A stretch of DNA of 63,930 nt, filler included, from Collodictyon triciliatum (Eukaryota), in assembly GCA_043381765.1 (NCBI GenBank). It is 5 parts of 5 records of this genome, joined end to end, with 100 filler letters (N's around TTAATTAATTAA, not from the genome) between each part and the next. Parts side by side here need not be neighbours in the genome. Positions count along the whole stretch, not along the records: positions 9,298 to 25,594 come from JBHJMP010000331.1; 4 more parts are not named here. One strand, written 5' to 3'. Positions 1 through 63,930 of this stretch are shown here, piece after piece. The notes beneath the pieces were generated by a model, which saw only the letters and a program-made list of their open reading frames with translations, made no database searches and had not been told where the DNA came from. How positions within the stretch are numbered: the first letter of the stretch is position 1; each line of letters opens with the position of its first letter. Position numbers and translations under genes: made by a program.

Positions 1-52
<52 letters not shown>

Positions 53-231
53 AAAAAAAACAAAAAAAAACAAAAAACAAAAAACAAAACAACCATAAAA
101 CAACCATAAAACAACCATAAAACAACCATAAAACAAAAAATAGAAAAGAGTGAAAATTTTCATTCCTTCGATTCAAATATTTTCACACCTAGCTTTTGTA
201 TGTTCTCATTTTTAAAAGTATATTTTACCAG

Positions 232-2552
232 AACGGATCAATGAATGGAAGATGTATTATACTCTATAATCAAGAGCGGATCTTTATTCTTTTTTACTTA
301 CATTTTTTCCTCTCATACCGAATAGCTATCTTTGCAACACGCAAATGTTATGCTCAACAGGTAGTAACTTTATATTTTCACTCAATTAAAAATGAATACA
401 AAATTAACTCCATAAAACCAACATTAAGAAACATACATTAAAAAAAAACACGATAAAAAAAACATAGTTTAAAATCATATATACAAATAATTATTGACGA
501 ATCACTTGGTTGTATTAGAACATCAAGCTTTTCAGACGCTTGCAAAGCATTCCTAGGTGATGCTACAAAGCTCCAAGAAAAAGTATCTCAGGCATTGATT
601 AGACGGAGCAGAAATATCGAACAGGTAGCATGCATATTATGTGCATTAAGCTATACCAATTTTTTTTGAAAAAGCATACATATTTTACATAGAGCCAAAA
701 TAATACAATATAAATGCAATATGATGTGGCTGATGCATTCTCATTTTGTTTGGTGTTTGCTCATCACATTCAGAAACGACTTTTGGAAATCCAAGAAGCC
801 CGCGTGCTGAAATTGCGACAAGAATATGCCAAAATGAATGAAATCGTATCGGAAGGTTGTCTCTTTCTCTTTAAATACCATACTGTATTGAATTGTCGTC
901 AAGAATAAAAGAGAAGAAAAAAAAAGGCATGCATTATATTGATGTCGTTCTAATATTCTCAAATTGTTTCTCCATGGGGTTTCATTCGATAGCTCGTAAC
1001 CAGAACGCTGAAGCAAAAGATAACATCCACACCTGCACAAAGAAGCTATATGAATCCAGTTGCCAGTTGATGACAAAGAAGCACTTACTCAAACAGGAAA
1101 GGGAAACTCTTATTGAAGAGAGGTATGAAATGATTCAATTTCACTCGACTACAAAGAATTTCGTTTGTCAAATAAAAGATTTTACGATTTCTTGAGAAAT
1201 TCGACATGCTCTTGCGCTTTGTCTACATAAGAAAAAGTTTGAATTCCGCGGATAGCCCTTAAAGATAATAATACATAATAAATACATAATAAATACATAA
1301 TAAATACATAATAAATACATAATAAATACATAATAAATACATAATAAATACATAATAAATACATAACAAATACATAACAAATACATAACAAATACATAAC
1401 AAATACATAACAAATACATAACAAATACATAACAAATACTACATAGTAGCAATTATTTCATTTCCCATATCAACTAGATAGATAACAAACTCTTTGACAT
1501 ACAGAATTCACTTGGACAGAATCAAATTCAGTCTCTCTAAAAGAAGGACATACCTCATCTCTCAACTACGGTCGATTCTCCCAATAACAAAATCGTCAGA
1601 TGGAAAGACTTATAAAATCCTTAATTTACGCATTCCAAATGGAGAATTCTCAGGTGAATCTTATTTGGTATATGCCAGAATTGTTACTATTGTCCTATGA
1701 TATATTTCAGTATATATCTTCAGAAGATTATTTGTGTGTATCCGTTGAGTTGCTTTTAAAAAAAAGATTATTTTTTTTTTTGGAAAGTCCTCTGTCTCAA
1801 ACACACATCTAGCAGGACAACTTTTCTGTCTTTGCCCAAATCCATACTCTCGAATCATCTTTTCTACAGCTGAACAAATAAAAATAAATATATTATATGG
1901 AAAGGTTTGGATGAAGAAATTGAGGCTGCAGCTTTGGGCTATGCATGCCTTCTAGCCAACACTCTTTCCAAATATTTCGAGGTCAGCGCACACATCAAAA
2001 ATGATTTCTCTCTCATTATACATCGAGACATATTTCGTACCTTAGAGTATCCTTTTCTATATTTCCATCAACCGAAAGAAAAAAATGCAAATATCGAAGC
2101 AAATCCTGCTTAGAGACTACATATACAAATAATGCACGCATGTAGATTCCGTTGCGGTATCCCATGAAGTTTATGGGGTCAAGGTCTTTGATATATGACG
2201 TCATTTCGAATCAGGCATCATCCGAGTAATATTCATTTATGTGATATCTTCCGCTAAAATGGCTCATTTACTAATACTAATGATAATACTAATGATAATA
2301 CTAATGATAATACTAATGATAATACTAATGATAATACTAATGATAATACTAATGATAATACTAATGATAATACTAATGATAATACTAATGATAATACTAA
2401 TGATAATACTAATGATAATACTAATGATAATAATAATGATAATAATAATGATNNNNNNNNNNNNNNNNNNNNNNNNNNNNNNNNNNNNNNNNNNNNNNNN
2501 NNNNNNNNNNNNNNNNNNNNNNNNNNNNNNNNNNNNNNNNNNNNNNNNNNNN

Positions 2553-2646
<94 letters not shown>

Positions 2647-3104
2647 TGAAAATTACTCCAAAGTTGTAAACAGGAATAATAAGTCCCTTTCATTACACAC
2701 CATTTTATCTGCAATGATGTCCACTTCCATAAATAATCGTTAAAATATCAACCACATTTCATTTGGGCAATATTGCACATATTAGATTCCAACTTTATCT
2801 TAAAGGAGCAGATCTTCAACGCTACGAGTACGCAATATATCTTCTCTCTCGTAACATCGAACAGGTATCCCAAGCAAAATCAAATTGATGACAAAGTATG
2901 CGCCATTGCTTTCCCAGAGTCCATAAGGCCTATTTTTCTTTTCTCGCCTCGTTTTCTCCATCCCACCCCTTTTGTCTTCTGTTTTTCGATTAAAGCATTC
3001 CTCTATTATAGTTGATGAACTCACAAAGCTACAATGTATCAAAGCTGCGATACATATTGCCCAACATCCAAACTCTCCTGGCCAGCGACAACGTTGGCGG
3101 GTGA
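232..3104 (+). CDS. UVRAG: UVRAG/VPS38-like PI3K complex II subunit (coiled coil + Atg14/VPS38-family domain), multi-exon, 5' partial
   Basis: Exons at about 519-624, 774-856, 993-1122, 1505-1652, 1905-1981, 2146-2225, 2806-2865 and 3012-3104 with GT-AG borders give a coiled coil followed by RRTYLISQLRSILPI...EEIEAAALGYACLLANTLSKYFE-IPLRYPMKFMGSRSLIYD...RYEYAIYLLSRNIEQ-LM...ILPNI, typical of UVRAG/VPS38. One short exon probably lies in the 2453-2552 gap. The 232 exon is tentative. Confidence 0.8.
1268..1438. repeat. Intronic 11-bp tandem repeat, (AATACATAATA)n switching to (AATACATAACA)n
   Basis: About 15 copies visible; the unit variant changes midway. Confidence 0.95.
2272..2648. repeat. 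Intronic 12-bp repeat (CTAATGATAATA)n, N gap, then (TAA)n
   Basis: Directly visible. Confidence 0.95.
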
Positions 3105-4088
3105 CTCTCCCACCTACATCAACAAACCAATCAAATCTCCCCACAAAATCCCTTTTCAATCATTCTTTACATACACAAGCACACACATATCTATACACCA
3201 TCGCTGATAGATAAAGAGGGCAAATCCACACGCCTGTGTGTGCTACTCATATTTACCTGCACACGGCTTGAGATACGGAGCCATTGCAAAAAACAGAAGA
3301 AAATACACAAAACTACCGCCCGAGAGATACACTGACCACTGCGACTGGGAAACACACAGGTCCGACTTTGACCGCCTGATTCACCGATGGCCCGGAGTCA
3401 TGGGGACGCCACCGAGCCAAACAACGCCTTCACCTGTAGGAATTGCGTCCACAGTGTCTCCTCGTCAGGCTTCGTCGCAATCGAGTGGACGCGGCACCGC
3501 AGGGATTGCAAACAAGACCGGCGTAAGTCCTCTCCAAAGCGCCTCCGTCGCCTCTGCAGCATTTTCCTAGCAACAGAACAAGAAAGAGGGAATGCAAGAA
3601 AATGGAAGTGGACATGAACCACACATCGGACACACAGATACAAGCGATCCAAATGCAACAAAGCAAACGAAGGCGTCTGCAACTCTTTACTATTGCGCGC
3701 AATGTTATAAAAAGAAGAAGAAATAAAGGCACCACACACAAATCACTACGCCGTCACCCGTGTCTTTACCAATAATGTTTTAAACTGTACTTAGAGGCAA
3801 AGTGACAGCAGCAGGTATACACAAAGCAAAAGGAAAAAAAAAGACTCCTTTTTCTTTTAATTTATTTATTGTATTTCTTTCTTATCATTTGTTCAAGTGT
3901 ACTTTATTTTTCACGCTCATTTTCATATCATTTTTTTCTCTCTCTCTCTCTCTCTCTCCCTATTTCACTCCCACTCTTTACATCTTTGCTTGCTTGAGAT
4001 TTCTTTTATTTCTCTTGGCGGAGAAGAAGCCTACCAGACTTGCGTCTGAAGCTTAAATGCCCTTCTCTTTTCTTCTTTTTTTTTTTTT

Positions 4089-7000
4089 TCACTTTGATGA
4101 GCCTGTTTTGCTCTTTTGATGGGTCATCGCCGGATGAGTTCCTCTGGAGTCCACAAAGCAGCGAAGCTGAATCCCAGACGTGGTCTTTGAATACTTTTTG
4201 GTGTCCACCTCTTCCACTTCACACACTTTGCAACTCTCTGCAATAGTTGACATATTTGGTTCAAAGTCAACGTAGCAGATAACATCATATCCTTTCACAG
4301 AGACAAAAGGGAAGATTTTCTCGCGGTTCCAGTCCACGCTCTTTGTCGGCATCTCCACGAAAAAGTGAGGCTCATCAGGCGACCTAACAGTGAACTTGAC
4401 GTTGTCAAACCTTGCAGAAACTTGGACAAATATCTCAAAGTTACTTTTTAGTAATATATCTGGTCGTTCTTCGCTCACTGGGCGCCAAACTTGAATCGCA
4501 CTAAATAAGAACAATATATATTTTTTTAATTGTTTGTTGCATGGAGCGAGAAGGCAGATTGTCATTAATAAAGTAGAAAAACTATCATAGAATGTACACT
4601 TGAATACACCCATGTTTTAAAACAGATACAGTCACATATTATGTGTGAAGCAATCAATAGGGAAAAAGTTGTTGAAATAGATTCTGTACATGTAAGCGAT
4701 ACGATTTCTTACCTATTAATTTTCTGGCACATAACCACGCCACTTTTTGCAATGCTTGCACAAAACAGACGACGAATGTCCGTAACATAATCCAAATCAA
4801 CGCCTGGATTCTCTGGCAGCTCGCTTGTAAAGCCAAGGGCAATATCGGAATCTAGAGAAACTTTGTGTACTTTGACTGAAAAACAGCAGCCGTCGTGCTT
4901 GTCCACATCAATCCATCTGCCGTATGCATCGCCAAACGAGCGAAAGCATTTCCCAATTGAATATGACCACGTCTTCAGCATTTCATCCTTCTTGGATGAA
5001 CCGTGCTTGTTATCCGGAGGTGCAATATGTATCGGGATAGGGACCTGTCCTACGGCAAGTGAATGCTTGTCGGGGTCGTGGAATCCACAGTATTTTCCAT
5101 CAAAGGATATTTTCGGGGTGTTGGGCCCCAGTTCTTGTCCATACGGCTTCATCTTGTTTGATAATATATTAGGTAGCGTCCGCTGAAAGCCTAGCTTTGT
5201 GGGTCGATCGCCAAGGTTCAGATAAACAACCCCGCCTCGTGATAGGACATGAACATACGGTTTGATTTCATTCTCTGGAGATATGCCTTCAATACCATAG
5301 TATATGACTCCGTTGAAGGAGTAAAATAATGTATAGTTTTGTCCCTGGCGAATGAGGCCAACTCCATGTACTTCGGTAGTACCGTGGCTCGTGTAATTAC
5401 CTATCTTTTCATTAGGTAATTTTTTTCGTTCATTAAGGTGTGAGGGATAATTTATCTTATTTTCTACTTTGATCGTACTAAATCCCATTTCAAAGCACGT
5501 GTTTGATAGGTTTTCTACTTCGAAATAGAAAAATCCGTCACTCTCCAATATTGTTTTGATATCTCCGTAATACTCAGGCTTTGTTTCGAGCATATTCTGA
5601 GTAAGAATGTCTTTGTTTTTACCGCCATAAATCTTTTTCACTTTCGATGGGTTGGATGATATAATAAAATAATGTCTCTGATTAGATTATATACCTTATA
5701 TAATAAATAAATGCACTTAGAAATATAAGATGGTTATAAGGCATCTATATATATATGAATCGATAATTGAATAACATATATAGGAGGGTTGATACCTTTC
5801 GAGACCTAAAAATAAAAAAAAATACTAAAATCAGATTTACTTAAGTTATTCAGAGGGTCTTGATACGAAACAAATAATACAATATTTCTTTGGATGAAAC
5901 CAAATTTACGGGTGAATACCATTCTATCTATTTTGATGTAATACACAGCCAAAAAGCACATGTACCACAGCGGTGCAAAAAGTAGAGTAGAGAGGGTCAT
6001 TCCATATCGATGCATATTTGCATAAAACTCATACAGCCTTAGCCAGAACGAGTTATGTTCGTCTTTAACCTATAAGGAGAATATGAGTGCTAAAGTGGGA
6101 TTAAAATTAACCGAACATAATTAAATAACACAGATACCTCATATATACCACTACTGAGCTCAGAAAAAGACCTATCATTTAATTTTCAATTTAATTGCCA
6201 TGATATAATAGATTGAATAACTCAAATCAGAATGACCTCGCATATGACATTTCAAATATATGATCTCATCTATATAGCAATGTGCAAAATTCATATATGT
6301 ATCTGACCCTTCTGCATCTTTGAATATAAATTGAATAACTTGGACGATAACTATATAATATAATTAAAGAAAATAAGCCACTTATTAAAGAAAAGTTTAG
6401 TTCTGCGTAATCACATATATGCATAGCAATCCAATTTATTGTGCGTAGACAAAAGTAAGAAAAAATACCGACAATTTTAACTAGGATGTAAAAATTTAAT
6501 TGTAAGTAAATACATTTACAATTTTCAACTCACTTGATAATACTCTTTTTAAAAAGCTCAAAATCATGACAAGGATTAGGACAAGAACGGCCAAAATAAC
6601 GCCAAATATTATACCAACCAACGAAGTGATGAGGTCGACCCAAGAAGTGTATATTCTGACCCCATACAAGTCTGTTCTATTGAAGAAATGGTCATATGGT
6701 ATCAACTTGTTTTTGAAAAAAGACCAAGGGTCCATAGAGTTATCGTATTCCAAGTTTGTCCAGCACTCTCTCCTCTCAAATGTGCCCCATCTCAAAGGTT
6801 TCTGAAGGTATTTTCTGTAAAAACGAATGTAACAGGCTTTCAGAAATCGGTAAATAGGACGGAGGCAAAGCAGCAAGTTAATGGGTGCATGAAGTGCATC
6901 TTCCTGCATTTCCAATACAAGCTCGCAGAAAATAAGTTGGTATTCCTTCTTTGAGTCCTCGAATATTTCTTCGTATCTTTTGGTCAGGACAGCAATCAAA

Positions 7001-9068
7001 AGATTCAAAATTAATATATTGAGCATCGCGAGGTACATAAAATAAAAGAATGGACCAGCAGAGTCACTATTTTCATATATTGGATTGAGATCCAGCTCTC
7101 CAAACAAAAAAGTTGCAAAACTAAACACAACATCCTTTCCTGTCGAGAACTCAACTACATCTCGCCCAACGAGCACAAATATCGCAGAACCGAATCCGGC
7201 GACGAATATAGTCATCAACACCAAGAATACCACCATTTCTCCGAGGACATGAAACATCACGGTCAACATGATGCCAAACTTTTCGATGACCTGCAAGAAG
7301 TACAAAGTTCTTATCCATGAGAAGAAAATGAGAACGCTCAGAAAGTGTTGCTTTATGTAATCGTAGCGAACAATTTTGTGATAAGATGCCGAGTTCACAT
7401 CAGATACAACATCACCTCTAAAGTACTCGGAGGCGACATAATCTATGTAAATATGCATTCCTATCGTCAAAAAGAGTGTCAAGATGATAATCCAATCGAT
7501 AAGGTTCCACAAAGAGCTGACATAGACGCTGTCTTCCTCAGAGGCTTGGTCTAATTCATGCACAAAGAAACCGAAAGCATAAACCAAAAGAGCTATTTCG
7601 ATGATAAAAAACCAATTGTCTGTATTTCCGTAAATAGTTCTGTTGATGGTGAAAACTTTTGTGGTGACTACATGAGAGCCAGATGCGGGATATTCTATCA
7701 ACTGAATTAGATACGCCATCAAATTGGCATTGTCTCCAGAAATCAAGGCTTGTAAGAAAATGACTCGGGATTGTGAATCCACCCATCCATTTTCTTCGAG
7801 ATATTGGACTCGCTTGATTGCCTCTGTCTTGTTCGAATAGATATCCTGAACGAACCCGCCACCGTAATATTGAATGCGAAGATTGCCTGTTATTCCAAAG
7901 TCATTTGTTTCATGTTCACTCTTCCACTTAAATATTTCCTTGGATCCATAGTCATCATAATCAAGGTTTGCGTCATTATATGAAAGAGAGCATTTCTTCG
8001 GGACATTGGCCTGTTGTTCGTTAAAAAAGGGAGGACTATGGTCCCCACACTTTGTTAGCTTTGTTCGATGTTGTCTCAGCCGGATAGGAGATGCTAGACG
8101 ATAGTATGATAAAATTTCACCCTCACTCCGAGCTTGAGAAAGGTTTCCTTGCGCAAACCATCCTTCATATGCAAGAGGAATGAACGTGTTTTCCACATAG
8201 TTGAAGAAGCCAGCAGATACTCCACTTACATCCTTTGTGAAAGTGTCTTTTAAAGTTTTTGCAAAGTAAACTGAAGAATTATAATCCACGATATTTTGAT
8301 TTATTGTGTAATAGACTAATATAGTCAGGTAAATTGCAAATAAGAAAAAGTATCCGACAAAGTTGCCTCGAGGGGTTTGAGCATTTGGTATCAATCCTCT
8401 AAAAAATGTGACTACAAGGAATAGTTGTCGGTCAAAAACTTTAAAATTAAAAGGCCGCTTCTTCCTGTATTTGTCACTTTTCTGATTTGAATCATCTGAT
8501 GGGTCATCTTGGCCACCTTCTATAAGATCAATACGGTTTTTTTCAGGCGGATCCTGCTCCGAAATATGTTCTGAGGTCTCTTTGTTTGACTGCCCTTTCC
8601 TTTTGACATTTGCCATGCGTTTTTCATGACGAGTATTGACCAATCTCGTGCCAGGGCCCAAGTAAACTTTGTTTCGCTGTATTGTTTCTGAAGTCGAATT
8701 GAGCCATATACTTTCCACTTTTTTGGAAACAATAGGTTGGGACAAAAAGTATTTAGCCTTCGCTACCCTGCCCAAGGTAATATACTTTCCAGGAACCTCA
8801 TAGCTGCCGCGGTGTGTCTCTGAAACTTCAGCCTCCTTTCCTATTAATATCATCGCGTAGTAGTCATACATGATTGGCAAGCAAGGGTCTTTAGTGCCAT
8901 CCTTGCGTAATTTAGCTAGGAATGCCAAAAGTCTTTCTATGGGGTCACCTTGATGATTTTCATTAGTCACCATATTAATCAGGGTTGAACCCAGCTGCCC
9001 GCATAATGTATTGTCCTCTAGTTTGAATTTCTTCAAACATTTTAACGAAAATATTTCAGGTGGCAGAG
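4089..9068 (-). CDS. Polycystin-2/PKD2-like (TRPP) cation channel with N-terminal LRR remnant, extra hydrophobic segments and C-terminal SPRY-like domains; 5' partial
   Basis: Exons 9068-6520, 6069-5920, 5677-4713 and 4500-4089 join in frame with GT-AG sites (about 1358 aa). Polycystin TOP domain motifs (PIRLRQHR..C, YYGGGFVQDI, LEENGWVDSQSRVIF), six-TM core and pore (FLFGELD..GPFFYFMY..LILNLLIAVL). SPRY-like motifs FFYFEVE..FEMGFST..GVGL..LFYSFNG..KPYV..VYLNLGDRP. The exon starts with LPPEIFSLKCLKKFKLEDNTL. The channel call is firm; the join to the SPRY exons is inferred. Confidence 0.75.
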
Positions 9069-9069
9069 C

Positions 9070-9113
<44 letters not shown>

Positions 9114-9197
9114 AAAAGAAAAGAAAAAAAAAAGAAAAAGAAAGGAAAAAGAAATGAAAAAGAAATGAAAAAGAAAGGAAAAAGAAATGAAAAAGAA

Positions 9198-9297
9198 NNN
9201 NNNNNNNNNNNNNNNNNNNNNNNNNNNNNNNNNNNNNNNNNTTAATTAATTAANNNNNNNNNNNNNNNNNNNNNNNNNNNNNNNNNNNNNNNNNNNN
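9198..9297. other. Artificial contig spacer (44 N + TTAATTAATTAA + 44 N)
   Basis: Six-frame stop linker at 9242-9253; the same structure recurs four times in the window. Confidence 0.95.
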
Positions 9298-9340
<43 letters not shown>

Positions 9341-11149
9341 AAAAAAAACAAAAAAAAACAAAAAAACAAAAAAAACAAAAAAAAACAAAAAAAACAAAAA
9401 AGAGCAAAAAAACAAAAAACAAAAAACAAAAAAACAAAAAAACAAAAAAATAAAAAAAAACAAAAAAATAAAAAAAAACAAAAAAAACAAAAAAAGAAAG
9501 CAACTTCATATAGCATTCGTGAACTAGTCATCATTGAATACTTTTTTGTTCTAAACTCCAACAGTAATATTTTATGAAATGGAATTGGTAGGATAATCTG
9601 TAACTGATTTCTTTATTTGATTGTGGCCATAAGATTAGTTTTTTCTCTTCACGTTGTCTTTTAAATAATCCAAAGTTCCTCTGAATACTTTTAATGATAA
9701 TAAATATTGGTGAAAATCCTTACTTTTTCATCTCTAAAGTCCTGAAAATTGTGAAATATTAGACTGTCATTCACAAGAGATTTGTTTGAAGGAATTAACA
9801 AAGAAATTTAAACATGATTGCCTCACTTATGATTCGTATCTGTTTAGAAGACTATATCAATCTATTCCTAGCTCGGCAGGTTCTTTTAATATATATCAAA
9901 ATAATATTAACATCTATGTACTCTGAATGATCGAAAATTATAGTACTGTATATATCAGAATTAGAGCCTGAGTGTTTATTTTCCTTGCTATTATTTTAAA
10001 TAAAACTATAATTTTAGATTATAAATTAGATTAATAATCTCATTGTGTAATTTTTTTCAAAATATCTGATACCACTTTTGAATAGATTGATTAATATGAA
10101 ACATTATAGAATATAAGAGTGCATATTTAAATGGAAGCTACAAATTCATATGATTATATTTTATTATATAAAAAAATTAAAAATGAGTATGAAATATCAT
10201 TTGAAGAATATCGAATAACTAAGACATAGAAACGAATGATTATTTTAAGTTTTAAGACCTCATTAAAAAAACGTTTTTCATGAGTTTTCTCGTATTTAAA
10301 TGTTCTAATTTTATGTCACAAGATTGCATCAAAAAGCTTTATCGATATGTATTATTTTCACGTATAAATTAAAATATATTTAGTTTCGAACTTACCTCAT
10401 ATTTTCTGTATTATATATTTCGTTAGTCAATATTTTTTTCGTTAGTCAATATTATAAATCCTTTTCAATCACTGACATTGACATAACTGAAGGAAAATCA
10501 AACAATAAATTAGTGGAATTATGTAACATTTAAATGACATTTTACTACATATTTTATAGACACTTTTCAACATAAATGAATGTTTAGTTTATAAAAAGAC
10601 CCTAAATAAATTTAGGCATATGAATTGTTATAGATTCAAAAAATTAATATTTATGAAAGTGTGTTTCAAAATCACAGCAGCGGCTCAATATATTTATTAT
10701 ATGAATAACAATAATAATGATATGTCAATATATTTTCATTTGCAACGCTATTCTATTTTTTACTCTTCCTTTCAATTTTGTGCAGGATGATGCAACCCTA
10801 TTCTATAAATACCATTTTATTACTTATTTAAAAGTATGAGCATAAAATATTCAATTTTCAACCATATCTTGTTGATAAAGATTAATAAGACCAAAAATAC
10901 AAATATGTTCATTATATTTCGTATAATATTTGTTATCGTAAAAAGAAAATGGTTAATTGTTTTAAAAAATCAATACAAAAAATAACGGAAAATTATGATA
11001 TCCCATAAATTTGATGTAATTTATGTGATTATGTGTAACATGTGGGATTTTATTATGTTTTGAATACCTGAAACTAAAATATGTTTTGAATCATATCAAA
11101 ATTTATTTCCGATTTTATGCTACAGCTAATCACCTCTTTAAGCGCCATC

Positions 11150-14100
11150 ATGCCAATCGACTCAAAACCAGCTGTAGTGCTTCTTTTTCTTTGCGGTAAA
11201 TATTCTAACAAATTATTTTTTTCTTGACAGATTTACTGTTTAAAAATACGGGTATGTTCTTTTAATTTCTTTTTCCTTCAATTACTGAATACCTATTAAA
11301 AATATAGGACTTACAATACTCAACAGCATTAGCTTGGCGAAAGGAGATGATTTTTTGATCAAAAATATGATTGACAAAGATTATTCAAACAGTTTTAATA
11401 GCGTTTGTGTTACTTTGGATGGATCTAAAGTTGTCTCAGGAAATGGTGATGGTAGTATTATTGTAATGAACCTTTCTAACGGTGCTGTGATTGAAAAAAT
11501 CTCAGGACATGACGGGTTTATCAATAGTGTTGCTGTTACTTTAGATGGATCGAAAATTATATCTTGTGGTTTAGATGGAACTATAAAAATCTGGAATTTT
11601 CTGGATGGGTCTCTTGTCCATAAACTAAACGATTTTTCAACTATCGGTATTTCTATCACACCGAATAATTCCATGATTATATCTTGGGGCGGCAATCAAA
11701 TCAAGTGTTGGGATATTACAGAAGGAAATCTTGTTCTTGAATTTACCGACTATAATGATACCGTTTTATGTGCCACAGTTACTCCTGATGGGTCGAACAT
11801 TATTTCTGCTGGGTTTGGCTACAACAGCGCCATCAATATATGGGAAATTGAGACGGGAATAAAGATAAAATCATGGAATTCCTATTCAGATACCATTAAC
11901 TGTATTACAATTACCCCAGATGGCCAGAAAGTGATCTCCGGTGACGATATAGGCTTGATTAAAATTTGGGATTTTATCGAAGGAGTTCTGATAAAAGAGG
12001 TTTACTCCAGCAATGGTGCTGTTATCTGCATTGCTATCACTCTTGATGGTAAAAAGATTATATCTGGAAGCTATTATAGTACAATAGATATTACAAATAT
12101 ATCCAATGGAACTGTAATAAATACACTAAAGGGACACTCTAGCTTCGTTAACAGTGTTGCTGTAACACCTGATAGTTCTGAATTAGTCTCAGGAAGCAAC
12201 GACGCTTCTATTAAAGTATGGGATATTCAAACAGGGACCATTATAAGAACATTTGGCTATGAAAACTGTCATGCTTATGCGATGGCTATCTCTCTTGATA
12301 GTCTACTAGTTATATCTGGGAGTAGTGATAATAAAATAAGAATATGGGACACATTCTTTCAATCTATTGAAAAATCATATTTTGGCCATACAGGCCCTAT
12401 AAGGAGCATTTCTATTACCTCAGATAAAATGTATGTAGTATCGGGAGGTGATGACCACATAATTAATGTTTGGAGACTTTCCGATTACATTTTGATTCGT
12501 ACACTTTTAGGTCATAAAAAAGCTGTGATAAGTGTCTCAGTGACCCCAGATAATTCAAAAATTATTTCAGGGAGTGATGACAATACGATAAAGGTCTGGA
12601 GTCTTTCTTCTGGGACCTTGACACGCACATTATCAGGCCATAAAAGTTCTGTTAGAAGTGTGGCCACTTCATTTGATGGTTTGCATATTGTGTCCGGGAG
12701 CAACGACCACACAATAAAAATATGGCGCATCTCTGATGGTAAAATAATACGCTCCGTGGTCGGCCATACAGACGCTGTAATAGTTGTCAAAACAACACCA
12801 GATAATTCAAAAATCGTTTCTGGAAGTGCAGATAATACAATTAAAGTATGGAGCCTTTTTCATGGCAGTTTGATAAGGACACTACGTGGGCATGTAAAAT
12901 TAGTTAACTCAATTGTGATTACTCCCGATGTTTCTGGAATCATATCGGCCAGTGACGATGGCACAATCAAATTATGGAGTTTTTCCGACGAAGAATACTC
13001 CAAAACAATACATAGCACTTCAGGACCAGTTATGAGTCTTGCCATCGCTCATGATGGATTAAAAGTGTATTCTGATGGTGCTGACGCAAAAATACAAGTA
13101 TGGAATCCATGTATTGGCGGTTTGTATAACTCTTTTTACAAATCATGTACTCCATGCCCAAAAGGCACCTATAGCTCTGGATTCAGTAGGAACTGCACCT
13201 TATGTCCTTCTGGAACCTACAATCCTGCATCTGGTCAGTCGTCCTGCCTGGAATGCGGCTCTGGTTCAACAAATGATATGAAAGGTTCTACAAGTATAAA
13301 TGGTTGCAAGTGCCTTCGAACCACATATTTGGATGTGCTGTCAAAGTCTTGTAGGGATTGTCCAAAAGGATTCATCTGTGACGGAAGCAGTCAAATTTCT
13401 ACTGCTCCTGGATTTTGGAGGGTCCCAACTCTAGGAAATGAGTATATCTCACAAGAATGTCTCAATAAAGTTGCTTGTCCAGGAATGAATGAAACCTGTG
13501 GGAGTGGATACACGGGACCATTGTGTGGTGCATGTGAGGAAGGATTTGGAAAAACAGGTGTTTTTTGTTCCAAGTGTCCAAAAGAAGCCTTCAACATAAT
13601 CTTGTTGATACTAGGTACATTACTTCCTCTATCCTTTGCCTTTTTCATGATAGAACAATCAAGGCAACCCAAAACTGGGAATATTCAAATACTTAAAACA
13701 CTTTCGACCCACTACCAAGTTCTATCATATTTGGCCAACTTTGATGTAAATTGGGGGTCCACAATAACTTCGATTATGAAAATTCCCGCTTTATTTTCGT
13801 TCTCCTTAACGGTGGACAGTTATCCGGTAGACTGTCAATTCCTTTTAAGTGTTTACGAAAAGGCTCTCTACACGATGATTAGTCCGCTCATACTTCTAGC
13901 GGTCGTCCTTCTTATCATTTTATTTAAAAAATCTTGGATGCTATATAAAAAAGATATTGCCCCGGAGAATATAAAATTTGATCAAATCAAGCAAGAAATC
14001 ACATATTCCATGTTGGTGTTGCTATTTTTCGTGCACCTATCGATTACTTCAACGATATCACCCATATTTCCCTGTGAAAGAATTGGAAATGAGAGTTTTT

Positions 14101-14783
14101 TGAAAGCAAACTTGTTGATATCGTGCGATGATGATAACTACATTTATTGGAGGAATGTTAGCATCGTTTTTTTAATTATCTATTGTTTGGGTCTCCCATT
14201 TTATTACTCCTAAGGATTATCCAGAAAAGAAAAGCACTAATGAATCCTACATCGAGAACATATGCTCTGATGAGATTTCTTGTTAATGGTTACAATGACC
14301 AGTATCCTTTCTGGGAAGTCGTCACCATGATACAAAAGTTGGTGATTGTTCTTATCAGCACCTTCTTCTCTGCATCCATGCAAATTTACTTTGGTTCTTT
14401 ATTGCTATTCATTGTGATAGGTTCAACAATTTACCTCAATCCCTTTATGTCTAATGTGCTGAAAATGTCACAATTGCAGTCTCTCATAGTACTATACTTT
14501 ACAATAATGGTCAGCCTATTGTTCCGTTATAGTAACTTGAGTGAAGTGAGTAAAACAGTATTGATTTTTTTGATTTTTTTTGGCCAACGGTGCAATTGGA
14601 GCTAGCTTTCTTTCAAGAGCAGGTCCATACTTGGTTAGGATTGCATTAAAAAGAATTGTTGGCATGGCTGAGTTTTTATTCGAACTTCTCTCTGCTATCT
14701 GCTTTGTTCCTCTCTTATCGAGGAAAGAGTCCTGGAAAAAAGGGACAGACAAGGAGATGGACGATTTTTCAACTTCTAAATAA
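11150..14783 (+). CDS. Signal peptide + 14 WD40 repeats + Cys-rich (ephrin-receptor/TNFR-like) stalk + multi-pass membrane domain; two single-base frameshifts in the 3' part (error or pseudogene)
   Basis: ATG 11150, exon 1 11150-11195, main exon from 11308 (MPIDSKPAVVLLFLC-GLTILNSISLA). Fourteen WD40 units at about 11380-13106; CTPCPKGTYS..CTLCPSGTYNPASGQSSCLECGSG; CGSGYTGPLCGACEEGFG; several hydrophobic helices. The ORF continues after frameshifts near 14197 and 14578 (FLVNGYNDQYPFWEVVTMIQKL). Confidence 0.8.
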
Positions 14784-15533
14784 CAGGAATGTTGATTTAA
14801 AAATAACAAGAAATCTCTTGTTTTTTGAGCCATCGGCATTAAGTTTGATAATCGCCAAACTTGATGCGTCATTTACAGAATTGAAATAAAAATAAAAATT
14901 GAATGAATTAAAGAAAATGGGGAGCCTATATATTATAAATTCAATATATATGTATTAAGGCAAACTGCTGAATTCGATTGCTGAAATGTAATTTAACACA
15001 GATAAATCCACGCACATGAAATATTTTCTTCTTCCATTGGGAGAGTGAAGAAAGAACTATGAATGGGTTTAATTGATTTTAAAGCTTTTTTTTTTAGAAA
15101 AAAAAATCTGCCCATCTTTACATTTACTTGAAGTTTGTTCCACTCCTCTTTCAGAAGAAAATAAAGTCTCATTATCTGTTTCATAATTTCAATCACTTGA
15201 CTTTCATAGGTAAGGGCACATATTTATAGTGCCTCAGTTTTTCTTGTTGGTTTGCAAAGTTCGATGTTGCTGCTTCAAAAGTTGTTTAAACCGATCAAGT
15301 AGCTAACACTACCTAATCAAAGAGAGAGAGGCCACTGGCTTTCGATCTGCGACCCTGACCGCTCCTGAAGAAAAACCCTCCCAAGAGCTCGACTACCAGG
15401 TTTTCAACCAAGAACAAAATATCGGAAAGTATCNNNNNNNNNNNNNNNNNNNNNNNNNNNNNNNNNNNNNNNNNNNNNNNNNNNNNNNNNNNNNNNNNNN
15501 NNNNNNNNNNNNNNNNNNNNNNNNNNNNNNNNN

Positions 15534-15641
15534 CCATAAAATACCATAAAATACCATAAAATACCATAAAATACCATAAAATACCATAAAATACCATAAA
15601 ATACCATAAAATACCATAAAATACCATAAAATACCATAAAA
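15534..15641. repeat. 10-bp tandem repeat (ATACCATAAA)n
   Basis: About 11 perfect copies next to an N gap. Confidence 0.95.
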
Positions 15642-15673
15642 TATGATGAATAAATCAGGAATCCGATTTACAG

Positions 15674-18600
15674 GACTTCCATTCGACTCGAAGAAATATC
15701 GCTTTTTACGGATATTTTCCTGCGAAGGAGGCGATTACTGTATTTCTACTAATTGCCTCGCTTTTTACAATAGTGGGAACTGTGAAAAGGTGCGCATTTC
15801 TATATCAAAGATGAAAATATAGTACTAACACATTCAAAAAAGAGTTAGTATGAAGGATGCCTGCTCCTATTCTCAAGAAGACCTCCTTTCCATGGAGAGA
15901 GACCATGCCTTTCGCATTCTACTTGATTATCACGAAGAAATATGTATGCTGAACGACTATGACCCTCCAATCTACAAATGGCGTGATGAAAAGAATACGC
16001 ATGATGGTATTTCTAGGAATACAAATGAGAATTTGGGTGAGCGATGATTTTTGTAAGAATATGAAGAAATTCAAGGATATGCACCAAAAATTTTATAATA
16101 TTTTGAAATATATAAATCAAATACCCAAATAGCTGAAAATCAGTATAATCTATTGGTCCAACTATATACTGACTTCAACGGAGATAACTGGAAGAATAAT
16201 AGTAACTGGAAAAATAATAATATTCCAACATGTTCCTGGTTTGGAGTGAAATGTGATTATTCATGCTCAAATGCTCAAGCGCAGGTTGTTTAATAGTCTT
16301 ATAGGAAAAATTATTGGATTTATTACTCACCACCCGTATCAATCAGAATCAAAGCTGTCCTGTTGTCGAATTGAACTTGACCAGCAACAACCTTTTTGGA
16401 GATTTTTCAGATTCATACAGAATTCTCGAGCGTCTTCCTCTTGACATTCTAAATTTTCAGGACAATACCATATTTGGTACTCTCCCTGACTTAAAGATGT
16501 CAAATTTAATGACACTCAATCTTGGCAACAACTTATTAACGGGTAATGCTTAAATTCCATTATATTCTGTTTTCAATTTTATTACAAAACATAAAAAATG
16601 CTATCAGAGCCAGCAGGCTAAGAAATCACATGTTGCTTCGTTGAGGACCAACTTTCAGTTTTTTGAAAATAGGGACAATCCCAAATTTCTCTCATATGGA
16701 ACGGCTGTCAGAGTTATTGCTTTCTGAGAACCAACTGCGCGGTACCAATATATTTGCTTTTTAATTAATATCCTATCAGAGACAAATTTTTACAAACAAA
16801 GACGAAGGGCTACACATTGTAATGATTTATTTTAGGCACCATTCCAAATTTCAATAACATGCCACTCCTGAAAAAGATTTCCCTGTCAAAAAATCGAATA
16901 TCAGGTAAAAAAAAAACCAAAGCGACTATTATTTAATATGCTGGCTAATATATCAGTGTGAGTATATTTCTTAAAATCGCACAGGAACTTTGCCTGATTT
17001 CGACTTCATTCCGGATTTGACTGATTTCGAATGCACTGAAAACCAATTGAATGGTGAGTAGATTCCTTATCCTTCAAATTTTCGTGTATTTGAGCTTATA
17101 TTCTTGACTTTTTTTTTTTTAACATTTTCACCTCATCTAGGTACGATACCGAATTTTCGAAGCATTCCATCGGTCACTAAAATACTCTTATCTTACAATA
17201 GATTGACAGGTTAATCAATATTTGTTAATGATAACTTTTTTTTATTGAGAAGAGAGGAGAAACAAGGACTGGAACTATCATATCCAACTTATTGAAGCAA
17301 GAATGATATTATCGTCACCGTTGTTAAAAATTCATCATATTGCTCGTCTCATAAATTGCTCTCTGACTTTTGAATATTGATGATATTTGAATTTCCTAGG
17401 AAGCATCCCAGACTTTTCGAAGATTCCGATATTGAATATACTAACATTAGATGTAAATCAATTAACAGGTGACACAAATGCATATCAGTAAATTAATTTT
17501 CCTTTTTTTTTTTTAAAAAAAAAAAGTGCTCATCAATTAATCATTGATTTGAATATCTCTTTGTAATTTTTGCTGATAAATATTTTAATTTCAACCTAAG
17601 TGAAATTTACGTAAATATTCTAGGGAAAATACCTAATTTTAAAAATGTAAAAAATCTATGGGAGTTGAATTTGAACAGCAACATATTTAACGGTCAGTTG
17701 TAATGCCAGTATCTAATCAGTTGCGAGCCACTTTTCCTCTTTTTTTTTCTGGAATTTTTCATTTAGCGGCATGATTGATGAAGTTTTAAGATCTATCAAA
17801 ATTTGTCTAGGTGGTGTTCCTAACTTTTCAAACATAAACGGTATGAAGTATCTATATCTTTACGGAAATGAGCTAACAGGTTTGGTGCCATCTTACTCCA
17901 GAAACAAAGACAGATTTATGCCGTTATCGTTAATTCTAGTTTTTATATCATTCGGACTGGGTAAGTTATCTCTCTCTTTTTTTCCATTTATTCGTCTCTT
18001 GTTTTTCCGAAAAAGGTACCATTCCGTGTTGGGACAAAATGCCGTGGTCGATTTATATATCACTTTCCAGTAACCTGTTGAATGGTACTTTTCCTCACAC
18101 TTTTATGGCCTCAATTTTTCTATTATTTCTTTTAGTACTTAATTGATTATTTGTGCTCATTAATAAGGGACAATACCAAATTTTGACTGCAATCCATTGA
18201 TCGGATACATTTTTTTGTATGACAATAGGCTGGAGGGTAATGATTGGGAATGTTATTCTAGAACAAATCATCGTTGGAATTAAAAAGTGCATTCAGTCAA
18301 TATTTTCACTTCCCTATATATTTCGGCTGAATTTAGGAACAATTCCGGACTTTGGAAATATTCCAAAGCTTATACTTTTTTCTGCACATAGCAATATGCT
18401 GAGTGGTAAGATTTCGAAATAAGTACCTCAAGTAATTCACCAGCTTCTGAAAATATTGGAATATTATTCCGAGAGTTTTGATAATAATTAATAGTATTAA
18501 ATCAGGGTCACTTCCCGATTTTAAGGATGTTAGCATGTCTTCTATAATTCTCCTTCATTCAAATGAGATTAATGGTGCAGTTTTTTAAAATATTATTCAG

Positions 18601-21582
18601 ACAACAAGACTCATTAACCATCCTTTGTAATTTTTTTTCGAAAAAATATCAGTCCTGTAAATAAATACTTTCTTTAACCACAGGAACAATACCAAATTTC
18701 AAAAATACACCGATACTGAAAATTCTGAATTTATCAAACAACAATATTTCAGGTATTTTATTCATTTGAAATAGTTGATTTGTCACACATTCACAGAAGA
18801 ATGATTCTAAAAAATAACTCTGTGACAGGAGAAATCATCGATTTTAGTAATTTAGGGTATCTCGAAATACTCGATATATCTGGAAACAACATCACTGGTT
18901 TGGTTTTATTTTTTCAATTTGTAGTTTTGAGTTGGAACGTATGACCTTCTGTTGCCACTTGCTCACCCGTCTTCTTTATTTTAATTGGAGCAATACATAT
19001 GCACTCGCTCTGTAGGAACGATACCGCTTTTTAAAAACCTCACAAGGGTGAAATCTCTTTCCTCGTATGACAACAAACTCTCTGGAAGCCTTCCTAGTTT
19101 TTCAAGTTGTCCCATCATTGAAGAAATAATTGTATTCCAAAACAAACTCAACGGAACTTTACCTTCATTCGATTTATTAAAACTTAAAAGAATCGATTTG
19201 AGCCAAAATAAGATAGCAGGATTTATACCACCCTCCTGGAAGCTAGGTTCAATCCAAAAGATAGATTTATCGATGAACTACCTGTCCGGCTCTATTCCCA
19301 AATATTTTGAACAATTATATCAGTTGAAATCACTTGTCTTGTCACACAACCAGTTTGAAGGAAGCATGCCAGCCAAGTTTTGGGGTCTTCAGTACCTTGT
19401 ATCCGTTGACCTTCGCAATAATTCCTTTTTTGGAGATATTGGAGTATTTCTTACTCCAACTTTCTCCAATAGTGGTGTAAACTACGCCTATGATACTTTA
19501 TTACTTGATGATAATGAATTATATGGAGAGTTAAACTGGAGGATATTTGATTATATCAATAATGTGAAAATTTTGAGTTTAAGGAACAACAAAATCGACA
19601 GTTTAGGAGAAGTGACAAGTCTGATGAAATGGATTCGATTTGATGTCTCTGGAAATCCGATAGTGGGAAGCATACCTGATTCCTATCAAAGATTTATAAA
19701 GCTGGACTATTTTGGACTGAAGGATACTCTTATGAATCATTACTCATCAAACTTTATTCCTAGTTACATGAGATATAAAGAGCCATTCAATTTAGAGGAC
19801 AATTTTGATTCATACATTTGCCCTTCAATAATCTCAGTCACAGACTTGGTTGAAACCGAAGTCAGTATAAATCCTGGGTACTATGATTATGTGTTTTGCC
19901 AATGTCTTCCTACTTACTTTGGTTTCGGCAACAATTGTATTCGATGTCCACGAGGATGTGAGTGTACAGATGGGCTATCCCTTGTAGGATGTCACGTATC
20001 TCCCAGCGTGATTGAGCCTAATGACATTACACCCTGCCCTTTTGCACCTGCTTGCGAGACAATCATTGAAGACAAAACATCTTATACTAATCACACGCCG
20101 AGAATAAGCACACAATGTGCTCAAGGTTACGAACAGCGTGCTTGCTCCAAATGCAAGAATGGATACGGAAGGAGAGGGAGAGCATGCTTTGAATGTCATG
20201 AATCCACGATTCATGTGACTCTTACTCTGAGTTTAATTTGCATCATACTATTCATTTCATTCTTATATTTCAAGGAGGTATCACAATCAGGTATACTTTT
20301 TTACATATATTTGCAGGTTTTTTTTTATTTTTAGAATTCTACAAGATAAGATTATTCGCTTACAACTACATCTTGAAAAAGGAAAGCTGCGCATCGTAAT
20401 GTTTCATGTTCAAACACTCTCTGTTATTTCATCTGGGATATTCGAGTCTGATGCATCAAACAATTTCTTTGGATTTTTGTCTTCTTTAAGTTCCATACAG
20501 TTTCCCAATCTGTCATGTGTCTTAGGGCAGTACAATATGCTATACATATTGCTTTTTAGTTATTCCAGAATTCCCATCATATCGTTCGTGGGATATGTTG
20601 TGTATAAATATAGTCGAGGACATATGCATAACAAGGTAGGCAGTTTGATTTTTTTATTCAATTCCTTTGACTTTTGAATTAATGATGCATTGGTAATCAC
20701 AGGCTGTTTTTATCACCATAAGTCTGCTTCTCTATATTTATTATTCGGTTGCAACTGATGTTTTCGGAGTTTTCGGATGCACATTATATGATGGCGGGGA
20801 TGAATCCTGGTATCTTAATTATGCACCTTGGGTAAAATGTAGCCCCGCGTCCTCTGAATACAGAGCATTACTTGGAATTACGCTTCCCGTTTTCTTTTTA
20901 TTTTTGATAGGATTCCCTGTCTTTGTTTGGCGCAAGGTGAAAATTATGGTTAAAAAACATGGATATGAGCCAGAGGCACGCTACGGATTCATGTATCTAC
21001 CATATAAAGAGGTACCCTTGGTTATCCAGATTGTGTATTTTACTGTAAGAATTTGCATAAAATTTTTAGATGTTTAGTTTATGTTGTAATCTTAGAGCTA
21101 TCGGTACTGGGACTTTGTGATTGTTTGTCGAAGAATTGCATTTTCGTTCATCACTAGTGTCATTCCCTACACGCATCCATCGGCATATTTTGTCTTGTTG
21201 GTGATTGTTATACAAGTAAGAATAATATCATCGTATGTAAAGCACAGTTTGCGTCTGCTTACATTTGTTCTAATTGAAAACTTGATAGACATCCATATGG
21301 ATTCACATGAAAGTGCAGCCTTATAAAACAAGGCTGGAAAACCAAATGGAACTCTCCAGCCTTTATCTTATTTTCATCTCTTTCTTTCTTCTTCTTTTAT
21401 CAACACTCTTTGGCTCAGAAACATGGATTACCGTTCTTTTAATACTTTTGAACACCTTTTGGCTTATCTGTGTAACCACTGTGGCTTTTCTTATTCCATT
21501 TTGGACTGGGTTTTCATTCAAGCGATACCTGTTTGAAATGGCAGTCTTAAAGCGAGGAAATCGAGACCATTTCTTGTCGTGA
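15674..21582 (+). CDS. LRR receptor-like protein: hydrophobic leader, LRR N-cap, plant-type LRRs, Cys-rich stalk, multi-pass membrane domain; start codon not resolved
   Basis: N-cap LVQLYTDFNGDNWKNNSNW..TCSWFGVKC; 13 exons of 69 nt between 16673 and 18897; large exon 19016-20290 with more LRRs and CQCLPTYFGFGNNCIRCPRGCEC..CAQGYEQRACSKCKNGYG; TM exons 20382-20635, 20703-21011, 21096-21215 and 21289-21582 (ARYGFMYLPYKE-SYRYWDFVIVCRR). All joins are in frame with GT-AG. Confidence 0.88.
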
Positions 21583-22349
21583 ACCAAATAAATAAATTTC
21601 TTACTATGATTGGTTTATTTCAACAGTTTATTGAGAGAAAACAAAGCCGAGGAAACCGCCTTCGCCTCTAGGACAAGAACGAGCTGTGGACAAGACAGTG
21701 GAAAACCCCAGATTGTGTGGTTGGAGGTTTTGTGTTTTGGGTGGAAAGAAAGAAAAGGAAAGAGAGAGAGAGAGAAAATAGAAAGAAAAAGAAAGTCTTC
21801 TCACACGCAGACTATTCTACCCGAGGTGAATCAGCTCCAGCGCGATTTCTGGTTGTATTCGAGAGTGACAGAACATCAGATAAAGTTATCGGGTCGATTA
21901 AAGTACGCACATGGCAGTTACTTCTCAAATCGATTCCGACGAGTCCTTTCATCCATCTATCTCAGACAAGGTTTACATCCTATTTCATTCCACAGGATGA
22001 ATCTTTTGAGGGGACAACGGGTCACTTTCCTTGCGTGTCTTGCTGGGAGACTCAGAAAAAAAGCGATACATCATTATTTGTCTGGTATTCACGGAAGTGG
22101 CGCTTGACTGTCCCCTGGCATCGGAACCATGCGTAGCCGGCAGCGGACTTTGCTTAACCAGAGTGTGGATACGCATTTGTGGTTTTTAGAAACATACGCT
22201 CCTGCTTGCTCGGATCGTCTCTAGTGTGTAAAATCCCAAGCTTGGATTCGACTTGTGCTGTTTGCTCTTGCTCCTTGGTTCTCGGTGCGACGGACTGGGG
22301 CAGGGTAAACGGACTATCTTTGGTGGGCGCTGGTTCTTGTGTTGCCTTC

Positions 22350-22935
22350 GCTTTGAGTATCCTTTCGGATATGTAACGAAGACTGCCTTGAGGCCTCCTA
22401 TGTTAACCATATTCACGTCAGTCTGAATGGGTAGTTTAAGAAAGGATTTCTTTCAGGGTTTGGAGATGCGCTGCTCTTGGGTCTTGCGATGTGCGGGCTT
22501 GTCCGGTGTTGGCGTTGGATGGCTCGAGTGCGAGGATTCTGAAGAGAACTGAGATTTCCTTCCATATCATCGTCGCTGTCGCTGTATGCGCGTATCTGCT
22601 GTGAGCCTTGCGGACTCTGTTGTTGCCTGGCCTTGGCTTCCTTGACCCCGTCGCTGCTTGTCTGCTTGGCAGGTGTATTCTTTTGTGGAGCTTTTACTTG
22701 TCTTTCGTTATTCGCAGTTGGCGGATGTTCTTTGAGGACGCGCTTTGGATACTTCTTTGCCCATGACTGTAAACTTTGCAGGGAGCTGGTTCTTGTGGCA
22801 AAGAAGCCTCACCACGGCCGTGTCTGTGAAGAAGCCTTTTTCCTTTTTGATGTCCACGTGGGTCGGTCTGAACGGCTTCAGCTCCTCACGAATAAGTTGC
22901 GGTCACACGTCCAGCGGTAGTTGGTAGAGCATCGC
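22350..22935 (-). mobile_element. Possible decayed non-LTR retrotransposon (ORF1-like) fragment
   Basis: Intronless, more GC-rich stretch translating as MLYQLPLDV*PQLIREELKPFRPTHVDIKKEKGFFTDTAVVRLLCHKNQLPAKFTVMGKEV, reminiscent of LINE ORF1 RRM regions. It has an in-frame stop, a low-complexity tail and a downstream VNIGGL resembling the start of an AP endonuclease. Pattern recognition only. Confidence 0.3.
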
Positions 22936-23423
22936 CGAGGTCTCTGTTGGTTTACTTCTTTTTCTATTTTTGACAGAGCGATTGCGGGCTAATAAAAAAA
23001 GACCAATGCTTTTGTTCCTGTAAAATGGCTTGGTTTGCAATCGTTTATGACTTGCCCAAGCCTGCCAATCGAGCGTATGTATGCCGACAGACAAGGATAC
23101 CGAGGAGCCTGCCAACACAGTCTAGAAGCGACAGGAGTGGCATGCGAATATGAAAGTGGAGAAACAGATGCAAGTTCCGAAAAAGAGCCAAAAAAAAGGG
23201 GAAAAAATGAAGAAAAAGAAAAAGAAAAAGAAAAATGAAAAAAAATGAAAGGAAAATGAAAAGAAAAAACTTGTCTGATAAAGGGCCATTTCAGTGCGGG
23301 CCACCCCGCGAATCCCTTTCAATCTAGTGACAGGCTGCAGAGTCGTAGGCCGAGCACGATTCCAGCAGGAGACAGCAGACATACACTCGCCCGCAATAGT
23401 TGAAGCCGTCCAGGCTGCACTTA

Positions 23424-25425
23424 ATGGAGGAAGGAAACATCACTGTTGCGGTTCGTGTGCGGCCACTCGGAACTACGGAACGCATTCGCGGTGATCGCAT
23501 TTGTACAATCGCAGGAAAGTCAAGAAACAGCGTTGTCCTGCAGGGAGTCGAGTCCAAGGACGATCAGGTTTGTTCATTTGTATATGCATTTATATCTTTT
23601 TTATATGCATATTTACCGATTATTTGATGATTTTTGTTATTTTTTAAATTATTTGTTGGATTAATTGTATTAATTGATATTTTGGTTCATTTAGATAATT
23701 TGTTAATTGATTTTTTGGTTATATACTTCTTTGTGTATATTTGTTTATTTCGCAATGTTGACTTATCCATGCTGACGTTCGTGCTGTCTAGGAGTCTGAG
23801 TTCCCTGTCGATTTTACTTTTTGGCCTGATGATGGCAACGAGCTTTTCTTTGAAAAAATAGGTCGTGAGATCTTGAAGAATGCATGGTCTGGTTATAACA
23901 GCACAGTGTTTGCATGTGAGTCATATTCCTACAAACGATCTCTTTTGATATCACAGATCGATTCAGCGTTTCTTTTTTTTTTATTTTATTTGTTTATTTC
24001 TTTTGTCCGCGCTTTATCAGATGGACAGACTGGAAGTGGAAAGACACACACGATGATGGGCTCGTATCATGATGCAGTTAATTTCACCTCATTTACTGGG
24101 GAACGAAGAAATTATTTATTTTGTTACATATTCCGATTCTAGACCATTATTTATGTGTCAAAACAATTAGCAGACCATTCGCTCACTTCGAATTGTTTCG
24201 GGCTTCGTAGGGATTGATTCCCAGATTGTCAGAGGCTCTTTTTGCGGAGGTAGAGACAAAAGGAAAACGCGTCGATATTCTTGTAAATTATGTTGAAATC
24301 TATGGGACACAGGAAAAATTGTCCGATTTGCTCTCTGAAAAGGAAGCGCCTCTTCGTGTCAAACAAAACAAAGATGGAGGGTTTGGATATCACACCCATC
24401 TCACAGTCCCTTTTATCAAGTTATAATGCATCGGAACCAAAACAGCGCTTCATTTTTCTTTGAACACAACACAATACCTCTGGTTATCGGGGCAGTAGGA
24501 TGAAAAAAAAAACAATCACATAAAATGCTATTGACGTACAGATTCTATGTCGACGGATTGACGAGTTACAAAATCACGTGCCCACAAGATATGGAGCTAT
24601 TTATTCGTGCCGGAAACCAACGGAGAGCCACCGCCGGGACCGAGATGAATCAACAAAGTTCACGCTCTCATGCGATTTTCTCTGTCATATTTTCACAAGT
24701 GATGGGTGATGAGGCACGATAACTATCTTTCTTTTCATCTATTTAATTTTTTTTTAAAGGCCTGTTGCCGATTGAAATTCAGAAAATGAACACAATTTTA
24801 TTGCAAAATACTTTTGTGTTTCGATAAATTCATGTTTTTTTTTTTTTTTACATACACCTGGAATGATGCAGATGATAATTTGACTGATTCTTAAGAATAA
24901 CAGTCACTAATATTCAGCCACAATAATGCCATCACTTTTCTAACAATCAGCATCATTCGACTGTAGGAAAACGGAGAACATAAACTCGTGCTCAATTCTG
25001 GAAGAAACAAGTATGGGTCAGCCCGAAGAACGAGTCAAATCAAGTTGGTTGATTTGGCTGGAAGTGAAAAACTCGATAAAAGCAAAGCAACTGGACAAAG
25101 GTCAGCGGGAAGACGAAAGTCATACATTTTTTTCGTTTCTTTCTGAACCAATAAAAGCAACGTCTCGGATTGCTTTCTTACTGTTCTTTTTTAAGGGACC
25201 CATAAGTTTTTTTTCTTTATTCGATTCAAAGGAGCTAGAAATAAAAATCTTCAATGAATTGTAGTTGATGAAGATACTTAAAAATTCACTAAGTGACATA
25301 ATCAAACTAAATGAACACACAAAGACAAGTCGAGGCCTCTGCAATTAATTCGGCGCTAACGACCCTTCGACGAGTTTTGAATGCTCTGATTGAAAAAACG
25401 GCACACATTCCATTTCGAGATTCGG
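23424..25425 (+). CDS. Kinesin motor domain protein, kinesin-3-like; 3' truncated at the contig end
   Basis: Seven exons give [36 protein letters not shown] (P-loop), GLIPRLSEALF, YVEIY, MNQQSSRSHAIF (switch I), IKLVDLAGSE (switch II) and HIPFRDS. Confidence 0.9.
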
Positions 25426-25496
25426 GTAAAATCAGACTCTCTATCTTTTATGTCTTTAGAATCTCCATCTTTCGGTTATCATGGAACTCAGTTTGC

Positions 25497-25594
25497 AAAC
25501 AAAACAAACAAAACAAACAAAACAAACAAAACAAACAAAACAAACAAAACAAACAAAACAAACAAAACAAACAAAACAAACAAAACAAACAAAA
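25497..25594. repeat. 9-bp tandem repeat (AAACAAAAC)n
   Basis: Directly visible; intronic, ends at the spacer. Confidence 0.95.
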
Positions 25595-25694
25595 NNNNNN
25601 NNNNNNNNNNNNNNNNNNNNNNNNNNNNNNNNNNNNNNTTAATTAATTAANNNNNNNNNNNNNNNNNNNNNNNNNNNNNNNNNNNNNNNNNNNN
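25595..25694. other. Artificial contig spacer
   Basis: TTAATTAATTAA at 25639-25650 between 44-N runs. Confidence 0.95.
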
Positions 25695-26628
25695 AAGAGT
25701 TTGAAGAAGACTGCAGATATGTACCCAACCACTGATGGCTCTTTGCTGGACAAGTACTCCTCCTTCAAGCTTACAAAACCACCACACCAACTTAAGATAT
25801 TGAATTACACATAAAGATTTTTTATTCATGATATTGCATCTAAAATCAGCCACCAATTATGCCCATATACTCCGTAAATATGTAGTGAGCTGAAAATGGA
25901 GGTTGTCTCTGCAGATTGGAGAATCCGAAGAAAATTTTATTTGAGAGAAATGGCCCAGTATATATTAATGGCCAATGCTTTCAAAAAATGTCGGGTGCGT
26001 CAGTTGGTTATTTGTCTTTGTAAATTTTTTTTTCTGAAAAAGCATACTTCGATTCCGCAACTTTTTTTTTTTCTGGACTCTTAATTTTCAAATTGAATGA
26101 TTTGTGCTCCAAAGATGAACCCTTTTCGTTCATCTACAGGCGAACTGCGAAATCTACGACTTCTCAACTAATCCCGCTTCCCGTAAACAAGTCGAAATCC
26201 TTGAGGAACCCACAAAGCCGACATTTAGTGTTGTATTATCCCCCAAGGAAATGCACGACCTGACAACTCTCGCTTTCTATCGATTAAAGTAAGCGTCCCT
26301 CTAATAATTGCTTCATTTGGTAAAGTAAAATTCACTTACTTACGTTCTCGAAACAATACTTTTGCTCTGTGATGTTCTTTTCTCCTATGCTCAGGTCTGG
26401 AATACCCTTGACAAGTGTCGATGACTATTATGACCAGTGGCTGTGGAACAGTGAACTTATCCCTGAACTGCATTCGCAGGATGGAGATGAAGAGCGAGTG
26501 CGAAAGGTCACAAAAAAACCTCCGTCTAATTTATTCTTTAAATGTTAAGTAGATGTTTATTCGCAGCAAAATACTCAATGCTTGAACATTTGCAGCGCCG
26601 CTCGAAGAATGCCAAGAAGGTGGCCTGA
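25695..26628 (+). CDS. 3' portion of a spliced gene of unknown function
   Basis: Exons 26140-26288, 26395-26506 and 26596-26628 splice in frame (ANCEIYDFSTNPASRKQVEILEEP..LAFYRLKSGIPLTSVDDYYDQWLWNSELIPELHSQDGDEERVRKRRSKNAKKVA*). Upstream exons near 25695-25720 and 25915 have ambiguous frame. Confidence 0.55.
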
Positions 26629-27548
26629 GTATGGCAGTATCTGTATATACACCACTAGGGTATTTCGAAGCCTCTCTTGGAACGACTCATCTCTAATGTC
26701 TCATCCTTCTCCATGAAAATACTCCAAAGGCATATGTATTGCTCACTAGAGTCACTACTAGCCAGAAAATAGCAAAGATAAACCCAAGGAGCACAATCCG
26801 AAGGCAGAGTCAAACAAAAAGAAAAAGAAAAAAAAGGCATAATATCCTGCATCTACATGGCATCTGCTCCCTCTATCAAATATGGAAAAACGCGTTGTGA
26901 AATCGTTAGAGACCGTTGAACGTCTACCTTTTATGTAACATTTCTTTGAAATTCGCCAGTGGTTCCATTTTGAATCTGCTTTTGCTTCAACCTACAATCA
27001 TTGGATCGAACGAAAGCGCGTTTCAAAGCCGACGGACGCATCAAACCGAGTCTCTGTGGACGATGCGAGCACTTCGGCATAACTCACTTTCTCTCGCGCT
27101 TCCTTTTTCCTCCTGGTCGAGAGACTCTTCAGGCTTCTAATAGCTTGTCTCTTTCTATCGTTCCCTTGTATGAAAAGAAGATGGCGTGAGTACGCACTCA
27201 TCAACCTCGGAAATCTTCGTGCAGGTTAGCCTTTAAAGAAGAGTAATTCGTGAAGTGCTCCAATAAGAGAAACCTGCACACGGTCAGCGCTCGAGAGAAC
27301 AAGCAAGGAGAACCTGTTGACCGATCGAAGAAGAACAGGGAGTAGAGATTTTGAAGCACAGGCACTGTAGCTCCAACTAGCCCGTTTTTCGCTGGTAACC
27401 TTCACTCAATCAAGCCTTCTGGTATTATGCTCGATCACCCTCCTCCTTATTCTATTTGGACCAGTTGATGTAAAAATTGCAACGATTATGTACAGAATGT
27501 GACCCAGTTCTTCCTCTTTTTACCTTCTTTTTAAATTATTTTCCTTTT

Positions 27549-27665
27549 TATATTCGGTTTTATTCGGTTTTATTCGGTTTTATTCGGTTTTATTCGGTTT
27601 TATTCGGTTTTATTCGGTTTTATTCGGTTTTATTCGGTTTTATTCGGTTTTATTCGGTTTTATTC
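27549..27665. repeat. 10-bp tandem repeat (TATTCGGTTT)n
   Basis: About 11 perfect copies, probably in a 5'-UTR intron of the dynein gene. Confidence 0.95.
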
Positions 27666-27749
27666 AATTTATTTTTACATTATCTCTATTTTAACCCATT
27701 ATCTTAATATTTTTTTGTTCCGTCAAATCCTTCACTTTTAGAGAATAAC

Positions 27750-43750
<16,001 letters not shown>

Positions 43751-44614
43751 TCTTTTGTTACTATCACTTTTTTTTTTTTCTTGTTCTTCTTTTTGTGCCT
43801 TTGCTCTCGCACAATAAAAATAAAAAAAAACCCTCACCAATAAAAGACTCGAGTTCCGGGATGCAACATTCTCTGCTCCTGGCGCAAAGTGACTCAAGAC
43901 TCACCCACTGAATCTTCATATGGCATGGCTACTTGGTTCTGTGAGCCGCCCTGTTGTGTGTGCTGACCCCAACTTTACGTTGCGCAACTCGGCTTTTGTG
44001 GCTCGTACCACGCACTGATGGATGATTTGGTTCACAGAGTTCGGTGAATGGGTCTCTTCGGGCTCAAAGCTTCTTTAAGACCATGATTATAAATGAGGGA
44101 TGCTGTGATGCGCATTTTCTTTCCCAAAACAACGGATGGTATATTGCGGATGATGCTTTGCAGCGCATCAAGGTTTCATAGATGCGCTTTTTATAAGTTT
44201 TGTGACGCTCTGCCACGAGCATTTTTTGTTTGTTTCTTGTGCGTTTGGTCCAGGCTTTCTCTGCTGTGAGTCACGTATCCAAATTGCACGGCTGCCCCAC
44301 GCAAGTGGCTGTCGTCATCGGAAGTATCTGCGGCTATGAAAGATCCTATTAAGGGTGTGTGAATAGCTTGACAAATCAAGACATGGGTCTGCATTAACAA
44401 ACACTTTGTTGTCATTCACCCAACTTCAAGTATAAAACAGGTGCGAGTTCACCAACTGTGCCATTGAATGAACCATTTGCACTATGGCATAATCCGGGCT
44501 TTGGTTATTAAACTGCAAGTAGCGTGCACCAGGAATCGTCGTTCACTCGGGCTAAGGGGATTCAAGGCAACGCAACCAAGGCAACGAACCCAAAAGAAAC
44601 CAAGAGAAGAGAAT

Positions 44615-44902
44615 ATGTCCGAAACTACACAAATCACAAGCATCTCGTCCTCAAGCGAAAGCAAATCCAAACGCATTTTCAAAAAGGATGATAACGCACC
44701 CAATCATTTAACACGTGACCTGGTTGACTATCAAGTCGCCATTAAAGATGGACTTCCTCTGAAGTGTCCACCAGCTCCGCTTTTGTCGTCAAAGAACTCA
44801 CCTTTTGTTGGTCTACCGCTCTCTTATCAACCACCCTTGCTGCCGTCCGCCAGGGAATCACCCAACATCAGCCTTTTCAAATCGCATAGTGCATTTTTGC
44901 TG
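44615..44902 (+). CDS. Possible first exon of an unidentified gene (truncated by the contig end)
   Basis: MSETTQITSISSSSESKSKRIFKKDDNAPNHLTRDLVDYQVAIKDGLPLKCPPAP..., followed by candidate GT donors (44811, 44903) and a poly-T intron-like tract. Confidence 0.35.
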
Positions 44903-44989
44903 GTAACTTTGACGCTTCTTTTAGAACTGTTTCTTTTTATGAATAAGATTGCTCTATTGTGCTGTTCATTTGCGTAAGTTGCTGATTCA

Positions 44990-45056
<67 letters not shown>

Positions 45057-45064
45057 CATGTGTT

Positions 45065-45164
45065 NNNNNNNNNNNNNNNNNNNNNNNNNNNNNNNNNNNN
45101 NNNNNNNNTTAATTAATTAANNNNNNNNNNNNNNNNNNNNNNNNNNNNNNNNNNNNNNNNNNNN
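45065..45164. other. Artificial contig spacer
   Basis: TTAATTAATTAA at 45109-45120. Confidence 0.95.
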
Positions 45165-45312
45165 TTTTCTTTTTTTTCTTTTTTTTTTTTTTTTTTACGA
45201 ATAATATCAATTTTTAAAAGTGAAATAAAAAATGCTTGTAAAGTCAAAGAAACACAGAGTGATTAAGTTCATGGTTCAACTAGCAGCCGCACTAACTTTT
45301 ATGAGGGGCTAG

Positions 45313-46177
45313 GTTGCTTATGTGGCATCGTCATTGCTTTTTATTTTGGCCATCCTCGGACTTGGCCATCAGACCACTGCACGCACAGGAAATTAGTCAG
45401 AGTCATTCCAAACATACGACGATACGTCAACTTATGCGCTCATCTTGGGGATAACTCTAACACTTCTTTTGCAAACACATGTCTCTATAGCCTTGGAATC
45501 AGTGGTATGCTCGTATGCGTGATTTCGGTCTATGTCTGGTTCATGAAGGATCGCGCAGAAGAAGACTATGGATGGTGGATTATCCCTATCTTTACATCTG
45601 TCGGAGGAGCCATCGGCCTGGTTTTTTTTTTTTTTATTTTTTTTGCTGCTCTTTCTAACGCCCATTCACCTATGTTCATGTTTATTTGCTTCTATTTTTT
45701 TTCGACGCAATTCAACTTTCATCTTATTTTCACAACCCAATAATGTATGGTTCAGTACATGGCCCAAACCGTACAAATGACCGGAATGCCTCAAATGGTC
45801 GGCCTTCTCAATGCCTTTGGAGGTCTTGCCGCTGCATTTGAGTCCATTGCTCTCTATGTTTACGACAAGTAACTTATTTTTCATATCCAACCATTTCTCA
45901 AGCATGTTTATTCATCAAATCATGCACCAACTCATCTGCTCTACGCTAAAGAGCTGAGGATGGATCTTCAGAGAACGAATCCCGGGTCCAAATGGCCTTC
46001 CTTCTGCTGAGTCTCGTCGTGGGAATGGTCACATTCTTTGGCTCCTTGATCGCATGTGGCAAACTGGATGGCCAAATCAAGACACCCAACATAGCCAACC
46101 AGCATATCATCAACTTTGTCATATACGCTGGTAACAAACTCTTTTTCTTTTCTTGTCGATTTCATCGGCTCATGAAC

Positions 46178-46276
<99 letters not shown>

Positions 46277-49200
46277 CGTTGTTCCAAATGCTCAAAACAC
46301 ATTTCTTTTCAATTAAATGATATATGCTGCATGTTTACCTATTATAATACTGTTAATAAATAACACAGCTACCCTGACCCTGATGATTCTGTGTGGCTTG
46401 AACTCATACGAGGGCCCGGATGATGATGACCTGCGCTTGGATGATGTCACGGACTTCAACGGCACCGCCCTTATTGTGTCTCTTTCTGTTTTTGCATCTC
46501 TATGTGGTGTAAGTTTGGCCTTGAAGATTGAATCCATGTATCACCAAAGACTTTAACGCAAAAAAAAAAAAGAAAAAAAAAAGGGAGAAATATTTACACA
46601 CCAAACTATCCACACTGGATTCTAGTATAAAATACGGATTCATTCTCCGATTATCTTACTCCTTCCTAAAAATTTTTTAGCTTGTTTCCTCTTCTACATC
46701 AAAATTGTTAATAGTCAAATACTTTCTAAATATATTTTTTTAATATTTTTTATTTATTAAATTGTTGCACTGCTAATTAAGAAGTAATCAATCATCAAGG
46801 TGGTTTTTGTTCTTCCTATTGGAGGTGCTGACATGCCCGTCGTCATTTCCGTTCTCAATTCGTTCTCTGGTCTCAGTGGATGCGCAACAGGCTTTATGCT
46901 TGAGAACGACCTTCTTATCATTACTGGTGCTCTTGTAGCTTCCAGCGGCGCCATTCTTTCCTACATCATGTGCAAGGTAATACCATGAATCCATTTCCTT
47001 CTTACTGGCCTTATTTTAATTTTCTTATTGAAGTATGATTTCTTATTGGAGATCCAAATAATGTGAATCAAGAACTACCCTGATAGATTTTTGAAGATAT
47101 CGCTTTCTTCCCATTATTCCTAGGCCATGAACCGGTCTTTGGTGAACGTTCTTGCTGGTGGCTTTGGTGAGGGTGCGGCCCCTGCTGCAACATCATCCTC
47201 TGGACGTATACACTTCTTTTTCCATAACCGATTTATTTCAATTTAAAATCATGGCGCTTTTCTTCTTCTTTTTTTTTTCCCCACATCTTCGGAGACAAGC
47301 CTAGACGAAGCATACATCTTAATACATCAGAAAAGGATATACTCCCTACCCCCAAAAATTATTTTTTTTTTTTTTTTTTTTTTTTCTTTTTCCCCCTCCC
47401 CCCAAAAATTTTTTTTTTTTTTTTTTTTTTTTTTATTAATTTCACAGCCCTCACCTGTAGCTTAAGTTGATACACTCTTCATATGGTCCGGATATGACAT
47501 CGCAAACCTTTCATATAGCTGTTGAACAACAAGAACATTTCCCCATTGATACTGAGGGCGTCGGAAATGCACTCCTTTCTGCAAAGAGCGTTTTGATTGT
47601 ACCAGGTTATGGAATGGCAGTTTCCCGTGCGCAACATACAATCTCTGAGATCGTCAAGGTAAAGGAACTTTTAAAGCACTAAAAACAACAAGCAATACAC
47701 AAAAAAATAAAATAAAAAAATCACTTATCTATTATGCAAAACAAGTTCGTAAAGTGTTTCCCTAATAGCTAATGCTATGTCCCAATAAATCAAACACCTT
47801 TTCTTTGTTTTGCCAAAAGACTTTGGGTCAGCGCGGAATCTCTGTCAAATTTGGCATTCATCCAGTCGCCGGCCGTTTGCCTGGGCACATGAATGTCCTT
47901 CTTGCTGAGGCTCGAGTTCCCTATGACATCGTTTTGGAGATGGATGAAGTTAACCCTGACATCTCAAATGTTGATGTTGTTCTTGTAAGTTTGCCTTAGA
48001 TCATCTTGGCTTCTCCCTTAATATGCCGATTGGGTTGCCACGCTTCATTTGATACCTATGCATGCTATCCAATTACAATATTCAACTTTTTACTTCTGAT
48101 ACTTTTAATTACTATGTACATAGTAAATAAAGTATTATATTTTTCTATCCACTTACCTACCTGCTACGGTCAAAGTGTTAAACTTATCCTTGATTAATTT
48201 GTGAGGTTATTGGAGCCAACGACACTGTCAATCCTGCTGCTGAAGAAGATCCAAGCAGCCCGATTGCTGGTATGCCGGTTATTCGCGTCTGGCTCGCCAA
48301 GACAGTCATAGTAATGAAGCGCTCTATGTCCCAGGTATGCTATTCGGTGAAACTGACATAATACATGTTCTGATTGTTAAAAATCATACTTTAAGATACT
48401 ATTCAATATAAAAAATGGTAACTATTAAATAATCGACAATATCGAATATATTTCCATTCAGGGTTACGCTGCTGTTGACAATCCTCTCTTCTTCCGCCAA
48501 AATACCAGGTATTAATATTCATCGGCAAGCAGCCTATTTCCATCAGAATCAATACACTAATAAAGTGTAATCCATCATATTTTATCCTTAAAACAATATC
48601 ATATTTATCACAACAAACAAATAAACAAACAAATAAACAAACAAATAAACAAACAAACAAACAAACAAACAAAAACATACCAGAATGTACTTTGGTGATG
48701 CCAAAAAGAACTGTGATGCTTTGTTGGAGAAGCTCCGCAGTGCTGGGTCTGGCGCAGCTGGTGTTGGGAATGTTACTGGAACATCAAAGGCCAAGGTTAC
48801 ATTCTATCCTAACTCCATAGTTATATAAACTTCGCAGTCATGTGAAAAAGGTATCATGATGCTCATGTGAGATCGAAAGACAATACAATCGACGCTCCTT
48901 GTGTTCCTTGGTCCCTACTTCCCCTGATTTTTTCTTTTCATAACAGGAAAAAGAGGATCCCATTCCTACTGCTGTAATGAAACTTGGCATCATGAAGGAA
49001 ACTGCCGACCTTGAGCGCCGTGTTGCTTGCATCCCCGATATGGTCAAGAAATTCCGCAAGCTTGGCTTTGATGTTTTCATTGAGACTGGTAAAATACATA
49101 TATGAGGACATTTTATAATACATGATACAAAAGCTTTGCTTTCAAATATCGCGCCGATAAAAAAAAAATCACACATCTTCTACATTTACCATCATCGATC

Positions 49201-49492
49201 TATTGAACTTTGTTCAGGTGCTGGTCTGGGGTGCAGCTTTCCTGACGAGCTATACACAGCTCACGGAGCCAACGTGGTTGATTTATCGGTGATTAACCAA
49301 ACCGTGGACGTAATATTGAAGGTGAAACTTTATATTGTGCGAAAAAAAAATGCCGTTATTAATTTTCCAATTCCCTTATACTTGACAAGAAGCATATTTA
49401 TGTGTAACTGTGAAAAGAGAATCATGACCGGATGACAACCAGAACTTAACATCACTTNNNNNNNNNNNNNNNNNNNNNNNNNNNNNNNNNNN

Positions 49493-49525
<33 letters not shown>

Positions 49526-52500
49526 ATTCGAGTGCGTGCTCTAGCGTCTTACCAATGATGAATTCTATGACGTTATGTAGGTCGAGAAGCCAACTGTCGA
49601 AGAAGTCCAACAAATGAGACCTGGACAAGTGCTTATCTTTTTCCTTGCGATTCTAGATAACCATCGATGTCTTATAATAGCCTGTATGTAATCATAAGAC
49701 AATACCAAACAGGTCCTTATTAGTTATGTGTCTCCAGCCCACAACAAGGAATTGCTGCAGGCTGCTGCCCAGGCTGGTGAGATTTGTCGGAATCAGTCAC
49801 TCACTACCTATAAAATTTTGACTGTTTGGGGTGTTGTTTTCAAGGTGATTGTAGCTGGTTAATCTAGCCGTATTGTCATCAGGAATCACCCTTCTCGCTA
49901 TGGATGCCGTTCCTCGTATTACGTCTGCACAGAAGCTCGATTCGTTGAGTTCCATGGGCAAAATCTCTGGTTAGAGAACTGCTAATGTGTTTTATACAAT
50001 TCTTTAAGCATTATTTCACTATGAAAATAAATCAGCCTATATGATTGATTTGAATGGGATACATATATACTGTTCACGATTTCCGCCATTCCTATCTTCA
50101 TGTGACATTGTCATACAAACAGGATATCGTGCAGTTATTGAGGCATGTAACGTCTTTGAGCGCTTCTGCGTTGGTGAAATTACTGCAGCTGGCAAATATC
50201 CTCCAGCGACCTTCCTTATCATCGGTCTGTTTTCTAATACTCATACAACCACGCCCCTCACCNNNNNNNNNNNNNNNNNNNNNNNNNNNNNNNNNNNNNN
50301 NNNNNNNNNNNNNNNNNNNNNNNNNNNNNNNNNNNNNNNNNNNNNNNNNNNNNNNNNNNNNNTGGGTCCGTTTTGGTGGGGAGTAATCTGCGGGTGCCAA
50401 ACACACTCCCCCCGCTCCCCTTTCCTTTTTTTTTTTGTTTTTTTTACATCCCCCCCCCCCCCCCCCCCCCCCCCAATATTCTTTTAAGTAGACAAGAATG
50501 ATGAATAACTGAATAGAATCCTATTTTTATATTCACTTTTTTTCCCTCTGAACTCACCACTGTCAAACTGTCTCCGTCTATTAAGGTGCTGGTGTTGCCG
50601 GACTTGCTGCCATCGGAGCCGCCAAAGCCATGGGCGCAGTAGTCCGCTGTTTCGACACACGCTTAGTTACAAAGGAGCAGGTCGAGAGCATGGGTGCCGA
50701 GTTCCTGGAGCTTGAGTTTAATGAGGACGGAGAAGGCCAAGTATGTCATATCAGACTCTGGATTGCGCCACCTGTTATGTCACTTTTTCCTATCAGATTG
50801 ACATTTGCATATGAGTAGTTTGTTTTCTTTGGCTACTTCATATACAATTTTTATAATTTTTTTTTAATATCTTGATTCAAAGGGAGGATACGCGAAAGTC
50901 ATGAGTGAGGAATTTTACAAGGCTGAGATGGAGCTTTTCGCAAAGCAGGCTGCTGAGGTTGATATCATTATTACAACAGCACAAATCCCTGGCTCGAAGG
51001 CACCCATCTTGATTAAGAGGGAGCACGTCGAGGCCATGAAGCCAGGTATTGATAATTATTTTTTGAATAAGGAATTTCATTTGAATTCTAAATGGCAAAG
51101 CGTGACATGTGTGTAACTTAAAAAAAAAAATAAGAAAATGCTAGTAATCGATGCAAGATTTTTTTCCCGCATGTTCTAAAATCTAAATATATTACTTTTG
51201 CCAAAAGGTGAATTCCCTTCTTATCACACCCTTGCTTACTGAAATACTGTGTTAAATTATAGGTTCTGTGGTGGTTGACATCGCTGCTATGTCTGGAGGA
51301 AACTGCGAGTTGACTGTTCCCGGAGAGGTTTTTGTGTCAATATTTTTAGTCTCATGATTGCTATTGTTTGAAACGATATAACCTTGCTTGTTCCCACCAT
51401 CTGGCCAATGTGAGCTAGCCACTGGATACGAATTCTCTTTAACTATCTTCCACCTATTGTTTTTGTGCACACAATTAATGAAAAGGCAATTTTTTTAATT
51501 CAAACAGGTCATCAACCACAAGAATGTCCGCATCATTGGATATACAGACCTCACTTCTCGTATGGCATACCAGGTTTTGTAGCGCACAGTCTCCTTGTTT
51601 TCTTTTCGTCTTAACTAGCCTCCCGGCATAACCTGATGAAGATGTTGCGTTTAGTTTGTCCAAGAACACGTTCTTTTCTTGAAATATCCCGATTTCATGA
51701 CTTTTTTTTTGTTTTGTTCTTTTGTTCTTTTGTTTGTTTGTTTGTTTGTTTGTTTGTTTGTTTGTTTGTTTGTTTGTTTGTTTGTTTGTTTGTTTGTTTG
51801 TTTGTTTGTTTGTTTGTTTGTTTGTTTGTTGAAATAAAATTTACCTATCATCACTGAATTCATCTATTTGCGCGCAAAGGCATCGGCGATGTACTCAACC
51901 AATCTGCAACATCTTCTTCACCATATGGGAGGAGCGACAAAGTGGAGCGTCAACATGGATGATGAAGTTGTTCGTCCCATGGTCGTAGCTCATCAGAAAA
52001 CCGTCACCTTCCCGCCGCCTCGAGTCGTCAACCCTTCGCCCGCTGCCCCGGCTCAACCTAAGCCCCAAAAGGTCGCACCAAAAGCAGTCAACAAGACCGA
52101 AGATACTAGGTATTTTATTTTATTTTTTAAAAAAGGATTTTTTGTGCAAATATATCATTCTTGTATGTATTGGTGTTTGTTCTTTTATATCTATTTTTCT
52201 TGATCAAACAAACAATTCATTTGTCATTTTATGTGTATATTTGCTTCTGGTTTTTTTTTTGTTCGTGATGAAACGAAAAGAAAAACCAAAAATGGAAAGA
52301 GAAGTAAATTAACTAACTTAACACATAGCATGAGCCCAACTACCCTGTATCTGACGATTATCGCTTTCGCTGCCACCTTCATTCTCATCGCCATGTTCTT
52401 CCCCAAGTCATTCCCATCGCATCTCATGGTAATAGCAAAAATAATGACATATCTCAGAATCATCCCTACATCACTCCAAACAAGTTACAAAGCGCGGTTG

Positions 52501-53074
52501 AGACATAAAAATTAGAGCTGTTTCACCCCAGCGCAGTATGTACGGAAATGCCTGGAAGGTTCTGAAATACTTTATAAACGACGACGCAAATGAAAGGTGT
52601 TTACACTGGCCTGCATTGTCGGCTACAACAGCATCTGGTCCGTTGCCCCTGCTCTCCACACGCCGCTGATGAGCGCCAGCAATGCAATCTCTGGAGTTGT
52701 CATCTTGGGAGGAATCGTGCAGGTTGATGGCGAGTTGGACACAGCCACACTGATTCTCTCTGCCCTTGCAGTCCTTGTAGCCTCTGTCAACGTTTGCGGT
52801 GGCTTCTGGGTCACACACCGCATGCTCAACATGTTCATCATCGAGGAGCCCGCAAAGGTAATCCCCATCATTCAAAGATTTCTTTCCTTCTACACACATA
52901 TATGTGTATTTAGTTTTCCTCTATCCTCTATTGCACACTCACTCTACATGATTTCTTTACACACAATTATGGTTTGTATTGAATTACTCGCAGGCCACAA
53001 CTTGACTTTTTTTTTCTCGTACTTTTCTTACTCAATCGTAGAAGGATGGTGGATATGAGCGAGTCCGCGATTAA
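45313..53074 (+). CDS. NNT: Proton-translocating NAD(P) transhydrogenase, single-chain beta-alpha fusion, about 26 exons, 5' partial
   Basis: Beta membrane part ([65 protein letters not shown]), then dIII ([40 protein letters not shown]), a Gly/Ala linker, dI ([24 protein letters not shown]) and alpha TM ([27 protein letters not shown]). Confidence 0.95.
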
Positions 53075-53268
53075 TTTCAGTTCTCCTTCGTTTGACGGCG
53101 CCATCTCTGCTTCTCGCAGACTGTTCCTGATTGCCAAAGGAAATAATGCGTCGGCCGTGACATTCTCCGAATGGACATCCATTAAAGAAAAAGAAGAAAA
53201 GTGTAATGGCACCGCATAACTACAATACGGTCAAACACAGATGATGATGATGATGATGATGATGATAG

Positions 53269-53321
<53 letters not shown>

Positions 53322-53421
53322 NNNNNNNNNNNNNNNNNNNNNNNNNNNNNNNNNNNNNNNNNNNNTTAATTAATTAANNNNNNNNNNNNNNNNNNNNNNN
53401 NNNNNNNNNNNNNNNNNNNNN
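53322..53421. other. Artificial contig spacer
   Basis: TTAATTAATTAA at 53366-53377, preceded by (GAT)n and (GT)n. Confidence 0.95.
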
Positions 53422-54040
53422 AAAGAAAAAGAAAAAGAAAAAGAAAAAGAAAAAGAAAAAGAAAAAGAAAAAGAAAAAGAAAAAGAAAAAGAAAAGAAAA
53501 AGAAAAAGAAAAAGAAAAAGGAAGAGAGAAAAAGAAAAAGGAAGAGAGAAAAAGAAAAAGAAAAAGAAAAAGAAAAAGAAAAAGGAAGAGAAAAAGAAAA
53601 AGAAAAGAAAAAGGAAGAGAAAAAGAAAAAGAAAAGAAAAAGGAAGAGGAAAAGAAAAAGGAAGAGAAAAAGAAAAAGAAAAGAAAAAGGAAGAGAAAAA
53701 GAAAAAGAAAAGAAAAAGAAAAGAAAAAGGAAGAGGAAGAGAAAAAGAAAAGGGAAGAGAAAAAGAAAAGGGAAGAGAAAAAGAAAAGGAAGAGGAAAAG
53801 AAAAAGAGAAAAAGAAAAAGAGAAAAAGAAAAAGAAAAAGAGAAAAAGAAAAAGAAAAAGAGAAAAAGAAAAAGAAAAAGAGAAAAAGAAAAGAGAAAAG
53901 AAAAAGGAAGAGAAAAAGGAAGAGAAAAAGGAAGAGGAAAAGAAAAAGAGAAAAAGAAAAGGAAAAGAAAAAGGAAGAGAAAAAGAAAAAGAAGAGGAAG
54001 AGGAAAAAGACATTAAAGAGAAAAAGGAAAAGAAAAAGAA
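53422..54040. repeat. About 620-bp polypurine tract built from (GAAAAA)n variants, upstream of RTEL1
   Basis: Almost exclusively A/G on the + strand. Confidence 0.95.
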
Positions 54041-54134
54041 ATAACCCTCCTAGCAAATATTCTTCCTTCTAGCTTTGAGGCCATAGCGACGAATATTCGG
54101 TGCTCCTATCAGGCAACCTAGAGACAGACTAAAT

Positions 54135-54816
54135 ATGCCAACACTGAACCTTGGTGGTGTCCCGGTTGACTTTCCATTCGATCCATATGGACCACAACTA
54201 ACCTACATGACAAAAGTTATCGAAGCACTGAAAGCAGTGAGTTACCTTTGCAAATATTTTGTTTAATATATATCTACTCACTAGCATAATAATATTTTTT
54301 TCCCCCTCTTTATACGATTCAAAGCACAGTTATACTACTTATTAATCATCGCCTCTAAAGTAATGAAAACAACCCAACATGCAAGAATATGATTGTAATA
54401 TTCTCTTCTCTTCTCTTCTCGTTTCTTCTTTGTGTACCTATTTACATACAATTCCATTCATCAAATATACGTGAAACATAGGGAGAGAACGCTCTTCTTG
54501 AATCACCCACTGGCACAGGAAAAACACTTTGTCTTCTTTGCTCCTGTCTTGCTTGGAGATCTTACCATCTAAAGATGAAGTGACACGTTTAACCGATAAT
54601 CTATTTCATTTGCACCTTCTATTTTTTATCCCTTAATTAATCTTCTCATTTGAAGTCGTCTTGCTAAAATGATGTTTTATGGCATTCACCTTTTGCGACA
54701 GCAGAATATCGAGTGAAACAGGATCAAAAGAATCATGTATAGCTCCAACTTTTTTTAATATAAACTCAATATGCTAATGATCAGAAAACATTCACCAAGA
54801 CAACTTCTTAATGTGC

Positions 54817-54847
<31 letters not shown>

Positions 54848-57800
54848 TGTATGTATGTATGTATGTATGTATGTATGTATGTATGTATGTATGTATGTAT
54901 GTATGTATGTATGTATGTTAGAAACTATTCTGATTTTTTTCTTTACAAATGGGTATACATAGCAAAACCTCTTCCTATTGTTTATGCATCGAGGACACAT
55001 AGTCAGCTTTCTCAAGTCATTCAGGAGCTCAAAAGAACAGCGTACAAGTGACGTTTTCATACACTCTTTCAGTTCAGTCATATTTCTAAACATTTTTATG
55101 GTCATATTATTAAAAAAAAAAAAAAAAGGAAAGTGAAAAAGCAAACATCATCTACAATTGTATTTCGGAGAATGATTTGTGGTCATATATAGACCTAAAA
55201 TGTGTATCCTCGGATCAAGAGCACAGTTATGTATTCATAAGGATATCTCGAAGTTGAAAGGTGTTGTTCAGAACATGGCCTGTCGCTCTGTCGTGGCCAA
55301 TCGAACATGTCAATACTCCTTGAATGTTTCAGGTATTTTCCTAAACATAATTATAGTGGTGATGATCGTGTTCCCTTTCATAGCTGTAATCGTGGCATAA
55401 TATGGAGAAAGAAAAACACTCTCATCATAAATTCTAAAATACTATAAACAAAAACATCCATTCACTGTTCATATCAAACTTTGATTAGATGTCTTGAATG
55501 ATCCAGAGATATCACTAGAGATAAATGACATGGAAGATCTGATAAAGTTTCTGAAATTCCAAGCAAAAATTCAAAAATTAGAGAACATAATGCATGTTTT
55601 TAAAGTAACCCAAAAATCATAAGGTTAATCGATTATCATTAACTTAAATAAAGGCTAGGGAGAGAGAAGACATCCTGCCCTTTTCTCACCTCTAGAGAAT
55701 TGTTAAAGGATGCAGAAATTGTTTTTCTTCCATACAACTATTTGGTTGATCAAAATACCAGGGATTTATTAAAATTAGATCTCAAGGACAGCATAGTCAT
55801 TCTAGATGAGGCCCACAATATTGTAATATTGCAACATATTTTCTATATGAACGCATGATTTTAGAACATTTAGATTTTTTTTCTTCCTTTTAATTTGTGC
55901 AAGATAGTAGAATAGTTGGATTGTAATCAGTTATGTCCACTTTTTGCGTCAGTCTAGTTACTAGGAATAATATAAAAGAATATTGACTTTCGAGTTACGT
56001 ACCGAAACTTTAATTCCTTTTACGAATCCCAGGAAGGTGTATGTAGTGATGCGGCTTCCTTTGATTTATTACCGAGCGATATTGCAAATTGTATTGATGA
56101 AGTTGGACAATGTATGAAGGTCACTATGGACAATCCATTCTCAGATAAAGAGAGTAATTATGATGCCGGTGAATTCGGGACAATTAAGAGTAACACTTTT
56201 ATCTCTACTACCCCCTCAATCGCGCCATGCAACGCTCATAATTTTTACAAGCATGACTAAATTGGATATACATCTTTAAGTCCATCATCTAACCTGCTGT
56301 ACTCTTTAAATTTTCTTCATTTATATTATTGTTACTTTCGTTATTATCAGGAACTTTGCTGAATTTAGAGAAAATAATCAATGATATTCCCCTAGGAACT
56401 GACAAGGTATTTATTTTATTTGATGTATTCAAAACATTAATTACTAGGCTGTATTTTATTATATTTGATAATCAAACCTAAATAACCTAAGCTATACTAC
56501 ATATCTGATTCTTTTTTTTAAAAAAAAAACATAGAGATATGCTCGAGATGGAAAAGAGATATTCAAAATCCTCTCCGGTGCTGAAATAACCAAAGATAAC
56601 TTTGAAAGCATTATTGCAATCATTGATAAATGTTCGAAACTTATGGCTGAATATCGTAATAAATTAATAAGTTGTATCCAATCAACCATACTAATATAGT
56701 CAGAACGTTCCCCCCATCCCCATAATGCTGAATATACGGCTTATTCTTTTCCATCTCACGTCACTACATTATTTTACCTCCAGAGGCCACTTCATCCCGT
56801 CAATCTGGATATATTGAAAAGTTTTCAGACGCTCTGAAAATTATTTTTAAAGGCGGCGTGGATGTGTCCAAGTTCTACAAGGTAATTCCCAACGCAACGC
56901 CTCATTTCGAAATATTTGATTACTTAAGGTTTGTCCTGACGATATATTTCAAGATATAAAGTGGCATAATGTAACGATTGGCTTTGTAGATGAGTATTCA
57001 TGAAGACCAACAATACCAGCAGAAGTCAAACTCCAGGCTATCCCTCTCTGTGAATGGAAAAAAACCGAGTATTCCTTTTATGTAGCTTAATCAGCTCATA
57101 TTCTTCCTCCTATTCGTGTACCTTTTTTTTTCCCCACCAGGCTAAACTCGTATACAGTTGAAGTAATTATGGTAAATTAGGTTCTCGCACGCTAAGCTAT
57201 TGGTGTTTTCGCCCTGGGCTTACCATGTCAAAGTTTTCTCACCTACCGAGATCAATCCTTTTGACATCTGGAACACTATCCCCCATGGAGTCATTTGCAT
57301 CCGAATTGGACATGTACATAGTGACAAAATTGAGAAATGAATCACATGTTCAACTTATATATTCATATTACTCTTCAATTTCATCATCATAATAGCTTGA
57401 CTTTCCATAAAATGATTTGTTTGGTTTTCATTTTTTTCTTTTTTTTCTTTTTCTTTTCCTTTTCCTATTCCTTTCTTTTCTTTTCTATTCTTTTCTATTC
57501 TTTTCTATTCTTTTCTATTCTTTTCTATTCTTTTCTATTCTTTTCTATTCTTTTCTATTCTTTTCTATTCTTTTNNNNNNNNNNNNNNNNNNNNNNNNNN
57601 NNNNNNNNNNNNNNNNNNNNNNNNNNNNNNNNNNNNNNNNNNNNNNNNNNNNNNNNNNNNNNNNNNNNNNNNNNTTTCTTTTCTTTTCTTTTCTTTTCTT
57701 TTCTTTTCTTTTCTTTTCTTTTCTTTTCTTTTCTTTTCTTTTCTTTTCTTTTCTTTTCTTTTCTTTTCTTTTCTTGAAGTCCATTTCCAATCAAGCTAGA

Positions 57801-60800
57801 GAATCCCCATATCATCAAAAAGGAGCAAATATGGGTCGGCATCATAAAAAACGGACCTGGTAATCAACAACTGTCATCTGCTTACACAAATAGAGACAAT
57901 GATGGCTACAAAACGGATCTTGGAAAGGCAATATGTGGGTATTCTCTCTTGTGACAGTTGTCGAGAAAATCATATAATTTTGCATAGCTTTGAAAGTAAT
58001 TCGAAACTCGGTTTAGTTCATTATTGTAGGGTGATACCGGACGGGGTTTTAGTTTTCTTCCCGTCATACAGTACCCTCCAATCATTGATTGAATTTTGGA
58101 AGGCAGTAAAAAAAAAAATACGTTTTATATCTACTTTTTTTTTTTCAGCCGCATTGTATACCTAGATTTCCATAAAATTTTAATCAAGCAATCTGCTGTT
58201 ATATTCTCAGATGAAGCTGTATACGTTATTAGGGTGATAAACCTACAATATGGGATCAAATATCCCGACTGAAGCCGCCATTTATAGAACCCAAAGCAAC
58301 CAACGAGTTGAATGACGTAATTTGACATAGAACCCAGTAAGATTTCAGATTCAACTAACATTTATTTTGGTATGTATGTGTATTTCTTAGATAATGGAGG
58401 ATTATTATAAATCGATTGATACTGGGAAAGGTGCATCTTTCTTTGCTGTGTGCAGGGGAAAGGTTTGTAATAAATTTAGCTCAGGCCATTGATATAGTGC
58501 ATTTTTTTCTTTCTGATATTATTTTGGATGATGAAATTATCATATAATTAACATCTAGATTTCTATATCTCTACATGTTTTTTTGTGATATAAGGTCAGC
58601 GAGGGATTAAATTTCGCTGATGCATATGGGCGGGGTGTAATCATAACAGGAATTCCTTATCCGAACTACCAAGACCCTAAGGTTTGGGTACATATTTGTA
58701 ACAAGTGTACGTGTATATATAGTGATATTTGGGTCATTCGAGTAAACGAGATGGGAGAGCGCATTAAAAAGAAAAAGTCGATTTTGAGCAATATTGTATA
58801 TTCAACTCTTTTGGTTTTGGCTAGGTTACGTTGAAGCGACAATATTTGGACGAAAATGCAAAGGTTCGATCATTTACATATATTTACAAATTTGATTTTG
58901 GATTTATTTCGCAGATTCTTTCCTTTATTCTATTCAAGGGAATATTTATTTTGAAGATATTAATATTTTTTTATTTTACCTTCACAGGGGACAATTAGTC
59001 ATATCACTGGTTCATCGTGGTACTCTCAACAGGCTTCTAGGGCTGTCAATCAAGTCTGCAACTGAATATTGTTATTGTTGTTATTGTTGTTATTGTTGTT
59101 ATTGTTGTTATTGTTGTTATTATTGTTATTATTGTTATTATTGTTATTATTGTTATTATTGTTATTATTGTTATTATTGTTATTATTGTTATTATTGTTA
59201 TTATTGTTATTATTGTTNNNNNNNNNNNNNNNNNNNNNNNNNNNNNNNNNNNNNNNNNNNNNNNNNNNNNNNNNNNNNNNNNNNNNNNNNNNNNNNNNNN
59301 NNNNNNNNNNNNNNNNNTATGTATGTATGTATGTATGTATGTATGTATGTATGTATGTATGTATGTATGTATGTATGTATGTATGTATGTATGTATGTAT
59401 GTATGTATGTATGTATGTATACCATTCTTATTATATCATATTTCAAGCTTCAATTAATGTTCGCAATATTTTACTTTTATTTAGCCCGGCATGTACCCAG
59501 AATGAATGAAACCACCATATTTGTGTCCAGAAGGCCGCAATCTGTCTCTATAAAATCGCTTGTTCGGTGGGATGTTTTTTATGGATGATATGCTGAAGTA
59601 ACCAGAAGTCGTAGATATAGGACCTGCTGCATATTTTTTTTCTTTTAATAAGATTGGCTATATATAAAAATAAAGGGATGCTCTTAGTCGATTGCCAACT
59701 GGCGAGGGAACAAGGGCTGATATATGTTCGTTGGTTCGCGACTCCCAGTAAAAACTTCTATTAATTAGTTCGTACTTTTTATAGCTATCGACGATAATAG
59801 TCACAAACAACAAATTACATTTTTATTGTCTTTTTTACCACATATCCAGGTTTATCGTCCCCAACACAACAGAGAACAGGCTTGTCAGCATTGTGAATGC
59901 TGCATTAGATAGACTGCACTATGAGAAAGACCCATGTGTTCGCTACGATGGAAATCGGCAACGGTGGATATATACTCATTTTGGCCGCAGACTTAGTGAC
60001 TTTGGTATTATTATAATTATTGTTATTGTTATTATTGTTATTGTTATTATTGTTATTGTTATTATTGTTNNNNNNNNNNNNNNNNNNNNNNNNNNNNNNN
60101 NNNNNNNTATTGTTATTATTGTTATTGTTATTATTGTTATTGTTATTATTGTTATTGTTATTATTGTTGTTATTGTTATTATTATTATTTGCAATATAGA
60201 AACCTTCTTATCAAGGTATAATAGTAATCATGTGAATATAACACGTATAATTGGTGAATTGTCTGACTCCAATTTGATAATTTTTAAATTAATTTAATAT
60301 AGGCTATAGGCAGAATTATTCGGCACAAAAACGACTTTGGGGTTATCGCATTCTGTGATGGGCGGTATAATTTGAAACCATTATTGCGTCTTTCCAAATT
60401 ACCATGCCATTCACTTCTAGTTAGGCGTTATCTCATATTTGAAAATCTCTCATGTTGTTCATCTAAAGTCCTCTAGAAAAAAATGTAACTTTCTTACTAA
60501 AGACCACATTTCCTAAAGATTTTCAGCGCCAGATATGAAGGATAAGTTATCTATGTGGCTTCGTCCGCATGTGCAGATAGTCGACTCGTTTAAAGATTCT
60601 CTTGTGTCTATCCAAAAATTCTTCAAGGTGGTACCTGAAGAATGCAAACTAGTAAGACGCAAGGTATATTCCGAGTCATTGAACAACTTAGAAATTTCTG
60701 CATCTTTATCTATCAGCCACTCTAAAATGGCCATGGATAGATGATGTATGGACTGATTTTATCTCTTATAGGAGATAACATACGAGCGAGACGACAGTGC

Positions 60801-61172
60801 AACGAGCAAATACTCGTCCAGTTCAAAATCAGAATCAGCATCATATTCGTTGAAAAGGGATAGGAATGGTGATGTTGATGGGCCAGAAAAGTCTAGGCGA
60901 ATCTTTGATGATATTAGAGATATATACTCAACGGATTCCCTTTCAAGTTTTGGTTCAAATAGGTCATGCGATATGGTGGATGGTATAGAGCCGATGCAGC
61001 GATAAAAATAATTATATCTTATCCTTGTCATTCGCCAAAAAGGAGATAACTTTTTTAAAAAATAAAATAAAAATACCCCTCAAAAATTTTTTTTAGGTAA
61101 TCCTGTCCACCCATATGGCGGAGTAGGGCTTCGTCAGTCTCTGAATCAATATTCGGTTTTATTTATTTATTT

Positions 61173-61203
<31 letters not shown>

Positions 61204-62989
61204 GTTTGTTTATTTGTTTATTTATTTACACAAAAATTGAGTTTATGCGACCATACCGCACAAAAAGGAAGCAGTCTTTTTTGGTATAAAAGATGTATTT
61301 GATAACAATAATTCACGATACTTAACAAGTCTCTTTCAAAAAAAAAAATGAAAAGGTAACCAAGAAAAAAGACGGCAAAATTATTCACAACTCCTCTGGA
61401 AATGTTCGGGATATCGGTAAAAGTCTCGATATACTCCAACAAGAACTGCAGGGTAACCAAAGTCGCGCTCGCCATGAACCTCCTGCCCACCCAAGTCAGG
61501 CCCGCGGTCTGCTGTCGCGTTCTTTTACCGAATCCTCATCACTACATGGAAAACTGGAACATGCAAATCATTCAGCCCTTCACCCCAGAGCGGAAGCTAA
61601 GAGGTCGACAATACAGTACAAACCTGCGCATGTAATAACAGGCGGGGCAGTCCCATCCCTCTACCCAACATCTAGCTCAGCAGAAAACCGGCTCTTCCCG
61701 GATAGACCCTCCCATGGCGAGGGCTATACCCCCCAAAAGTTTGTGGATGAGGTTTGGTTTTTACAATCTAATAATTTCGCAAACTTCTTATTATTAATTT
61801 CTTTCTTTTTTCTTTTTTCTTTCTTTTTTCTTTCTTTTTTCTTTCTTTTTTCTTTCTTTTTTCTTTCTTTTTTCTTTCTTTTTTCTTTCTTTTTTCTTTC
61901 TTTTTTCTTTCTTTTTCTTCTTTCTTTTTCTTCTTTCTTTTTCTTCTTTCTTTTTCTTTCTTTTTTCTTTCTTTTTTCTTTCTTTTTCTTTCTTTTTCTT
62001 CTTTCTTTTTCTTCTTTCTTTCCTTCTTTCTTTCCTTCTTTCTTTCCTTCTTTCTTTCCTTCTTTCTTTTTCTTTATGAGTTAAGATATTATCTAATAAT
62101 CATCGCGTCAAAGTGGTATATTTTATTTTTTTTTCCCTTTATTCGATTCAAAGAAAGTGGTATATTTTATAAATGCCTAGAATTATACGTAAGAACATAT
62201 TGCGAGAGACACACGCCATTTGCGCTCCACCTCACCTCCTACCCCGAGCGTCTTTACCAATTATCGAGTTTTTAAATTTATATATTTATTTAGTTATTTA
62301 TTTTTAGGTTAAAAAGAGATTGATTCCCACAGCTAGTGCGCAACTGTTCGACATTCTTCGTAACTTCAGAAATGGTGGCGTCACTCCCCATGAAATGATA
62401 CATATGGTCCGAGATATTTTGATAGAAAATAAACAGGCAAGTAAATCGTCTTTCCCTTTCTCACAAAGCCATTTCTAATCTTTTTTTTTTAAAAAAAAAC
62501 AAAAAAAAAAAAAAATCATTCAAGTCGCCAGGGTGTTTCTGGGTCTGACTTAGTTCTGGGACTGTCGTNNNNNNNNNNNNNNNNNNNNNNNNNNNNNNNN
62601 NNNNNNNNNNNNNNNNNNNNNNNNNNNNNNNNNNNNNNNNNNNNNNNNNNNNNNNNNNNNNNNNNNNNAGAAATTTTTTAAAAAAATAAAAAAGAAAATA
62701 AAATTTTTTTTCCTTTAAAAAAAAAAACTTTTTAATTTTTTTTTTTTAAAAAAAAACAAAAAAAAAAAAAACAACTAAAGTCCTCCGGGGGCATATGCTT
62801 CAGATCTAATTTTCTCTCTTCCGTTCTTTTAAGCGGGAGTGTCGATGGTTGAATTTAACTCCAGCTATGATGTAAATACAGGCAGAGTTGTTCGGCTGGT
62901 TTGGGCTCTTTGTGCCGTTGGAACATAGGACTTTATTCCAAGAAATCTATCAGGAGTATCAAGTGGGGACTGACGAAAACACAAAATGA
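54135..62989 (+). CDS. RTEL1: Regulator of telomere elongation helicase 1 (Fe-S DEAH helicase, XPD/FANCJ family) with a C-terminal harmonin-N-like domain
   Basis: [77 protein letters not shown], Fe-S cysteines (QLCIH..MAC..TCQY..SCPF), [79 protein letters not shown]; the terminal exons give a helical domain ending [17 protein letters not shown]. Confidence 0.9.
59067..60190. repeat. (TTA/TTG)n and (TATG)n microsatellites flanking the NFRKB-like block
   Basis: 59067-59217 (TTATTG/TTATTATTG), 59318-59420 (TATG), 60005-60190 (TTATTG), with N gaps at 59218-59317 and 60070-60107. Confidence 0.9.
59485..60004 (+). CDS. NFRKB: Three internal exons of an NFRKB/INO80G-like gene located within an RTEL1 intron
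   Basis: Exons 59485-59566, 59676-59747 and 59850-60004 splice to [80 protein letters not shown], matching the conserved NFRKB motif LVRDAAARLPxGEGTRAxICxLxxDSQF...[14 protein letters not shown]. Confidence 0.85.
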
Positions 62990-63346
62990 TTACGAACCTA
63001 TCTCACTTACAACAAATACATATAAAAAAATGAATAAATACCCGTCAACAAAAATCCTCGTTTGTTGGTTGAGCGCCATAAACTGAAAGGATTTTTTTAT
63101 AAAAAAAAACTGTCTTCTGTTAACTCTTATTTTTTTAATCCTTGTTTTGGTTTTTATTATTCAGGTATTTAATTTTCTTTTCTGTTTGTCGTGTTTTTAT
63201 TGTGTGTGTTTTTTTTAATTATGCTTTCCTTTACCGCACCATTGGATAAATTATCAAGTATGCGGACCTTTCATTTGGGTGGCCTATGCAAGACGTCCAT
63301 AATCATAATAATACAACATAAGCAAATGGCAAACATGATTTCCTAT

Positions 63347-63347
<1 letters not shown>

Positions 63348-63420
<73 letters not shown>
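63348..63420. repeat. (GT)n microsatellite
   Basis: Directly visible. Confidence 0.95.
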
Positions 63421-63422
<2 letters not shown>

Positions 63423-63482
63423 CAAGAGGAAGAGGGTAAAAGAAAAAGAAAGTGCAGAGAATCCTTACAATCGGACGAGACC

Positions 63483-63930
63483 CTACAGTCCCGACTCCTT
63501 GAGCTGGGCGAGAATCGCCTGGGCGTCCTCTTCCCCAAGCCGGCCAGCCGTGTCCATCAGCCGAGCCGCCTTCTCAGCGTCCTGCGCAACTCCGAGACCG
63601 CGCGAATGCAGCAGACTCGCGGCAACCAAGCATCCGATGTGCTCCTTGGCGACTCCGCGTTCGAGCATCTGTGCAGCCCGCGCCGGGTCCGCCTCAACGC
63701 CAACGCCGCCAAGCAGGCAAAGGGCGTACTGGAAGAGACCCTCCACATCGCCGTCATCGTGCGCAGACTGGTAGAGACGGGCAGCCTCCTCCGCGTTCTT
63801 CTCCACCCCGAGTCCGTGGCGGTAACAGTTTGCAAGGTTGATTCGGGCGTCATTGTCGCCGTGCTCTGCGGCCTTTGCGTACCACTTTGCAGCCTCCGTG
63901 TAGTCCTGCACAACGCCGTTCCCGCTCTCG
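63483..63930 (-). CDS. Sel1-like repeat protein, 3' end (runs off the window)
   Basis: GNGVVQDYTEAAKWYAKAAEHGDNDARINLANCYRHGLGVEKNAEEAARLYQSA..GVGVEADPARAAQMLERG: canonical Sel1 repeats in GC-rich sequence. Confidence 0.9.
   Translation of the reverse strand, partial: ESGNGVVQDYTEAAKWYAKAAEHGDNDARINLANCYRHGLGVEKNAEEAARLYQSAHDDGDVEGLFQYALCLLGGVGVEADPARAAQMLERGVAKEHIGCLVAASLLHSRGLGVAQDAEKAARLMDTAGRLGEEDAQAILAQLKESGL

What the first reader, a model, noticed from the sequence alone, without database searches (positions are those of the whole stretch)
11150..21582. Tandem pair of receptors with one shared Cys-rich + multi-pass membrane module and interchangeable repeat ectodomains (WD40 versus LRR)
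Seen: both genes end in the same ordered motifs. CxxGYxxxxCxxCxxG(F/Y)GxxGxxCxxC-TM; HYQVLS versus HVQTLS; IFPC..L....ISC versus VFGC..L....VKC; LGLP versus IGFP; FLVNGY...FWEVVTMIQK versus FMYLPY...YWDFVIVCRR; NPF versus QPY; and a last helix with a conserved Asn. Neither has a kinase or other cytosolic enzyme domain. Inference: a protist sensor family in which a GPCR- or channel-like membrane core is paired with different repeat recognition domains, possibly for prey, pathogen or self recognition. The two genes lie between the same pair of spacers, separated by one internal N gap.
Basis: partly seen in the sequence, partly recalled or inferred. Interest (0 to 1): 0.75.

Follow-up and report, generated by a model that had tools for sequence, protein, structure and literature searches.

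The report
Variable-headed CRMP-type surface receptor families
Two neighbouring protist genes share a cysteine-rich membrane core related to the CRMP proteins that malaria-type parasites use to trigger secretion on host contact, and each belongs to its own large gene family (about 90 and 130 copies) with variable WD40 or LRR heads that likely recognise other cells.

Summary
The two membrane regions align (25% identity, E about 1e-11). The core is not new and is neither a 7TM GPCR nor a 6TM TRP channel. [quoted passage not shown] AlphaFold2 on an intact paralogue shows nine long helices (pLDDT 90) and no solved structure matches. The heads are not swapped within this genome. WD40 genes (at least 89) and LRR genes (at least 131) are separate deep clades, and one adjacent pair is what chance gives. 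What is new is the repertoire. Secreted WD40 propellers have dN/dS 1.6-3.2 at top-face positions, against 0.4 on the bottom face and 0.12 in the core. LRRs sit in 69-nt phase-1 exons of variable number. Gene A has two one-base breaks in T runs, one probably an assembly error. Best reading: CRMP-type contact sensors for prey or non-self cells in a probable CRuMs flagellate; the output is untested.

The parts
11150..14783 (+). Gene A: WD40-headed CRMP-type protein, about 1,173 aa when read with X at two frame breaks; one inferred intron (11196-11307) inside the signal-peptide region
   Evidence: paralogues show the same architecture
11150..11345 (+). Predicted signal peptide, split by a phase-1 GT-AG intron
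   Evidence: hydropathy peak at residues 8-26; similar hydrophobic leaders in paralogues
11394..13121 (+). About 14 WD40 blades, i.e. two seven-bladed propellers; blades 49% identical in DNA at the median, 73% at most
   Evidence: PF00400 E 3.5e-81; 42-residue spacing; 13 blades scored by profile, identities
13110..13580 (+). Short cysteine-rich stalk (Ephrin_rec_like/GCC2-3) and DUF7630-like module
   Evidence: PF07699 E 1.7e-11; PF24633 E 0.0017, below cut-off here, over cut-off in paralogue L041
13596..14612 (+). Predicted nine-helix membrane core of gene A, followed by a cytosolic tail of about 55 aa
   Evidence: AlphaFold2 of paralogue L041, pLDDT 90, pTM 0.86; homology to Plasmodium CRMP2
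14198..14204 (+). Frame break 1: one base missing in a T run; not covered by the environmental contigs shown
14574..14581 (+). Frame break 2: one extra T in a run of eight; one environmental contig lacks it
   Evidence: (X2 record 9: 151 nt, no other differences, depth 2)
15274..15433 (.). End of an interspersed repeat running into the N gap; not part of either gene
   Evidence: 40 matches among 40 scored of 57 candidates; its first 50 bp occur as inverted pairs about 2.7 kb apart
15434..15643 (.). 100-N gap, then 11 copies of a 10-bp repeat; probably hides gene B's first exon
   Evidence: no in-frame ATG before gene B's hydrophobic leader
15659..21582 (+). Gene B: LRR-headed CRMP-type protein, at least 22 exons, 1,271 aa open frame; 5' end unresolved
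   Evidence: all introns GT-AG, no internal stop; 32% identical over 1,146 aa to Diphylleia rotans protein P0194, colinear across the core junctions
15849..16542 (+). Small conserved Cys-helix-Cys module, variable linker, LRR N-cap and first LRRs
   Evidence: conserved in B paralogues and P0194; no Pfam family for the module
16673..18897 (+). 13 exons of exactly 69 nt, all phase 1-1, one 23-residue LRR each
19016..20290 (+). Long exon: further LRRs, cysteine-rich region with DUF7630-like module (about 20110-20196), first membrane helix
   Evidence: LRR_1 E 6.7e-16; PF24633 E 0.006, below cut-off
20382..21582 (+). Four exons encoding predicted helices 2-9 of gene B's core and a short tail

Best explanation
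Both genes encode a cysteine-rich, predicted nine-helix membrane core homologous to that of Plasmodium CRMP2, topped by a WD40 double propeller (gene A) or an LRR array (gene B), and they likely work as contact sensors whose variable heads would bind other cells and trigger a secretory or feeding response. Shown: homology of the core to CRMP2; two separate expansions in this genome; variable head size; excess amino-acid change on the WD40 top face with a constrained core. Predicted: signal peptide, N-out/C-in topology, nine helices. Inferred from alveolate CRMPs: ligand binding at the head is relayed through the core to regulated exocytosis or engulfment without any enzyme domain. The ligand is most likely prey or other non-self surfaces. 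Gene A is one ordinary member of the WD40 clade and gene B one of the LRR clade; they are probably neighbours by chance.
For: Nine long helices, pLDDT 90. CRMPs have 9 TM, N-out/C-in, and are needed for rhoptry and mucocyst discharge (PMC9670195, PMC9815656). Repertoire: 89 A and 131 B loci counted, lower bounds. WD40 positions 5, 7, 23: dN/dS 1.56 [1.17-2.12] to 3.16 [1.89-5.44] in four pairings, bottom face 0.35-0.41, core 0.12. The six most variable blade positions have the spacing of the selected positions of fungal HET-E repeats. LRR concave face changes 2.1-2.8 times faster than the convex face.
Against: No functional, expression or localisation data. Tails are about 25-55 aa, against 478-565 aa in Toxoplasma CRMPs, so the downstream link may differ. 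Neither clade groups with CRMP2 in the tree (long branch). Sparvoli et al. treat the exocytic machinery as alveolate-specific. LRR concave-face dN/dS is not shown to exceed 1 (0.73-1.31, intervals include 1; synonymous sites near saturation). The WD40 test used only 157 repeats that fit a fixed-length pattern, pairs are not fully independent, and per-position values were seen before positions were fixed. Gene A's own blades are not homogenised, and the gene carries two frame breaks.
Confidence: 0.58

Rival explanations
1. The core is itself a calcium-permeable, force-gated conduit of the fungal FLC/Pkd2 (PF06011) type, and the long heads act as tethers that pull it open on contact.
For: Five homologues hit PF06011 weakly (3 of 14 outside proteins, 2 of 39; best E 1.4e-6, 27.9 bits against a 28.5 cut-off, profile 148-415 of 426). 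Language-model neighbours carry PF06011 in 12-24% of members. Fission yeast Pkd2 is predicted to have nine helices with an extracellular N-terminal domain (10.1101/2022.08.11.503631) and passes calcium on stretch (PMC9727806 abstract).
Against: No hit over the cut-off; none for the window's own pieces or among 38 homologues at E <= 1e-4. No ML-like domain. That Pkd2 belongs to PF06011 rests on PMC9600462 passages and recall. No channel activity is described for CRMPs in the sections read.
Confidence: 0.17
2. The proteins form a variable surface coat or decoy layer (against viruses, parasites or predators); the nine-helix core is only an anchor and does not signal.
For: Large dispersed families, stalks from 1 to over 130 Cys repeats, diversifying outer faces, short tails.
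Against: The core is strongly constrained (dN/dS 0.12) and keeps polar residues and motifs shared with CRMP2, more than an anchor needs. Selection falls on the propeller top face and spares the bottom face, the pattern of a binder.
Confidence: 0.12
3. The core is a divergent GPCR that couples to heterotrimeric G proteins, like an adhesion GPCR.
For: G-alpha genes exist in the genome (28 matches on about ten contigs). CRMPa was called GPCR-like by prediction (PMC9670195).
Against: Nine helices, not seven. No 7TM Pfam hit. Foldseek rows for GPCRs have E > 0.1 and TM-score <= 0.2. The same paper says CRMPs are not bona fide GPCRs.
Confidence: 0.07
4. Gene A in this window is a dead copy (true frameshifts), so the pair as such has no function, although the family does.
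For: Two breaks within 400 bp, while 51 of 58 fetched paralogues have an unbroken core frame (3 cut by contig ends, 3 broken inside, 1 missed by the pattern) and a 10.9-kb dynein frame nearby is unbroken. One headless fragment exists (L035).
Against: Both breaks are in T homopolymers; an environmental contig otherwise identical over 151 nt lacks the extra T at 14574 (single contig, depth 2). No stop interrupts the 974-codon frame upstream.
Confidence: 0.2

Closest known systems
Cysteine repeat modular proteins: Plasmodium CRMP1-4, Toxoplasma CRMPa/CRMPb, Tetrahymena CRMP1/2 (PMC9670195, PMC9815656)
   Same: Ephrin_rec_like repeats, then DUF7630, then nine membrane helices, homologous throughout; large extracellular part; no enzyme domain; expansions in free-living species are already noted for Chromera and Paramecium, and Dictyostelium homologues are mentioned.
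   Different: Outside alveolates (nearest named proteins are from the CRuMs Diphylleia, Rigifila, Mantamonas). WD40 or LRR heads in place of Kringle/MAR/lectin. Very short tails. Hundreds of copies with diversifying binding faces. No orthology to the CRMPA or CRMPB clade shown.
Fungal FLC / fission yeast Pkd2 (PF06011 'TRP')
   Same: Predicted nine helices, N-out/C-in, extracellular N-terminal domain; weak sequence link through homologues.
   Different: No ML-like domain; no hit over the family cut-off; repeat heads and cysteine stalk.
Podospora HET-D/HET-E NLR WD40 sensors (PMC12222747)
   Same: WD40 double propeller with variable positions at the same spacing (3, 4, 5, 7, 23, 25 here; 10, 11, 12, 14, 30, 32 there).
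   Different: Predicted extracellular and membrane-bound, no NACHT or death effector; gene A's blades are only 49% identical.
Ectocarpus ROCO and LRR-kinase genes with one 72-nt exon per LRR (PMC3341825)
   Same: One LRR per same-phase exon, variable exon number, faster change on the concave face.
   Different: 69-nt exons; predicted extracellular; on a CRMP core, not a GTPase or kinase; exon shuffling and positive selection not demonstrated here.

Membership tests
CRMP family (broad sense) | Conserved core of cysteine-rich modules plus membrane domain homologous to apicomplexan CRMPs | tested here: met
   HHalign 100%, E 1.8e-40; A-only and B-only profiles each hit CRMP2; only CRMP2 was available
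CRMP family (broad sense) | Nine transmembrane helices | tested here: met
   Nine long helices in the model of A paralogue L041; B by alignment and hydropathy only
CRMP family (broad sense) | Ephrin_rec_like/EGF-like cysteine repeats before the membrane domain | tested here: met
   A: PF07699 E 1.7e-11. B: DUF7630-like only, below cut-off here, over it in paralogues such as C901, C1388, C862
CRMP family (broad sense) | N-terminus outside, C-terminus cytosolic | not testable with these tools
   Predicted from hydrophobic leader, cysteine and sequon content and odd helix number
CRMP family (broad sense) | Needed for contact-triggered exocytosis | not testable with these tools
   Needs cell experiments
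CRMPA / CRMPB clades (strict sense) | Orthology to either apicomplexan clade | tested here: inconclusive
   CRMP2 sits on a long branch with neither A nor B; no CRMPB-clade sequence held (quick tree)
CRMPA / CRMPB clades (strict sense) | Kringle/MAR domain (CRMPA) and cytosolic tail of about 500 aa | tested here: not met
   No such Pfam hit; tails about 25-55 aa
CRMPA / CRMPB clades (strict sense) | Heterodimer through the membrane cores | not tested
7TM GPCR | Seven transmembrane helices | tested here: not met
   Nine helices
7TM GPCR | GPCR fold | tested here: inconclusive
TRP / polycystin channels (PF08016, PF00520) | Six-helix channel domain with pore loop, by sequence | tested here: not met
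   No hit for A or B, whereas the neighbouring PKD2 gene hits; A and B profiles do not score that gene
FLC / Pkd2 (PF06011) | PF06011 domain over cut-off | tested here: inconclusive
   None for window pieces; five homologues below cut-off, best 27.9 against 28.5 bits
FLC / Pkd2 (PF06011) | N-terminal ML-like domain (PF14558) | tested here: not met
   Not found
HNWD NLRs (HET-E type) | NACHT and effector domain, cytosolic | tested here: not met
   Gene A has a hydrophobic leader, then WD40, Cys stalk and membrane core
HNWD NLRs (HET-E type) | Diversifying selection at the propeller top face | tested here: met
   Family-level dN/dS > 1 in four of four pairings
HNWD NLRs (HET-E type) | High identity between repeats of one gene | tested here: not met
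   Gene A: median 49%, max 73%; some paralogue repeats are closer

The most novel reading that the evidence does not exclude
The WD40 clade and the LRR clade are obligate partners, as CRMPA and CRMPB are in Toxoplasma: their nine-helix cores pair, so about 90 x 130 genes give a combinatorial, two-headed recognition repertoire in a single-celled predator. CRMPs and fungal FLC/Pkd2 would be one ancient superfamily of nine-helix, contact- or force-gated calcium sensors with an unsolved fold.
Probability: 0.15. Interest if true: 0.88.

Novelty: new variant of a known kind. Interest (0 to 1): 0.6.

Why it matters
CRMPs are known as alveolate triggers of rhoptry and mucocyst discharge, with unknown ligands and an unknown signalling step. 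Finding the same core in 14,665 protein clusters, and expanded twice in a probable CRuMs flagellate with heads under diversifying selection, suggests an old, general eukaryotic receptor platform on which immune-like repertoires were built. It supplies the membrane anchor for the secreted WD40-on-stalk pieces noted earlier in this genome. It also gives two concrete tests for the CRMP field: whether two-clade heterodimers are general, and whether the core is an FLC/Pkd2-type calcium conduit.

Full report
1. Observation. The window is an AT-rich eukaryotic scaffold with short GT-AG introns, simple repeats and 100-N gaps. Gene A starts at ATG 11150, has one inferred intron in its hydrophobic leader, and runs to a stop at 14781-14783 if two one-base breaks in T runs (about 14201 and 14574-14581) are crossed. 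Gene B has at least 22 exons from 15659 to 21582; spliced, they give 1,271 codons without a stop. Its model is backed by a transcript-derived Diphylleia rotans protein, P0194: 32% identity over 1,146 aa, colinear across the core junctions. The two C-terminal regions align with score 191 against at most 75 in 500 global shuffles and at most 124 in 500 local shuffles; BLASTP E 1.8e-11.

3. Identity of the core. A profile of A cores found 14,665 clusters at E <= 0.001 among 1.84 billion representatives. A second search returned Plasmodium vinckei cysteine repeat modular protein 2 at E 6.3e-92. HHalign gives 100%, E 1.8e-40, over 488 columns covering the Cys repeats, DUF7630 and all helices. A single A sequence gives 22% identity, E 8e-9. 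CRMPs have nine TM, an extracellular N-terminus and a cytosolic C-terminus, and are required for rhoptry discharge in Toxoplasma and mucocyst discharge in Tetrahymena (PMC9670195: abstract, passages, section 11, first part of discussion). CRMPA and CRMPB form a complex, modelled as a heterodimer of the cores; expansions in Chromera and Paramecium and Dictyostelium homologues are mentioned (PMC9815656: passages, section 6, first part of discussion). I did not read the supplements; their sequence tables may list further non-alveolate members. A weaker link runs to fungal FLC/Pkd2 (PF06011): 3 of 14 outside homologues and 2 of 39 hit below cut-off (best E 1.4e-6), none of 38 at E <= 1e-4, none of the window's pieces.

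4. Family in this genome. The A core gave 148 matches (150 scored of 196 candidates); I counted 89 loci after merging split pieces and dropping four short rows and the weak Cys-only rows, which are B genes. One B exon gave 134 matches, 131 loci after merging three split pieces. Both are lower bounds. DUF7630 matches fall almost wholly on these contigs. I fetched 58 of the 88 other A loci and 40 of the 130 other B loci. Of 45 A paralogues whose core the pattern located, 31 show WD40 blades upstream; 13 run off the fetched stretch inside the stalk; one is a headless fragment. Blade number in the 25 with room upstream is 4-24, seven in 13 of them. Stalks hold from 1 to over 130 Cys repeats. Of 40 B paralogues, 38 have LRRs and 2 are cut by contig ends; 69-nt exons number 0-18 per locus. 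No other head type was seen.

5. Not a swapped tandem pair. A cores (26 of 26) and B cores (34 of 34) form separate groups with full support; a second, quick tree agrees and places P0194 inside B. Caveats: outside sequences were found with the A profile, and B cores were pieced together using gene B as guide. Head swapping is real across eukaryotes (RCC1, FG-GAP, PQQ, Kelch, lactonase, beta-helix, TIG, OpuAC, LRR; an LRR-bearing Rigifila protein sits among RCC1-headed ones), and WD40+core exists in Tetrahymena (P0172). Only two contigs carry both types, one of them 43 kb apart; 0.8-2.5 close pairs are expected by chance, 1 is seen. The gap's left edge is the end of an interspersed repeat, and an environmental contig runs 664 letters beyond its aligned part there, so the gap is probably longer than 100 bases.

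6. Selection. From 157 WD40 repeats of 37 genes that fit a fixed 30-residue pattern, I paired repeats by framework identity only. Positions 5, 7 and 23, the top-face binding positions as I recall them from the WD40 literature, give dN/dS 1.56 [1.17-2.12], 2.08, 2.06 and 3.16 [1.89-5.44] in four pairings (24-45 pairs); uncorrected ratios are 1.32-2.22, all with lower bounds above 1. Bottom-face positions give 0.35-0.41 and the membrane core 0.12 (10 pairs). I had seen per-position values first, and pairs share ancestry, so this needs a proper codon model. The six fastest positions (3, 4, 5, 7, 23, 25) have the spacing of HET-E's selected positions 10, 11, 12, 14, 30, 32 (PMC12222747 passage). 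For 262 LRR exons of 35 genes, the concave face changes 2.1-2.8 times faster than the convex face, but dN/dS above 1 is not shown. The one-LRR-per-exon design parallels Ectocarpus ROCO genes (PMC3341825 passages).

7. Mechanism. Most likely (0.58): CRMP-type contact sensors. Heads on stalks bind other cells; the constrained core relays this to secretion or engulfment. The relay is unknown even in alveolates; an FLC/Pkd2-like calcium conduit is the leading candidate (PMC9727806 abstract; 10.1101/2022.08.11.503631 passages; PMC9600462 passages). Nearest named proteins are from Diphylleia, Rigifila and Mantamonas, and partial holders of the DNA are recorded as freshwater or subsurface metagenomes, so the host is probably a CRuMs flagellate; that Diphylleia is a predator is recalled. 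Prey recognition is therefore the favoured role. Two clades of similar size recall the CRMPA/CRMPB pairing, but this could not be tested.

8. Gene A's status. Of 58 paralogues, 51 have an unbroken core, 3 are cut by contig ends, 3 are broken inside and 1 was missed by the pattern. One environmental contig, identical over 151 nt otherwise, lacks the extra T at 14574 (depth 2). The first break is uncovered. Assembly error is likelier than a dead gene, but not settled.

9. Novelty. The core and the idea of expanded environmental-sensing CRMPs are in print. I found no paper on this family outside alveolates beyond the Dictyostelium mention: 'DUF7630' 0 papers, 'PTHR11319' 0, 'cysteine repeat modular' 77 papers, of which the 30 listed concern apicomplexans (listing only), CRMP plus heterodimer or free-living terms 2 papers. 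I did not search by CRuMs taxon names. Earlier notes in this scan describe secreted WD40 propellers on Cys stalks in this genome without their anchor; this window supplies it. Verdict: new variant of a known kind, interest 0.6.

Noticed in passing
window 6496-9195 (-): Intronless-looking polycystin-2-type channel (PKD_channel E 1e-20, Polycystin_dom), divergent from gene A across a masked gap. The genome holds 43 PKD_channel matches, about 31 full length: a large polycystin expansion for a protist.
   Followed up: partly
window 15274-15433; L117 14-2658; L118 7-2744 and 5052-7753: Interspersed repeat end; its first 50 bp occur as exact inverted pairs about 2.7 kb apart, sometimes twice per contig, with no clear transposase frame inside. 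Possibly a non-autonomous DNA transposon family.
   Followed up: partly
window 15849-16036 and B paralogues: A short Cys-helix-Cys module ahead of a variable linker and the LRR cap is conserved across the B clade and in Diphylleia P0194; no Pfam family. Could be a cleaved pro-domain, as Toxoplasma CRMPa is N-terminally processed.
   Followed up: partly
window 27708-43750 (+): Axonemal dynein heavy chain read from its translation, with a 3,625-codon unbroken frame; the organism is flagellated.
   Followed up: no
whole window: Nearly every N gap is flanked by a different simple repeat of about 100 bp, and such repeats often sit in introns; contig breaks are repeat-driven.
   Followed up: no
L039, L041, L045, L052: Several A paralogues change frame inside the near-identical Cys-repeat stalk: assembly slips or repeat instability.
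   Followed up: no
L035 1-2200: Headless A-type fragment: core and a few Cys repeats preceded by unrelated non-coding DNA.
   Followed up: partly
P0095, P0115, P0150 (outside homologues): The same core carries an OpuAC substrate-binding domain, a lactonase propeller with CBM1, or LNR repeats, so some members may sense small molecules.
   Followed up: no
window 23792-24139 (+), 52594-53055 (+), 63486-63929 (-): Kinesin motor exon, transhydrogenase PNTB segment and a GC-rich Sel1-repeat frame at the window end.
   Followed up: no

Follow-up and report, generated by a model that had tools for sequence, protein, structure and literature searches.

A run of thirteen consecutive exons of equal length, each encoding one LRR, raises the question of whether the gene that carries it is built to produce many different receptors, or whether the exons record how its repeats once multiplied. 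The gene is that of a surface receptor of a diphyllatean (collodictyonid, CRuMs) flagellate, and it lies in a window of 63,930 nt, by which we mean the whole stretch of DNA that was analysed. A sequence-only reading of this window had described the array and suggested that it could be a combinatorial device for receptor diversification. Its structural statements hold, while the inference of diversification found no support: the locus is probably a constitutively spliced, expressed gene in which tandem duplication of exons long ago has left its trace, and which encodes an LRR receptor with a PF06011-like module.

Anatomy of the exon array

When the claimed exons were checked in the sequence, all thirteen (Table 1) proved to be exactly 69 nt long, with AG before and GT after each, and when joined they gave one open frame of 299 aa, in which every exon encodes one 23-aa LRR unit (13 of 13) of the pattern G-T-I-P-N-F…L.L..N.L. 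The introns between the thirteen exons measure 76-190 nt. Counting those at either end of the array there are 14 introns, from 16543 to 19015, all of them GT..AG, all in phase 1 and all splitting the same Gly codon (G|GN), as had been claimed; as a small correction, the pre-array exon ends at 16542 and not at 16543. The gene's five other introns are likewise canonical. Retention of an array intron would bring in a stop or a frameshift, since 13 of the 14 contain in-frame stops and the remaining one is 136 nt long (mod 3 = 1). Each exon is symmetric (phase 1-1) and its length is divisible by three, so that the frame is preserved; it is a matter of arithmetic that any of them, in whatever combination, could be lost or doubled with the frame intact.

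Gly1 and Asn20 are invariant in the 13 units, Pro4 and Phe6 are each present in 12 of 13, and position 3 is always I, L or V, while positions 7, 8, 11, 13, 16 and 19 are highly variable. This agrees with the earlier description of a conserved scaffold with differing exposed residues, and the strings quoted for it (SELLLSE, TDFECTE, KYLYLYG and IYISLSS) are all present in the exon translations. It was also right that an ORF track misses most of the array: four of the 13 exons (7, 8, 10 and 13) fall in a right-frame stop-to-stop ORF of at least 60 aa. A DNA profile of the array exons matched these 13 places alone in the 63.9-kb window (E<=3.3e-4), which rules out chance as an issue. Equal-length exons of one LRR each, with introns of one phase that interrupt every repeat at the same point, are what characterises an exon array, and all of these features are found here.

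Table 1. Exons of the receptor gene, with positions counted from the first letter of the window
Feature	Position	Strand	Evidence and remarks
Putative N-terminal exon, Cys-containing pre-LRR region	15849..16038	+	tblastn match; borders inferred (AG 15847-8, GT 16039)
LRRNT exon (…NWKNNNIPTCSWFGVKCD…)	16134..16284	+	PF08263 LRRNT_2; borders inferred
Exon with first ~2.5 LRRs, no internal intron	16347..16542	+	ends G|gt, phase 1
LRR exon 1	16673..16741	+	69 nt; exon check, DNA profile, intron phase
LRR exon 2	16836..16904	+	69 nt; exon check, DNA profile, intron phase
LRR exon 3	16985..17053	+	69 nt; exon check, DNA profile, intron phase
LRR exon 4	17141..17209	+	69 nt; exon check, DNA profile, intron phase
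LRR exon 5	17400..17468	+	69 nt; exon check, DNA profile, intron phase
LRR exon 6	17624..17692	+	69 nt; exon check, DNA profile, intron phase
LRR exon 7	17811..17879	+	69 nt; exon check, DNA profile, intron phase
LRR exon 8	18016..18084	+	69 nt; exon check, DNA profile, intron phase
LRR exon 9	18168..18236	+	69 nt; exon check, DNA profile, intron phase
LRR exon 10	18337..18405	+	69 nt; 3' part from 18361 and donor cDNA-confirmed (X1 joint 18404>18505)
LRR exon 11	18506..18574	+	69 nt; both borders cDNA-confirmed
LRR exon 12	18684..18752	+	69 nt; both borders cDNA-confirmed
LRR exon 13	18829..18897	+	69 nt; both borders cDNA-confirmed
Large intronless exon	19016..20290	+	Pfam LRR_1/LRR_8/LRR_4; X1 contig; homology to P0121
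TM-module exon	20382..20635	+	introns 20291-20381 and 20636-20702 confirmed by X1 and X2 joints
TM-module exon with most conserved motif (…FGCTLYD..WYLN..PW..C…)	20703..21011	+	cDNA, homology
TM-module exon	21096..21215	+	cDNA
Last exon, stop at 21580-21582	21289..21582	+	X1 joint 21215>21289; translation

Domain architecture of the gene product

In the predicted gene product an LRRNT and ~26 LRRs are followed by a Cys-rich stalk, and the C-terminal module is multi-pass. Upstream of the array, residues 22-140 of the Diphylleia rotans protein P0121 match 15847-16290 (tblastn, E 1e-6), and the LRRNT exon matches PF08263 LRRNT_2 with 28.4 bits, where the cut-off is 20.7 (E 2e-6). Splicing probably pairs the donor at 16284 with the acceptor at 16347, this being the pairing that leaves the frame open and agrees with the homologues. 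A signal-peptide exon was looked for and not found; the N gap near 15.4 kb may hide it, or it may lie past that gap. The LRRNT_2 cap followed by GxIP repeats corresponds to the plant-type extracellular LRR, with a unit of 23 aa; the usual length of the plant-type LRR is 24 aa.

The large exon downstream of the array encodes ~9-10 LRRs, of which the first four keep the 23-aa register, and continues through the LRR C-terminal region and the Cys-rich stalk into the first TM helix; over 429 aa its product and D. rotans P0121 are 40% identical. The spliced cDNA contig X1 runs unbroken over 19015-20194 with joints at both ends of this exon, so that the downstream LRRs are intronless, as had been stated. 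All six of the best receptor homologues that were looked up come from D. rotans, and the dynein heavy chain encoded elsewhere in the window has 92% identity to that of D. rotans and 70% to the next best; both results place the gene in a diphyllatean.

Homology of the TM module, together with the translation, upholds the earlier view of a multi-pass receptor. The module, with ~8-9 predicted TM helices, appears to be a distant relative of PF06011, the fungal TRP-like/Flc family. It has 1312 relatives at E<=1e-3, with a C-terminal placement in most of the matches listed, and PF06011 was matched by 18 of 44 aligned relatives (E<=0.01, best 3.9e-12) and by five of 23 long relatives, of which two, with 31.3 and 34.9 bits, exceed the cut-off of 28.5 bits; the top Atlas cluster for the module (score 0.97) carries the label PF06011. 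The link to PF06011 is a transitive one, since the Diphylleia TM module P0122 had no Pfam match and the predicted fold no clear PDB match. The family's ectodomains include LRR, FG-GAP, NIDO, CUB, ANF_receptor and beta-helix types, and in Diphyllatea the receptor family is large and divergent. Set beside fungal PF06011 proteins such as A. nidulans TrpR and C. neoformans Flc1, as far as the parts of the literature used here describe them, the receptor has a distant sequence kinship in its multi-pass module and differs from them in that its family bears these huge ectodomains; it is a putative channel. We picture an ectodomain that would sense ligands and would be coupled to a membrane module resembling a channel, and the combination of varied ectodomains, Cys-rich stalk and PF06011-like module suggests a widespread, unstudied class of protist sensor-channels.

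Splicing and expression

The X1 contig, which comes from a ~98%-identical strain, confirms the splicing of the last four of the 14 array introns (18406-18505, 18575-18683, 18753-18828 and 18898-19015), and five further downstream introns are confirmed by X1 and/or X2. Its exon order is 10-11-12-13-large exon, which is the genomic order with none skipped, in one assembled contig and hence at low power; the RNA covers the array from part of exon 10 to exon 13, and an assembled contig by construction drops rare isoforms. The contig has a loose end at 18361, which we take to be a template-switch oligo. The other 10 of the 14 array introns are predicted from their splice sites, from the stop or frameshift that retention would cause and from the unbroken 23-aa period of cDNA-derived homologues, a period seen family-wide in D. 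rotans. Inclusion of exons 1-9 would be constitutive on our reading of the gene.

Age and origin of the array

The pairwise DNA identity of the array exons has a mean of 0.47 (range 0.32-0.64) and is 0.48, 0.62 and 0.31 at the three codon positions, with 0.27 expected from base composition; adjacent exons, at 0.48, are no more alike than the remaining pairs, and the array introns share only low-complexity matches of 9-17 nt. Since third positions are near random and the introns cannot be aligned, the duplications within the array are ancient. The array would have grown through tandem duplication of an exon-plus-intron unit, the synonymous sites of which have by now become saturated while the introns probably diverged until they no longer aligned. 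The thirteen central repeats would then come one per 69-nt exon because this unit was tandemly duplicated, and each copy would have the same phase-1 intron in the G-x-I-P Gly codon because the intron was inherited from the duplicated unit. Duplications of such age probably make the exon pattern a historical footprint rather than an active diversification machine. The flanking repeats without these introns may have lost them, or may be repeats of a different, older subtype. The 13 exon-coded units do group tightly as a subtype: they score 30.6-43.2, and the intronless units at most 9.9, in an HMM that was trained on the 13 and is thus biased towards them; such tight clustering could also come from concerted constraint.

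It could be argued that the array is still being remodelled in the genome, with unequal crossing-over adding, deleting and swapping 69-nt exons among alleles and paralogues. Similar architecture underlies the shuffling reported, in the parts of the papers used here, for Ectocarpus ROCO genes (PMC3341825) and Tetrahymena 90-bp-exon genes (PMC6564038), and the size and divergence of the Diphyllatea receptor family would suit such a process. We nevertheless consider it unlikely, given that the exons are no more than 32-64% identical with neighbours no closer, that the array introns are unrelated to each other, and that exons 10-13 are kept unchanged in the second, ~98%-identical strain. The marks of dynamic shuffling, namely young similar copies and orphan or inverted exons nearby, were absent from the window: the search for orphan 69-nt exons that had been proposed turned up no orphan, non-coding or reverse-strand LRR exon of the Ectocarpus kind in the introns or elsewhere in the 63.9 kb (nhmmer), and a six-frame protein HMM found no LRR units in the introns (best E 0.5). 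Genomic DNA of paralogues or orthologues was sought as well, and none of 79 metagenome loci had a Cys-rich or TM part. The array might instead have begun without introns, which then entered 14 repeats independently, each time at the same proto-splice site (…AG|G…). An AG|G context is indeed present at six of the 14 phase-1 junctions (seven of 19 introns gene-wide), and flanking repeats of the same gene have no introns, but the conserved x-L-x-G coding sequence imposes the junction context anyway, the 13 units are a subtype of their own, and duplication of one exon-intron unit is a far more parsimonious account than 14 insertions at the same codon position and in the same phase. This route is the most improbable of those weighed here.

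Splicing could also vary an array that does not change in the genome, if varying subsets of the symmetric exons were skipped so as to yield many ectodomains differing in length and surface. Any such skip of a phase 1-1 exon would stay in frame and take out exactly one solenoid turn, and there is a precedent in the frame-preserving LRR exons of human NLRs, where, in the part of the report used, NLRP3 exon 5 is alternatively skipped (PMC6642158). In the D. rotans isoform P0124 a 12-aa gap begins precisely at the Gly that carries the introns in the window, which, if an intron lies there too, would imply that splice choice varies at such junctions; but the gap takes away half a repeat, the transcript itself closes with what appears to be a retained intron, and the gap looks like noise. 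A repeat-sized indel (23 aa or a multiple) was found in none of 14 pairwise comparisons of Trinity isoforms from four D. rotans homologue clusters, which are paralogues at 32-40% identity whose gene structures the cDNA does not give. With all 14 array introns as canonical as the gene's other five, and with the sole cDNA contig keeping exons 10-13 in order, cassette splicing seems quite unlikely, and its fuller version, in which a predatory unicell skips subsets of exons, stochastically or under regulation, so that its TRP-like channel module would carry many different LRR ectodomains, very unlikely. Were exon skipping real, the locus would offer a case in which to test how splicing generates receptor diversity in a protist, and the cassette arrangement would give CRuMs, a deep-branching protist lineage, a receptor repertoire based on splicing. 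The proposed diversification device thus found no support in X1, in the isoforms or in the exons themselves. The sequence-only reading had named a fixed exon order among strains as a sign against its own proposal; such an order holds for exons 10-13, those covered in the X1 strain, and by the signs it named the array looks like an ordinary pattern of ancient duplication.

Relation to known systems

Judged from the parts of the cited papers used here, the 69-nt phase-1 array belongs to a pattern known from plants, Ectocarpus, Tetrahymena and vertebrate NLRs, and the Ectocarpus and NLR precedents named earlier do exist. The type I LRR exons of the LRR-ROCO genes of Ectocarpus siliculosus (Zambounis et al. 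2012, PMC3341825) likewise carry one LRR per equal-length, frame-preserving exon, in genes that are candidate receptors, and their unit starts with the Gly of GxxPxxL…LxxLxLxxNxLx, a point in the repeat that they seem to share with the array here. Those exons have 72 nt (24 aa) rather than 69 nt (23 aa) and the proteins are cytosolic ROCO GTPases rather than membrane receptors; closely related non-coding and reverse-strand LRR exons sit in their introns, where we found none, and recent duplicates differ in exon copy number, whereas the exons here diverged anciently. Tetrahymena LRR genes (Xiong et al. 2019, PMC6564038) share with our gene the tandem equal-length exon array in a protist and an extreme preference for one intron phase, and their 90-bp exon arrays are read as products of clonal exon duplication; they are in phase 2 and number tens of thousands, many of them young and species-specific, as against 69 nt, phase 1 and old copies in the single gene in view.

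The rice survey of plant LRR-receptor kinases (PMC3050792), in the part used, describes plant-type extracellular LRRs with an LRRNT cap, short one-LRR exons with a conserved intron position, and genes or parts of genes that are intronless, all as here, and its authors explain the pattern by exon duplication followed by intron loss. In plants the introns between the 72-nt exons have phase 2, with the first Leu of xxLxLxx as the split residue, and the output domain is a kinase rather than a multi-pass module. Since both the phase and the split codon differ, the intron position is not common to plants and the array. The plant class of 72-nt exons was accordingly set aside for exons of 69 nt with phase 1 in Gly. 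The LRR exons of human NLRs (Hoss et al. 2019, PMC6642158) resemble ours in being frame-preserving and so permitting alternative use of repeat modules; the proteins are cytosolic, with another repeat type and larger exons, and a skipped isoform has been demonstrated for NLRP3, whereas none was seen here in one contig. As exon length and intron phase differ from those of plants and Tetrahymena, one-LRR-per-exon arrays would have arisen independently several times. Read in this way, the array is a clean, textbook-like example of repeat growth by exon duplication, in a group (CRuMs/Diphyllatea) with almost no described gene structures.

Structure and splicing of the exon array

The sequence-only reading had described thirteen consecutive LRR exons of equal size, with phase-1 introns that each split a glycine codon, and direct reading and a script bear this out. 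All of the exons (13/13) are exactly 69 nt long, with AG before and GT after; the Gly codon is divided at every array junction (G, then GN); and, when the introns flanking exons 1 and 13 are counted, there are 14 consecutive phase-1 introns, all GT..AG and all at the identical repeat position. The introns inside the array are 76-190 nt long. Spliced together, the exons form an open frame of 299 aa, consisting of thirteen 23-aa units with the pattern G-[TS]-[IL]-P-[ND]-F-x-x-x-P-x-L-x-x-L-x-L-x-x-N-x-L-x, in which G1 and N20 never vary, 12/13 units have P4 and 12/13 have F6, and positions 7, 8, 11, 13, 16 and 19 are highly variable. Since a DNA profile of the exons, run against the whole window, matched just these 13 places at E<=3.3e-4, an array arising by chance is excluded.

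Features of the receptor gene model and assembly gaps in the window
Feature	Position	Strand	Basis
Probable first modelled exon	15849-16038	+	gene model
LRRNT_2 exon	16134-16284	+	LRRNT_2, 28.4 bits
Pre-array exon (3' end at 16542)	16347-16542	+	gene model
Thirteen array exons	16673-18897	+	gene model
Large exon: intronless further LRRs, Cys-rich stalk, TM1	19016-20290	+	gene model
Four terminal exons, stop codon 21580-21582	20382-21582	+	gene model
Assembly gaps (runs of N)	~15400-15640, 25560-25650, 29280-29380, 31540-31930
Assembly gaps, continued	53370-54070, 59200-59330, 60080-60120

The N gaps are flanked by repeats of simple or low-complexity sequence, namely poly-T/A, short tandem units and the AAG/GAA type, and the window therefore comes from a draft assembly. 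No exon for a signal peptide was detected; one gap lies immediately upstream of the gene model, and the receptor gene may thus lack part of its 5' end.

No candidate sequencing run was recorded as RNA, and X1 and X2, two runs from organisms A and B, were taken as RNA by guess; both behave as cDNA in that their contigs are spliced. For X1, whose strain is ~98% identical to the window, the reading as cDNA rests on this splicing together with a loose contig end at 18361 that we take to be a template-switch oligo. A single X1 contig of 1458 nt, ~97.8% identical over the large exon, carries the joints 18404>18505, 18573>18683, 18749>18826 and 18896>19015, all GT..AG, and the predicted splicing thus holds, in genomic order and with no skip, for exons 10 (3' part) to 13 and for the large exon. 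The downstream introns 20291-20381, 20636-20702, 21012-21095 and 21216-21288 are likewise confirmed by X1 and/or X2. Exons 1-9 have zero X1 or X2 cover, and it is their canonical sites, the stop or frameshift that would follow upon intron retention, and the unbroken 23-aa period in cDNA-derived homologues that point to their splicing. An unspliced X2 piece of 292 nt, spanning 18387-18677 with 17 differences, may come from DNA, from pre-mRNA or from a relative. For intron 21216-21288, X1 takes the AG at 21288, whereas the X2 acceptor lies 4 nt before it, at 21285 (GT..TG); the 4 added bases would shift the frame unless the sequence of organism B differs there.

Age of the array and its possible role in diversification

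An HMM built from the array units scores each of the 13 at 30.6-43.2 and the gene's intronless units at <=9.9, although the model, trained on these 13, is biased to them; the exon-encoded units form a tight subtype. The simplest history would be that one exon-plus-intron unit was amplified and then diverged for a long time, in which case intron loss, or membership of an older subtype, would account for the flanking intronless repeats. Pairwise identity of the array exons averages 0.47 (range 0.32-0.64), with third codon positions at 0.31 vs 0.27 expected from composition, and neighbouring exons, at 0.48, are no closer than other pairs. Matches between array introns are limited to low-complexity stretches of 9-17 nt.

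It had also been proposed that the array could be a combinatorial receptor-diversification device, and this proposal found no support: the exons are old and the introns unrelated, neither strand of the window, whether in introns or in the remaining sequence, holds orphan LRR exons like those of Ectocarpus, and internal indels of 23 aa or a multiple thereof were seen in 0 of 14 comparisons of isoforms from Diphylleia rotans, in four clusters. Exons 10-13 are retained in the ~98%-identical second strain sampled by X1. Apart from one 1-aa insertion and one 12-aa gap, the D. rotans isoforms are collinear, and the collinear ones vary at their ends alone, mostly by 5' truncations. The 12-aa gap (GPIPNFCCIPNL), between the isoforms P0124 and P0128 at residue 548, begins exactly at the repeat Gly and leaves Val, which we infer to fit an alternative acceptor 36 nt into the exon after a phase-1 Gly intron (G + TN); if so, the gap would suggest that Diphylleia shares this intron position. 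As the P0124 transcript also ends in what resembles a retained intron, the gap is probably splicing noise. Nothing supports low-level or regulated skipping of array exons, though these tests are too weak to exclude it, and the best explanation is a constitutive receptor gene carrying an ancient exon-duplication footprint.

Between the window and X1, the large exon shows 26 differences, with 15 non-synonymous and 8 synonymous codons, and a dN/dS of 0.36 for this exon alone (Nei-Gojobori, 392 codons); in the covered array pieces a single difference was listed. Within the 1.18-kb exon, 10 of the 26 differences fall inside 35 nt, a hypervariable patch at 19461-19495 that lies in an irregular loop between LRRs and turns …TFSNSGVNYAYDT… into …TLSSRGVNYTYDS….

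Arrays built on one LRR per exon or on frame-preserving LRR exons are known elsewhere. In plant LRR-kinases the exons are 72 nt long and phase-2 introns interrupt the first Leu of xxLxLxx (PMC3050792), Ectocarpus ROCO genes have 72-nt exons starting at Gly and signs of active shuffling (PMC3341825), the 90-bp exons of Tetrahymena, whose introns are in phase 2, run to tens of thousands (PMC6564038), and the LRR exons of human NLRs are frame-preserving, with exon 5 of NLRP3 alternatively skipped (PMC6642158). The present array shares the principle with these cases but is distinct in exon length, phase, intron position, lineage and receptor architecture. In a non-exhaustive literature search, neither LRR exon arrays of 69 nt and phase 1 nor this receptor family in Diphyllatea were found described.

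The membrane module and relatives of the receptor

The top homologues of the receptor are transcriptome proteins of identical architecture and 32-40% identity, and six of the six looked up come from D. rotans. Among 404 fetched proteins (blastp), the best match to the spliced window protein is a partial isoform at ~42% identity, with full-length proteins reaching ~40%; the axonemal dynein heavy chain of the window is 92% identical to its D. rotans counterpart, the next best match being 70%. These comparisons place the source among the diphyllateans (CRuMs) but outside D. rotans, in keeping with pieces of 99-100% identity in two freshwater metagenomes. The freshwater metagenomes X3 and X4 yield ~150-nt pieces only. 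A metagenome scan for genomic DNA of relatives gave 79 loci, all aligned to the generic LRR part alone (query residues up to ~286), with the Cys-rich or TM part in 0/79 by tblastn.

The C-terminal membrane module of D. rotans (P0122) matches no Pfam family. A search of 1.84 billion representatives brought up 1312 relatives of this module at E<=1e-3. In most proteins among the matches listed the module is C-terminal, and protein lengths vary widely. Of 23 long relatives scanned, 19 had a Pfam match, including PF06011, the fungal TRP-like/Flc family, in 5, and their ectodomains comprised LRR, FG-GAP, NIDO, CUB, ANF_receptor and beta-helix/LNR types. The short aligned relatives matched PF06011 in 18/44 cases (best E 3.9e-12), and in the ESM Atlas P0122 adjoins PF06011-labelled clusters with a score of 0.97. 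These family matches and Atlas neighbours suggest that the receptor output domain is probably a divergent TRP-like/Flc-type module, which may function as a channel. It is possible that the proteins combining this module with interchangeable ectodomains constitute an undescribed class of protist sensor-channels. The confident AF2 model of P0122 (pLDDT 87.4) had no PDB match at E<=1e-3 by Foldseek; a wide VIA-align search gave a best Z of 9.4, with generic helical bundles, pannexin and LRRC8 at the noise level for helical proteins, and a profile search of PDB sequences gave none below E 0.02.

Neighbouring genes

The upstream gene at 11289-14900 (+) shares the overall plan of the receptor but has another ectodomain: a long WD40 run (PF00400, E 3.5e-81) precedes a Cys-rich region of the ephrin-receptor-like type (PF07699, E 1.9e-11; DUF7630 weakly), after which come several hydrophobic helices. 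Its membrane part has no detectable similarity to that of the LRR gene or to P0122 (tblastn, E<=1e-3). The WD40 propeller is seemingly extracellular, which would be unusual if true. On the minus strand, a large ORF (6496-9249) with multiple TM helices, an extracellular region and one LRR-like motif (8991-9068) looks from its sequence like a polycystin/TRP-type channel. In contrast to the intron-dense receptor gene, axonemal dynein heavy chain 2 at 32873-43750 (+) is one unbroken 10.9-kb exon of 3625 codons, with a GC content of 0.47-0.50 vs 0.30-0.35 around the receptor. The multi-exon gene at 23400-25400 (+) is presumably a kinesin, going by a P-loop motif (…GQTGSGKTHTMMG…) in its ORF fragments.
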